This document shows positions 1 to 64,000 of a stretch of DNA of 64,000 bases, piece after piece. Source of the stretch: Vermamoeba vermiformis (Eukaryota); contig JBEWZL010000003.1 of NCBI GenBank assembly GCA_045837725.1, positions 310,001-374,000 of the forward strand. Direction: 5' to 3'. A model generated the notes under the pieces. That model made no database searches. It had not been told where the DNA came from and worked only from the letters and a program-made list of their open reading frames with translations. How positions within the stretch are numbered: the first letter of the stretch is position 1; each line of letters opens with the position of its first letter. Position numbers and translations under genes: made by a program.

Positions 1-1430
<1,430 letters not shown>

Positions 1431-1781
1431 GGCTAATAGTTATTTAAGGTACGTGGTACTATGTCTAAGCTCGACAATGAAATTAAAGATGCACCTGAAG
1501 CCATTTTGTACCTTTTTGAATCGAGCCCTGGAAGATCAGATAATTTCCACTTTTGGATCTGAGTTCCCACAGAACTTCGGCCAAACGGGCGAATCGCACA
1601 ATAAGTACACATTTAGTGCACTGATTTTTCCGAAGCAGGCGTAACAAAGAAAGAAGCGTCATTTGCCTCGGATCTTGGGCCGTTCTTTTTTTTGGTCGCT
1701 AGAATGTTCCGCAGCAAAGTATAAACATTTTGTTGGGGACAAAAGAGGCAGTTGTTTTCATTCTAAGTCCAAGACAACACC

Positions 1782-3798
1782 ATGCGCGCAGTAATTATAC
1801 TTTGCGCATTCGCATTGGCCGTTATGGCTCAGAATTCAAATCTGATCCAAAACCTTCCTGGCATGGTAACTCCTTTTAGCTTGATCGATACGATATTAAT
1901 TTTCTGTATTAGACATTCACTCCTAACTTCCGTATGTACTCTGGTTACATCTCCGTCAGCTCTAGCAAACAGCTTTTCTACTGGTAGATTTACTTTTTAA
2001 AAAGCTCAAAAAATATCTTTATTCATCCGACTAAATTTAATAGGTTTGTTGAATCGGCTAACGCTCCTTCTACCGATCCTTTAATTTTATGGCTAAACGG
2101 AGGTAAATTTCTTTAGATATTTCCAGGTTTGATCGCGACCAATTTTTAATGTACCAAGGTCCTGGATGCTCAAGTTTGGGAGGCCTCTTATCTGTAAGTA
2201 ATATAGTATCTTTTCTATATCGCCTTAACTTTTGTTACGTAGGAAAACGGTCCTTTCTGGCCAGACAACAAGGGAAACTTGAACCGCAATCCTTATAGCT
2301 GGAACACTGTCGCTAACGTGCTCTATCTTGAGTCTCCTGCAGGGTATGTCAATTGAAGACATTGAGATCTCTTTGGCGGTCATACTAAGGTTGATCCGTT
2401 ACAGAGTCGGCTTCTCGATCTTCAATCCTATGGGTGTCTCTGGCGATAACTCTACTGCGGATGATTCCTTTGCGGTATGCTATATACTTGCTACTTATAA
2501 CACTGATGCTAACAATGTTTTAGTTCCTTCAAAAGTGGATTGCCGTGTACCCCAAATACCAAAATAACGACTTTTATATTGCTGGCGAAAGCTACGGTGG
2601 TAAGTTAAATTATATACATTAGATGATTCGCAAATGCTTAACGGTTTATTTTTAAGGCCATTACATTCCTACTTTAGCCTACCGCATTGCAATGGCAGCC
2701 CAAAACAAGCCGCTCGCCTTTCCTCAACGCAATTTCCGTGGATTTTTGGTCGGCAATCCTTTAATTAACGTAAGAAGCCATTTATCTCAACCAGAGCTTA
2801 TTGACTAACAAAATTTTTGGATCGCAGTTCGACATTGATCTTGGAGCTCCTTTGAACTTATACTAGTAAGTATTAAGTACCGTATTATGCATTGAACCTA
2901 ACGCCGTATTAGCCAGTACCATGGCATGCTGCAATTAGGCGACCAAACTGGTAACCCTCAGGGTACTTTGGATGTAAGTTTCAAAATTGTAAATTTGACA
3001 TAATTCATTAATATTATCTAGCCTTACGATATTTTGGTTGATGTTTGCGGCGCTGATAGCATTAGAAATCGCGTTCGCTTCCCGCATCCACTCTTCAAGA
3101 ACGCACCCAAGAAGAGATACGTGCCGAACCCTCCTGCTTGCCTCGACGACTATGTTAGTACTTATTTGAACGTAAGTATCCTTTACAATAACTATATTAA
3201 ATACCTACTCTGCTTTCCTAGAATTATTTTATTGTTTTCAATCGCAATTTAATTTACTAACGGCTTTTACTGTAGAGAGCCGATGTTCAAGCAGCCATTC
3301 ACGCTCAAAAGAGCAGCTGGACCTTGTGCGGTGGCATCAATTACAATCAAAACGACCCGACAATCAACATGATCCCCTACTTTGACTTTTTCTTGAACTC
3401 CACTCAGTACAAGGTGCTCGTGTACTCCGGTGATGCAGACACCGTCCTGAGCTTCGTCGGTACTCAAACTTGGATCTTGAGCCTCAACAGACCCGTCGTA
3501 TCTCCTTGGAACGCGTGGAATTACAACAACGATAACGGTCAGCAAGTTGCAGGCTGGTACGTCGTCTTTGATCGCATGACCTTCGCGACAATCAAAGGTG
3601 CTGGTCATATGGTGCCATTGTACCAACCTGGTCCCGCTTTGCGTAAGTACTTTAGTAAACCGAATCTGGATCGTTGAAATGAAATCGACTTGTTTTACTA
3701 CGTCATCTCCTCGTTCCAGAAAGATTGCATCATCTCATTCATAAATTAACATCTTTTATTTAGAAATGCTCAATAACTTCCTTAGCAACACGTTCTAA
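1782..3798 (+). CDS. Secreted serine carboxypeptidase, family S10 (multi-exon)
   Basis: Signal peptide [16 protein letters not shown]; motifs [48 protein letters not shown] and [10 protein letters not shown]; stop at 3796-3798. Confidence 0.93.
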
Positions 3799-3897
3799 GA
3801 TTGCTAATTTCAATAAAAGCATTTGACCTTCGGATCAATCAGAACGACCGTCATTATTAGTGATCCTTGCATTGGGATCAATAGTATTAGTAGCGGT

Positions 3898-5012
3898 ATG
3901 CTCTTAGACCCTCGTAAGGTACTAGTAAGAAAGTTTATACGGACCGAGAAATTCCGGGAGAGACGTCTCGTGAGGCGACGATAAAAGGCAATTTTATTTA
4001 ACCATTACTTTTAATTTAATATCGACGCAACATAAAAACCATGGCAGGATTACTCGTTGTTCGTAGCGCTAATTGGATCATCAACCAACGTACTCAAGCC
4101 GAAACCAAGAGCAGAAGCTAAAGAGATCCACCTTCCAGATGGCACCGGAAAAAGAGTTGTTATATTCGGAGCTACAGGTAAATAATTTTTTGGATTTTAT
4201 TTTATTTTCCGATGGCGGCTCGGACCTAATTTTACTTGGCAGGATCCACCGGCGCTGCTCTTACAGAACTTGCTTTGAAGAACAATTATGACGTAGTTGC
4301 CGCTGTTAGACGTCCTGATGCCATAAAGCTAAAGCACGAAAGATTGCAAGTCCTCAAAACGGATTTGACGGATGAGGTCTCGATACAAAACTCCGTTAAA
4401 GGAGCAGGTCTGTTTACCTCATTAATGCTCATTATTAGTTTAGTGATGTAACTTTATCTATTAGACTTGGTTATTAGCTGCATTGGAGGAACGGATCTCA
4501 AGCCAAACAGTATTTGTACCGACTGTATGTTCTCTAATATATTTTTCGAACGTTACTGACAAAATATACTATAGCTACTGTAGCTATATTTAGCGCGATG
4601 AAGAAGGTTGGTTCTAAACGACTAATAGTAATTTCTTCTTGTGGTCTCTACGAAAGTCCAGATTACCCGCTCTTCTATGAATACGTCATGCGCCGCTATC
4701 TCTTGAAAAATGTATATACAGATTTAGAAAATATGGAATTGAAGATCAAAGATGAATCTGATTGGCTGGATTGGACTATCATTCGTCCAGGCGGATTCTT
4801 TGACGGGCCAATGACAGGTACGAAAAATCGACCATATGTCCTTCAATTATACTATAAATGACCTCGTGTATAATATATTAGGCCGATATCGATTCACAAT
4901 TGATACACTCGTGCCTCAAGGCTTTTGTCAGTCGATCGCGGATGTGGCTCACAGTTGCCTTGCTTTTTCAACAGACGAATACGTCCGTAAAACAGTTGCC
5001 ATCAGTTATTAA
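3898..5012 (+). CDS. NAD(P)-binding flavin reductase / biliverdin reductase B-like protein (start uncertain)
   Basis: KRVVIFGATG|STG Rossmann motif, DVVAAVRRP, RLIVISS and LDWTIIRPG; stop at 5010-5012. The start is inferred through a possible 3919-4047 intron. Confidence 0.8.
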
Positions 5013-5137
5013 GAACAACAGGCGTTACTAACTGTAGTACTTTGTAAAAAAGAATTCGTTTGTTTCTCCGAGCTGAATTTTTCATAATTTTTCTTTGTGA
5101 AAACTGAACATATCTTTTGCTAACAAGAAGCTGAATA

Positions 5138-7855
5138 ATGTTTGGACCACGACTACAGATTCGTAGAAAAAGAAAAGCTGAGGATGATGTAGAAGACGCG
5201 GGTAGATCTGGCAGTAAGATTATTTTGACTTACACGGCCATTACGAAATAAAATTATAACAATGTTAATATTAACCTAGAGCGTTCCAAGGAGTTACACG
5301 ATAACGGTAAAGAAAAATATGCAACGCAAATTAATTTAATTATTATTTGACATTTTGAGCGTCACTTTGGCTAACTAGCCAATAGATTACCAACATGCAC
5401 GACAACCCATAATTATTGAGCGAGATGCATCTGCAATATTGGTGAAAGAAGGAGTACTTAAAAAGTATGAAGAAAAAACGAACAAATGGGAAGATGTGAT
5501 AGTAAGATTATGTTCGAACGCTGATTTGGAATGGGAGCTATTGGACAATGCACATATGGATTTACTGCCAATTGATATGACTGAGGAGCCCAACAAATTA
5601 CGACGGGTGCGGATCAAGCCAGACAGTAAAATAGACCATGGCCCCGATGGAACTGGTTTTGAGATATACGACCTACATTGCGCAAGTATGAACTATATTC
5701 ATCGAGTACTGTTTGCAGCTAGCAGTGTTGATGTAAGTGAAATTTCTACCTTTTAATTTCTGATCCAAAATCTAATCATTCCCGCGTAGGAATGTGAGAG
5801 ATGGATGCGTACGATCAATTACACAGTTTTAAAGGGCGCGTTGACATTCAAGCTGCATAAACACCCGTTGACTCCTTGTAGGACCAAAAATAATACCTGG
5901 TGTAAATCAGATCGGTACCGATTTATGCCCGCTCTGGCACCCATTGGTCCCTCTATAATTGATAGCCTGACCAAGTGCATTTATTGCGGAATTATTTCAA
6001 CTCATTCTCCTGGTAAGTAATGTGAAAATTAATAACGTGTCTCTACGGACAAATTATTAAGTTTTCATACCATGTTTAGTATTCCACTGTGAATTCTGCG
6101 AATACGATATCTGCAAACAATGCCTCGACGCGTATTCAAAGAAACAATGGCAATTGGAACATTCAGTGAACCACCAACAACATGCGGTAGTGAGGTTCTT
6201 CGGTACTGCTGATGTCACGTGGTTTCCACGCAGTTACAGGATGGCTGGTTATAACTGCAGCATATGCAAACAACAGAAGACAGGGCTTGTGTATCATTGC
6301 ATGGAGTGTGGCTTTTACGACGAGTGCTCTGACTGCTTCAAAAAAGTCACAACAGAAACGGATCCATCGAACGAAAACGAAGACACAGAGATGCAATTAG
6401 ACATCGGAGTGCTGTCACGTGTCATTACCAAATCTGGAAATGTCTTTGAGCTCAACAAACAAGGCGAACGCAAGCCACCACAAGCAGCGAGCATGATCAC
6501 GACAAAGTGTTGGGACGTGTCACAGATTGACTCCGCACCAGTACCTTCAGCGTACTTTGAAGTGACATTCCATCATCTCGAAGGTCAGTACGTGAGTGTG
6601 GGTGTTGGCAATCAGATCTTTGTTCAGAATCAACTGCTCGGCTATCAACAGAACAGCTTCGGGTACTGCAACAACGGACAAGTGACGCAGGATGTTGGCA
6701 CCAACTTGCAAAACTTTCCTGCTTATGGCACTGGTGCGGAGTTACTTTATTCATATCGATAGACTTAACCGGATCTTAATTGACGCTTTGACAGGTGACA
6801 CAGTTGGCATTGGAATGTTGTTGGACTCGTTCAACATGCATCGATTGTACTTCACAAAGAACGGACAGCTTCTAGGTTAGTACTTTAAGGCCAAACTTAA
6901 TCATTTCTTAGTAATGACCGTGACTTCAGGAAGCTTAAGCCAACAAGTTAACATCAGCATGGATTACTTCCCAGGCGTGTCATTCACTCCGAACATGTGT
7001 CAACAACTCAAGTTCTTGGTCAACACGACAGGACCATTCATGTTCGATCCAAATAGTGTTCCTGATTATAGAAATACGAGAGAGAACTGGCTTGAACAAC
7101 TTCCTGTCGAATTAATTGTCAAATGTCTCGAAAATGCCACGTCATCGCCTCAACACGTCATTAAGTATTTTTACGTAAGTCACACTGAAACTCATTCTAA
7201 ATCAGAATAGTACGTGTACTAATGTCTTCGTGTAGATTTCGAAATGGCTCTCTGCTGTAGCGAGTGATAATGACATTTGGAGGCCAATGTTCTTGCACCG
7301 CTGGCCAAAGCAAAATTCCCACTTGAAACTCAAGTCGTGGATGACACTTTACAAGCGCCGTCACAAAGTTGAAAGCTGTGTCCCGCGAAACCAAGGGCGG
7401 TTGAAATCCATTAATTTCCCTACTCGATTTCCTGACGGAGCTAACTTTATCGGTAAGTGGATCCAGGACTACGGCTGCTGAAAGTACTTACTTTACCATT
7501 GAACAGAAAACTGTGATCGCGAGTTCGACTGTTCGCTCATCATAGAAAATCTGGTCTCTGTAGGTCTCGGAACTGACTCTCAATTGCAATGTGACAAGTG
7601 TCACAAGTACGTGCACAAAGGTACGTATGACATGGCCAGATCCAGGTCGGATCTGAAACTTAATTGCAAAAATAACACTTACCGACATGCTATTGTTAGT
7701 TAAAAATGAAGCCGAAGTTGAACAACTCAATGCCATGGGACCTTATGTACGACCAAAGAAACCAAGAAATTCGTTTCAATTTTGGAGTTGATCCGACCAC
7801 GGATATACCCACTGCAATGCGGTTGAATAGGTCAAAATCAATATTTGGCATGTGA
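5138..7855 (+). CDS. Multidomain protein: PH-like + ZZ-type Zn fingers + SPRY + F-box
   Basis: PH-like VKEGVLKKYEEKTNKWEDVIVRL; ZZ-like CSICKQQKTGLVYHCMECGFYDECSDC; SPRY YFEVTF...SFGYCNNG...GDTVGIG; F-box LEQLPVELIVKCL...IWRPMFLHRWP. Confidence 0.75.
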
Positions 7856-8000
7856 AGATACGTCCACCCAATGAGACAAGGAGCGCGTCCGATGGAATTC
7901 CAAATTTTTTCCGTGAATCACAAACATCAACTACAAATTGACATTTTTCGGCCGGTATTTTATTCAGGCCTTGATCAAGCACCACAACCGAACTCTTAAT

Positions 8001-9536
8001 ATGAACAAGCTAATATTATTGTTGAGCGTTATCAGCGTTGCATTGGCTGGCCGGTACTGGGATCAATGGGCTGCTGGAAATGGAGGCGTTCATTCGAATC
8101 CTGTATTCAAAACTCAACCACAATTGCGTTGGACGTTTAATTTTAATTACACTTATGCGGATGGTAAGTCATTCTTAACTCACATAATTAAATCAAATCG
8201 CATCTGATGGGATCTGATTTTTTGTTCTTCAGGTGTTCTTCCAATCGATAACCAAGAACATCAGCTTTATATGGTTCATGGAGAGGTAGGCCAACCTGCC
8301 TATTGGAAGTTTTCGTGGGGTGGTAAAATCCTGGCCTCGTGGGATTCGCCCTTCAAAGATATCAGGATCGAAGGAACGATTGGATCGCGCAACGGCGTCG
8401 TTTATGTTTACACTGGATATATGAACACTCTATTCGCTATCAACGAGACTACTTTGGAGCAGATCTGGAACACAACGAATCTCGTATCTAGTACCAACCC
8501 TTATTCGAACAGTCCGCTAGAATGGAACGAAGATTACTCTATTCTTTATTTATCGACTGCCAATCAGATCCACGCTATCAATGCTGCAAATGGAAACATT
8601 ATTTGGAGCACTCAGCCTACAGCCGGTCACACTTACTACGCGCCCCTGATCCGATCCACCCTTGACAATACATTCGTGGTCAAATACTACAACAACTCTC
8701 TGGTCAAGTACAACATTACCAATGGCCAGGTCGTGTGGGCCAAGCAGCTGCAAGGAATTAATTGGGCCACGACACCACCACCTACCGTTGATAACACCGA
8801 CGGAAGTATCTACGTCACGACTTTTTCGGTGTGGATCTACAAACTGGACATCAACGGAAATGTCGTCTGGTCTCAAACTGACGGAAATGGCAGCTTCAAT
8901 TATCATTCCCCAGTGTTATTCAGCTCCGAATACGTGTTAATTTCAGGCACTAATGGCTTCATGAAACTTTATAATACCACATCTGGCGAGTCGGTCAGTG
9001 TCTTCAAGTACGAAGTCAATGGAACTGCATTGCAAATGTTCTCGCAGCCGTTGTTCAACAGAGAAAAGAACGTGCTCTACATTGTGTACTTTGAGACTAG
9101 TGCACTTGTGGCCCTGGACACGAGCAACATGTTCAACTTCACTGTCATGTGGTCACTTGACACGCTGTTAAACATCTACGGTGGCGCCGGTCCTTCGATC
9201 GCTTCCGATGGCACTATCTTCATGGCGAACACTGACAGCGAATCGGCAGTTGGCCTCGTTTCGATCGGTTGTCCAGTCACGAAACAACTGTCAAGTGATG
9301 GCATGTCGTGTGTTTGTGCACCAGCCTTTGTCACATCAGGAGACTCGTGCGTGTGCTCTGATAACACAAAAGAGCCTTCAGAAGATGGTTTGAGCTGTGT
9401 TGACAAGCCTGGCATTCCTCGATCTGCCGATCCCGCGTCAACAAACACACCTGCTCCAGTCAAAACCACTAGCAGTGCTGCAGCCATTGGTTTGAACTTG
9501 TTAATGATCGTAGCACTCGTAGCTTTGCAGTTGTAA
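8001..9536 (+). CDS. Secreted PQQ/BamB-like beta-propeller protein with Cys-rich tail and GPI-like C-terminus, copy 1
   Basis: Signal peptide and one intron; repeats such as IHAINAANGNIIWS and YKLDINGNVVWS; GPSIASDGTIF; hydrophobic C-terminus. Confidence 0.8.
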
Positions 9537-9836
9537 TCGTTACAATAAACGGGTAAACCGAACATTTCTCAATTGTGACATGTCAAGTTTTGACACGCGA
9601 CAGCGGTTCATCCGGCACTAATGTACGCTTCAAATTGTCGTTGAACGATCTGAGAAGGGTCTAGTGCCAAATATATGCGACTATAATGATGTTCCTTCTT
9701 GGTACATTGTGAATCAATTCTATCCACAAAAAGGAAACTGTTTGTTTCGTCCGTGTCTCATCCGCGCTAGAAATAGAAATCTTGCCATAAACATTTATTT
9801 CATTCCACCATATTCATCCAAGCACCACGACTCAGT

Positions 9837-11419
9837 ATGAATAGTAAGATTCTATTTCTATTGAGCGCCACCATAAGCGTTGCATTGGCTGGACGCTATT
9901 GGGATCAATGGGCTGCTGGAAATAATGGCGTTCATACGAATCCCGTATTCAAAACTCAACCACAAATTAGATGGTCTTTCAACTATAATTATACGTACAA
10001 CGATGGTAAGCTCGGTTTAATTCTTGCGATCGACACGAATCTCACCTCGATCTTTCAGCCGTTGTTCCTATCGATAACCAGAATCGCGTTATCTATATGG
10101 CCAACGGAGAGACCGGTCAAATTGGATATTGGAAGTTCTCATGGGGCGGCCAAATCCTTTCATCTTGGAAAACTGGATTCCCTACATTCTTTGACGGAAC
10201 GCTTGGCGTCCGCAACGGCGTTGTGTTTATCTACTCTGGAAGTAAAAGGACTCTTTTCGCTGTTAATGAGACGACTACAAAGGTCATATGGAACGCAACA
10301 GATCTTGTTTCGAGTACCAACCCTTACTCGAACAATCCTCTTGAATGGAACGAAGACGACTCTATTCTTTATTTATCGACTGCCAATCAGATCCACGCCA
10401 TCAACGCTACTAACGGAAACATTATTTGGAGCACTCAACCGATGGACAGTCAAACTGCTATCTCTCCGCTGATCAGATCCACCCTTGACAATACATTCGT
10501 GGTCAAGTACTACAATAACACCCTATCAAAGTACAAAATTGCCGATGGACAGTTAGTGTGGAGAACTAATTTGGATGGAGGTGAATGGAATACGCCATCG
10601 CCACCAGCAGTAGATAACGCTGATGGAAGTATCTACTGCACAACTTGGCGCTCCGGAGTTTACAAACTAGATATCAACGGAAACATCGTCTGGTCCCAGA
10701 CTGACTCCACTGGATGGTTCCGTTACCATTCCCCATTGTTATTTAACTCCGAATATGTGATGGTCCCTGGTACTATTGGTGGCATCAAACTTTACTCAAA
10801 ATCAACGGGCGACTCGCACGATGTCTTTACATACGGCTTTGACTATGCAAACAACATTGCCATGCAAGTGTTCACGCAGCCGTTGCTCAACAAAGAAAAG
10901 AACGTGCTGTACATTGTCTACTTCACGACTGCATCACTTCTGGCCCTCGACACGAGCAACGTGAACAACTTCACTCTCATGTGGTCAGTTGACACGCTGT
11001 TAACAAAACACAGTGGCAGCGGCCCGTCGATCGCTTCTGATGGCACTATCTTCATGGCAACAGCTACGCGTGATTACCCCGTTGGCCTCGTTTCGATCGG
11101 TTGTCCAATCACGAAACAACTGTCAAGTGATGGCATGTCGTGTGTTTGTGTACCAGTCTTTATCGCATCAGGTGACTCGTGCGTGTGCTCTGATAACACA
11201 AAAGAGCCTTCAGAAGATGGCTTGAGCTGTGTTGACAAGCCTATCGTTCCCAGCGATGCTTCGCCATCATCGTCTTCATCACCCTCCTCGCCCGTAACTC
11301 CTGCTAGTACTAACACTCCAGCTGGCAATAAGACACCCAATTCATCAATCACGAGCAATGCAGTGGCTGTTGGTGTCAATTTGACTGTTGCACTTGCACT
11401 CATAGCTGTGCTGTTGTAA
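9837..11419 (+). CDS. Secreted PQQ/BamB-like beta-propeller protein, tandem paralog copy 2
   Basis: Same architecture and intron position as 8001-9536, with extensive visible identity. Confidence 0.8.
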
Positions 11420-11632
11420 TCGTTACAATCGCAGTCCTTGTGCTGAAAAACCAATAAACGAATGACGTTAAAAGCATTGAGAATATTCTTAGGCCCAAGG
11501 TTTTTTCAAAGTGTAATAACTTCAGATCCGAATGTCAAAGTTTGACACGTGTCACCATGAACTCGAGCAACCATTGACGGCGCCAAAGGTTTATCTTATA
11601 CTCCAATCAATGTTCGTTGTGTCGATGTTCGT

Positions 11633-13885
11633 TTAGATCTTGTTAACGTCCATGAGCAAGTTCGGGACCGGTCTTGTCGTGATGCGGATCTTCGATGTGT
11701 ATTGGTGACCTGGCGCGATTCTCAAACGGAAATGTTGCAACAATACGATCAGTGCTGCCTTGCTCTCTTCAAGCGCAAATTTGTTACTAAAAATAGTGCG
11801 TTAATAACGGCCCTTATAGAGTGCAAGATCCGGATCCTACCCGATGCATCCACGACCTCCGGTCAAGAAAGGCATATAAATAAAATTGCTAATGTTTTGC
11901 TGAGAGTCCCATCGATCAGGATTAAAAGCATCTAATTAATATAGTAATGTCAGTTTAAATGAAATTTCGAACATAGCGATCGGATCTACGTACCAGGGTT
12001 GTCCCAATATTTCCTGGAGAAATGCAATGCGGCAATAGGAATGACAATATAAGACTATAGAGATATGTTTAGCATCGTTATTAATTTTGTTATTGCTTTG
12101 GGCTTACGTGAGCCGGGATCTTGTATTTGCCGAGCCACGTGTCCTCGTTGACAGATCTGCGAATAGTAACTGGTACTGGTGCATAGAATCGCAATACTTC
12201 TTTCATAAAGTTGTTCAAATAAGGCTATAATTGATAAACAATTCATTAGCGAACGAGATCTAACGACCAAAAAATTAGATCTGACTTACAACTTGATCGA
12301 TCTCTTCAGGATTAATAGTAGTTAAATCTTTGCCAGCAAAGTGCTTGTTAATCTCATCAGCGAGTTTTTGTTCGATTTCTGGGTATTTGCTCAGTGCTTC
12401 AAAAGCCCATGTCAGACCCACACTTGTGGTCTCGTGACCGGCCAAGAAAAACGTCAAAGTCTAAAAACAATAGTGTATTAGTAATTAAGCCGACACCTCT
12501 TATATATACATCGCATATATTATAGTAAAAGATTCTACGGGTTTGCAAAAATGCTTCGCGAACTTACGTGGTCGAAGAGCTGTTTGTTGGTCAAAACAAC
12601 ACCACTCTCAGAGTCTCGGGCACGAATCAACGTGTCCAATAAATCCTTGGCTAAGTATAAAATAGTATTAGCAACATATTAGACAGGTTTAAATACCGAA
12701 ATAGAAAATTAAATTTGAAAATAAAAATCATGTCTTACGTTTAGCTTCCGGATCCAACGAGCTGCGCTTCTCTTCAATAATTCTGTACAAAATCTCGCGT
12801 ACTTTGGACAAATTCTTTTTGAATCTAATGTTTTCAGGAGTAGGAACGTATTTTACGTAAGAAGGGATCAGATGTTGAGGCTTGACGTCGAAATATCCGA
12901 GAACTTCGTTGAATGCATATAACAACTCTGCTCGCTCGCTATTAGTGTCTTTAATAGCGCTCAATCCGTTCAAATCGTATCCAAACATTGTCGAGGAAAG
13001 TACATCCATAGTCAAAAGAGTCATTTCGGCTGTAATATCGACGCGTAATTTGCCATTATTTTGTTCTAATAAAGTGTTCCATCTTTGCACTAATAATTGC
13101 GCTTTTGAAAGAAATTTTGGGACCATGTCTTGCAACTCGCGATGATAAAATGACGGTTGGATCATGCGACGATGAGTATCATGAAGATCTCCTTCGGAAA
13201 ATAATAGACCCTCTAAATATAAAAATAATGCAATTTAGTTCGTAGTCCGAAGATGAACGCATATTCGGAAAAATTATTAATTCGTTGCAAGATCTGCGAA
13301 ATTGCAGTAAAACATTCATGAATCGTACCTCCAACAGCGTATTCCAATGCAGTAGCTGGTGGCTTAGTATAATTATATACATTTGTCACCAAAACTTGCT
13401 TTAGGACTTCTGGATTGCCAACTAAAACTCGATCTTTGCCAAGAATGGCTTTATAATGCACGAGTTGGTCCTCGCCACCAAATTCTTCGAGCCATTTGCG
13501 CTATTCAGTGATATGTTAATATATTTGGATCTAACTGAACCTTGTGGGCTTTGAAAATTGTCAAATCCATTTGGAGAGCGAATCCGGACGAGATTATACG
13601 ATAAAATTATGCGCGAATATGTATAATGCTTACGTGATAGAAGCGACTATCTTTCATGATCTCCCTAAAGTTGCCGAATAACCATGAAGGACTTTCAGGT
13701 CCCTAAAAGTCAGGTATTTATAAATAACCCAGCTCAAATCAATAAAATTCCAATAAATTTGAATATGAATAACTTACATTAAATATTTTATACGGATTAT
13801 TCTTTTCGTAACGATAGTTTTTCAGGACTAACAGAGATGCAGCGGCAACTGCCACAAAGATCAACAATAAAATAACTGAAACCAT
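11633..13885 (-). CDS. Cytochrome P450 (multi-exon)
   Basis: N-terminal TM anchor MVSVILLLIFVAVAAASLLV; I-helix TFFLAGHETT; ExxR (ESIAILC region reads FMKEVLR); heme motif PFLTGGRGCIG. Confidence 0.93.
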
Positions 13886-14228
13886 TTGCCTAGTGTATTT
13901 AATATTGTGAATAGGCTTTTATGTTTATCTAACAAATAAATAAATTACAAACGGCCCGCTGGTTCGTACTCCGAACGAAATTTTGTCGCGTCAGCGTGTG
14001 TCACAATCAGGGCTTACTTTTTACGAAGCCATAATACGCCTTAATAGGCCCTTATTACGAGCATGTAACTTAGGCTAATCAATGCCGATTTCTACGTTAT
14101 AAAATACTGACCAGATCTCGCAAGAATTTTAAGCCAAAATTTTTTCTCGTCCGCTGCCTCCAACTGGCTGAAAAAAATATCATTTATCGTTATAAATAGT
14201 ATCACGAATAGCATTTTTATAACTAATC

Positions 14229-16590
14229 ATGGGCAACGCACCTTCAGATAAGAAACCACGTGTAAATCCAAATTCAACGGCTAGATACAAGGCTGCAATG
14301 CCAAATTCAACGAATAATAATTTGCAAGTAAATAATACTGGTGATAATAATCAGAAAGCACCAGCTGAAGAATCGGATGAGTCGGATTCATCGAGCGAAA
14401 ATTACAGCTTTGGTAATTCGCAGTTTATTGCCCGCAGCGACCCTGATGCGAATTATAGGTAATTTATACACGCTTAATAACGAGTTATTTTGCGTTAGAA
14501 ATGGAATTCTAAATCCGCTACAATTTGTCAGTGACCTTTAAATTCATTCCTATGCATTATTTCTGACCGTTATTATGTGGATAATATTATTTATATTTTA
14601 TTAATATTTTTAATCACTATTAGCTTGATCGATATGCCCAATGAAATTCTGTGTTTGTTGATCGCAAATCTGGAAGCTAAAAACGACATCAGATCTCTCA
14701 TGTTTACGAGCAAAATATTCGTCGAGCTCGTATACTACTCATGGTCACGCTTATCCATGCAATACGACAACAAATTGACTTACCATCAATTTTTATTATT
14801 GCCTGCTGAACGGCTCAACTACTTAATCGAATTAGGTCAGTTAAAATAACAAATTATAAATATATTTATTAATTTTAATTAATTTTAAGATATTTCGTAC
14901 TGCTCTAAGATGACTAACGCGCTATTCAATCAAATTCTCGAAAAGACTCCGAACTTGCAAGTTTTAAAAATGAAAAGATGCAAGAGATTAACAAGACCTT
15001 CGTTTTCTAAACTAGCACGTAAGTATATAATAAGAATTAAAACGAAAAACGATTAATTTAAATTTCGTTTGGGATCTGATCCATTTTTTAAATTAGAATC
15101 GTTTACGAGATTGACCTCGTTGGATGCGCGCTATTGTAATGCTGAAGAAATACATTACGCTGATTTTCCTTATAATCCAAACTTAAAAGAGCTTGGAATA
15201 TGTCCCAGTGTGTTAGGCAAATTCGATTTGGATCCGCTGGCAATAACGCACTTAAATTTAAAATCGGAAGCCATAAGAAATTACGATAGATTATCTATCC
15301 AGATGGAAGATTTATACGAGTAAGACCAGTTATAAATAATCCCCAGTATTTTTTAATAATTATTTATTTTTTTATTTTTTTTAGGTTTGCCAATTTGGTG
15401 ACTTTTAAAGGCAGAATTAAAGTAACAGGTGATCATAATGGGAGATTCTGGGTACGGCTTGATCAAGCATTGCTAGCTCTAAACACCAATTCTAACGGCT
15501 ACTTTAATTGTATTACAGCGTCAGCAAGACTTTGAGGAACCAACATCCGTTTCTAATTATTTTGATTTTTCCGCGTTTAAAGAACTGGAAAATTTGTCGC
15601 TGACAAACGAAGTCGGTTCCTTCAAATTTGCAAACCCACAGAAGTAAGTACGATTTGATTTATTGTTTATCAAATAAGGAAACTCGATAGAATTATTCAC
15701 CTGCAAATGAATGTCATATTAAATTTCCTTTTTAGGATAAAACGACTGTCGTTCATGCCAGCCTTTTTCGACGGCACGGCGTTTGGTATGTAGTCAGTGT
15801 TAAATTTCCTAATTTGGTAATAATAATTATAATTTGCATGCTTAGCTGACATGGGCAATTTAATTTCACTGAAAATGAAGCCACGTGCCAATAGAAACGA
15901 AGGGGGCCTTACAAATTTCACACTCGCTCATTTACCGAAATTAGAAGTGCTGCAATGTGAAATGTAAGATAATCTCGAATATAATATTATTATTTTATTA
16001 ATTTTATTTTAGTTTGGTCACAAAAGCTGAATTGGCCGAGCGGTCAACTTTGACGAAATTGGATGTACCTTTTCAAAACAAAGAATTCGCGATAGCAGCT
16101 ATATCAGCTCTTCCTAATCTCACATCATTTGCATATCGCGGAATGATCGATAAGGACCTGTTTCAAGCTCTTCGTTCACTGAAAAAATTGGAACATTTGC
16201 AGTTCAGTTCGATCCACCCCGGCGCCAAAAAATTAAACTGGAGAAGGCTGAAAACTCTTAAATCTATTAGAATAACAGTAGGTTATATCATTTTATATAT
16301 ATTCATGCTTATATTACTCGATTTAGGACTGTTCGTATGATGGATCGGCGAATCTGTTGCAACAGCTGAAACAAATCCCGAAACTTGAAAAGCTTCATCT
16401 GCGCAGTACCGATGGATCTCGCCTTATACTATCAAACTCTGATCATATGAGCCAATTCTGCAAATATTTTGAAGGATTTCCGTCGTTGAAAGTTCTCATC
16501 ATGCGCGACAATATTTTTTATTACAATGAACGAGAAGAAGCGTTGATGAAAATTAAAGGATTGACTTACGTAGATTGTCAACGATTATAG
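14229..16590 (+). CDS. F-box/leucine-rich-repeat protein with possible N-myristoylation (MGNAPS)
   Basis: F-box-like LIDMPNEILCLLI...LMFTSK followed by AMN1-type LRRs (LDISYCSKMTN, TPNLQVLKMKRC, LPNLTSF, LEKLHL). Confidence 0.7.
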
Positions 16591-16901
16591 TAAATAATAG
16601 AGTATGGTTCAAGCTCTTTTTTACGCTTGATCTCAGATCCAAGCATTTTGTTATCCGGTACAATACCACAAACTCCTTAAAATCGCAAATTAATTAATAT
16701 GATCGGCATTATAATTTCTAATCGGCTTTATTATTGCATAATAAAGTTCACGGAGAAGCGATCGGAATCTGAGCGAAACTCCAATTCGATTGCAATAAGT
16801 TTGCTTATTTTGGATTTATAATTACTTATGTTATTAAAGCGAAATCGTTGTTTGATTAGAGCACCACCGCTCTTTTTTATTAATAAGGAGAGCTGCTAGC
16901 A

Positions 16902-17941
16902 ATGTCGAACGAGTTTAATCTTTCGACCTACGAAATAGTTGCACCAGCCGTCTCGGCAGCATTAATGATATCGTAAGTAAATGCATATATTATAATATTC
17001 CTATATTATTTCACTTTCTGGGCCATTTTTACCAATTTTTACTTTTTTTTCAAGTCCTTTGCTAAAAATTGAATTTAGGTATCAAATAGGCTGGCTAATA
17101 GAAGTACGATATTATCCGCATAGAACATTATTAAGAGATGTATTTGAAGTCGCGAGGAACTGGGTTGATTTTATTCGGGAAGATGTCAAAACCAATGCCA
17201 TTTTAGCAGTACAAACATCCAGGTACGATTTAACCGCCTTTAGTAACTCGTATATAACCCTATAAAAATGCTAATTTGTTTAATTTCAAACAAGAAACGG
17301 GATCTCAGCGTCAACATTTTTTGCTACCGTTTCTAGGTTCGTTACAATATCATTATTAACATCAATGATAATACTAAAATTTTACTTATTCATATAGCTC
17401 CATCGCCTTTATTATTTTACCCTTGACAGCGAATGTGGATGCGTATTTACGGATCAAGTACCTTATCGTAGCGGCATTTTTAACTCTATCATTCCTAAAT
17501 AATGGTATTGTTATTCGTAACTATAAGCACGTCTCTTGGATCGTTGGCACGCCGTGTAAAAACGACAATGCAGCGGAAACCAAAGGCGTTAAATTGAACG
17601 AACAAAAAATTCGAGAAGTCTCCTGTCATCTGTTAAAAAGAGCCTCGTTGCATTGGAATATAGGTAAAAAGAGTATTAATGAGACAAAAGACCAAAATCA
17701 AGTCCTACGTTTTTTTTTCCAAATTAAATTCCATTTGTCTGATCGAAATTCAGTTGGCTTAGGTTATCTGATAGAAGAATATTATGAAGATGCTAAATCA
17801 TACTAACGCGCATCATTTGTAGGAATCAGATGCTTCTACTTCGCTATTCAGGCAGCTGCTTGGGCTTTAGATCCGACTGCCGTAATCGTAGTGACCGTAG
17901 TACTCATTGTAATATTAATATTCACTGACCATCCGTTCTAA
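16902..17941 (+). CDS. DUF599-family membrane protein
   Basis: ARNWV...NAILAVQTSRNGISASTFFATVSS and LHWNIGIRCFYFAI resemble DUF599; several TM segments. Confidence 0.8.
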
Positions 17942-18272
17942 ATAACGAGTCGATAATACTGGAACAATAATAATTGGTTGACGTCTGAATGTAGCGGAGA
18001 TCCTCAATTTTGTACTGGCATTTCCTTTTTTGGAAATGACTCCTTCGAGGAAGCTACCGTGGGCCACTGTATATAACAATGTAGATAAATAACTCAGCCT
18101 CATTTAACCGCTCAAAATAATTATCGATTGTACTCTTAATAGATCCAGCTCAACTATATTCGTTACAAATACCATACAACGAAAGTATTAAATATCCAAC
18201 CGGCACGTAGTATTTAGATTTTTTTTGTTTATTGGTTCAAAAATTGTTCTCCAGCCTCTCCTATTACATAAT

Positions 18273-20281
18273 TTACATAACAACGCAATCTTTTTTGCCC
18301 TTTTTGCCGCCACTACCCGATTTGAGGCTCATAACGCGCTCTATCAGCGGCTCAAAGACTTTTTCGACGTTAATCAACTGTTTGGCCGATGTCTCGACAA
18401 ATCTGCACTTCAACTGCTTGGCCAACGTGTCACCCTCTTCAGTCGTGATCAATCGCGTGTCGACCAAGTCAATCTTGTTGCCGACCATAGCCATAATAGG
18501 ACCGTCTTCTTCGTTGTCAATTTGATCGACACCTTTGACCGCTAAAATCTTGTCGCGGATGTCCTTCACTTTCTCGAATGTGTATCGCTCGGCCACGCTG
18601 TAAACTAACACAAAAGCATCGCCGTACTTCATGTACATGTCACGCACTAGTGAAAAAAATCCTCGTTAGAACCCGTCATTGACAGGTAAATGTCAAAAAA
18701 TGACTCGCTTCAATGAGCACTTACCATCTTCGAATTGTTCAGAGCCGGCAGTATCCAAAATTTCAACGGTGATAGTCTCTTTATGGAACTCGATTTGCTT
18801 AGTCAAAGTGTCGCTCAGTGTGGGAATGTAATTCTTCGGGAACTCGCCGGTGATGAAAACTTTGGACAGCGATGATTTGCCGGCACCAGCAGCACCGAGC
18901 ACGACAATACGGCAATCGACTTTATCACCGCTTTGGAAGTTCTTTGACGTCGGTGCTGTTGACAGGCCCGGCGACAACTTGGCATTCGTGCTGGATCTGC
19001 GCGGACCAGTGGGTTGTAAGGTCGCTGAAGATGTTGTCGAGGACATGCTGGCCGTTGAGACACCAGAATGCATTGTCGCTGTGGAGGCTGAGTTGACCAT
19101 TTCTAAAAGTAAACGTTAGTAACAGCTCAAATTACTCTTTCTTGGACAACTAATCAAATCTGAACGAGATCCGGATTAAAATAATAATTTGAATGCGTAC
19201 CCTTAGGCTCTTTCTTGCGCGACGAAGCACGTTTTTTCTTCTTTTTATCGTCCTCAGCGGTGTCTTTAGGCTTGGGCTTAACAAAGTCCGTGGTCAATTC
19301 AACGAACACTTTGTCGATGTTGATGTTCGTCTTGGCAGAAGTCTCGTAGAACTTAGCTCTAAGATTTTGAGCCAAGGTCTCGCCTAGTTACCAAATAAGG
19401 AAAATCAATAAAATGCAAACATTACACTAAGTAAAAAATAATCGGAAACTCGATGTATCGAAAAATAAATTTTCGTTAACTAATAGCTAGTAATTATTAT
19501 ATCTTACCTTCAGCAGTGGAAATTGTTCGTTTTTCGACCAAGTCACATTTGTTAGCAGCAATAATAATGGGCACATTATCACCGTGGGCATCAACCACTT
19601 TGTCGCGCAGATCTTTCACGACGTTGAATGAGTTTCTATCAGCAATGCTATACACAATCAAAAATGCATTGCCCTTAGTAATGTATTGATCTGAGGCTGC
19701 TTCGAAGAGTTCAGATCCGGCTGTATCGAGAATTTCAACTTTGTACATTTTGCCGTCAACATTAACGTCCTTATTGTAATAGTCTTCGAGGGTCGGCACG
19801 TATTGCTCTTTAAAGTAGCCCTGCACGAAGTGCAACGACATGGAACTTTTGCCTAAAAAAGTCGAAAATAAAGTTAAGAAATGTGATCAGAAGATCTGGA
19901 TCGATTTTAAAAATTCTCTTAGAGAATTGTTATATATAATACTCTTTATAAATTATACTAACCAGTTCCGGCTGCTCCTAAAACGACTAAGCACACATCA
20001 GGTCCCTTTCCTGCGTAACACAAAAAAAGTTAAAAAATGAAATAGCAGGGAAGGAAGTGTTGAATTCGGTTGTAGCGTCGTCTTAATGACAAATAATTAT
20101 ATGTTAATATGGTAGTGGTATTATCGTATTTCAATTCGCTGAGGGAAAGTCTAAACAATTTAGAAGCGCAACAAATAAATAATATAAAATTCTTAGTTGA
20201 CCAGCCGCCAAGCTGAGTTACATGCAGCTATAGTATACTATTATTGTCTTTTTTTTTGCGTTGTTTCTTACCTTTCGACAT
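18273..20281 (-). CDS. Tandem double Ras-family GTPase (two G domains in one ORF) ending in CAAX
   Basis: Domain 1: GAAGTGKS/PTLED/DTAGSE/NKCD/ETSAK. A phase-1 intron (19200-19103) joins it in frame through a Ser/Thr linker. Domain 2: GAAGAGKS/DTAGSE/NKID/ETSAK, ending KKGKKDCVVM. Confidence 0.85.
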
Positions 20282-20718
20282 TTTGTAATTACTGGTTATG
20301 CAACCGCTACAATTTAAAAAAGAAAATAATTAGTTATTGTTGAGGCTTGCAATACGTAAATAAATATTGTATTATTGACACATTAACTTTAAGCGACAGA
20401 TTGAAAATTAAATAAAAAAGGAAAAGCAAATCTGAGATTGGGTCGAATTGTCCGAAGACCAACATGGCTCGTCTACGGAATAATATACGTTTACTTACCT
20501 AGTAGCTGTGTTGTTATGCTTGAAATTGATTTAAAATTGTTCCCTTGCAAATGCCACAATTTACCACAGAGCCGGGAGATTAACGCGAGATTTTACGGAA
20601 TTAATAATCGTCGCACATCAGACAGATGAGTATTTTAAGCGTTATTTATTGATAAATAGTGTCTTGCGTATTTACAATTGGTTTGACTTTCTTATTGACG
20701 AATTATTTTGTTTTAGTT

Positions 20719-22470
20719 TTACACGTTTTTGTCTCCACCCGGATTTGGTTGCTGCTGGTTTGAACCAATCGGCAGCTTCAATGTAACACCTGCATCATTT
20801 CCATTTTCATGATGGTCGCCATCGTGGTCATCACCAGGATCAGTATCAGCGCCGTAAGTGTCGCCATCTTCCAAATCCACATCCTCGTGGGTTTGACCTT
20901 CAGCATTCATAGTCATGCCATCTTCATCGTCATCAATATCGGGGTCTTTTCGGCCAAATCGATCGATCTTCACGCACTTTTTGCGGCACAAGAAGATGAG
21001 CAAGACACCAACGGACAACAAAATTGCCGCAATAATAATAGGATACTTCGTGCGATTGTCTGAAGGAACCTGAGATGATGGTCCTAAATAATAGGGCGTC
21101 TCTCCTTCAGTAGTTGGCACGAAAACTGCGCAATCTGAGGAAGGTGGATTCGTAGGAACATAACCTTCCATGCAATGGCAAGTAGTAGAGCATCCAAGGC
21201 CGCCTATATTCCATTAATACTTGTACCATTTTAAATTGTTGTTCAATAGTTTAAGGTCTTTGTAACTCTAAAATTTTGCCTCGTTCGAATTTGTAACGGA
21301 CTGGATGCAGCACTTACCATCACACTCTTCAGTTTCAGAGTTAACATTACCATCACCGCATGATAGTCTGCAATCAATAGACACTGGCTCGTCGGGCACG
21401 TAGCCAGGGAGGCACATACAAGTTGAATTGCATCCCACTCCTCCGTCGCATTGCTCGTCACCAGTTAATTCTCCATCGCCGCATTCTTAATAGAATATTA
21501 ATATATATGAATTGGAAGTAATTAACGTAATTTCGAATAACAAGGATATGCGGGATTCGGAATTTGGGCGGGATCACAAAAACTTACGCATCCACGCTTG
21601 CATATTGAATTATAATATCGAATAGATTATTGATATGGCAATAATTTTACCAATTTATCAAGTTAATATTACCTTTCTCGATCCAGGCGATTCTGAGTGC
21701 AATGGAATCTACAAACGCAGTGGACAGTACGGAGCCCGGAGAGATAGACAAGCCCACTCCAAAGCCGTCAGCATTAACCTATAAATTAAATGAAGCAATA
21801 AGCAAGCTGTTTTGAGTTCAATTGTCACTAGATCGCGTTCCGTTAGAAAATTGCAAAAATTTGATAAATAGGGAAAATAATATCAGGGCTCGCTAAATAA
21901 ATTTTAATTGTGTAATGTTAAAAATTTAGTGAGGTCGTCAAAGCCAAAATACGTAAATTAAAGAATTAAAAATTAAATAGGTGAAGATCTTACCACTGCA
22001 GCCGTCGGCCATGCGGTCTCGACCGACCAAACACTACTAACACCTCCATAAGAGGCTGTAACAACAGTTTCAGTCCAAGTATTGGTCGGCAAAAGCGACA
22101 GCAGAGTTTCTTCTTGGGTTTTGATCTGAATTTCAGCGTCGCTTATCGGGGTAGCTTGAGTATCATTAACCTCTATATGAGCATATCGCCTAATAGCCAC
22201 CTCAATTCGGGTGATATTAGCAACTGCATCCACAGGAAGGCCGAACGCGAAGTTCGAGCAGTAAAGCTCTGGAGCGGGTCTTGTAATTGAAATAATTGAG
22301 TATTTGCTATCGTCATTTCCAGTAGCATTTTGAGTATATGCCCATGTTTTTTGATATTGAGTTGTGCTGCTGCATCTGTTGGCGTATTTTACCCTTGTTT
22401 TCTCGATCGTACTTTCTGCTACGAATATGCAGCCAATAAATAATAGGAATAATAAATAATGAGACTTCAT
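20719..22470 (-). CDS. Type I membrane protein with cysteine-rich CGDG...ECDG repeats
   Basis: Signal peptide; CGDGELTGDEQCDGGVGCNSTC and CGDGNVNSETEECDG; TM PIIIAAILLSVGVLLIFLC; acidic tail. Confidence 0.7.
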
Positions 22471-22668
22471 GGTGATATATAAATACTATCGTCTCGCTTG
22501 TTGCATTGTTGAAAAAATTGTTACAATAAAATGAAAATTAACCGTTTTTTCCTTTTACCCGACACCCCCGCTCCAAAACACAACAATCCCCGCACTGGAC
22601 TTGCAATATTTGTACTAGCCCCGAAACAAAAAATATTGAGACAGAGAAGGGTCAGCCATTATCTGAAA

Positions 22669-22880
22669 AAGGTTAGAATGTCAGCCAGTTTGGATGTCGA
22701 TCGACACTAGATCTGGGCTACCGCTCGCGGAACTGGCCGATTAACCAAGAGGTACTGTTATAAAACTAAATTACCTCGCGGACGTAATTTAGTCAATCGT
22801 GGTACTCGTTTGTTGGCCAGATCCGATCTCGTCGCTGGTGTCTACTGCATTCAATCCAAGCTAGGTTGTTTCAACATCTT
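22669..22880 (+). ncRNA. Candidate unclassified rod-like structured RNA
   Basis: Six nested helices whose non-Watson-Crick pairs are all G-U on the + strand; intergenic with no ORF. Confidence 0.45.
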
Positions 22881-23111
22881 TATTGTTACAACGATTTTAA
22901 AAAAAAGATAACAAACAAGACCAGGCAAGACGAAAAAATTCCCGCGCAAATCCGTTAATTTCGATCTCTCTAAAACTGAGCAGTTAATTTCAATAGAGAA
23001 GACACGTAATTCATTTACATTCGGTTTTTATTCGAAATCTTGCATGCAGACATGAATGGATAATAAGTTAGTTTCCACTGGTTTTTACATTACAGAACGG
23101 TTATTAGTTGT

Positions 23112-25518
<2,407 letters not shown>

Positions 25519-25729
25519 TTTAAATAGAGTTTGTTGATCCTCTCTCTATGAAAAAATAAAAATAGGAGCTTGGTTAGACCGATTTTTTGGTGGTCCGCCA
25601 AAAGTGAAGCGCGATACGTGATTGGTCAAAACTTTCTGGTTGACTTTTCGTTGACCAACAACTGGAACAAAACCAAAAAATCAGGCCATAGCGAGCTTAT
25701 TTATTATTTTCAATAACATATTCCCAACA
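25519..25729. promoter_or_regulatory. Putative bidirectional promoter shared by ATP2 and ATP16
   Basis: 211 bp between divergent start codons; contains ATTGG (a CCAAT box on the minus strand) at 25621 and repeated TTGGT/TTGAC words. Confidence 0.55.
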
Positions 25730-26435
25730 ATGTTCGGAGCTGTCACCCGTACTCTGTTCAAGGCATCAGCCAGATCCAACAAAACTGGCGCTTTTCTTAT
25801 TGCCAGAAACTATGCCGATGCTGTTTCAACCAACAGAGCTGAAAATAAATTGAGACTTACTGTCGCCACACCCTCTGGCGCTTTGTACACCGATACTGTT
25901 GTCGAAAAAGTCAAAATTCCCGGTGCTTCTGGAGATTACACCGTTTTGGCCAACCACGTTCCTTATATCAGCGAACTCAGACCTGGAATAGTCATCATTG
26001 TTAAGGAGGATAAAACGGAGGAGAAATATTTCACCAGCGGTGGCTTTGCTTTCGTCCACAGAGACTCCACCTGCAACATCAACGCTGTCGAGATGTAAGT
26101 AAAATTATTATTTCATTTATTTTCAATTGAAAATTACCAAATAATATAGGGACACGTTATTGTCGATATATTAAACAATATTATATATTTTTAAATATTA
26201 TTGGATGGTATTTGAGAGATATTTTTGTCAAATCTGATCTCTGTTGCTAATAATCATATTTTTCGAAAATAGCGTTCCTTTGTCTGAATTGGACGGTGAC
26301 GCCGCTCAACGCACTTTGGGTAAATGGCAAGAACAATCTGCCAGAGCTACAAACGAAAAGGATAAGGCCATTGCTCGTATTGGTCTCGAGGCTGCTACTG
26401 CCATTGTTCAAGCTTTGGGTCTCTCAACTAAATAA
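25730..26435 (+). CDS. ATP16: Mitochondrial F1 ATP synthase delta subunit (2 exons)
   Basis: Presequence; LRLTVATP, IPGASGDYTVLANHVPYISELRPG and YFTSGGFAFVH. Confidence 0.95.
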
Positions 26436-26672
26436 GATAAATAACTTAATATCGACAACAATAATGCCATTTATTCAATAACTATTCATTTGCTTTATTT
26501 TTCCTTGTTAAAGCAATTCCGCCACCCCTCACTCCTTTGTAAAATACTCTTACGGGTGTATCATTAAAGGAATATTTACTGAATATCAGTCTTGGTCTAT
26601 ATTGACGATTTTCAATGCTGTATGGTACATGGTTTATTTACATTCGTCGCTACAAGTCTTGGCGCTCAAAAT

Positions 26673-28446
26673 CTATTGTAACATTTGAATGCGAATCTTA
26701 TTCTTCTTTTTCGGCGGAGACTCGTTATCTGTTACGTTTGTATTGTTTTCGATCGGATTTGCGTTGGCTCCGATCCAAAGTAAGGAAAGTTTTGCATCTG
26801 AGAATTCTCCGCTTGTTGGAGGGCTCGGCTGCGGAGTACCATTAGGCGTAGACTTCTCTGAGGTGCCATTGCTGTCAATATGTCCATGCCCGTTCATTTC
26901 AGACTTGGATTCGGGCTCTGTTTTCTTTTGTTTAACCTCTTTAGACTTCAGATCAGGAGACGATGGCGCACCGAAGGGCAGCTTTTTCTTCTTGTGTTTG
27001 TAGATTTCTTTGACATCGGCATACGGGTGCATCATAAGAGAATTATAAAGGTCATTTGGCACGCGTTGTAACAGCTGCAGCGACAGGTTAATGATGGACT
27101 GAGCGTTCAGCTTTGGCCACCGCTGAGGCAGTAGCAGATTGCCTAATCTGTTCAATTATGATACTATCAGATACGTCCTATTTAATGGGACTATTTAGAA
27201 GCACGTACTGTTTTTTCGTTGCCAGAAGTTCTTCTCGTCGAATGACAACTTGAGAAATTGCGAATAACACGTTTAAATGCACTCCAAAAGCAATGTAATG
27301 GTCCCACAGCTTCAATAACTCTTCTAAAGGTGGTTGGTGGCCGTTTAAACTTCGGATCGCTAAAGAAGAAGAAAGTTAAGGAAAATGAAGCTGAGCTTTG
27401 AATGAGCGTAAAAAAATCATTCGATTAATCAAGGATACGAGTTGAAGCATAAATATTGGCGGTCATCTTATTCTCGAGCAGATGTTTCGACAGATCTTCG
27501 TCAACAATCGCTAAGATTTGTTCGAATAGCTATAAATGCATTAATACTCGTGTCAATCGCCTTAAATAGCGCTTTACCATCGTAGCATCGATAGTTCCTT
27601 CAATTTGCGGTGATTTTTTGTAATATCGCGGAGCACAGACTGTCAAGAACTTGTAGAGGCAATAAAAAGCATCGACTTCTGGCATCACGTACAAGAACGG
27701 TATAATCCATTGAGTCATGCCTTGCGCATACGTAATATTTGCGGTAGGTGCTATATATATTGATCAATTAGTACGAAGTTACAGCAGAACAAAGATGCGA
27801 TCTGATCGTCATTTCGGATCCGAAAGTGTTATTATAAGTGATAATATTAAATATACTTACGTAAGGCGTGCATCAGTGCATTCGGTATGCGTACTAATTT
27901 CTCTGGTGGTATTTTACGGAACAAATCCGGGGTCAGCCTCAGTGCACGTTGAGCATAAAGCCTCTTCTCTTTCATAATCGTCTCGTGAAGTTCTTTATTG
28001 ATTGGTCCGCGAGCTACGAGATCGATGTAATTTTTGTAATCAATATTGCCAACTTGGAGCAAGATCTTCCAAACTTTCCCGCGTAACGATATTTTTTCGT
28101 CTGGATTCAGTTTTTTCTCCTCCTAATAATATTAAAAAAATTACAATATATTTTTGAGCGTAAAATAACGCCGTGATTACTATAGTAAAGACATTTGACA
28201 AATAAATCATTTTTAAATTAAAATTAAAATCGTATAATCGCTTATATATTAATAATATCGTGCGCTTACGTCTGTCTCTGGCGGCATTCCTTCTAATAAT
28301 ATTAATTTTCGTAATTCGTGCAACTTTTTGGGTATTTCGCTCGGGTGATCAGCGCCGTAAGCAATGATATCCTCATATTTCTTTCGTAATTCGGCTGGTG
28401 TTGCCGCTGATTTTTTCTTCTTTGGTGATTCGTTGTTGTCTTCCAT
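26673..28446 (-). CDS. Rab-GAP TBC domain protein, Bub2/Cdc16-like
   Basis: LRKLILLEGMP...LRGKVWKILL, YAQGM, FLYVMPEVDAFYC and LKLWDHYIAFGVHLNV. Confidence 0.8.
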
Positions 28447-28745
28447 TGTGCATTACGGTTGAAGATACGGAAAAGGCTCGCTAAACACTTTTCAGCGGCC
28501 GTCGTGATCCATCAGAGCTGCATACCTTGCAATACGAATGGTTAGATACCAACAGAAGACGGGTCATGATGTGGTTCAAAAACTCAAATTAGGAGATCAA
28601 TCGATCTCTTGAAAGAGTTCAGTACTGAAGTAACTTCGTCTGTTATTCCTTCGGGGTTAGATCTGCTCAATTTAGCCTACTATGGCCCTCATGAAGGCAT
28701 TATTTGTGGATGTAGTGACTCCAGCACGAAATAGCAGCGTATCTC

Positions 28746-28864
28746 GGGCACTACGACACTAACAAGAATGCACCGCTTCCCGTCCGATCAGCGAAGTTAA
28801 GCTTGTTCAGGCCTTCTTAGTACTGGGGTAGGAGACTACCTGGGAATCGGAGGTGTTGTGCTCT
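28746..28864 (+). rRNA. 5S rRNA gene (single dispersed copy)
   Basis: 119 nt with the eukaryotic 5S hallmarks GCACCGCTTCCCGTCCGATCAGCGAAGTTAAGC and TTAGTACTGGGG...GACTACCTGGGAA; helix I GGGCAC/GTGCTC; T-run terminator at 28869-28874. Confidence 0.95.
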
Positions 28865-29166
28865 TTACTTTTTTGGCCTTACGTCTTAGCCTATGTTTTG
28901 TTCGGGGACGATGATGCTTAGATCTGTTAGATCCAAAACCGAAAAGGCCAATAAGAATTCAAAGAGAGACAAACCGGATTATTAACCTCCATGCTCATAA
29001 ATAATAAGGGAAATTCCTTTTGGTTGCTGGTAGACAAAAATAGATCAGTTTTCATTCCGCCAACAAAATTTTCTGGCGGTTTGGTGTGATACCTTTTTTA
29101 ACCAACATTGTTGACGCTAGAGCACAAATACATTTAGTTATTATTTAAGGCTACTAGACTCACATT

Positions 29167-31240
29167 ATGGATAAGATTCAGTTGACGGATGAAATCCAAG
29201 GAGATCCGAAGCTTTACAACCCGGGCATGCGACCACGCACCAAATGGATTATTGCCGGTACTGTTACTGGTGTCGTGTTGGTGGCCGTAGTATTAAGTAA
29301 GCAATATATAATACAAAATCTTCTTTTTGATCAATTACCGATCGTCAAAATTAATTTATTGACTTACTAATAATTTGCGGTTTAGTTGTTGTATTATATT
29401 TCACTATTATTGCTGGCAAGCCTCCATCTGATCCGAATGAAAGAGCAATTTGGTTGATGAAGAAAAATTTATTGATGGATGGTCACAACGATCTAGCTTA
29501 CGCTCTTCGGTAAGTCTTCAAAAATTCTAGAAAAATTAACTTATAATAAAGCATGCATCCTACTATTTATGGAACCTTAAAAGACTACCGATGGAATATT
29601 AATTTGTTTTTCAAATAGCAATCTCGTTCAAAGTAATTTGTCGATGATAAATCTCAACGAAAAGCAAGGTCAATTAAATACAGACTGGGTCAAGGCTCGA
29701 GAGGGATATTTATCTGGGCAATTCTGGTACGATCCATTGTTCGACTGTCCCATCCGTCTTTTGACACTTTTAATAATACTTTGACAGGTCTGTGTACGTG
29801 CCGTGCGGAGTTGACGCCGATAAAGTTGCAGTGCGAGACACGCTTGAACAAGTTGATCTCGTCAGACGATTGACTGAGACCTACCCTGATGTCCTGCAGG
29901 GTTGGTTCGAGCAGTCAGCTCAAGCCCGCATTTTCTCAGTACAAGATTGCTTCGTTCATGGGCATGGAGGGCGGTCACTCTATTGACAGCTCATTGGGCG
30001 CACTGAGAATGTTCTACGACCTCGGTGTCAGATACAGTAAGTGCTATTTGACACGTGAAAAAAGATCATTGTTAGACACGTACTTTTGGGCACTGTGTCT
30101 CGTAGCCTAATTATTCAAATGTCGCGGTATTAACAAGTCTTATTAACAGTGACACTCACTCACGTTTGCAACACTGCTTGGGCTGAATGCTGCTACAACA
30201 GCACTACCTTCCCTGACGTAAGAGGACTCACTTCATTCGGTGTGTCGGTCGTGAAAGAGATGAACAGGTAACACGAGCCATTCATACGCATTATACAATG
30301 ATACTAACAACGTGTAATCATCAGACTTGGCATGCTCGTTGATTTGAGTCACGTGGCAGTGAAGACAATGCACGACACTCTCGATGTAAGTGGTCAAAAG
30401 TTGTCACCAAGACGCGATTAGTACTTAACACAGTCGTTCAGGTTGTCACTGCCCCTGTCATCTTCTCCCACAGCAACGCTAAAGCAGTGAACGATCATCC
30501 TCGCAATGTTCCTGATGACGTTTTGACACGTCTCAAAGACAATGGTGCGTCATAGAACGATCTGCGCACGAGACAAAACTCACTAATGTAATGTTGTTAT
30601 TGTTAGGCGGCATTGTGATGGTGAACTTCTATCCGCCGTTCTTGTGCCCTGATGTTTACAAGAAACAAGTACGTGCTTATTAATAATCACGCCATTGTTA
30701 TGATTTTAATTAATGTTTTTGTACTTGCAGCAAGAGCTCGAAGCATTGAACATAACGACCTCGTCAGCCGAGTTGATTGCGTGGTACAACGCTAACCCTG
30801 ACTCGTGCACGATCGATCACGTGATTCAACACATTGAACACATCATGGACGTTGCTGGTCCTGATCACGTTGGTGTTGGCGCTGACTTTGATGGTACGTT
30901 GCAACTTGGTCAATGACACGTGTCATATTCGAGTCAGTGGTGGCACGTGTCAACTTGTCAAACCATTCTATAATTAACTGTTGCTGTGTGACAGGTGTTG
31001 GATTCTTAGTGAAAGGTCTCGAAGATGTCTCAATGTACCCGACTCTGATTACTGGTAAGTCTGTTAATGTCGTTCATGAAAATTTTGTGGATCGAGCTCT
31101 AACCTTTCGAATCAGAATTAATTAAGAAAGGCCATAACGACGTCGATATTACTAAATTTATGGGCCAAAATATTAAGCGAGTGCTTGACGCTGCTGAAGA
31201 AGAAGCTGAAAAGTTGCAAAAGGCTCCATCCGCCAACTAA
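29167..31240 (+). CDS. Type II membrane dipeptidase, family M19 (apparent 1-nt frameshift near 29900)
   Basis: N-terminal [38 protein letters not shown] and [10 protein letters not shown]. Confidence 0.9.
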
Positions 31241-31355
31241 GGCTCAGATGCGCTAAAATTAATTTTATTTTTGCTAACTCGTGCAATAAATGTTTAATAT
31301 AGTACTTATATCAAATAATTTAAACAATATTAAGCTAGCAAAAAAAAAAAAAGAA

Positions 31356-31446
31356 AGAGGTGATTGCGTACCGTGCCCCTGTGTTAGGGGACCGCAGATC
31401 CGCTCGCACTCGAGATGAATCAACGGCAATACACGAAGTATACTCT
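31356..31446 (-). ncRNA. Candidate small structured RNA ending in a T13 run
   Basis: GC-rich island forming a closing stem plus two hairpins, with G-U pairs consistent with the minus strand, followed by oligo-T. Confidence 0.3.
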
Positions 31447-32127
31447 ATTTACATGAAAGTATTTGTTAGAATCATTTGTAGTCTGCTACATGGACCTGAC
31501 ACGTACTTTATGATCATTGATCGATGGCTTCAAACGTCTCTCGTTTTAAAAGTCGATGAAGCACGATTACTTTAGCACCCAAATACGAGTTGATAATACA
31601 AAGGCTTAAATATCTAAACCACATTCTGAATCGGGTTAGTTTTGGGAATGAAATCGAAATTGAGCTGATGAAAAGTAATTGCCAATTCAATCTTGAAATC
31701 AAATCTGCGGGTAATTAATCAGTTGTTCATCTTCTATAATTATATCGCCTTACTACTGTGGGCTTAATTTTTATTGCGCAGCAGCGCTGTTTGTGTAAAG
31801 CACAGAGAGTCGAATGGAGTATTCCTTTGTTAGCGCTACTCGATTGGTATACTACTCTCTAGACTATATACCAAGCGGTTCAATTTGCGGTTAGGTCAAC
31901 GCCTTATAATGAGCTTACCAATGGCGCAATTCTTAATAATAGAAATATTAAAGCAGTGGCTAATCAAAAACGTTTATTCGGCGACTCTAAAAAAATAGTG
32001 TTCGAGGCTGTATCTCAGTTAATCTCCGTAAAAAAGACGTAATAAGGGCAACAATAGGCTAATTTGGATATGTACAAGTTCATTTTTTAATTTTACAACG
32101 AATTTTCTTTTTGAGATAACAGATCTG

Positions 32128-35100
32128 TTACACGTCTGTATTAACTACAGCAGGCTTTCCAAAATTCTTAAAAGCGAGCTCAGTGATCTTATTCATCCAA
32201 TCTTGCTTGTCTGCCTCGCTCGTCGCACTTACATTGACTTTGAATTTTTTGTCGTTACGCACCAAAGTGAATACATTCGTCGAGGATTTGTCGAATTTGC
32301 CGTCCTCAACATTCCAAACATATAGCGATTGATTAGGGATGACGTACTTGACGAGATTGTCGCCTTTACTCGCGACCACGAGGATCTCGTTGAATAAATA
32401 GAACATCACTTTGGTGACTTTAAGACTCTTCAGCGCCGTCATCTTAAGCATTTTAAGCTCGCCTAAATAAGGAAATTAGCGTTAATATCAATCGAAATTG
32501 AATTGATCTGAAGATCTCGTTCATGAAAAAACTTGATCCGCCTTTTTAAGGGATGTAATGCATGGTAATATATAATTTATAGCATACCTTCTTTAATAAA
32601 CTCTAAGCTATCCATTCGCGAGAATACATAGGGCTGTTCTTCTGTTTTCTAGAAAAAATTAAAGTCAGTACGCAGATCCGTTACAAAAATAAAATTGATA
32701 AAATAAAAGCTAAACAATTGATATTACGTACTAAATACTCTTCCCAATCGAGTTCATCGTCCAATTGCGATTTTTTGATCAAATTGTCGGTAATTCGTTT
32801 CAGTTCATTAGTCTTGGCCACAACTTTTTCAATGCCGCTCTTAGCGTTAATTACATTTGTTTTGTCCACGTGATTGACGGGCATTTCTTTCAGCAATTCA
32901 TTTAATAGCAACGGATATTTAGTAATCCTAAATTAACGAAAAAATATTAGTCCGGATCCAGATCTACTTTTCGCGATTGAAATGTACCTTTGCAACGGTT
33001 TGATTAAAAAGTCGTGAATATCGCGTCTATTAGTAATCATCTTGCTGTCTTCCAAGAATTTGTGGAATGTTTTGTTCTGTTTGATTTCTTGCGCCAACTT
33101 CTCATTCGATTCATTTTGATTTTGACAGTACAACGTGTACGGCGTGAATCTAGGCAACTATAGTCATAATAATATTAATAAAGGTCATATTGATATTATA
33201 ATAGTATACAATGTTACGTAGCAAAAGAAAAATTTGACCGAATAAAAAATTCTCCGAAGACTTACCACATCCAAAAAGATTTTTCCGACGCAAATAGATT
33301 CATGATGGTTCAAATTCAATGCGCTAAATGAGGACACAAGATCTTCGCTGATTGGAATCAGTTGTTCGATGTTGCCAAAAATAACTTTGCTCGCTTCAGG
33401 CGTTAAAACATTTAATAAGGCTGATGGCTTAATATACGTCTATAATAAATAAAAATAATTAATATACGATCAAATAATGAGGTTTAAACGCGAAATTTTG
33501 CCTAATTAGGAAATTTTGAAAAAAGTTTGACTGGAGAGTACTTACATCCACGATTAATTTCAAATCGTTCAAGTAATCTTGTTCCGTGTTAATAATCTCG
33601 CGCACGACATATGCAAACAACTTATCAGCCTCATTCATCACTGGTGCGCCGTTACCGCCGTTGTTCGCAGCATTTTGTTGCGCTTGATTTTTGGCCAGTT
33701 CTCTCGGCGACAAATGCTTTTGTGCTGTTTTGCGCGACAATTTCAAGCTGTAATAGGTTGGCACACGATTAGTCATGCGGCCAGTGGGTGACACGACTGG
33801 TTCGGGCTGTGTTTGTGCCGAGGGAGTAGGCAATGTGCGCGCTGGTATGGCGGGTCTTGGGCCGGAGACTGAAGCAGAGGCCTGACGTCCAGGCGGATGT
33901 GAGGCACCTAGGGTCGTCGGCTTGGACTGTTCTATGGCCGCGTAGGGCTCGGGAGGGTTGTAGTCGAGGACTTCTTGGGACTGCAACACGTGTACTTAGT
34001 ACAACTCCTTTTTGTCGCAGGAGGGAATTACAACGTAATTATTTCATTATATATTCATAACATAGAGTATATTGATATATATAGAGGTCGTATATAATAA
34101 TAAAACATATGGGGATACATACACCAAAACTTACGGACAATGCGGTCGAAGCAGTGCGACGACTCAACGCACGAGCCACTAATGGATGCAATTAAATACA
34201 ATGAATATAAAACAATAAATATCATTCGAGGGGACGTACCTCCTGTTTCAGAGGGTTGTTCGGGGGCAGGAATGGATGACATTGTTTTAGGCAAAGGTGG
34301 TGACAAGCCACTCGAGACAGAATTGCGTGGTGGTGGCACCGGTACTTTGACACCGTTTGAAGGCAAGGCCACGTGACTGTTCATGGGTGAGTGACTGGGA
34401 CTGGGCGTGACAGCATCGGACATTAGTGTGCTTTTTGGACGGGGTCGCGGGGGTGCTTTTGTCAACGAAGGTGAGGGAGGACGTGCTGGCAATGGTCTCT
34501 ATATTCATAATTATAGTAGTATTAGGCATCTATAGTACGAAGAATTGTGTTCGAGTGCTAAGGTATTGTTGTCGATAGTACTGGATTTCCTTAAAAGGCA
34601 AGTGACCAAAGATATTTTTTTTTTGTTCGATATTAATTAAAAATTACCTTCGCTGCAGCAAATGCCTATAATAATATCAAATATTAATACGGAGCAAATA
34701 TAATAAAAGAGATTAAACGACAATATTTTATATTGCAACAATTAAAATTAAAAATTACGGTGGTGTATATTTAATTGAATTGTATATCAATGGTATTATA
34801 TTCAATTTATCATATAATTAATTACTTACTTCGGTTTCAGGCTTATCGTAGCCCATGTAAGTTGAGATCAGCGAGTTGATTTTTATGGTCGTATTATTGG
34901 GCAAGGCAGAGCCGAGTTCTTTCTTAATATTTTCAATGCACTCTGTTAATATAGTAATTTGCTTATTTTTGCGCGTGATCTGTTTTGTAGCCCACGAGTT
35001 TTCTGACGCGGATCTGGCACTTTGTTTGCCTTTTGGAATATCTTCATCTGAATCTTCGTCGTTGTCTTCTTGACACGCATCGTTCAATAAATATTGTTTG

Positions 35101-35474
35101 CATTTAAAGTGCGATTTGATACCACAGCCTAAAAGTAGATTCAACGAAAGGGTTAAAAGAAAATTCAGTTGTTCATTAATTATTCGTATTGACGTACCTG
35201 TGCATGTAAAGCATGATTTGCTTTCTCCCCAAATTATCTAAATTAATCAGAATTAAATTGAATTTTATTTTGCCGTTGCAGATCGAACACAAAATCTTCA
35301 AAAAATTAAAAAATTCTAGCGATTAATTTAATATTATTTGCACCATACCTTTTGACAGTGGTCGCATAATTCGGCTTCTTTTAGTTGTGTAATCACGAAA
35401 ACATGTTCTTTTTGGGCGCCATCTTGCGAGATGTTCAAACTGGGTATTGGGCCGTTTATTAATGGTCTCGCCAT
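32128..35474 (-). CDS. RhoGEF: C1 domain + proline-rich region + DH-PH
   Basis: C1 HVFV..CDHCQK..CTGCGIKSHFKC; DH VVREIINTEQDYLNDL, IFGNIEQL and FLIKPLQRITKYPLLL; PH MFYLFNEILVVA...DKQDWMNKI. Start uncertain. Confidence 0.88.
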
Positions 35475-36019
35475 GGTACTAATGCTCTTAATATTAGTGA
35501 GCTGCACGAGGCCACCTCTGGTGCTCTGTACAAAAGTTGTTGAAATCTTCCGTTTTAAATTTCCGCGTTTTGGGGCCGGAGATCCAAACAACCCAAAAAT
35601 AGCATTCAATTCAAGGAATACGCATTAAATAAATTAATTCCTACCACGAACAATAGCATTACACTCTATTGAAAATAGTAGCTCTTCCAGCCACTCTCGA
35701 AGTAGATTCGTGCTTCAATAGGTATTGTACCTTGAATGATGATGATGCGATCGTCGCGCATGTAAGATCTCAGCACATAATACAGCGACTTTGTCTATTC
35801 AAAAACCAATTTGTTTACCCAAAGTGAATAAGCGCTGATCTAGATCTTTCGATGACATGGGACGATACTACGGGACGGTCGCTTAAGTTATAAATAATAT
35901 TACCTAATATTCATTATTGCATGTTAATGCGGTCCAGAGCGGCATTAAGTTGGTCTTTCTGTGCCGCCAATTCGTATTTTTATTTATTTTCTTTTTGTGA
36001 CAACCACACGGCTCGATTA

Positions 36020-39000
36020 ATGGCTCAAAATATTAACATCGAAAATATTGAGCAGTTTACGCAATGCTTACTGGACTTGCAAAGTCCTGCGGTACGTTAT
36101 TCATGTTTAATTAATTATGATATTATTTTCGAATAAAATTGAGGCTTATTAATTTCGATTAAACAATGGCTTTCTTGTAAACTATGAAATGCGCTGTAAT
36201 ATTAATTATTATATATTTTTTTATAGAATCAGCAACGGATGGATGCGGAACAAGCAATTCGCGCTTTGGAAGCAAACAATGTATGCGCATTATTTCGTGT
36301 TAAATATATTAATATAGTATTATATAGCCCGATCCATACGTTGCATACCTATTAGGGACTCTTGCAGCCCAGGAAGGGACGGTAATGGCGATGGCTGGCA
36401 TTTTATTAAAAAATCTTCTTAAGGTACGCAGACTGTCTCTTATATGGCTATAGTATAACGCTATTTATTTTAGAAAGATGCGGTGAATCACTCGCTGTAT
36501 GATTCGATCTTTGAAACACTCTTTGTAAGATCCAGATCCAAAGATCATTTTAATTTTGCTTTTTTTTGAACTGTTAATTAGAATGTGAGCGGTAAATGGC
36601 GCGGTTGGACAATGGATCGGCGTTTCTTTCATCCGGTACGCTCGTTATTATATATAATATATAATAATAATTAAATTTTTGTAACGGACTTTTGTGTCTT
36701 CAGCTGCTGTGCTATGCCGTGAAGAATCAATTGACGCGAAACAACGAGACATTATTCAACAAATATATTGCACTATTTGATAGTGACAATCCAAACCACG
36801 TTAATTACGCATTATCAGCGAGTGCACTTTTGTTAGAGGTAAAAATTTTTTTATTTTATTTTGTTGTTGCGAGAGACCGATCGAGCCGCTACTAATAATG
36901 GAAATTTCCTTTTTAGGAACGTGGTGATTTGTTGGAAGCATTTCATAACGAAAATTCAGCTCGATTACATCTTGTGCTTGACAAGCTGATCCTGCTGTTA
37001 AAGTTGGACAGATCCGAGTACGCCCGAGAATTATTCCACACATTGAACGTGGCTGTACAGGAAGAGACGGGATATTTCATGAACGAGCCAGTGCGGACAT
37101 TAGTGCTGCAAAAAGTGCTCGAATTGATTGACAAGGGCGTGTCATTTGGCTATACGATATTAGGGTCGGGGTTGGGCTTGTACGAGCATTTCGAGCCTTA
37201 TATGGAAAGAATAATTAACGGCATGAGCAAGGTTGACACCTCGCCGAGTTTGGTCGCTGGTCTGAATGACAATACCTCTGAGGGCCATTTAGAGATTATA
37301 GTTAACTTTTGGATGGATTTTTGCGATGCCGAAAAGAATAGACAAGCGGCGCACGAAGAATTCTCAAAATATGAAATTTCAGCGCCGGAGAATATTTACC
37401 TGGGACTACTGCAAAGATACGGAGATAAAGTCCTGAACGAGTTGATTTTGTTGCCCAAGCGTCTGGTATTTGACACGTGTCAAAGTGTCAAAGTGTCATC
37501 ATCGCTGATTTTCTTTCCTTTTTAGGAAATTACGGTGGAATTCGAAGACCACTATTGGTATGGTCCGTACTTGCAGTGCATCGCAGATATCGCAAATGCG
37601 GTCAATATCAGCATTTCGCCTTACGCGGACAAAATCGACGTGAGCCGGGCAACGCTACTTTTGGACGCCAGAACTCATTGGACAGAAACACTTGCAAAGA
37701 TTACACCTGATTCATATAACAGTGGTGCCGATCGTACGTCATTTTAAACTTTGAATTTTTGCAATTTAAATTAATTTGCTGATCGCAGGATATTACATTC
37801 AACTTCGCCTTTCCCCGTCATTTTTGGTCGATGCTTTGGACTCTGACTGGGACGGCCTCGAGTATCCAACAACTCTAGGGGAAATCAAGGCCAATGTAAG
37901 TGTAGAGACACTATAGTCTAGTCAATAGGACTATATATAGTAGTGTTTGTGATGCGAAAAACATCAGATCATGCAACAACCGAAATTTTTTTCATTTTTT
38001 TTTCGCTGCGACTAAAAAATTGTTTTTCTTAATGACGACATTATTATTTAATTATATTATTGTATTTTGTTGCATATTATTAATAACGCTATTTTTGTAG
38101 TTCGTGTCCAGTGCCGCCGAGTACCTTCCAATGTACGACAAATCGGTCCAAAAAAAGTGCATCAAATTTGCATGCGAGCGTGTCAATGCCGCAGAAAACA
38201 ATCCTTTAGACTCATTTGCAGAAATGTTACGGCTCCCATTGGTCAAAAAAGAATACTCCGATTTTGTCATTAAAAATTTGCAACAACAACCGATGGGCTT
38301 CGAAGAACAGCGCGAACAGGAGTTTAAATGTTACAACTATTTGGCGCAACTTTACAACGTGCCTGAAGAAGCTTTGCAATTATTTATCAACAACGTCACT
38401 GGCTTTGACAGCCGGGATCCAATGACACTTTATCACTTGATCAAACGTACGTATCATATATATATATATCTTTATTACAATAATAGCCAAGTGCGATTAT
38501 TATTTATTTGTCTATTTGATCAAGCAGATCCACTAACAATTTTTACAGCCGTGCAAGATCTAAAACAGGTCGAGGAGATATTCGAGAATCCAATTAATAT
38601 AGAGCTTGAAAATAAGAAGGAGACAAGTACGATGAAACTCTATTATTGCTGGGCTTAGTCTGTCAAAAAATCGGGTCCAAGATCTCATCGGGGATGTACT
38701 CCGAGATATTGCGGAGATTGCGCGCACTGTCGTACAAATCTTATCACATATTCGACACTATGGCGAGCATTGTGCCGCCTGCAGGAGTGTCGTATTTGAG
38801 TCACTTAGAATCGATGATCGATTTGTTTGAAAAGGTACGTATGACTAAATATAGTAATTACCAAATATGGTAATATCCCAGTAACGACAAATTGTTATGA
38901 ACGCAATGACTAATTACTGCAAATTTCTACAAATTGATTTTTATTCGTAGACGTACGATTAACTGCAATTTCCTTATATAGAAAGTCCAATCCCACGTGT

Positions 39001-39464
39001 CAGACGACGTGTTCGTTGAATATGCCATTCGCGGACTGACAGCGTTATTGCAGTCGTTCAAAAAATCCTCGAACGAGTTCTTGTTCATCGGTCAAATCAA
39101 ACGCATTGTCAGCGCACTTCAACCGGCATTAGAACCGGACCGCGAGCCTTCAGAGGAGACTTTAAGGGCTTATTTGACCTTCATCAGGTACGTATGCAGT
39201 CACATCCCTCATTTGAGATTGACCTTCCGATGACACTTTGACACTTAGATCTGAGTGCTTCAATTCATTTTCTGAAGCTGATTAAATCAAATGCTAGTCG
39301 TTAACATCGTTAATTTTGCTAGGGAGTTGTATGCACTAGAGCAAGGATCAATCACTTTGCGCTCATTGCCCGTGCAATCAGTGCTGCAGCGTGCGAGCGA
39401 ATCACGTGACAGACACACGAAACACTTGGCACTGTCAGTTGTCAAGCTGTTCGCGGACAAATAA
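36020..39464 (+). CDS. Divergent importin-beta-like HEAT-repeat protein
   Basis: N-terminus FTQCLLDLQSPA..RMDAEQAI..MAGILLKNLL resembles the importin-beta N-terminal domain; helical throughout (FWMDFCDAEK). Confidence 0.6.
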
Positions 39465-39743
39465 AGCTGCATATCAATTGCAAGAAAGATGTGTTGTGCT
39501 GGACAATAAGTGATTAGTCTTAAGGAATGACACGTCAAAATGAGCTAAGAACTTGCACGTGACACGTGTCAAAGTGTCAAAATGCCATAAGTCAGGTGCT
39601 AGCAAGGTAAATGTCATGTAATTTAGTCGTAAATGTACGGCTGGATCTGCGATCAAGGTATCATGACTTAATATTTTAAGCGCGTGCTTTGCTCGCAATT
39701 TACGTTTACTACTAAGTACAAGGTCCTATATGATATAATACAC

Positions 39744-40990
39744 TTAAATATAATTATTGGCGATCAAATACGTGCCAATTAACGTGGCAATTGATCCGAC
39801 ATTAAAATTGAGCTGGATCGCAAAGTCTTTGGGAAGGAGATACGCGCTAGCAAAGTAATAGATAGCATATGGCACTAGCACTATAGTCGAGGGGAATAAT
39901 ATGATCGTTCCTATTATGCTAAAAAAGCAGGTGAACCAAACCACCTCGCGGGAGACGAAATCTTTTTTGAGCTGAGAACCAATCAGTACTATCGCTAGTA
40001 TCAAAGTCGGCCATATTATTGATGCACCGCCGTATTGTAGAGCCGATAATACCAAATAAATTGCAGTGCGGATCCACAATCCATTAAACTCGTTGAAATT
40101 GAGTTCTAATGCTTGATTAGCCATGAGCATAATGACTATCGGCAATAAATTGAATGGAGATCGCCAATAGAGTATATTAAAGTTCCATATATTCGTCCAA
40201 GCGTATTCTCCTCTTTGAAATTTCTTCAAGATCAAATCCAAAACTGGCGTTAACGACAAAAACTGCTCAAAAAGTCAGTATTATGTAATTAAGGCGATAT
40301 ATATCGACTGACTTACTCTAAGTACCGAGACTAACGGTTTTAATCGCTTAAAGTGGTGTCTAACGTTGATAAAAATGTTAGATCCGGTTGGATTTGCCAC
40401 TGGCACTTCAGCTTCATAAAGTCTAAGCCACATAGGCTTAGTCGGTAATAATACTAAGAATTTCCAAAAAGTTTCAGGCGATCGAATCACGTTGTTGTCC
40501 ATCCAAGGTCCGTAGAGCGGATTTGCCTTGCCATTAAAGACCTTATTAGAAGCCTCGCGATTTCTTCTGCGAATAAAATGACACAATTTAGGCGTCGCTG
40601 TATATGGAGAGTTCCATCGCACAGATGAATTACGGCGCGAGTACATGTCGAGAATGAAATCGTGAGTAGATTTGTTGACGAGTGATAAATTGAGAAGGTC
40701 TCGATCGCTCGGATAATCGATGACGAATTCTGATAGTATTTGGGACCATAATTCTTTGGGTAACGTCGGCGCATCTCTGCAGAAAAAATGAAAAAATTAA
40801 ATTTATTTGAAACAAACCTCTAAATATACTTTAAAATATTTTGCACGCATTAATATGCTACTTACACATTAGTCTTATTAGGACGTCTTAAATTGCGGCT
40901 AAGAGCTCGTTTCAACCGTTTGTACAAAAAAGCTACTGCGCTGTACGCAGCAAATCCGCCTACTACTGCGGTTGTAACGGGAATATTCAT
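39744..40990 (-). CDS. Membrane protein with N-terminal TM, F-box-like motif and multi-TM C-terminus
   Basis: TM VVGGFAAYSAVAFLY; LPKELWSQILSEF...DLLNLSLVNK; hydrophobic last exon. Confidence 0.6.
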
Positions 40991-41114
40991 TTGTAAAATA
41001 ACAATATATTGTCTGGTAATAAGCGCTGTGGTTTGTGATTGAGTTTGCAAATGATTTAAAGACAAAAAAATCTGGTTTTAGTTTATTCCGATCGGACGAG
41101 AGGAAGAGCAGAGA

Positions 41115-41975
41115 ATGGACCTAGAAGCTATTATATCGAAGTTTAGCAAGCTTACTGAAGAAAAAGAACATAGTGCCTATATTAAAGGAGACACTAGAAC
41201 CATCAACGCACAGCATGTGGTGAATGCGATCAACAAAAAAGAGCCAAATTTAACCAAAGATATTATTGGATGCTACAAATTGAAGAGAAAATTTAGGCTT
41301 GTCGCCACGAACAAAGAAACAATCGATAAATTACTGGAAATTGGAAAAATTAATGTGAAAAATATTGATCTGAAGATTGAAGCGCCGATTCCTGAAGGCG
41401 AACGCTATCGTTTTTGTAATATACCTCCTAGTTGGTCAGACTCTGTGCTGGGGGAGTTTTTGAACAGCTTTGGAAGCGTGATCTACATTGACCGCGAGCG
41501 CATTCAAGATCATATTTCAACTGGCAAGGTTTTTGTTGTTTTTTCCGCTGTTAAGGCAGACCTTGAAAGCATCAATAAGCTTACCATTGGAAAATACACC
41601 ATTTCAATTGTTAAGATCAACAAAAATTCAAAAAAAACCGCGCCAGATTCGGATGCGCAAGAATCAGACGAAGAAAACAACGAGAAGCAAGAGGATATCA
41701 ACGAGATTAGGTTCAATTCGTTCGACAAATCATACGAAGCCAAGTTTCGCTGCTGGTTATCGAAGGGAGGGGACAGCACTAGCGAGAAGATTTGGCTGAA
41801 GGTGGATGTCGATCAGAGTTGGTCTGATCACGATTTGAATATGATTCAGAAGCTATTAAATGCATCGACATGGAAGAGGAATAATGACGTCACTTATTTC
41901 AAGTTGCAAGGCGATCCAATTATTTGGAGGTACCACAAGGAACTTGTATTTTATTATACACTCGCCTCGTCATAA
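41115..41975 (+). CDS. Intronless protein resembling the non-LTR retrotransposon ORF1 RRM region (L1/Tx1-like); no ORF2 nearby
   Basis: 286-aa intact ORF; RYRFCNIPPSWSDSVLGEFLNSFGSVIYIDRE...STGKVFVVF pattern; no introns in an intron-rich genome. Confidence 0.55.
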   Translation: MDLEAIISKFSKLTEEKEHSAYIKGDTRTINAQHVVNAINKKEPNLTKDIIGCYKLKRKFRLVATNKETIDKLLEIGKINVKNIDLKIEAPIPEGERYRFCNIPPSWSDSVLGEFLNSFGSVIYIDRERIQDHISTGKVFVVFSAVKADLESINKLTIGKYTISIVKINKNSKKTAPDSDAQESDEENNEKQEDINEIRFNSFDKSYEAKFRCWLSKGGDSTSEKIWLKVDVDQSWSDHDLNMIQKLLNASTWKRNNDVTYFKLQGDPIIWRYHKELVFYYTLASS

Positions 41976-42160
41976 ACTGAAGCTTATCTCGACATATAAT
42001 ATCCTATTGTGGCAATATTATTCACATAATCCCTATCAAACTGGCCTAGAGGTCGTTACAAAACGGATCTTGCTTTTATTAACGTTCTTTCTTCATATAT
42101 TTTCTAGGAATGATTTATTGGTTAAAAATACATTATTTCTTCGCTAAGAAGAAGATTGGA

Positions 42161-43973
42161 TTAGGTCTCGCCAATTTCGTCTTCAATTTCTCTCGATCCA
42201 CTTCAATTCTTTTAGCTTTCCAATCTTCGAGCAATTTTACTGCACTTTCATTCAACTCTCCAATATTAGCCTACAAAAGACGCGGTTAATATCAGTCAGT
42301 CCTAAGATCAATATTCAACGGTATTCATGACTTACTTTGTAATTGTTCTCAACATTCGCGACATCATCGTCAAAGTCTTTCATATTTTTATATGCCTTAG
42401 GACCGGGCATTAACTTTGCAGTAACATTGCCGTAGTGTTGTTCGAGCCATTGGAAACATTTTTGAACGTACTCGTAGTTTGACGACGGCTTCGTACTCTA
42501 AAAAAATTAAATTAACTTAGCTATCGCTATTCTAATCAATTAATATATTATTACTTACCTTATATGCGCGATTAACAGACAGTACTTCAATCTCGGCAAT
42601 AAATGCGTCGAGTAACGGGCGTACAGATAATTTGTTGTACCAGTCAGCAGGAATGCCGTTCACTGAACACATTACATAATATTAGATTCATATCATGTAC
42701 ATATGACTATAGTACTTACGTCCATAATAAGCACCGGCTATTTGACCGTACACAGCGGCAGTCGAGTCCGCGTCATTGCCCAAATTGACCACCAACAAAC
42801 AGCCGTCGCGGAAGTCAGTGGCGTTGAAGAAGGCCCACAGTGCACAGTCTAAATAATACGAATAAGACAATGGTACTATATACTATGATTAGGTTCGTGG
42901 GCGTACTCAAAGTGTCAATGACGTAGCCGGATCCGATCAGCCCCGTGCCCTCCCGATCGATCTTAAATGAGCCCTGCGCAATCTTTTTGACGTCATCGCA
43001 CAACGGATGCTCTTTAGCCACCTCAGGCCAATGTGTCTCGTAGTAGTCTGCCGCTAGTAACTCGTCTTTGGATCGGCCCTCAAGCGCTCCTAATATGAGT
43101 GCTGTCATGTAGTACACTGAATCGATCACTTGTTGGTGGCCGTGAGTGGTTCTGATTGGGCAAATAAGATTACCATAAAAGGAAATAATGCAATAATTGT
43201 CAAAAGTGTCGTACCTCGAACTTTGCGCGGCCATCTCAAAAGCCAATTTTGGTTCAGCGGAAAAATACAATACTACTGGTGCCAGTCGCATGATGGAACC
43301 ATTGCCTTATAAGGAAATAATACTAAAGTAAGTGTTTACTATTTAAAGCAAGCCGGATCTTACCAGCCCGATCAATATCATCGCCAGGGAAGCACTCTCC
43401 AGTCTCTTTAAATTTAAGCACTGATTTTCTGGTGCCAATGCCGATGTCAAAACAGACGCCATTGCTGCTCAAATGACCTTCTTCGTACCATCGGAGATAT
43501 CGCGCTAGCTACGAAATTGCAAAATTAGATCCAAGACCTTAAGTCAATTGGATGATTATATTTTACTTGATCTTTAGCGTCGAAGCCTTGTTTTTCTAAT
43601 AGACTTTCAGCGAGACAAAGAGCCATTGAAGAATCGTCGGTAAATTGACCGGCAACCCTAAAACAAAATTAGAAGGAATGGATCTGATTATTAGTCGCTA
43701 GCTTACAAATTATAAGGTCCTCCACCAACCATATCAGTCAATTTTTCTTTCGGACGGCTTTTGTAGCCTTCAAGAGTGGTACCTAAAATATTAAATTTAA
43801 TTTTTAAAATTGACACTGGAGTTTAAAGGCTGTAGGATCAATCCTACGAGCATAGTTATCTAGAGTAAATTAAGAAATAATTTTTTTGAGCAATTATCCT
43901 TACCTACAGCGTCGCCACAGATCAAGCCAAAGAAACAACCAAAAAATCTTTCTTTTCTCGTTATTTGTTCCAT
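42161..43973 (-). CDS. ADP-ribosylglycohydrolase (DraG/ARH family)
   Basis: [42 protein letters not shown] and [24 protein letters not shown]. Confidence 0.93.
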
Positions 43974-44323
43974 AATACTATTATTTCAATAGCTTTGATA
44001 TCGGCGATCCTTGGTTAACGAACTAACGGTTGTTGTGGACAGCAAAAGTGCTTAAAAAAATACTACTTTTCCGTTCAGCACCTAAAATTTACTTACACAG
44101 AAGCGGTGAACCTCCTCTTGTCCATTAAACAAACGCTAATACAAAGGTCTATCGTCCTATTTAGTTAAACTAAAAAAAGAAGCGGATTGGAACCTTTGAC
44201 GAACTTGCGTTCTACATTGGGCTACTTTTCGAAGTAGATATGATATAGGACTAGAATATTATTCCCCTAAAATCAGACCCTAGCTTTGATATTTAAATAT
44301 TTATACATACGATTGAATTTCTC

Positions 44324-45382
44324 TTATACATCAGTTGGAACGTCTTCCTTCAAAAGTTCTTTTCTTCCATCGAGAGACACGACCTTAACGGCAGTACCTA
44401 AACATATTATTAGGTCGCCATATTAATAATATACGCCTAAAATAATATAATTCTCGAGGCTAGCTGGAGATCCAACGGTGGATCTTGCAAGTTCTTACCG
44501 TAAGCCATAGAATAAACAAAAACACCTAATATTGCATAAATTAAATTTATATCGATATTTAGATCAGTTATATAACGACGTACCAGCTGTAGGATCAGAA
44601 GTCGACGAGTTTTCATATCTAATTGAAATTTACATCAGCGCGTTGGTCTTTTAAGCCTTAAATCCATATTCATAAATAATAGCTAAAGTACCTTAATCGA
44701 ACGACTGCATTGGCACCTTTATGCTGCATTAAAAAGCAAAGGTTAGGTCTCAATGAAATGACTTTATGACGTTCGAAATTGAACTCACTTCAGCCTCTTT
44801 CATCAATCGTCTTGCAGCATCAGCTGAAGCGTGCGTCATCAATTGAGAATAAAACACTGCCTCACCGCCCATAAATCCTCTAACACGCGCTAGAAAATGA
44901 TTATTATTTAATTTTACATTTTTTTTTGACCGTTATTAATAGTATTAAAATAAGTGATGCAATACGATATATTTGTAATAAATAATTCGATGTAAAGAGA
45001 TATTAGGCAATTACGTACACCACAGGTCGTGAAAGAAACTACGAGCTTGAACTGAACTGCCAGCCACGACACCTAATTCTTCGACGATTTTATAGCCAGA
45101 AATTACATCTCCTAAAATTATGGTTATTAGATAATAGTACAGTGGGACTATTTGGCTCAATAATAAATAAAAACCACATAAAAATCTGTAGATCTTTGTA
45201 GGTATTAGTTATCGCTTGATTTTGCGTATAAAATTGGACCACTATTTTTGTAAGACAATAATTCGTATAGAAAATAAATCTTGCTTACTTGTTGACAGGA
45301 GGACTCGAGACGTATTTTGAATTAATTCTGCAGCTTGCTCTGTGGCCTTAACAGCTGCCTTAACCTTAGCATTAGTACTCAT
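44324..45382 (-). CDS. YbjQ / UPF0145 putative heavy-metal-binding protein
   Basis: Spliced exons read ISGYKIVEELGVVAGSSVQARSFFHD..GFMGGEAVFYSQLM..GANAVVRLRY..MAYGTAV. Confidence 0.85.
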
Positions 45383-45549
45383 ATTGAAAGTAAATATGTA
45401 TTAGAACCGCTTGTTATTCGACGGTTCAGATTTTAGTAATGAATTATGGTTGAATTTTAGGATTTTTAATTACGCGGTCAAAATCTTTCTTGAAGCGGCA
45501 AATAGTTGTCTTTGTTAGTCGCGTACATAACACTACAAGTAGCAATAAA

Positions 45550-47729
<2,180 letters not shown>

Positions 47730-47968
47730 AAAACCAAATCCAACCTTGATTCAATAAATGTTCGCTTTGTAATATGATCAGCACCAATGTGGTATCACAA
47801 TCAACACGGCCGATAATCTGGTGTGATTTCTGTCATAGCTAGCGAATCTTTACTTATTGGGCCAAAAATTCTAGATTTCGACTGCGAGCCCCGGAATGAG
47901 ACAGGAACGCAAGTCCAAACCAAATTATTCACCTAGTCGTCAACTAACAACACAAAAGCTTGACCATC

Positions 47969-50900
47969 ATGCGAGCATCGTCAGTATTGTCTTTGTGTCT
48001 GTTGTTGTCCTTGTACATCTGGCAAACGAAAGCAGTAATATATGCAATATGGACGTACGTAAAATAAGCTGCGCAATAATTAGTATAATTTATAGCATCA
48101 CAATTTATCACTAAGGACATCATAAACGATGATTATAATTAACTTTAACTTTTAATTTCGATCGGAAACTAACTTTAAAAACTACATTAAGGCTAAAAGG
48201 AACAGGATTCAGTGGATATGATACAACTAATTGGCAATGCGTTGGGTAAGCTTTGACAAACCAACGTCGCGTGGATTCAGCTAACCTTTTTTTTTAAGAT
48301 ATTCCTTCGATTGCACCTCCAATCCTACCCCAAATAATGCACAAAATGTAGGTGTTTCACTTACTTCCAGCTACGTGACTCTCCCTGTCTGTGCCGCTGG
48401 CCAAGATCCGCTGCAGTACCCAACGTCTGGTTCCGCTATTTTGTGGCCGTCTATAACTAATAATGGTAAGTGGAGTATCTGTTCAAATTGACGTTCTTTT
48501 CTAAACTAAACTTGGATCAGGCCAGTGCTACACGCTGTACATTTCTGGAACAACTCCAGTTTTCTCGGCTTATGCGGCGTTTGAACCATTGCCCTCATTT
48601 AAGATTGTTCCAGGCGGTAAGTGCCGATTTAATGACATACAATAGTTACACTTACTAACGGATGCACTAAGGTTATGATGTCGCTGTCGAGCTACAGACT
48701 GAGAATATGATCATTCCCTCGTTGTACGTTGATAATTCAAAGACGCTCACTATTGCCGCAAAAAGCATCACTATTGGCACTATGTACTTGACAAGACCGA
48801 CCACGTAAGTGCACGCAACTTGAATTATATTTCAGGAACCAGTTAATATGATGCCTATATGACACCATTTAGGAAGCTCAGTATCCGCAATTTATTATAT
48901 TAACTCATACTATTATTAAATGCCAATAACAGAATTATTTTGGATCTGACGATTTTGAGTCTTTACAGTCGATACGCGATATAATGTTATCATTCGTAGT
49001 GTCAACTTTAAGAGAGCGCGCAGTAGTGCTAGTACTGATGGCACGAGCTCGGTTGTATTGAACGGCACCACGACAGTTGAATTCACGAGTAGCGCTGCTG
49101 TTCCAATGGTGTGGAATGTCAACAGTGCTAATGGCATCACTTTCGCGGGCCCCTTCAACTTGACTTGCAGTTTGACGTCTGATTTCCAACTCAGCGTTTA
49201 CAATCAGAGCGGAACTACTGGCGCTGTCATTACGGTCACCTCCCCTTCGTTCTCGATCACCAACACCAAGTTGAATTTGTACAGTGTGACTTCAGGCACT
49301 ACCAGCACGATGACTGGCACCGCTGTGGCTTTGAACGATCAAGGTACGTAGTGTGACTGACACTACTGCAATCAGGTTTAACTCAAAATTTTTGACAGTT
49401 GCTACGCTCAACCTCGCTGGCAGTTGGTCCATTTCCTCCTCGGTCTCGGTCTCTGGCAGCGGCATTTTGGATTTGAGCGCTGCTTTGCCTTCAAACGGTT
49501 TTGCATTGCCCTCAACTCACACTAACCACACGATTAATGTTGCAGCTTCAAGCACTTTGTTGGCTACAGGAAGCTTCAGCCAAGTCATCCTCTCGAGTAA
49601 GAATTATATTGATGCTTTTTAAGACTGTTTACTAACTTTGGTGCTAGGCACTGGATCTTTCACCGTCGATCGTCAGAACGCAGCGGGAGTGATGGACATT
49701 AAATCTATCACTGGACCGAGCACCGTCACATTGAAGAACGGCAAGTTCCGTATTGTTGGCACCTCAGCCCCGATCCAACTGATGTCTGCTGAGCTCACTG
49801 TCACTGGCGGTGTTGGCCAGCAGATCTCAGGTGACGCTTACTCAACGGTCATTGTTGACTCAGCCAATGCTCTAAAAGCCCCTCCCGTCGCGTCTGACGG
49901 TGACCTCCGTTTGTGGAACTACGCCTATACGTAAGTAATCGCAATTATATGAAGCGACTTGTGACTTACTGGCCGTCAAAGATTGCTCGGAGCATTTTCT
50001 GCTGGCAAGGGCGTCTTTATCGAGAAGAAGAGTCAAGTTGATATTATGGGAGCTACTACGTTGCCCGATGCTACAACGGTGGATGATGGTAGGCAATTAA
50101 TTTTTTTTAGATCTTTCTTCGATCTGACTTTTTTTCCAGCAACATTAACCCTTGACGGTACTTTTACTTTCGGAGTGCCTATTGTCGTTCAAAACAATGG
50201 TGTCCTCAACTTCTCGCCTGGTGCCATTCTGGATGTCACTTTCGCCAACGTCTCGCTCCTCACCGGCGGTCAAATCATTAACACCATTGACTTCACTCCG
50301 AACGGCAATGGCATCTTTGGCGTGAAGGGTGCTAAGCAAGGTGAATTCGTGTCTTACGCTCCTATTGTTGTCAGCAACTATACATTCACTACCGACCAGT
50401 TGAATTTGAAGGAGAACACGTAAGTGACACGTGAATGAATTGTTCTTACCGCGATATTAATACTCTATTGTAGTTCATTGACCATTACGGACTCTGGTGT
50501 TGTTTCAGCCTCTACTTTGTACGCAGCTCCCTCGGCTTGGGTCGACTTTGCAGGAGCCATTCAGCTCACTGGTGACTTTGTCAACGACGGAGAGGTCTAT
50601 TGGGGTGGCAAAGAGACCGTTGGCAACTCAGCTCTGACTGGCAATTACGCGCAGAATGCTAACGGCACGACCTTTGTGACCATCACTTCGCTCAATGACA
50701 CGAAACCTGTCGGTAAATTTGACACGTTGACTGTTACTGGAGGTCCGTACAATTAATACCACGTGCCTAAAAGTGCCGTCAAGACTAATCTTGTTCAAAC
50801 GACAGACGTGTTCGTTTTCGGTACTTTGCAACTCGAGTTTGCCGATACTGCTGCAGCCTTGGCTTTGCCCGACCAGGCCTGGTACCCAATCATCACCCTC

Positions 50901-51260
50901 ACAGGTGCTAGCGGTGGTGTGTTCGATAAAGTGGAGCACAATCTCGGTGCTGAAGTGACGCTCAAGGTCTGCTTCACGGCCACGCAGGGCATTCTCGTGG
51001 TCAACCACAACACCACTACGAGCACTGTCGACTTTGTCGCCTTGCCTAGCAGCTGTGACTTTGTCAATCCAGTTCCTGTTGCCGTTCCAAGCGATGGTAA
51101 GTTAATTAATTGCGCGTTCGATCCGGCTGGTCACATCTAACTCTCACTCGTAGGAGGTTCACCATCCTCTGGTCCTTCATCGACTATCTCCTCAGCAATC
51201 ACAGTTGCTGTCTCGTACATTGTTCTTCTCCCCTCAGTTGTAGTTTTGGCTATTTTTTAG
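47969..51260 (+). CDS. Large secreted Ser/Thr/Gly-rich, beta-strand-rich surface protein with GPI-like C-terminus
   Basis: Signal peptide MRASSVLSLCLLLSLYIW; repetitive beta-rich segments (LTGNYAQNANGTTFVTI, FDTLTVTG); hydrophobic end. Confidence 0.6.
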
Positions 51261-51452
51261 ACAATTTTGGATTTAAGCCGCGGGATCTCAACAATCGCAT
51301 TTACTGACTTTTGAACTTGTATTTTTAGTAGACATATTAGTAAATGCCTTAGTGTAGTGTTTTTGTATTAGACACGTGCTTGTTGACGTGAGCGGAAGAT
51401 AATTTTTCTTTTTTATCGTGTGATCTCTCGACAACAACTACAATAGGCCATA

Positions 51453-53714
51453 ATGAACAGAATCGGTAGCCAATTATTTACTATTGCTAAGCGAGCTCCT
51501 AAGACCTCTTCTTGCGGTTCGATCTTCCAAAAGAACACCAAGGTCGGATTGCGATCTGCTTGCTCATTAACAGAGAATTAATATTTAATTATTTATTTCA
51601 ATAGATTGCTCGTCCTGGTCAAACTCAAGTTCGTTATTTGAACTTGCACGAATACCAAAGCAAATCCCTCTTCGATCAATTCGGCATTACCGTTCAAAAG
51701 TTCAAAACTGTCGATACTGCTGAAGAGGCCGAGAAGGCTGCCAAGGAGTTGAGTAAGTATAATAATTGTATTTATTTCGGTTTAAATAATTTTGCAATCT
51801 GGATCGCGCGGAGTTACCGTTTGACACGCTAAGAAAATTTATCCAATTTGTTAACAATATTTTTTTATAACATATAGTGCAGGCGTTACTCAAATTACGA
51901 ATCAATTTTCGCAAAGGAAATTAATAATTATTTTACTGAATGAGCTTACGGATATTTTTTCTTTGTAGTGCTCGTACATTATCGAACTAACACTTCAAAA
52001 ATCACATAAATGGCACGTATTATTTTTGTTTACTAAACGCACGATTCAAAATAGACGCCAAGGAGATTGTCGTCAAGGCCCAAATTATGGCTGGTGGTCG
52101 TGGCAAAGGATCTTTCATCGAGAACAGTTTCAAGGGTGGCGTTCACTTGTGCAAGACGTAAGGACTAATACTAGCTCATATTTGACAACTACAAGCACTC
52201 TTAGACCATACAATTCATTAAAAATATTATTTTTATTATTATGATTATTTACGGTGAGGTATTTTATTAATATAATTATTATTATAGTCCTCAAGAAGCT
52301 AAGAACTTGGCCAAGAACATGCTTGGATACAGATTGAAGACGAAACAGACCGGTCCCGATGGTGTCCCCGTCAGAAAATTGATGATTGCCGAGTCTATCG
52401 ATCTTAAGCGCGAGTTGTACTTCGCTATTTTGATGGTACGTCATATAACTATTCTAATACACAACACTCGTACAAAATTACAAATAATAACAATGAAAAC
52501 AATCGATGTAGCCCGAGTTCGTTTAGTTTACTTCTATGTCTATATACACGGTGTTATTATATGACATTAGTACTAATCTATTGCAATAGGACCGTGCTGC
52601 TGGTGGCCCTATTATGATTGCCAGTCAACAAGGAGGTGTTGATATTGAGACTGTTGCCGAGAAGACACCCGAAGCAATCTTCAAAGAGCCCGTTGATATC
52701 TTCACTGGCCCTCAACCCCAACAATTGGAACGATTGGCTACCTCTCTTGGCTTCAAGGGCGCTCAAGTTCAAGACGTGAGTTCGAGCGGATCCATCAAAT
52801 TCCATTACTGTCTCTAATTCGACTTTAAATATTATAGGCTGCCAACCAAATGAAGAGATTGTACGACTTGTTCATTAAGCTCGATTGCACTCAAGTCGAA
52901 GTCAATCCTTTGGCTGAAACTCCCGAAGGCAAAGGTACCTGAAATCAATTAACTATTACGAGCCAAAAATAGATTATATTAATGTATTGTAGTTTACGCT
53001 GTCGACGCTAAGATCAACTTTGACGACAACGCTGAATTCAGACAAAAGCAAGTGTACGTTGATCGTGACACTACTGAAGAGGACCCCAGAGAAGTCGAGG
53101 TACGAACACGACGGATAATGGACTCGTTACATGTACTAACTAACACAATCATACAGGCTGCCAAGCACGGCTTGAACTACATTGGTATGGACGGTAACAT
53201 TGGCTGCATGGGTAAGTTTCACACGATGAACTGATGATGATACATTACAAGTTAATTGACACGTGACATTTGTAGTCAACGGAGCTGGTCTTGCCATGGC
53301 TACTATGGACATTATTAAGTTGTATAAGGGCTCACCTGCTAACTTCTTGGACGTTGGTGGTGGTGCTAACGAGAAACAAGTCACCGAAGCTTTCAAGATC
53401 TTGACTGCTGACTCTCAAGTAAGACCGCTGCTTATCTGGTTATATAGTCGTACTAACCCAATAATGAATATTAGGTCAAGGCTATCTTAGTTAACATTTT
53501 CGGAGGTATCATGAAGTGCGACACTATCGCCGCTGGTATTGTTGGTGCCGCTAAGGCTGTGTCACTCAAGATCCCCGTCGTTGTTCGATTGGCTGGTACC
53601 AATGTCGAGCTCGGCAAGAAGATTTTGGCTGACAGTGGCTTGCCTTTGATCAGCGCTCACGACTTGGACGATGCCGCTCAAAAGGCCGTTGCTGCTATCA
53701 CTGGCAAGAACTAA
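51453..53714 (+). CDS. Succinyl-CoA ligase beta subunit, mitochondrial
   Basis: [45 protein letters not shown] and [11 protein letters not shown]. Confidence 0.96.
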
Positions 53715-53887
53715 AAGGTTGTTTTTTTGATCTAGTTTTGAACGAAGTTGTAACTGATATGCAAATCGTTAATGCGCGTATTTAATAAAGTAGATTAAGC
53801 AAAAAGAAGCCGTTTGACTCGCGTGAGGTAGTGCGCGTCAAAAAATTTCTTTTCAATTAACTCTGCACAGCAGCAACAGAAGTAAAA

Positions 53888-55412
53888 ATGTTTAAAGCAG
53901 TGACGACAGTATTATTACGGCCAAATAGGCATCTAATTACACCTTTATCCTCAAAAGCAGTGCAAATTTCAAGATCAATCACTACATCCGACGTAAAAGG
54001 TATTTCAATAATATTAAAAATGCATACCACACGTACATATACTTATTATGAAGCAATATTTCTTTATTTCGCAAGTGGAAGTGAAATATTAATTTTTTCT
54101 TTTAGTACCGTCACCGTTTGTCTCTTGCGAGTGGCTAGCCGAAAATATATTGGACAGCTCGAAGAGAAAAAATAAGAAATTAACTATATTCGACTGCTCG
54201 TGGTATTTGCCCGCGGCTAAACGAAGTGGCTTTGATGAATATCAAAAAGCGCATATCCCTGGTACGCCAACCGTATCAAATATCGCGTGTACTAAATCCC
54301 AGACTTAGGTGCTTTATTTTTCGACATTGACAAGATTGCAGATAAGTCTGTTGATCTGCCTCACATGCTGCCCAGCACCAAACAATTCGAAGAGCAAGTT
54401 AGCGAACTTGGAGTCACAAACAACGACCAGATCGTATTGTACGATAACAGCAACCAGTACTTCGCTTCGGCACGAGTTTGGTGGACTTTTAGGGTACGTT
54501 TTGGCCTTGTAGCGACGAGGTGCTGTTTTTGCAAAATCTCGGATCAACAACGGCCTAATAGCATAGTTGGTTATTGCGCCCGCCTAGTAAGCGGGAGGTC
54601 CTCGGTTCGAATCCGAGTTAGGCCAGTTTCTTTTTTTGCTTTTTAGCCACACCTGTTGTTTGTTGTTGACGCCGCTGACCATCTTTTTTTTATAGACCTT
54701 TGGGCATGACAATGTTTTTGTATTGGACGGTGGTTTGGGCAAATGGAAGGAGTTTGGATTGCCGCTCGAGGCCGGATCTCCAACAGAAATCGCCAAGGGC
54801 AACTTTAAAGTCAAGAAGTTTAGAAAGGACCTCGTTGTAGATATCAATTCTATTCGCGAGTACCTCGACAAGCAACATTATCAGATCGTGGATGCGAGAT
54901 CTTTACAACGGTATGCTTGGTTCCCTCGGCCTCTATAGCCTAATTATTTGCAGATTTGAAGGTAAAGGTGAAGAGAGACCAGGTCTAGCCCATGGTCATA
55001 TTCCTGGATCACTATCGTTGCCATTCAACTTCGTGCTCGAAGCAGATGGGTACGTGTGAAGATCCAGAGCTTACTCTCGTGATTAATGAGTACTAACTCG
55101 TGCTCTTAGCCTTACTGGTAAAATGAAAGACGGTCAAGAGATTTATGAAGCATTTAAGAAAGCTGGTGTTGATTTTTCGAAGCCGATCGTGACTAGCTGC
55201 GGATCTGGTAATCCTGAACAATTTTTACCCGTGTTCGTACAATCGTTTATACTTGTTGAATTATTATAGGTGTATCTGCTTCAGTTTTGGCTTTGGCCTT
55301 GGCTACAAAGGGATTGACAAATGTTGCAGTTTATGACGGCTCTTGGACGGAATACGGTAATCCTAAACATAATTTGCCCGTTGAAACAGGTCTTCCGAAC
55401 AAAAAACAATAA
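53888..55412 (+). CDS. MPST: 3-mercaptopyruvate sulfurtransferase / tandem rhodanese
   Basis: DCSWYLP, AHIPGA, LPHMLPS, ARVWWTF, VDARS, GHIPGS, active site CGSGVSA and YDGSWTEY. Confidence 0.93.
54552..54625 (+). tRNA. tRNA-Thr(AGT) nested in an MPST intron
   Basis: Cloverleaf with acceptor GGCCTAA/TTAGGCC, anticodon arm CCCGC-CT-AGT-AA-GCGGG and T arm CTCGG-TTCGAAT-CCGAG; T-run downstream. Confidence 0.96.
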
Positions 55413-55607
55413 ATTGCTACCATTTATGAGCAATTTTGTTGTTTTGCAAGGGATTAGATCTTGATCAGAAGCGACAAACAGCCAAAACCTTCGGAAAAAT
55501 TAAACGGTGAACGATCAAGATCGCTGATGACTTACTATTATGAATAATTTTGGGCTGTTCACTATATAAAAATCGCCTTTTTTTGTTATTTATTTAAGTG
55601 AACATTT

Positions 55608-55608
<1 letters not shown>

Positions 55609-55659
<51 letters not shown>

Positions 55660-55694
55660 TTAAAAAAAAAAAAATTTTTTTAAAAAAAAAAAAA
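55609..55694. repeat. T43 homopolymer followed by alternating T/A runs
   Basis: Directly visible low-complexity tract. Confidence 0.9.
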
Positions 55695-56012
55695 CAGAAC
55701 TACAATTAGAAATTTCACTGAATTGGTTCCGATCGCTCGCATTGATACGTGTTGCCACAGGTAACTGAACGAAATCCAGAACTTTTGAAACGTTACAGAA
55801 CCAGACCAAATCGCCGTGTTAAATAGCTTGATCGTCTCGGTATTTCAGTAAGTTTTAACAATTATTAAACACACAACGTAACCGAACAGAAGAATGAATC
55901 TGATAAGTAATTCATGAAAACTTGTTACGCGTACAGTTAGTCCGCCTACAATACTCTAGCACATATTGAATATCATTCATGCAAAACATGGACCTAATGG
56001 TGATATTTGTAG

Positions 56013-58169
56013 GCTCTGAAGTTAATTTTTATTGCCTCCGCTTTGTGCATCTGCTACTCAGCCTCACAAACAATCAATGATCAAACAGGCGTCAGTGGAT
56101 TAATTGATGCATGGGGTAACCTGCCTACTAATTGGGTTAAGGCCAATGTTGCCAATTGCTGCAATTTTACTGGGATCACCTGCAATAACGGAGCCATTAC
56201 TTCAATGTAAGTAATATTTGACAAATAATATTATTAAAATAGTAATATTTTGGTCCTATTTGGCAATGTCGTATAGCCAAAGTTGTGGTAGATCGTTTTG
56301 AAAGCTAGATCTGACTCGATTATTTTTAGTGCATTGAGCTACCAAAACATTACTGGTACCATCCCCGCTGCAATTTCTAATTTCGCCGCCGCAGCTGTAT
56401 TGTAAGTATTTATTTAGTTATTTAAGTTTAGACTGTAGCGCTACACTTTGACATTTCATTCATGAATGGATTCGTTTTGACACGTGATCTGCTTTTAGTG
56501 ACCTAAGCTACAACAAATTGCACGGTGCTATTCCCCCCCAAATCTCCGGCATGACTGCTTTGAAAAACTTGTAAGTTCATGGTGTTAAATTTAAAAATAT
56601 TGAATTTATCTGACCTCGGATCTAGAAATCTTGAAGGCAACAAGCTCGATACCATTCCGACCGAGCTCTATTCTATGAGCGGATTGACTGTAGTGTAAGG
56701 ATTATAATTGTTTAAACAACACGACCGGATCTAATTTTTTTTGCGTAGCAACTTGCGATTGAACTCGTTTTCTGGTGCATTGCCTGCTGAATTCGGCAAT
56801 TTGGTCGCTTTAACTGATTTGTAAGTCATCATATATCTATTTTAATCTTTACGTAATAAGAAAGCTAATTAATTTTTATGCAGGATCCTCGGCAACAACT
56901 CATTTACTGGTCCTATCCCTAGTACTTGGTCCTCATTAGCCGCCCTTATGAAGCTGTAAGTTAATTAGTGCCTAGTAGTAGTTTTAACTCAAATTAACGA
57001 TAAAATTAGGCAACTTACTGGCAATCCGATTGAAGATGTTATTCCTGACGCTATTCTCAATCTGAAGGCTTTGCAAGTCTTGTAAGTTCCTGAATATATT
57101 CCTAATTAAGTAATTTTACTCATATACATATTTAGGGACGCATTGAACTGCTCGTTGATGGGTCCTATTCCTGACGCAATTTCTGGATTGACTGCCTTGC
57201 AACGATTGTAAGAATGATCGTTAATTTATTCGATAATAGTGCTGATTATTATTATAGGACCTTGAATAACAATTATTTGAACGGTTCGATCCCCACCACC
57301 ATCACGCAACTTACCAATCTCCAATCGATGTAAGAAAATAACTATATTACTGCTATCTTATAAATATTAACTCGTATTATCAATTAGTTTGCTGTTTAAC
57401 AACTGGTTGGAAGGCGCTATTCCCGAGGAAATTGGTCAATTGACTAATTTGGTCGAGTTCCACGCTCACTTCAATGAACTTTCTGGCCCATTGCCTGCTT
57501 CAGTGTCCAATTTGACTGCTTTGGAGAGCTTGTAAGTGCCACCTATTACCATAATTATAACGATTTACTTATATACCTCATTTAGTAACGTGCGCAACAA
57601 CTGGTTAACAGGCACCATTCCGTCACTCGCCAAGTTGACTAAATTGAAGTATTTGTAAGTACCAGGCGAAGATTAATATGAACCACTGTTCCTAATTGTA
57701 TTAATAGGGACTTGGAGTCAAACTTGTTCAACGGTGACTTCCCTGCTGGTCTCGGCGGATTGCCACTCGAAGATCTGTTTTTGCAACACAACAACTTGAC
57801 TGGCTGCGTCGCGACTGACTTGTACGACCTCTCAGACACTATTCTCGCGTGTGACTTGTCGAACAACAACGGTCTCACTTGCTGCGGTCACGTCTTGCCT
57901 GACGCTTGCAAGGTCAATTTTGAAGACGCTGGTGCCTGTGGAGGTACGCACAAAACAGACTTGACAAGTCCATATGTAGAAGTTAGTACTAATGTCATTT
58001 TAAAATAGCTCCTCCTGTTGCCCCTGTCGCAGCTCCTGTGGGTGAGCCAACGAGCCCTCACATCAATCCTCCTACCTCCAAGGGCACTGTAGCTAGCTCC
58101 TCGAGCCGGAACATCATTCACACCGCTTATTTATTGGCTGTGCTCGCTATTGTTAATATTATCTTTTAG
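56013..58169 (+). CDS. Secreted, GPI-like plant-type LRR protein (first exon and start lie upstream, not resolved)
   Basis: LRRNT-like W..CCNFTGITC; about 12 LxxLxLxxNxLxGxIP repeats, mostly one per exon; Cys cap, Pro-rich stalk and hydrophobic end. Confidence 0.88.
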
Positions 58170-58247
58170 AGTGCGTTAAATAAATAACATCGAATAATTT
58201 AAATTATTTACAAATGTACAGCAAGATATTTACAACATTATTAACTT

Positions 58248-61200
58248 TTACGAGGACGTTTTTGTGCTTGATTTTTCGCGTCCAATTTGCAGCTGAGTAA
58301 ATCCACAGTCTCGCAGCGTGTCCAATTCATCTTCAGCCATGGAATTGATGCACAAGGTCGGTCGAGTGCCAGTGACAGCTTTGATATTTTTCACGACAGT
58401 CTCGTCAAATTGCAATTTGATGCCGTCCAGCGAGACAATTTTCATTTGTTTCGCGTACTTGAGCACACTCAGCAACAACGGTGCGCCGTTTGTAATTTTT
58501 TCACACCAACTGATGTCAATGTGCTTCAACAGCGGGGACCAGCGGACCATGTACTTCACAGCGGCGAGTGACACTAGTGACTTGTGAAGCCGCAACACGC
58601 GCAGAGTGGTGCTGTAGAGCGGTGTGTCGATGGAGGTGAAGTTGAGATTGAGACAGGTCAGTTTTTTCATCCACGGCACTTGTCGCGCCAGTTCGGGCTG
58701 GAATGGCACGGCAACGAGACTGAGATGCACCAAATTTGGACATTTTTTGGGCAAGCCGCGGATGAGGTCATCTGGAACAAAAATCAGTCACGTGACAAAA
58801 AATATTTGCAAAGTATTAACGTACCTCCAATATTTTGATTTCCATCGAGAATTAACTCTCGCAGAACTGTGCCACAGATATTTAGGAGTTGCATAATACC
58901 TTCGCCTAAAAAGGAAATGTTAGCATGATATAGCATTCCAAATTAGGTAATTCGTACCGGTGACTTTGTAACAGTAGCCGAGTCGCAGTGAAGTGACATT
59001 TTGACACTTTGGCGCTAATTTGAGCAACAAATTGTCATCGAGTATAGTGCTGCCATCAAAATTGAGACTTTCAATGCCATCACCATATTCAGCGATGAAT
59101 TGAATGTCCTTTGCTGTCACATTGCCCAGGGACTGCGACAAAATGATTTCAAAACAGGACTGGAACACTGATGACGTGAAGGGTCGTTTTGAAGCAATCA
59201 TGTCCACCACGAGAATTTTCACGGCGTCTTTGTTCTTCAAGGCACGGTACACGCGCAGTGTCTTTTCAATGAGGGCCGAGGCATAGCGCGTATCTTCGAC
59301 ATTGTGCGCCATTTCAATGCACACGTCTGCAAAGGCGTTCAACAGGGCCTCACTGAATAAATGACATTAGCACTAGGCATTGTGTGACACGTGTCAACCT
59401 GACCCCGACCAGAAAAATACAATTTCACATAATTTGGAAAATGTTAAGAATCAGACAAAAAAAATTTTAAATCGCCGATTGAGTCATAAGCTGGTCGTAT
59501 CAACGTGAGCCGAAAGATTAGCAGTCTTAGGCTTTAGTTGATTTTGCGCAGTACAAGTGTGCTACCATTACACCACAGGACCGAAGGCCCCGCCAGGAAT
59601 CGAACCTGGACCTCTCGATCAGGAGTCGAGAGATGTACGCGCAGAGAACCAGCTCGTGCAGACATGAGAGCGGCGCAAGGTGGTCGTGCGCGTTAAAGGA
59701 AGTCGTTCAAAAGTTAGATCGGTTTGACACGTGAAAGATATTCGTGTGACACGTGTCAAAGTTTGACATGCCACTACGTACCTTCCAGGATTGATCAACA
59801 AGGACGCTTGGAGCAGTTCTTGACTCTGTTTGTACAGTCGATAGCGCTCTTGTGGCTGAATGAGCATCTTTGCAGTTATTCTGAAGGCCTGAGCCTCCGC
59901 GACAGACACAATTGGCAACTTTTTGATGCGCGGTTGTAACGAGACAATGTCCGGTGAAACAAACACGAATTCACGGCGATGATCTTGCAAGTCTTCGAGC
60001 GCTGTTTCAGAGAACCGAATTCCCGTCATTTCCTAAAAAGGAAATGTCAGTCTTAAGCACTTGCGTAAAATAGTGTCGCTTACTTGAATGCGTGTGAAGA
60101 CGCGGTGAATGCCTGTTGCCATGATCATGTAGCGCAGTGGACATTGCACAATTTCACCGAGCTTGGTCTCGTCCAACGAGCCAGGCAGTGCGGTGCTGAC
60201 GCAGGGACAGCTGAGCTCTTGTTGTTTGCAGTCACAGTACGCGGCACCTCTGTTCAGCTGTGCACTGCGCGAGACTGAATGACCTTTTTTGGCGTGACAT
60301 TCTTGCGCGCATACCGAGCAAATACCCTGCAAAGATTAGATTTACTAATTTGGAAAGTGGGTGCGTGCTTACTTGTCCGCCCATCAGACCACACGTGTAG
60401 CATTCGTGCATTGCAATCGGCACTTGTTTGTCACCGACGAATATAGCAGGACACACGTGATTAATAATTGCAAAACCTAATTATACAAAAGGTGAGCACG
60501 TGTAATGATCTGACTTTCCATAAAGGCAATCGTTACCTGCTTGTATGACGGGTGTTGGTGCTTCAGCGACTAGCTCGGAGTGTGTCGGGAATCCAGGGAA
60601 ATAGACCGAGAGTCGCTTGTGAATCTCGTTCCAGAGATCAATCGTGTGCGAGGCGTAGTTGAAATTTCCCAGCAATCGATTGAACACGTCAATCAGGACT
60701 TCTCGGTACGGTTCTTGAGACAGGACCCTATAATCGAGTTAATAGATGTGTATAGTATTATCAATAGTTCTGTCGTACTTTTTGGACCGTTTAGTCTCGC
60801 GCAAGAGCTCGCGAATGTAATTCTTGATGCCACGTGCCACCATCTCAATCAGCAGCAACTGTTTGAAGAACGATGATTGCATGTTCTTGCGCACCACTGC
60901 TAAATATCTAGCGCATAACATTAGTTTAAAAAATTCCCGATCCAAAATAAAAATTAAATCTCACCTAGTATTGACACCTTGTGCGCGTAAGAAATGAGTG
61001 ACTTCGAATGCGTTAGTCATAGTCTCCGTCATTTGGCGTTGGATCATCGTAGCTATTTTAGGAATGCTCGAGTTCAACAGATAATCCGTCGCTGACTTGA
61101 CCGCGTGCTGATGTTCGAGTCGATTGGGGTCATTAACGTCAAAGCGAGGACTGAACGCATCTGTCGGTTTGAAGTGTCAGTGCCGAGTACATATTAATCC

Positions 61201-63276
61201 ACTATGTATTATACTTACCTGAACTCAGTGCTTTGTGATACTGGCGAATGAACTCGGGTCTAAACAGGCGGTACAAAAAACAACTGCGCAGTGATGGCAC
61301 GGGCAAGGTCGGGGGCATTAACCGTGCTAAATCTACGACACAAAAGATTAGTTTCAGTTCTACGCTGCTTTTAAGGCAATATTACCTAATAAGTAAAATC
61401 TCCCATCCTCACCGCGATGTCCTTCAATATCCACAGGAAATCCAATCGTCTTGCTGTCCTCTACTGTCATGCCAGCCACGTGTGGGGCTAAATTTAGCCT
61501 CTTTGACAGCTGTCAAACAGAGTGTCAGCCGGACAATCAATCAATGGCCGTGAAAAAATTATTTACCTGATCCATCACTTTGTTGACTTCAATGTCATCA
61601 GCATGAACGTATCTATATAAGAAGTGTTATTAATAAGAGTTAGTTAATAAAGTCTAATGTCACGTGCCTGCCACCGTCAGACGAGCCGTAAATGAGTGTG
61701 TTGTCTGAGACTGGCAACAACGACATGGCGATCAAACGAAAGCCTAGATAATCGATCTGCAAATATCACTGTCGGTCAGTAAATGGACGAGCACGTGATT
61801 GTGATCGAGTACAGCGTCGTACCAGCGTCATTAATGGCGTGCAAATGGCTTCCATGTCACAGTTTTGAACTGTCATCAAACTCAACATTTCATGACTCGC
61901 TGCCTAGATGATGCATTGACATTAGTAACTATAATATTTATATATATATAGGCGCGTCTATTGTTGTCATATCGTGCGTACTTTCATGGCCTCGTGATCA
62001 CCGCCGTAAATGCCTTTCCAATCAGTTGCAAATTTGAACAAAATTCCATTGTAAATGTATTTCTCACCTACAATAAAATATTAATATAACTCCATAGTAA
62101 CATATCTCTATTGTTAATCTAATAATATGACACGTGTCATACCGCCGGCGTTTCCTCCGAGATTAGTGAATGGTTTAATCGTTCTATATTTAGCAGGCAC
62201 GAACACTTCTGATATGATAATGCGACCGTATGTTTGGGCTGCGAATAAATAATTAATTAATTATTTTCCAAATAAGGAAAAAAATTAAAAATAAAATCAT
62301 AATTTTCTAATTATGGCTCATACCAGCGTGTTCAAAGTTCTGCGCGACAGTTGCAATGGCTTTAAATCTTTTGGCGCGCAGTTCAGCGTTATCTTGCGGC
62401 AATCTCAAACATTGCTGATATTCTTCGTTCCAATCACGAGGTTCTCCGAGCTCGGGTCCAATCTCATCGCTCATTCTTTGCAAAGTTTCCAATTCTTTTG
62501 TCTAAAAAAGGTAATCGTTCAGTGAATACAAAGCCTTGTATAACTTTGCAAAAATTTTCTTACCGAATCATTCAATGAGGCCTTCAACAAATCCAACTGT
62601 TCCTTATATAATATCACTTGTCCATTATCACTATTACTCTGTTCACTCGTATTCAATATGTACGACAAAGTTTTGAAAAAGTCAGTGCTGATCTTCATCG
62701 TAGTATTAATGATTTCTTTTTGTTTTTCCGCGTTGATGACACTCGTCTCAAATGTCGTGCTGCTAGTCAATGTTGTCGCTGGTCTCGGTGATATCGGCAA
62801 TGATTTAGTGCGACTCAATTGATGCGAAGATCTGAGCACGTGAGGGGTCGTCGGAGAACCTCCGTGACTGCTCGTTGAAGTCGTGTTGGTGCCACTGACT
62901 GATTGCGATCGACTCGGGGAAAATTCCGAGAAATCAGCGGACAACTCATTGCTCTCCTGGTACATGTATCCTATTGATAATTATATTATTAGATTTATTC
63001 GAAAAAATTAAATTAAATTTTGTATGATATTATACCTTTATACTGCGAGGCTCTTTGTGCTTTAGCCAAACATTCGCGCAATATTTCAATATTTTCATTG
63101 CTCATTAATCGTCTATTGCGCACTTGGATCTCATTGTTGCTGTTAATTGAAGAGACAGATCCAGGACTTGGCGTGACTGGAAAAGTAGCTTCTTCATTGT
63201 AATTATATGAACCAATCGATGAAGAACTCGATGTTAATCCACTGGTCGAATAACGAGAGCTGTGATCGTCTGCCAT
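58248..63276 (-). CDS. Clu-domain protein with UBR-box-like Zn finger and C-terminal LRRs (start uncertain)
   Basis: Clu RDWNEEYQ, YGRIIISE, GGEKYIYNGILFKFA, IDYLGFRLIAMS, GEDFTYYLVDLARL and LRAQGVN; UBR-like HECYTC..ICSVCAQECH..YCDC; LRRs CQNVTSLRLGYCYKVT. Confidence 0.85.
59465..59692 (-). ncRNA. Intronic structured RNA containing a circularly permuted tRNA-like domain
   Basis: The minus strand reads hairpin, then T arm (CCAGG TTCGATT CCTGG), CGGGGCC TTC GGTCCTG, TG and D arm (GTGT AATGGTA GCAC). This is enclosed by long-range helices and followed by T8. Confidence 0.75.
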
Positions 63277-63602
63277 GTCAGGTGCGGGATATCCCTTAGA
63301 CGCTTGCCCGAAAAAAAAATTTACAAAAAATCTAAAACATTGGTAAGTGGCCCGTTTGACCAATAATATACTAAATATATAGTGATTTACCACGAGCAAT
63401 CCGGCAACTAATTATTACTGCACACAGGTAAGAGATCCCAACGAGAACGAAGTTGATCTCGCTATGTTTCGAACGGGATTTGCCAGATTTACGTCCGATT
63501 ATTAATACAAGTATACTTAATGCAAATAAATAATTAATAGTTGTTACATGCGTGTTAGTCATGCGATAATGAGCCGAAATTTTTTTCTTCATTTTTTGAC
63601 CG

Positions 63603-64000
63603 ATGTCGCAGAGAATACCACCGGTGGTTGTGTTGCGGAAGAGAGAAGGACTAGTTGGTTGCAAGACCTCCCTGTCCCGTATTCCACTAACGCGCACAAA
63701 CTCAAACTCGAACGCGCATCGGACCAAAGTTGGCAAAACATTTTGGCAGCTATTCGCCCCAAACAAAAATAATATTAGAAATGTCCACGTAGAGTAAGTC
63801 ACACGGTCACAGCTCAATTAATAATTATTTTTGTAATTTTAAAATAATAATTTGTTAATGGAAATCAAAATTATTTCTCCGGTACGGAAGCAATTGTTAT
63901 CATTGATTTAATAATAATAATTGTCGTATTATATTCATTATTATTAAAAAAACGGCTAGTTTTTTGCGGTTCTCGTGGTCGCAGTTTTGTTCGCAATTCT
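63603..64000 (+). CDS. Probable first exon of a gene running off the window (mitochondrial presequence-like)
   Basis: ATG at 63603; Arg/Ser-rich peptide ending IRNVHVE; GTAAGT donor at 63794. Confidence 0.45.

What the first reader, a model, noticed from the sequence alone, without database searches (positions are those of the whole stretch)
59465..59692. Circularly permuted tRNA-mimic RNA hidden in an oversized intron
Seen: the 429-nt intron 59781-59353 of the Clu-domain gene is far longer than its neighbours. On the host (minus) strand it carries tRNA parts in permuted order: hairpin CTCGA-CTCCTGA-TCGAG (59630-59614), AGGT, a perfect T arm (59609-59593), the 3' acceptor strand CGGGGCC, only 3 nt (TTC), the 5' acceptor strand GGTCCTG (59582-59576), TG and a D arm (59573-59559). 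The elbow contacts U8-A14, A15-U48, G18/G19 to TTC and T54-A58 are all retained. The domain sits on a 10-bp stem with one bulge (TGCGC-GTACA/TGTAC-T-GCGCA). That stem leads to a junction with a second long hairpin and to closing helices AGCTGGT/ACCAGCT, TCATG/TATGA and CGCCG/CGGCG, followed by a T8 run (59464-59457). Known: permuted tRNA genes occur in Cyanidioschyzon, prasinophytes, a chlorarachniophyte nucleomorph and Thermofilum, and are processed at bulge-helix-bulge junctions. Bacterial YrlA Y RNAs have a loop-closed acceptor stem with T and D arms on a long stem. Inference: I could not build a BHB at 26/27, 28/29 or 37/38, the spacer is tiny, and a Gln-like body (U73) with a CCT+G37 loop would be an odd tRNA. 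This therefore looks more like a stable YrlA-style tRNA mimic than a pre-tRNA. I know of neither type in amoebae.
Basis: partly seen in the sequence, partly recalled or inferred. Interest (0 to 1): 0.92.

Follow-up and report, generated by a model that had tools for sequence, protein, structure and literature searches.

The report
Inside-out tRNA mimic in eukaryotic intron
A 429-base intron of a eukaryotic CLU-domain gene holds a complete tRNA written in rotated order and closed at the amino-acid end, a design so far known from bacterial and phage Y RNAs, but whether it is made as an RNA is untested.

Summary
On the minus strand, 59630-59559 reads anticodon-type hairpin, AGGT, T arm, 3' acceptor strand, TTC, 5' acceptor strand, TG, D arm. 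It sits on a 10-bp stem inside a roughly 220-nt fold that ends in T8. Put back in order, ARAGORN calls it tRNA-Arg(CCT). Rfam gives only sub-threshold tRNA and YrlA hits. Transcript contigs of a close relative splice the intron exactly at 59353-59781; neighbouring introns are about 50 nt.

An independent metagenome contig carries a diverged copy. All its changes fall in loops or linkers or keep a pair, and its anticodon-type loop has 6 nt. No bulge-helix-bulge can form at the 26/27 junction, so a pre-tRNA is unlikely.

The same layout recurs in at least 56 distinct phage and metagenome sequences, with covariation. The closest one lies 2.6 kb from a Ro60 (TROVE) gene on the same strand. A model built from them scores the window at 75 bits.

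Best reading (about 0.5): a stable tRNA mimic of YrlA design, probably a polymerase III product derived from a tandem tRNA pair. Expression, a partner protein and the organism's Ro60 gene could not be tested. My literature searches found no eukaryotic case.

The parts
59353..59781 (-). Host intron (429 nt, GT..AG) of a CLU-domain gene
   Evidence: X5 contigs end at 59354 and 59782, and their loose ends read on into the other exon. Sequence read. Neighbouring introns are 52-53 nt.
59457..59676 (-). Putative RNA of about 220 nt. The 3' end is set at the T8 run. The 5' end is only inferred from the closing helix.
   Evidence: Fold of -81.5 kcal/mol, z = -4.4. Two further X4 contigs match down to 59456/59457 and then diverge.
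59671..59675 (-). Closing helix, 5' strand CGCCG; pairs with CGGCG at 59477-59473
   Evidence: Read. The minimum-energy fold uses a shifted version of this pairing.
59646..59655 (-). 5' strand GAGCTGGTT of a 9-bp helix; pairs with GACCAGCTT at 59496-59488
   Evidence: Minimum-energy fold.
59644..59650 (-). GGTTCTC: a worn second copy of the 5' acceptor strand, left from a first tRNA unit
   Evidence: Rfam's tRNA alignment pairs it with CGGGGCC at 6 of 7 positions.
59634..59643 (-). Supporting stem, 5' strand TGCGCGTACA; pairs with TGTAC-T-GCGCA at 59555-59545
   Evidence: The X4 variant keeps both strands and has its 4-nt insertion in the adjoining linker.
59614..59630 (-). Anticodon-type hairpin CTCGA-CTCCTGA-TCGAG (the 'V' stem-loop in YrlA terms)
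   Evidence: Positions 4-41 of model R1, which cover this hairpin and the T arm, also align to the anticodon and T arms of the window's real tRNA-Thr.
59593..59609 (-). T arm CCAGG-TTCGATT-CCTGG
59576..59592 (-). Loop-closed acceptor stem: CGGGGCC, TTC, GGTCCTG. It has 7 bp, two of them G-U, so only the minus strand pairs fully.
   Evidence: In the X4 variant U6-G67 becomes U6-A67 and the loop TTC becomes TAC.
59559..59573 (-). D arm GTGT-AATGGTA-GCAC
59499..59542 (-). Second long hairpin. It contains a 4-bp stem with the 7-nt loop CTGCTAA at 59528-59514.
   Evidence: Minimum-energy fold.
59457..59464 (-). T8 run, a likely polymerase III terminator
   Evidence: The window's tRNA-Thr and 5S genes are followed by T7 and T6. 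Runs of T8 or longer occur 0.17 times per kb per strand.
59744..59759 (-). 16-nt direct repeat TTGACACGTGTCACAC, upstream copy. The second copy is at 59397-59382.

Best explanation
The intron carries a gene for a structured non-coding RNA of about 220 nt. Its core is a circularly permuted tRNA.

**Structure.** The acceptor stem is closed by a 3-nt loop, so there is no free end to charge. The chain enters and leaves between the D stem and the anticodon-type stem, through a 10-bp helix. That helix continues into a long, interrupted terminal stem.

**Likely origin (inferred).** It most likely arose from two head-to-tail copies of a Gln-like tRNA gene. One full set of tRNA parts was kept, and the rest was remodelled into the supporting stems.

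**Likely expression and role (inferred).** It is probably transcribed on its own by RNA polymerase III, ending at the T8 run. It would then act as a tRNA look-alike that presents the tRNA elbow to a tRNA-binding or Ro60/TROVE-type protein, as bacterial and phage YrlA Y RNAs do.

**Shown:** the sequence anatomy, the intron, an independent diverged copy that keeps the structure, and the recurrence of the same design in phages.

**Inferred:** transcription, the 5' end, stability, the partner protein and the function.
For: 1. **Complete tRNA in permuted order.** All stems are free of mismatches and the tertiary-contact letters are intact. In contrast, the other halves of the presumed two units are worn beyond recognition. 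GGTTCTC pairs with the 3' acceptor strand at 6 of 7 positions. The self-alignment of the two units is marginal: 14 of 500 shuffles score as high.

2. **Rfam.** The YrlA model aligns the T / closed-acceptor / D block at 24.4 bits, E 0.0067.

3. **Diverged copy from another sample (X4 record 5, 59506-59706).**
   - It has 6 listed substitutions and 2 indels.
   - They fall in the D loop, the T loop (position 59), the acceptor loop, a junction, the anticodon-type loop (one substitution and a 1-nt deletion) and a linker (a 4-nt insertion). One changes G-U to A-U.
   - Under the cloverleaf reading, 6 of 6 substitutions keep the structure. Under the unedited minimum-energy fold, 5 of 6 do.
   - No difference is listed in 59623-59706.

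4. **Slower change than the flank.** Record 5 differs at 7 of 201 letters (6 of the 7 are listed). The intron flank 59355-59457 differs at 11 of about 102 and has several indels; Fisher p = 0.018. Exons differ at 8 of 260 and 5 of 198.

5. **Sharp boundary at the T run.** Two more X4 contigs match 59534-59456/7 with 3 and 6 differences, then diverge right after the T run.

6. **Terminator.** The T8 run follows the terminal stem directly. The window's tRNA-Thr and 5S genes end in T7 and T6.

7. **Same design elsewhere.**
   - Of 238 pattern matches in metagenome and viral contigs, 65 have 7 of 7 acceptor pairing.
   - On 63 sequences (56 distinct), the hairpin upstream of the T arm shows changes on both sides at 5 of 5 pairs. 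Overall, 96.6% of cells are paired, against 75.1% in shuffles.
   - A model built from them without the window scores the window at 75.2 bits over its full length, with no bad pair.

8. **Link to Ro60.**
   - The closest such RNA is L221/L048: 82% identity over 72 nt, with the same CTCGA/TCGAG stem.
   - It lies at 125,628-125,703 (+) of a complete phage record. The record's TROVE gene is at 128,287-128,973 (+).
   - TROVE is present in 4 of the 6 records that are at least 90% complete and carry such RNAs. It is present in 0 of 2 complete control records.
Against: - **No RNA evidence.** Of two RNA-seq runs with the same species label, one laid 0 reads. The other laid 6 reads at 90-95% likeness, on exons only. 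This is no test.
- **Below Rfam's YrlA threshold,** and only a partial alignment.
- **No Ro60-site motif.** Neither GNCGAAN0-1G nor GGUCCGA occurs in the intron. No metazoan Y_RNA hit appeared at E up to 10.
- **No TROVE gene found in the 64-kb window** by tblastn with two phage TROVE proteins. This is a weak search, and the rest of the genome is not held.
- **Promoter.** The B box lies upstream of the A box, the wrong order for a standard internal polymerase III promoter. No upstream promoter is shown.
- **Circularity.** The phage set was fished with a pattern taken from the window, and acceptor pairing was used as a filter. The 75-bit score and the acceptor covariation are therefore partly circular.
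- **Thin comparative data.**
  - The X4 contigs have depth of about 3.5.
  - It is not known whether they are orthologues or paralogues.
  - The statistics are small and partly post hoc. Under the minimum-energy fold, the chance of 5 or more of 6 tolerated substitutions is about 0.1.
Confidence: 0.5

Rival explanations
1. It is a dead remnant. Two tandem tRNA genes, or a duplicated one, landed in the intron and are decaying. The permuted look is an accident of which halves have survived so far.
For: - The layout is what a dimeric tRNA leaves behind. A worn 5' acceptor copy, GGTTCTC, lies upstream.
- A 16-nt direct repeat flanks a 346-nt segment, which suggests an insertion.
- No transcript evidence exists.
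- There is no Ro60 motif.
Against: - Exactly one complete set of parts is perfect, with 21 of 21 stem pairs and all elbow contacts. The sister halves are unrecognisable.
- The diverged copy changes only loops or linkers, or keeps pairs. It changes less than the flanking intron.
- The remodelled flanks form a 10-bp helix and a terminal stem that ends at T8.
Confidence: 0.22
2. It is a cis-acting part of the host pre-mRNA, or an RNA cut out of the spliced intron. For example, a tRNA-like handle cleaved by RNase P or tRNase Z, as mascRNA is. It would not be an independent polymerase III gene.
For: - It lies on the same strand as the host gene, inside its intron.
- The A and B boxes are in the wrong order for an internal promoter.
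- There is a weak mascRNA-like Rfam hit: 20.1 bits, E 0.17.
Against: - The T8 run sits exactly at the end of the terminal stem, and that is where conservation stops.
- About 30 nt upstream of the putative start show no listed difference in the variant.
- The acceptor is loop-closed, so one RNase P cut would not release a free tRNA-like piece.
Confidence: 0.15
3. It is a true circularly permuted tRNA gene. Its transcript is circularised, or joined at 26/27, and opened in the acceptor loop to give a working tRNA-Arg(CCU).
For: - ARAGORN accepts the re-ordered sequence as tRNA-Arg(cct), with U33 and a purine at position 37.
- Spacers as short as 1 bp are known in permuted tRNA genes (PMC3978253).
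- A T run lies downstream.
Against: - No bulge-helix-bulge central helix is possible at 26/27.
- The junction position has no precedent.
- The variant copy has a 6-nt loop with a changed 'anticodon'.
- The T run lies 94 nt beyond the D arm, after a further hairpin and terminal stem.
- In the phage relatives of the same layout, the 'anticodon' triplet varies freely between near-identical sequences.
Confidence: 0.08

Closest known systems
YrlA (Y RNA-like A; Rfam RF02553) of bacteria and phages. Sources: Chen et al. 2014 (PMC4201824; sections 5 and 6 and passages read) and Wang et al. 2018 (bioRxiv 10.1101/312249; passages read).
   Same: - Same order of parts: 'V' hairpin, T arm, loop-closed acceptor, D arm, carried on a stem made by the flanking strands.
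- The tRNA tertiary-contact letters are kept.
- It is described in print as resembling a circularly permuted tRNA, with a proposed origin from a dimeric tRNA.
   Different: - This one is in a spliceosomal intron of a eukaryote.
- It is about 220 nt, against a 114-position YrlA model.
- It scores 24.4 bits against a gathering score of 69.
- It has no GNCGAAN0-1G motif and no Ro60 gene in view.
- In Salmonella YrlA the chain leaves through the anticodon stem and there is no anticodon loop. Here a closed 5-bp/7-nt anticodon-type arm is kept and the chain leaves at 26/27.
Phage RNA L221/L048, in a complete 150-kb phage record with tRNA arrays, a tmRNA and a TROVE gene
   Same: - 82% identity over the 72-nt core.
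- Identical CTCGA/TCGAG hairpin stem with a 7-nt loop, and a 4-nt connector.
- Closed acceptor with a TTCG-type turn, and an outer helix around the core.
- Rfam YrlA scores it at 35.7 bits over its full length.
   Different: - It is from a phage.
- It is 2.6 kb from a TROVE gene on the same strand.
- It is much shorter.
- Part of the sequence identity was imposed by the search pattern.
Mycobacterium smegmatis YrlA (from 10.1101/312249, passage)
   Same: It has a 7-bp acceptor-like stem, as here. It is reported there to be cut by RNase P, then trimmed and CCA-tailed. This is a possible fate for the present RNA.
   Different: It is bacterial and linked to Ro60. Processing of the present RNA is untested.
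Circularly permuted tRNA genes of Cyanidioschyzon, prasinophytes, the Bigelowiella nucleomorph and Thermofilum (Soma 2014, PMC3978253; passages read)
   Same: - The 3' half lies upstream of the 5' half.
- A short spacer sits in the acceptor loop.
- The A and B boxes are inverted.
- A T stretch lies downstream.
   Different: - Those genes have a bulge-helix-bulge at junctions 20/21, 37/38, 50/51 or 59/60, and they yield charged tRNAs.
- Here the junction is at 26/27 and no such motif can form.
- Here extra structured RNA lies between the tRNA part and the terminator.
mascRNA / MEN-beta tRNA-like elements (Rfam RF01684)
   Same: A tRNA-like fold inside a longer polymerase II transcript. There is a weak hit of 20.1 bits.
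   Different: Those elements are in normal order with an open acceptor and are released by RNase P and tRNase Z. This one scores below their threshold of 42.5 bits.

Membership tests
YrlA / bacterial Y RNA (RF02553) | T arm, loop-closed acceptor stem and D arm in that order, with tRNA elbow letters | tested here: met
   (model positions 30-81 aligned).
YrlA / bacterial Y RNA (RF02553) | Reaches Rfam's gathering score (69 bits) over the whole model | tested here: not met
   24.4 bits on a partial alignment. The Ro60-linked phage RNA L048 also fails, at 35.7 bits.
YrlA / bacterial Y RNA (RF02553) | 5' and 3' ends pair in a stem that carries the putative Ro60 site GNCGAAN0-1G | tested here: not met
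   A terminal stem is present, but the motif is absent from the whole intron. The nearest match is CACGAG at 59658-59653, which agrees at 3 of the 5 specified letters.
YrlA / bacterial Y RNA (RF02553) | Encoded within about 4 kb of a Ro60/TROVE gene on the same strand | tested here: not met
   tblastn of two phage TROVE proteins against the 64-kb window gave nothing below E 3.7. This is a weak search. The rest of the genome is not held.
YrlA / bacterial Y RNA (RF02553) | Chain leaves the tRNA-like fold through the anticodon stem; no anticodon loop | tested here: not met
   A closed 5-bp/7-nt anticodon-type arm is present and the chain leaves at 26/27.
YrlA / bacterial Y RNA (RF02553) | Binds Ro60; carries tRNA-type modifications | not testable with these tools
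   Needs immunoprecipitation and modification mapping.
Circularly permuted tRNA genes | All tRNA parts present, with the 3' half upstream of the 5' half | tested here: met
   ARAGORN reads the re-ordered sequence as tRNA-Arg(cct).
Circularly permuted tRNA genes | Bulge-helix-bulge, or a relaxed form with a 4-bp central helix, at the junction | tested here: not met
   No 4-bp central helix is possible for any bulge placement at 26/27.
Circularly permuted tRNA genes | Junction at a known position (20/21, 37/38, 50/51, 59/60) | tested here: not met
   The junction is at 26/27. Known positions are from PMC3978253.
Circularly permuted tRNA genes | Upstream TATA-like element and a T stretch just downstream of the 5' half | tested here: inconclusive
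   TTTAA lies at 59697-59693. The T8 run lies 94 nt past the D arm, beyond a further hairpin and the terminal stem.
Circularly permuted tRNA genes | Decoding loop kept in relatives; circular intermediate and a charged mature tRNA | tested here: inconclusive
   The one variant copy has a 6-nt loop with a changed triplet, but it is a single low-depth contig. RNA species could not be examined.
Metazoan Y RNA (RF00019) | Match to the family model; GGUCCGA bulged helix | tested here: not met
   No hit at E up to 10 in 59300-59850. The motif is absent.
   75.2 bits, E 1.3e-19, model positions 1-80, no non-standard pair. This is partly circular, because the training set was fished with a pattern taken from the window.

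The most novel reading that the evidence does not exclude
This is an expressed, polymerase III-made Y-like RNA of a eukaryote. It would be the first YrlA-type tRNA mimic outside bacteria and phages. It would have evolved on its own from a tandem Gln-like tRNA pair and would serve a Ro60/TROVE protein or a tRNA-handling enzyme. Its 7-bp acceptor stem may be opened by RNase P and CCA-tailed, as reported for M. smegmatis YrlA, giving a two-piece tRNA-shaped particle.
Probability: 0.3. Interest if true: 0.85.

Novelty: new variant of a known kind. Interest (0 to 1): 0.68.

Why it matters
Animal Y RNAs and bacterial Y RNAs share the Ro60 partner, but only the bacterial and phage ones carry a tRNA-shaped module. 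How the two groups are related is an open question.

A eukaryotic RNA built on the bacterial plan, and visibly derived from a tRNA dimer, would do three things:
- It would give a living example of the proposed origin of these RNAs from dimeric tRNA transcripts.
- It would show that the design can arise in eukaryotes.
- It would offer a handle for finding which protein reads the tRNA elbow in such mimics.

If it is only a decaying tRNA pair, it is still a clean snapshot of that first step.

Tried and rejected
**Expression**
- No RNA holder was listed for the stretch.
- Two RNA-seq runs with the same species label gave 0 reads and 6 reads. This tests nothing.

**Own genome**
- It is not held. 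A genome-wide search for further copies, for Ro60/TROVE and for a normal tRNA-Arg(CCT) was therefore impossible.

**Orthologues**
No fetched locus matches the window beyond the tRNA-like core.
- A tighter pattern found nothing in viral contigs or prokaryote genome contigs.

**Other copies and partner gene in the window**
- No second copy exists in the window apart from the palindrome.
- TROVE was not found in the window by tblastn.

**Naming the organism**
- ATP synthase beta gave close unnamed relatives at 95-97% and nothing nameable.
- The protein atlas gave only bacterial PQQ-propeller clusters at scores below 0.8.

**Self-similarity of the two presumed tRNA units**
- Marginal only: 14 of 500 shuffles score as high.

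**GACACGTGTC palindrome as a promoter for this RNA**
- Rejected. It also sits in ordinary 50-110-nt introns and between genes, and it is absent upstream of the tRNA-Thr and 5S genes.

**Rows dropped before alignments A1 and A2**
- Six sequences were dropped by a crude 'tRNA continues downstream' filter: L185, L004, L047, L072, L074 and L094.
- Two were dropped by eye as likely tandem tRNAs: L205 and L015.
- L221 and L189 were first dropped by the filter and then put back.

**Earlier notes of this scan**
- None exist for this genome or this sequence.

**Literature**
- Searches listed no paper on a permuted tRNA or a YrlA-like RNA in an amoeba or any other eukaryotic nucleus, apart from the known algal permuted tRNA genes.
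- Supplements of Chen 2014 (alignments, species tables) were not seen. They could list variants with a closed anticodon-type arm.
Full report
**What is in the sequence**

Read on the minus strand, the intron holds the following, in order:
- a 5-bp/7-nt hairpin, CTCGA-CTCCTGA-TCGAG (59630-59614)
- AGGT
- a T arm, CCAGG-TTCGATT-CCTGG (59609-59593)
- CGGGGCC, then TTC, then GGTCCTG (59582-59576)
- TG
- a D arm (59573-59559)

The two 7-mers pair at 7 of 7 positions. Two of those pairs are G-U, and the D stem has a third G-U pair. Only the minus-strand RNA therefore forms every pair.

This core sits on TGCGCGTACA (59643-59634) paired with TGTAC-T-GCGCA (59555-59545). Further out come a second hairpin and the helices AGCTGGT/ACCAGCT, TCATG/TATGA and CGCCG/CGGCG. 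T8 follows at 59464-59457.

**Is it more than chance?**

- I joined 59582-59558 to 59630-59585 inside a script. ARAGORN calls the result a standard 71-nt tRNA-Arg(cct) with mismatch-free stems.
- On the native order ARAGORN finds nothing, and Rfam at gathering thresholds finds nothing.
- In E-value mode Rfam reports three weak hits:
  - tRNA at 25.5 bits (gathering score 29). This alignment uses GGTTCTC (59650-59644) as a makeshift 5' acceptor strand.
  - YrlA at 24.4 bits (gathering score 69), on model positions 30-81. That is exactly the T arm, closed acceptor and D arm.
  - mascRNA at 20.1 bits.
- The fold of 59700-59457 has z = -4.4; 0 of 200 shuffles fold as well.

**The intron is real and oversized**

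- Contigs of run X5 are about 98% identical to the window. They stop at 59354 and 59782, and each runs on into the other exon. This fixes the intron at 59353-59781.
- The two introns downstream are 52 and 53 nt. The two upstream are about 50 nt.
- An upstream exon carries a CLU domain.
- The window also holds a 5S gene, a tRNA-Thr gene and a mitochondrial-type ATP synthase beta gene. It is therefore nuclear DNA of a eukaryote.
- I could not name the organism.

**Independent copies**

A water-metagenome run (X4) holds both the window's own strain and a diverged one.

- *Same order in another sample.* Its 205-nt contig over 59506-59706 has the same order of parts. The layout is therefore not an assembly error.
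- *Where the changes fall.* On the minus strand the listed changes are:
  - D-loop position 16, U to C
  - T-loop position 59, U to C
  - acceptor loop, TTC to TAC
  - U6-G67 to U6-A67
  - one junction A to U
  - a 4-nt insertion in the linker between the D stem and the supporting stem
  - in the anticodon-type loop, one substitution and a 1-nt deletion, which leave 6 nt
- *Effect on helices.* No helix of the cloverleaf reading is hit. The unedited minimum-energy fold counts one loop change as breaking a C-G pair.
- *Rates.*
  - That contig differs at 7 of 201 letters.
  - The intron flank beyond the T run differs at 11 of about 102 and has several indels; Fisher p = 0.018.
  - Exons differ at about 3%.
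- *Boundary.* Two further contigs match 59534 down to 59456/7 and then diverge at once. They may be paralogues or more distant orthologues. Either way, conservation stops at the T run.
- *Caveat.* These data are thin. Depth is about 3.5, the counts are small, and the choice of structure is partly after the fact. They point to constraint but do not prove it.

**Pre-tRNA or mimic?**

Permuted tRNA genes are defined by three things (PMC3978253, passages):
- a bulge-helix-bulge at the junction
- junctions at 20/21, 37/38, 50/51 or 59/60
- maturation through a circle

Here the only possible junction is 26/27. No 4-bp central helix can be formed for any bulge placement. The T run lies 94 nt past the D arm. 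The variant copy has lost the 7-nt loop.

I put the true-tRNA reading at about 0.08.

**The same design elsewhere**

*The search and its yield.* A pattern for 'T loop, 18-30 nt, this D arm' found 119 metagenome loci and 118 viral loci.
- Of the 238 matches, 65 have 7 of 7 pairing and 26 have 6 of 7 pairing between the would-be acceptor strands. Chance would give well under one such match.
- The other 147 matches pair at 5 or fewer of 7 positions and look like ordinary tightly packed tRNA genes.

*The upstream hairpin.* Of the 67 distinct sequences with a closed acceptor (window included), 51 also have a perfect 5-bp hairpin 3-5 nt before the T arm.
- At least four of those 51 are real tandem tRNAs.

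*Covariation.* After dropping eight likely tandem tRNAs, I examined 63 sequences (56 distinct).
- That hairpin shows changes on both sides at 5 of 5 pairs.
- 96.6% of cells are paired, against 75.1% in shuffles and 43-61% when partners are slid.
- Covariation in the acceptor stem does not count, because I had filtered on it.

*Model R1.*
- A covariance model built from the 63 sequences without the window finds the window at 75.2 bits. The match is full length with no bad pair.
- It finds the real tRNA-Thr only in part, on the positions for the anticodon arm and T arm.
- So the hairpin that the YrlA literature calls 'V' sits here exactly where a tRNA's anticodon arm sits.
- In the phage set its loop keeps C-U at the start and A-A at the end, while the middle triplet varies between near-identical sequences. 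That fits a fold that is kept, not a codon that is read.

**Link to Ro60**

- Chen et al. 2014 (sections 5 and 6 read) define YrlA by four stem-loops, V, T, AS (the closed acceptor) and D.
  - The stem-loops sit on a stem that carries GNCGAAN0-1G.
  - The RNA is encoded within 4 kb of Ro60 on the same strand.
- Wang et al. 2018 (passages) make three relevant points:
  - They describe most YrlAs as circularly permuted tRNAs with a closed acceptor.
  - They report RNase P cleavage and CCA addition for the M. smegmatis RNA, which has a 7-bp stem.
  - They cite a dimeric-tRNA origin model.
- The fetched RNA closest to the window is L221/L048.
  - It is 82% identical over 72 nt and has the same CTCGA/TCGAG stem.
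  - About a third of those positions were fixed by my search pattern.
  - It lies 2.6 kb upstream of a TROVE gene, on the same strand, in a complete 150-kb phage record.
  - Rfam gives it 35.7 bits for YrlA over its full length.
- TROVE across viral records:
  - With such RNAs: present in 4 of 10 records, and in 4 of the 6 that are at least 90% complete.
  - Controls with only tandem tRNAs: present in 1 of 5 records, and in 0 of the 2 complete ones.
- Two complete phages of the most common subfamily have no TROVE gene. This agrees with earlier notes of this scan on 'orphan' mimics in phages.

**What I think it is**

The element is best read as a tRNA mimic of YrlA design inside a longer RNA. 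It was probably made from two head-to-tail copies of a Gln-like tRNA gene.
- A real tRNA with a TTG anticodon loop in locus L047 shares the 5' acceptor strand and D arm.
- One complete set of parts has been kept perfect, and the sister halves are worn away.

The T8 run matches how the window's tRNA and 5S genes end. Such a run occurs only 0.17 times per kb per strand. I therefore favour an independent polymerase III transcript. [quoted passage not shown]

Expression, RNA ends, stability, partner protein and function are all inferred.

**What speaks against it**

- There is no RNA evidence.
- It scores below the YrlA threshold.
- There is no Ro60 motif.
- No TROVE gene was found in the 64 kb.
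- The organism's genome is out of reach.

**Novelty**

- The kind of RNA, a loop-closed permuted tRNA mimic, is known in bacteria and phages.
- A copy in a eukaryotic nuclear intron, with a closed anticodon-type arm and an exit at 26/27, embedded in a roughly 220-nt RNA, is a new variant.
- My five literature searches and the scan's earlier notes show no eukaryotic precedent.

Noticed in passing
window 11544, 30915, 37472, 39561, 59386, 59748, 62129: The palindrome GACACGTGTC (mostly within TGACACGTGTCA) occurs 7 times in 64 kb, against 0.03 expected. It often has a nearby CACGTGTCAA and lies in short introns and between genes. It may be a protein-binding site common in this genome.
   Followed up: partly
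window 59759-59744 and 59397-59382: A 16-nt direct repeat, TTGACACGTGTCACAC, flanks a 346-nt segment that holds the RNA. Removing the segment and one repeat copy leaves a 67-nt intron, close to the usual size in this gene. This looks like an insertion with a duplicated target, but no poly-A or other mobile-element mark was seen.
   Followed up: partly
loci L140, L141, L146, L153, L168, L174, L193 and many others (viral and metagenome contigs): A large phage subfamily of closed-acceptor permuted tRNA mimics sits inside tRNA arrays. Its members share an acceptor loop TTGGTC, a conserved CAGCAA upstream and a covarying terminal helix. Their anticodon-type loop has a middle triplet that differs between near-identical members. 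Two complete phages that carry it have no TROVE gene.
   Followed up: partly
G008 (record of L171) 274,663-274,757 (-) and TROVE at 272,620-273,540 (-): In a 499-kb viral record, a weaker match to model R1 (39 bits) lies 1.1 kb from the TROVE gene on the same strand. The best match in that record is 60 kb away. The record has 11 matches in all.
   Followed up: no
window 59528-59514 (-): The second hairpin holds a 4-bp stem with the 7-nt loop CTGCTAA. The loop has U at the second position and A-A at the end, like an anticodon loop. It may be a relic of the second tRNA unit.
   Followed up: no
runs X21 and X23 laid on window 58900-60100: RNA-seq runs filed under the same species label as the best DNA holder gave 0 reads and 6 reads, the latter at only 90-95% likeness. 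Those libraries probably come from a different strain or cryptic species.
   Followed up: no
protein P0004 (relative of window 23112-24416): A 531-kb metagenome contig encodes an ATP synthase beta 96% identical to the window's. A long contig of a close relative therefore exists and may hold the orthologous intron.
   Followed up: no
window 8208-9536 and 10010-11419 (+): Two tandem paralogous open frames encode secreted-looking PQQ-type beta-propeller proteins with Ser/Pro-rich tails and a hydrophobic end. Their nearest atlas clusters are bacterial, at low scores.
   Followed up: no
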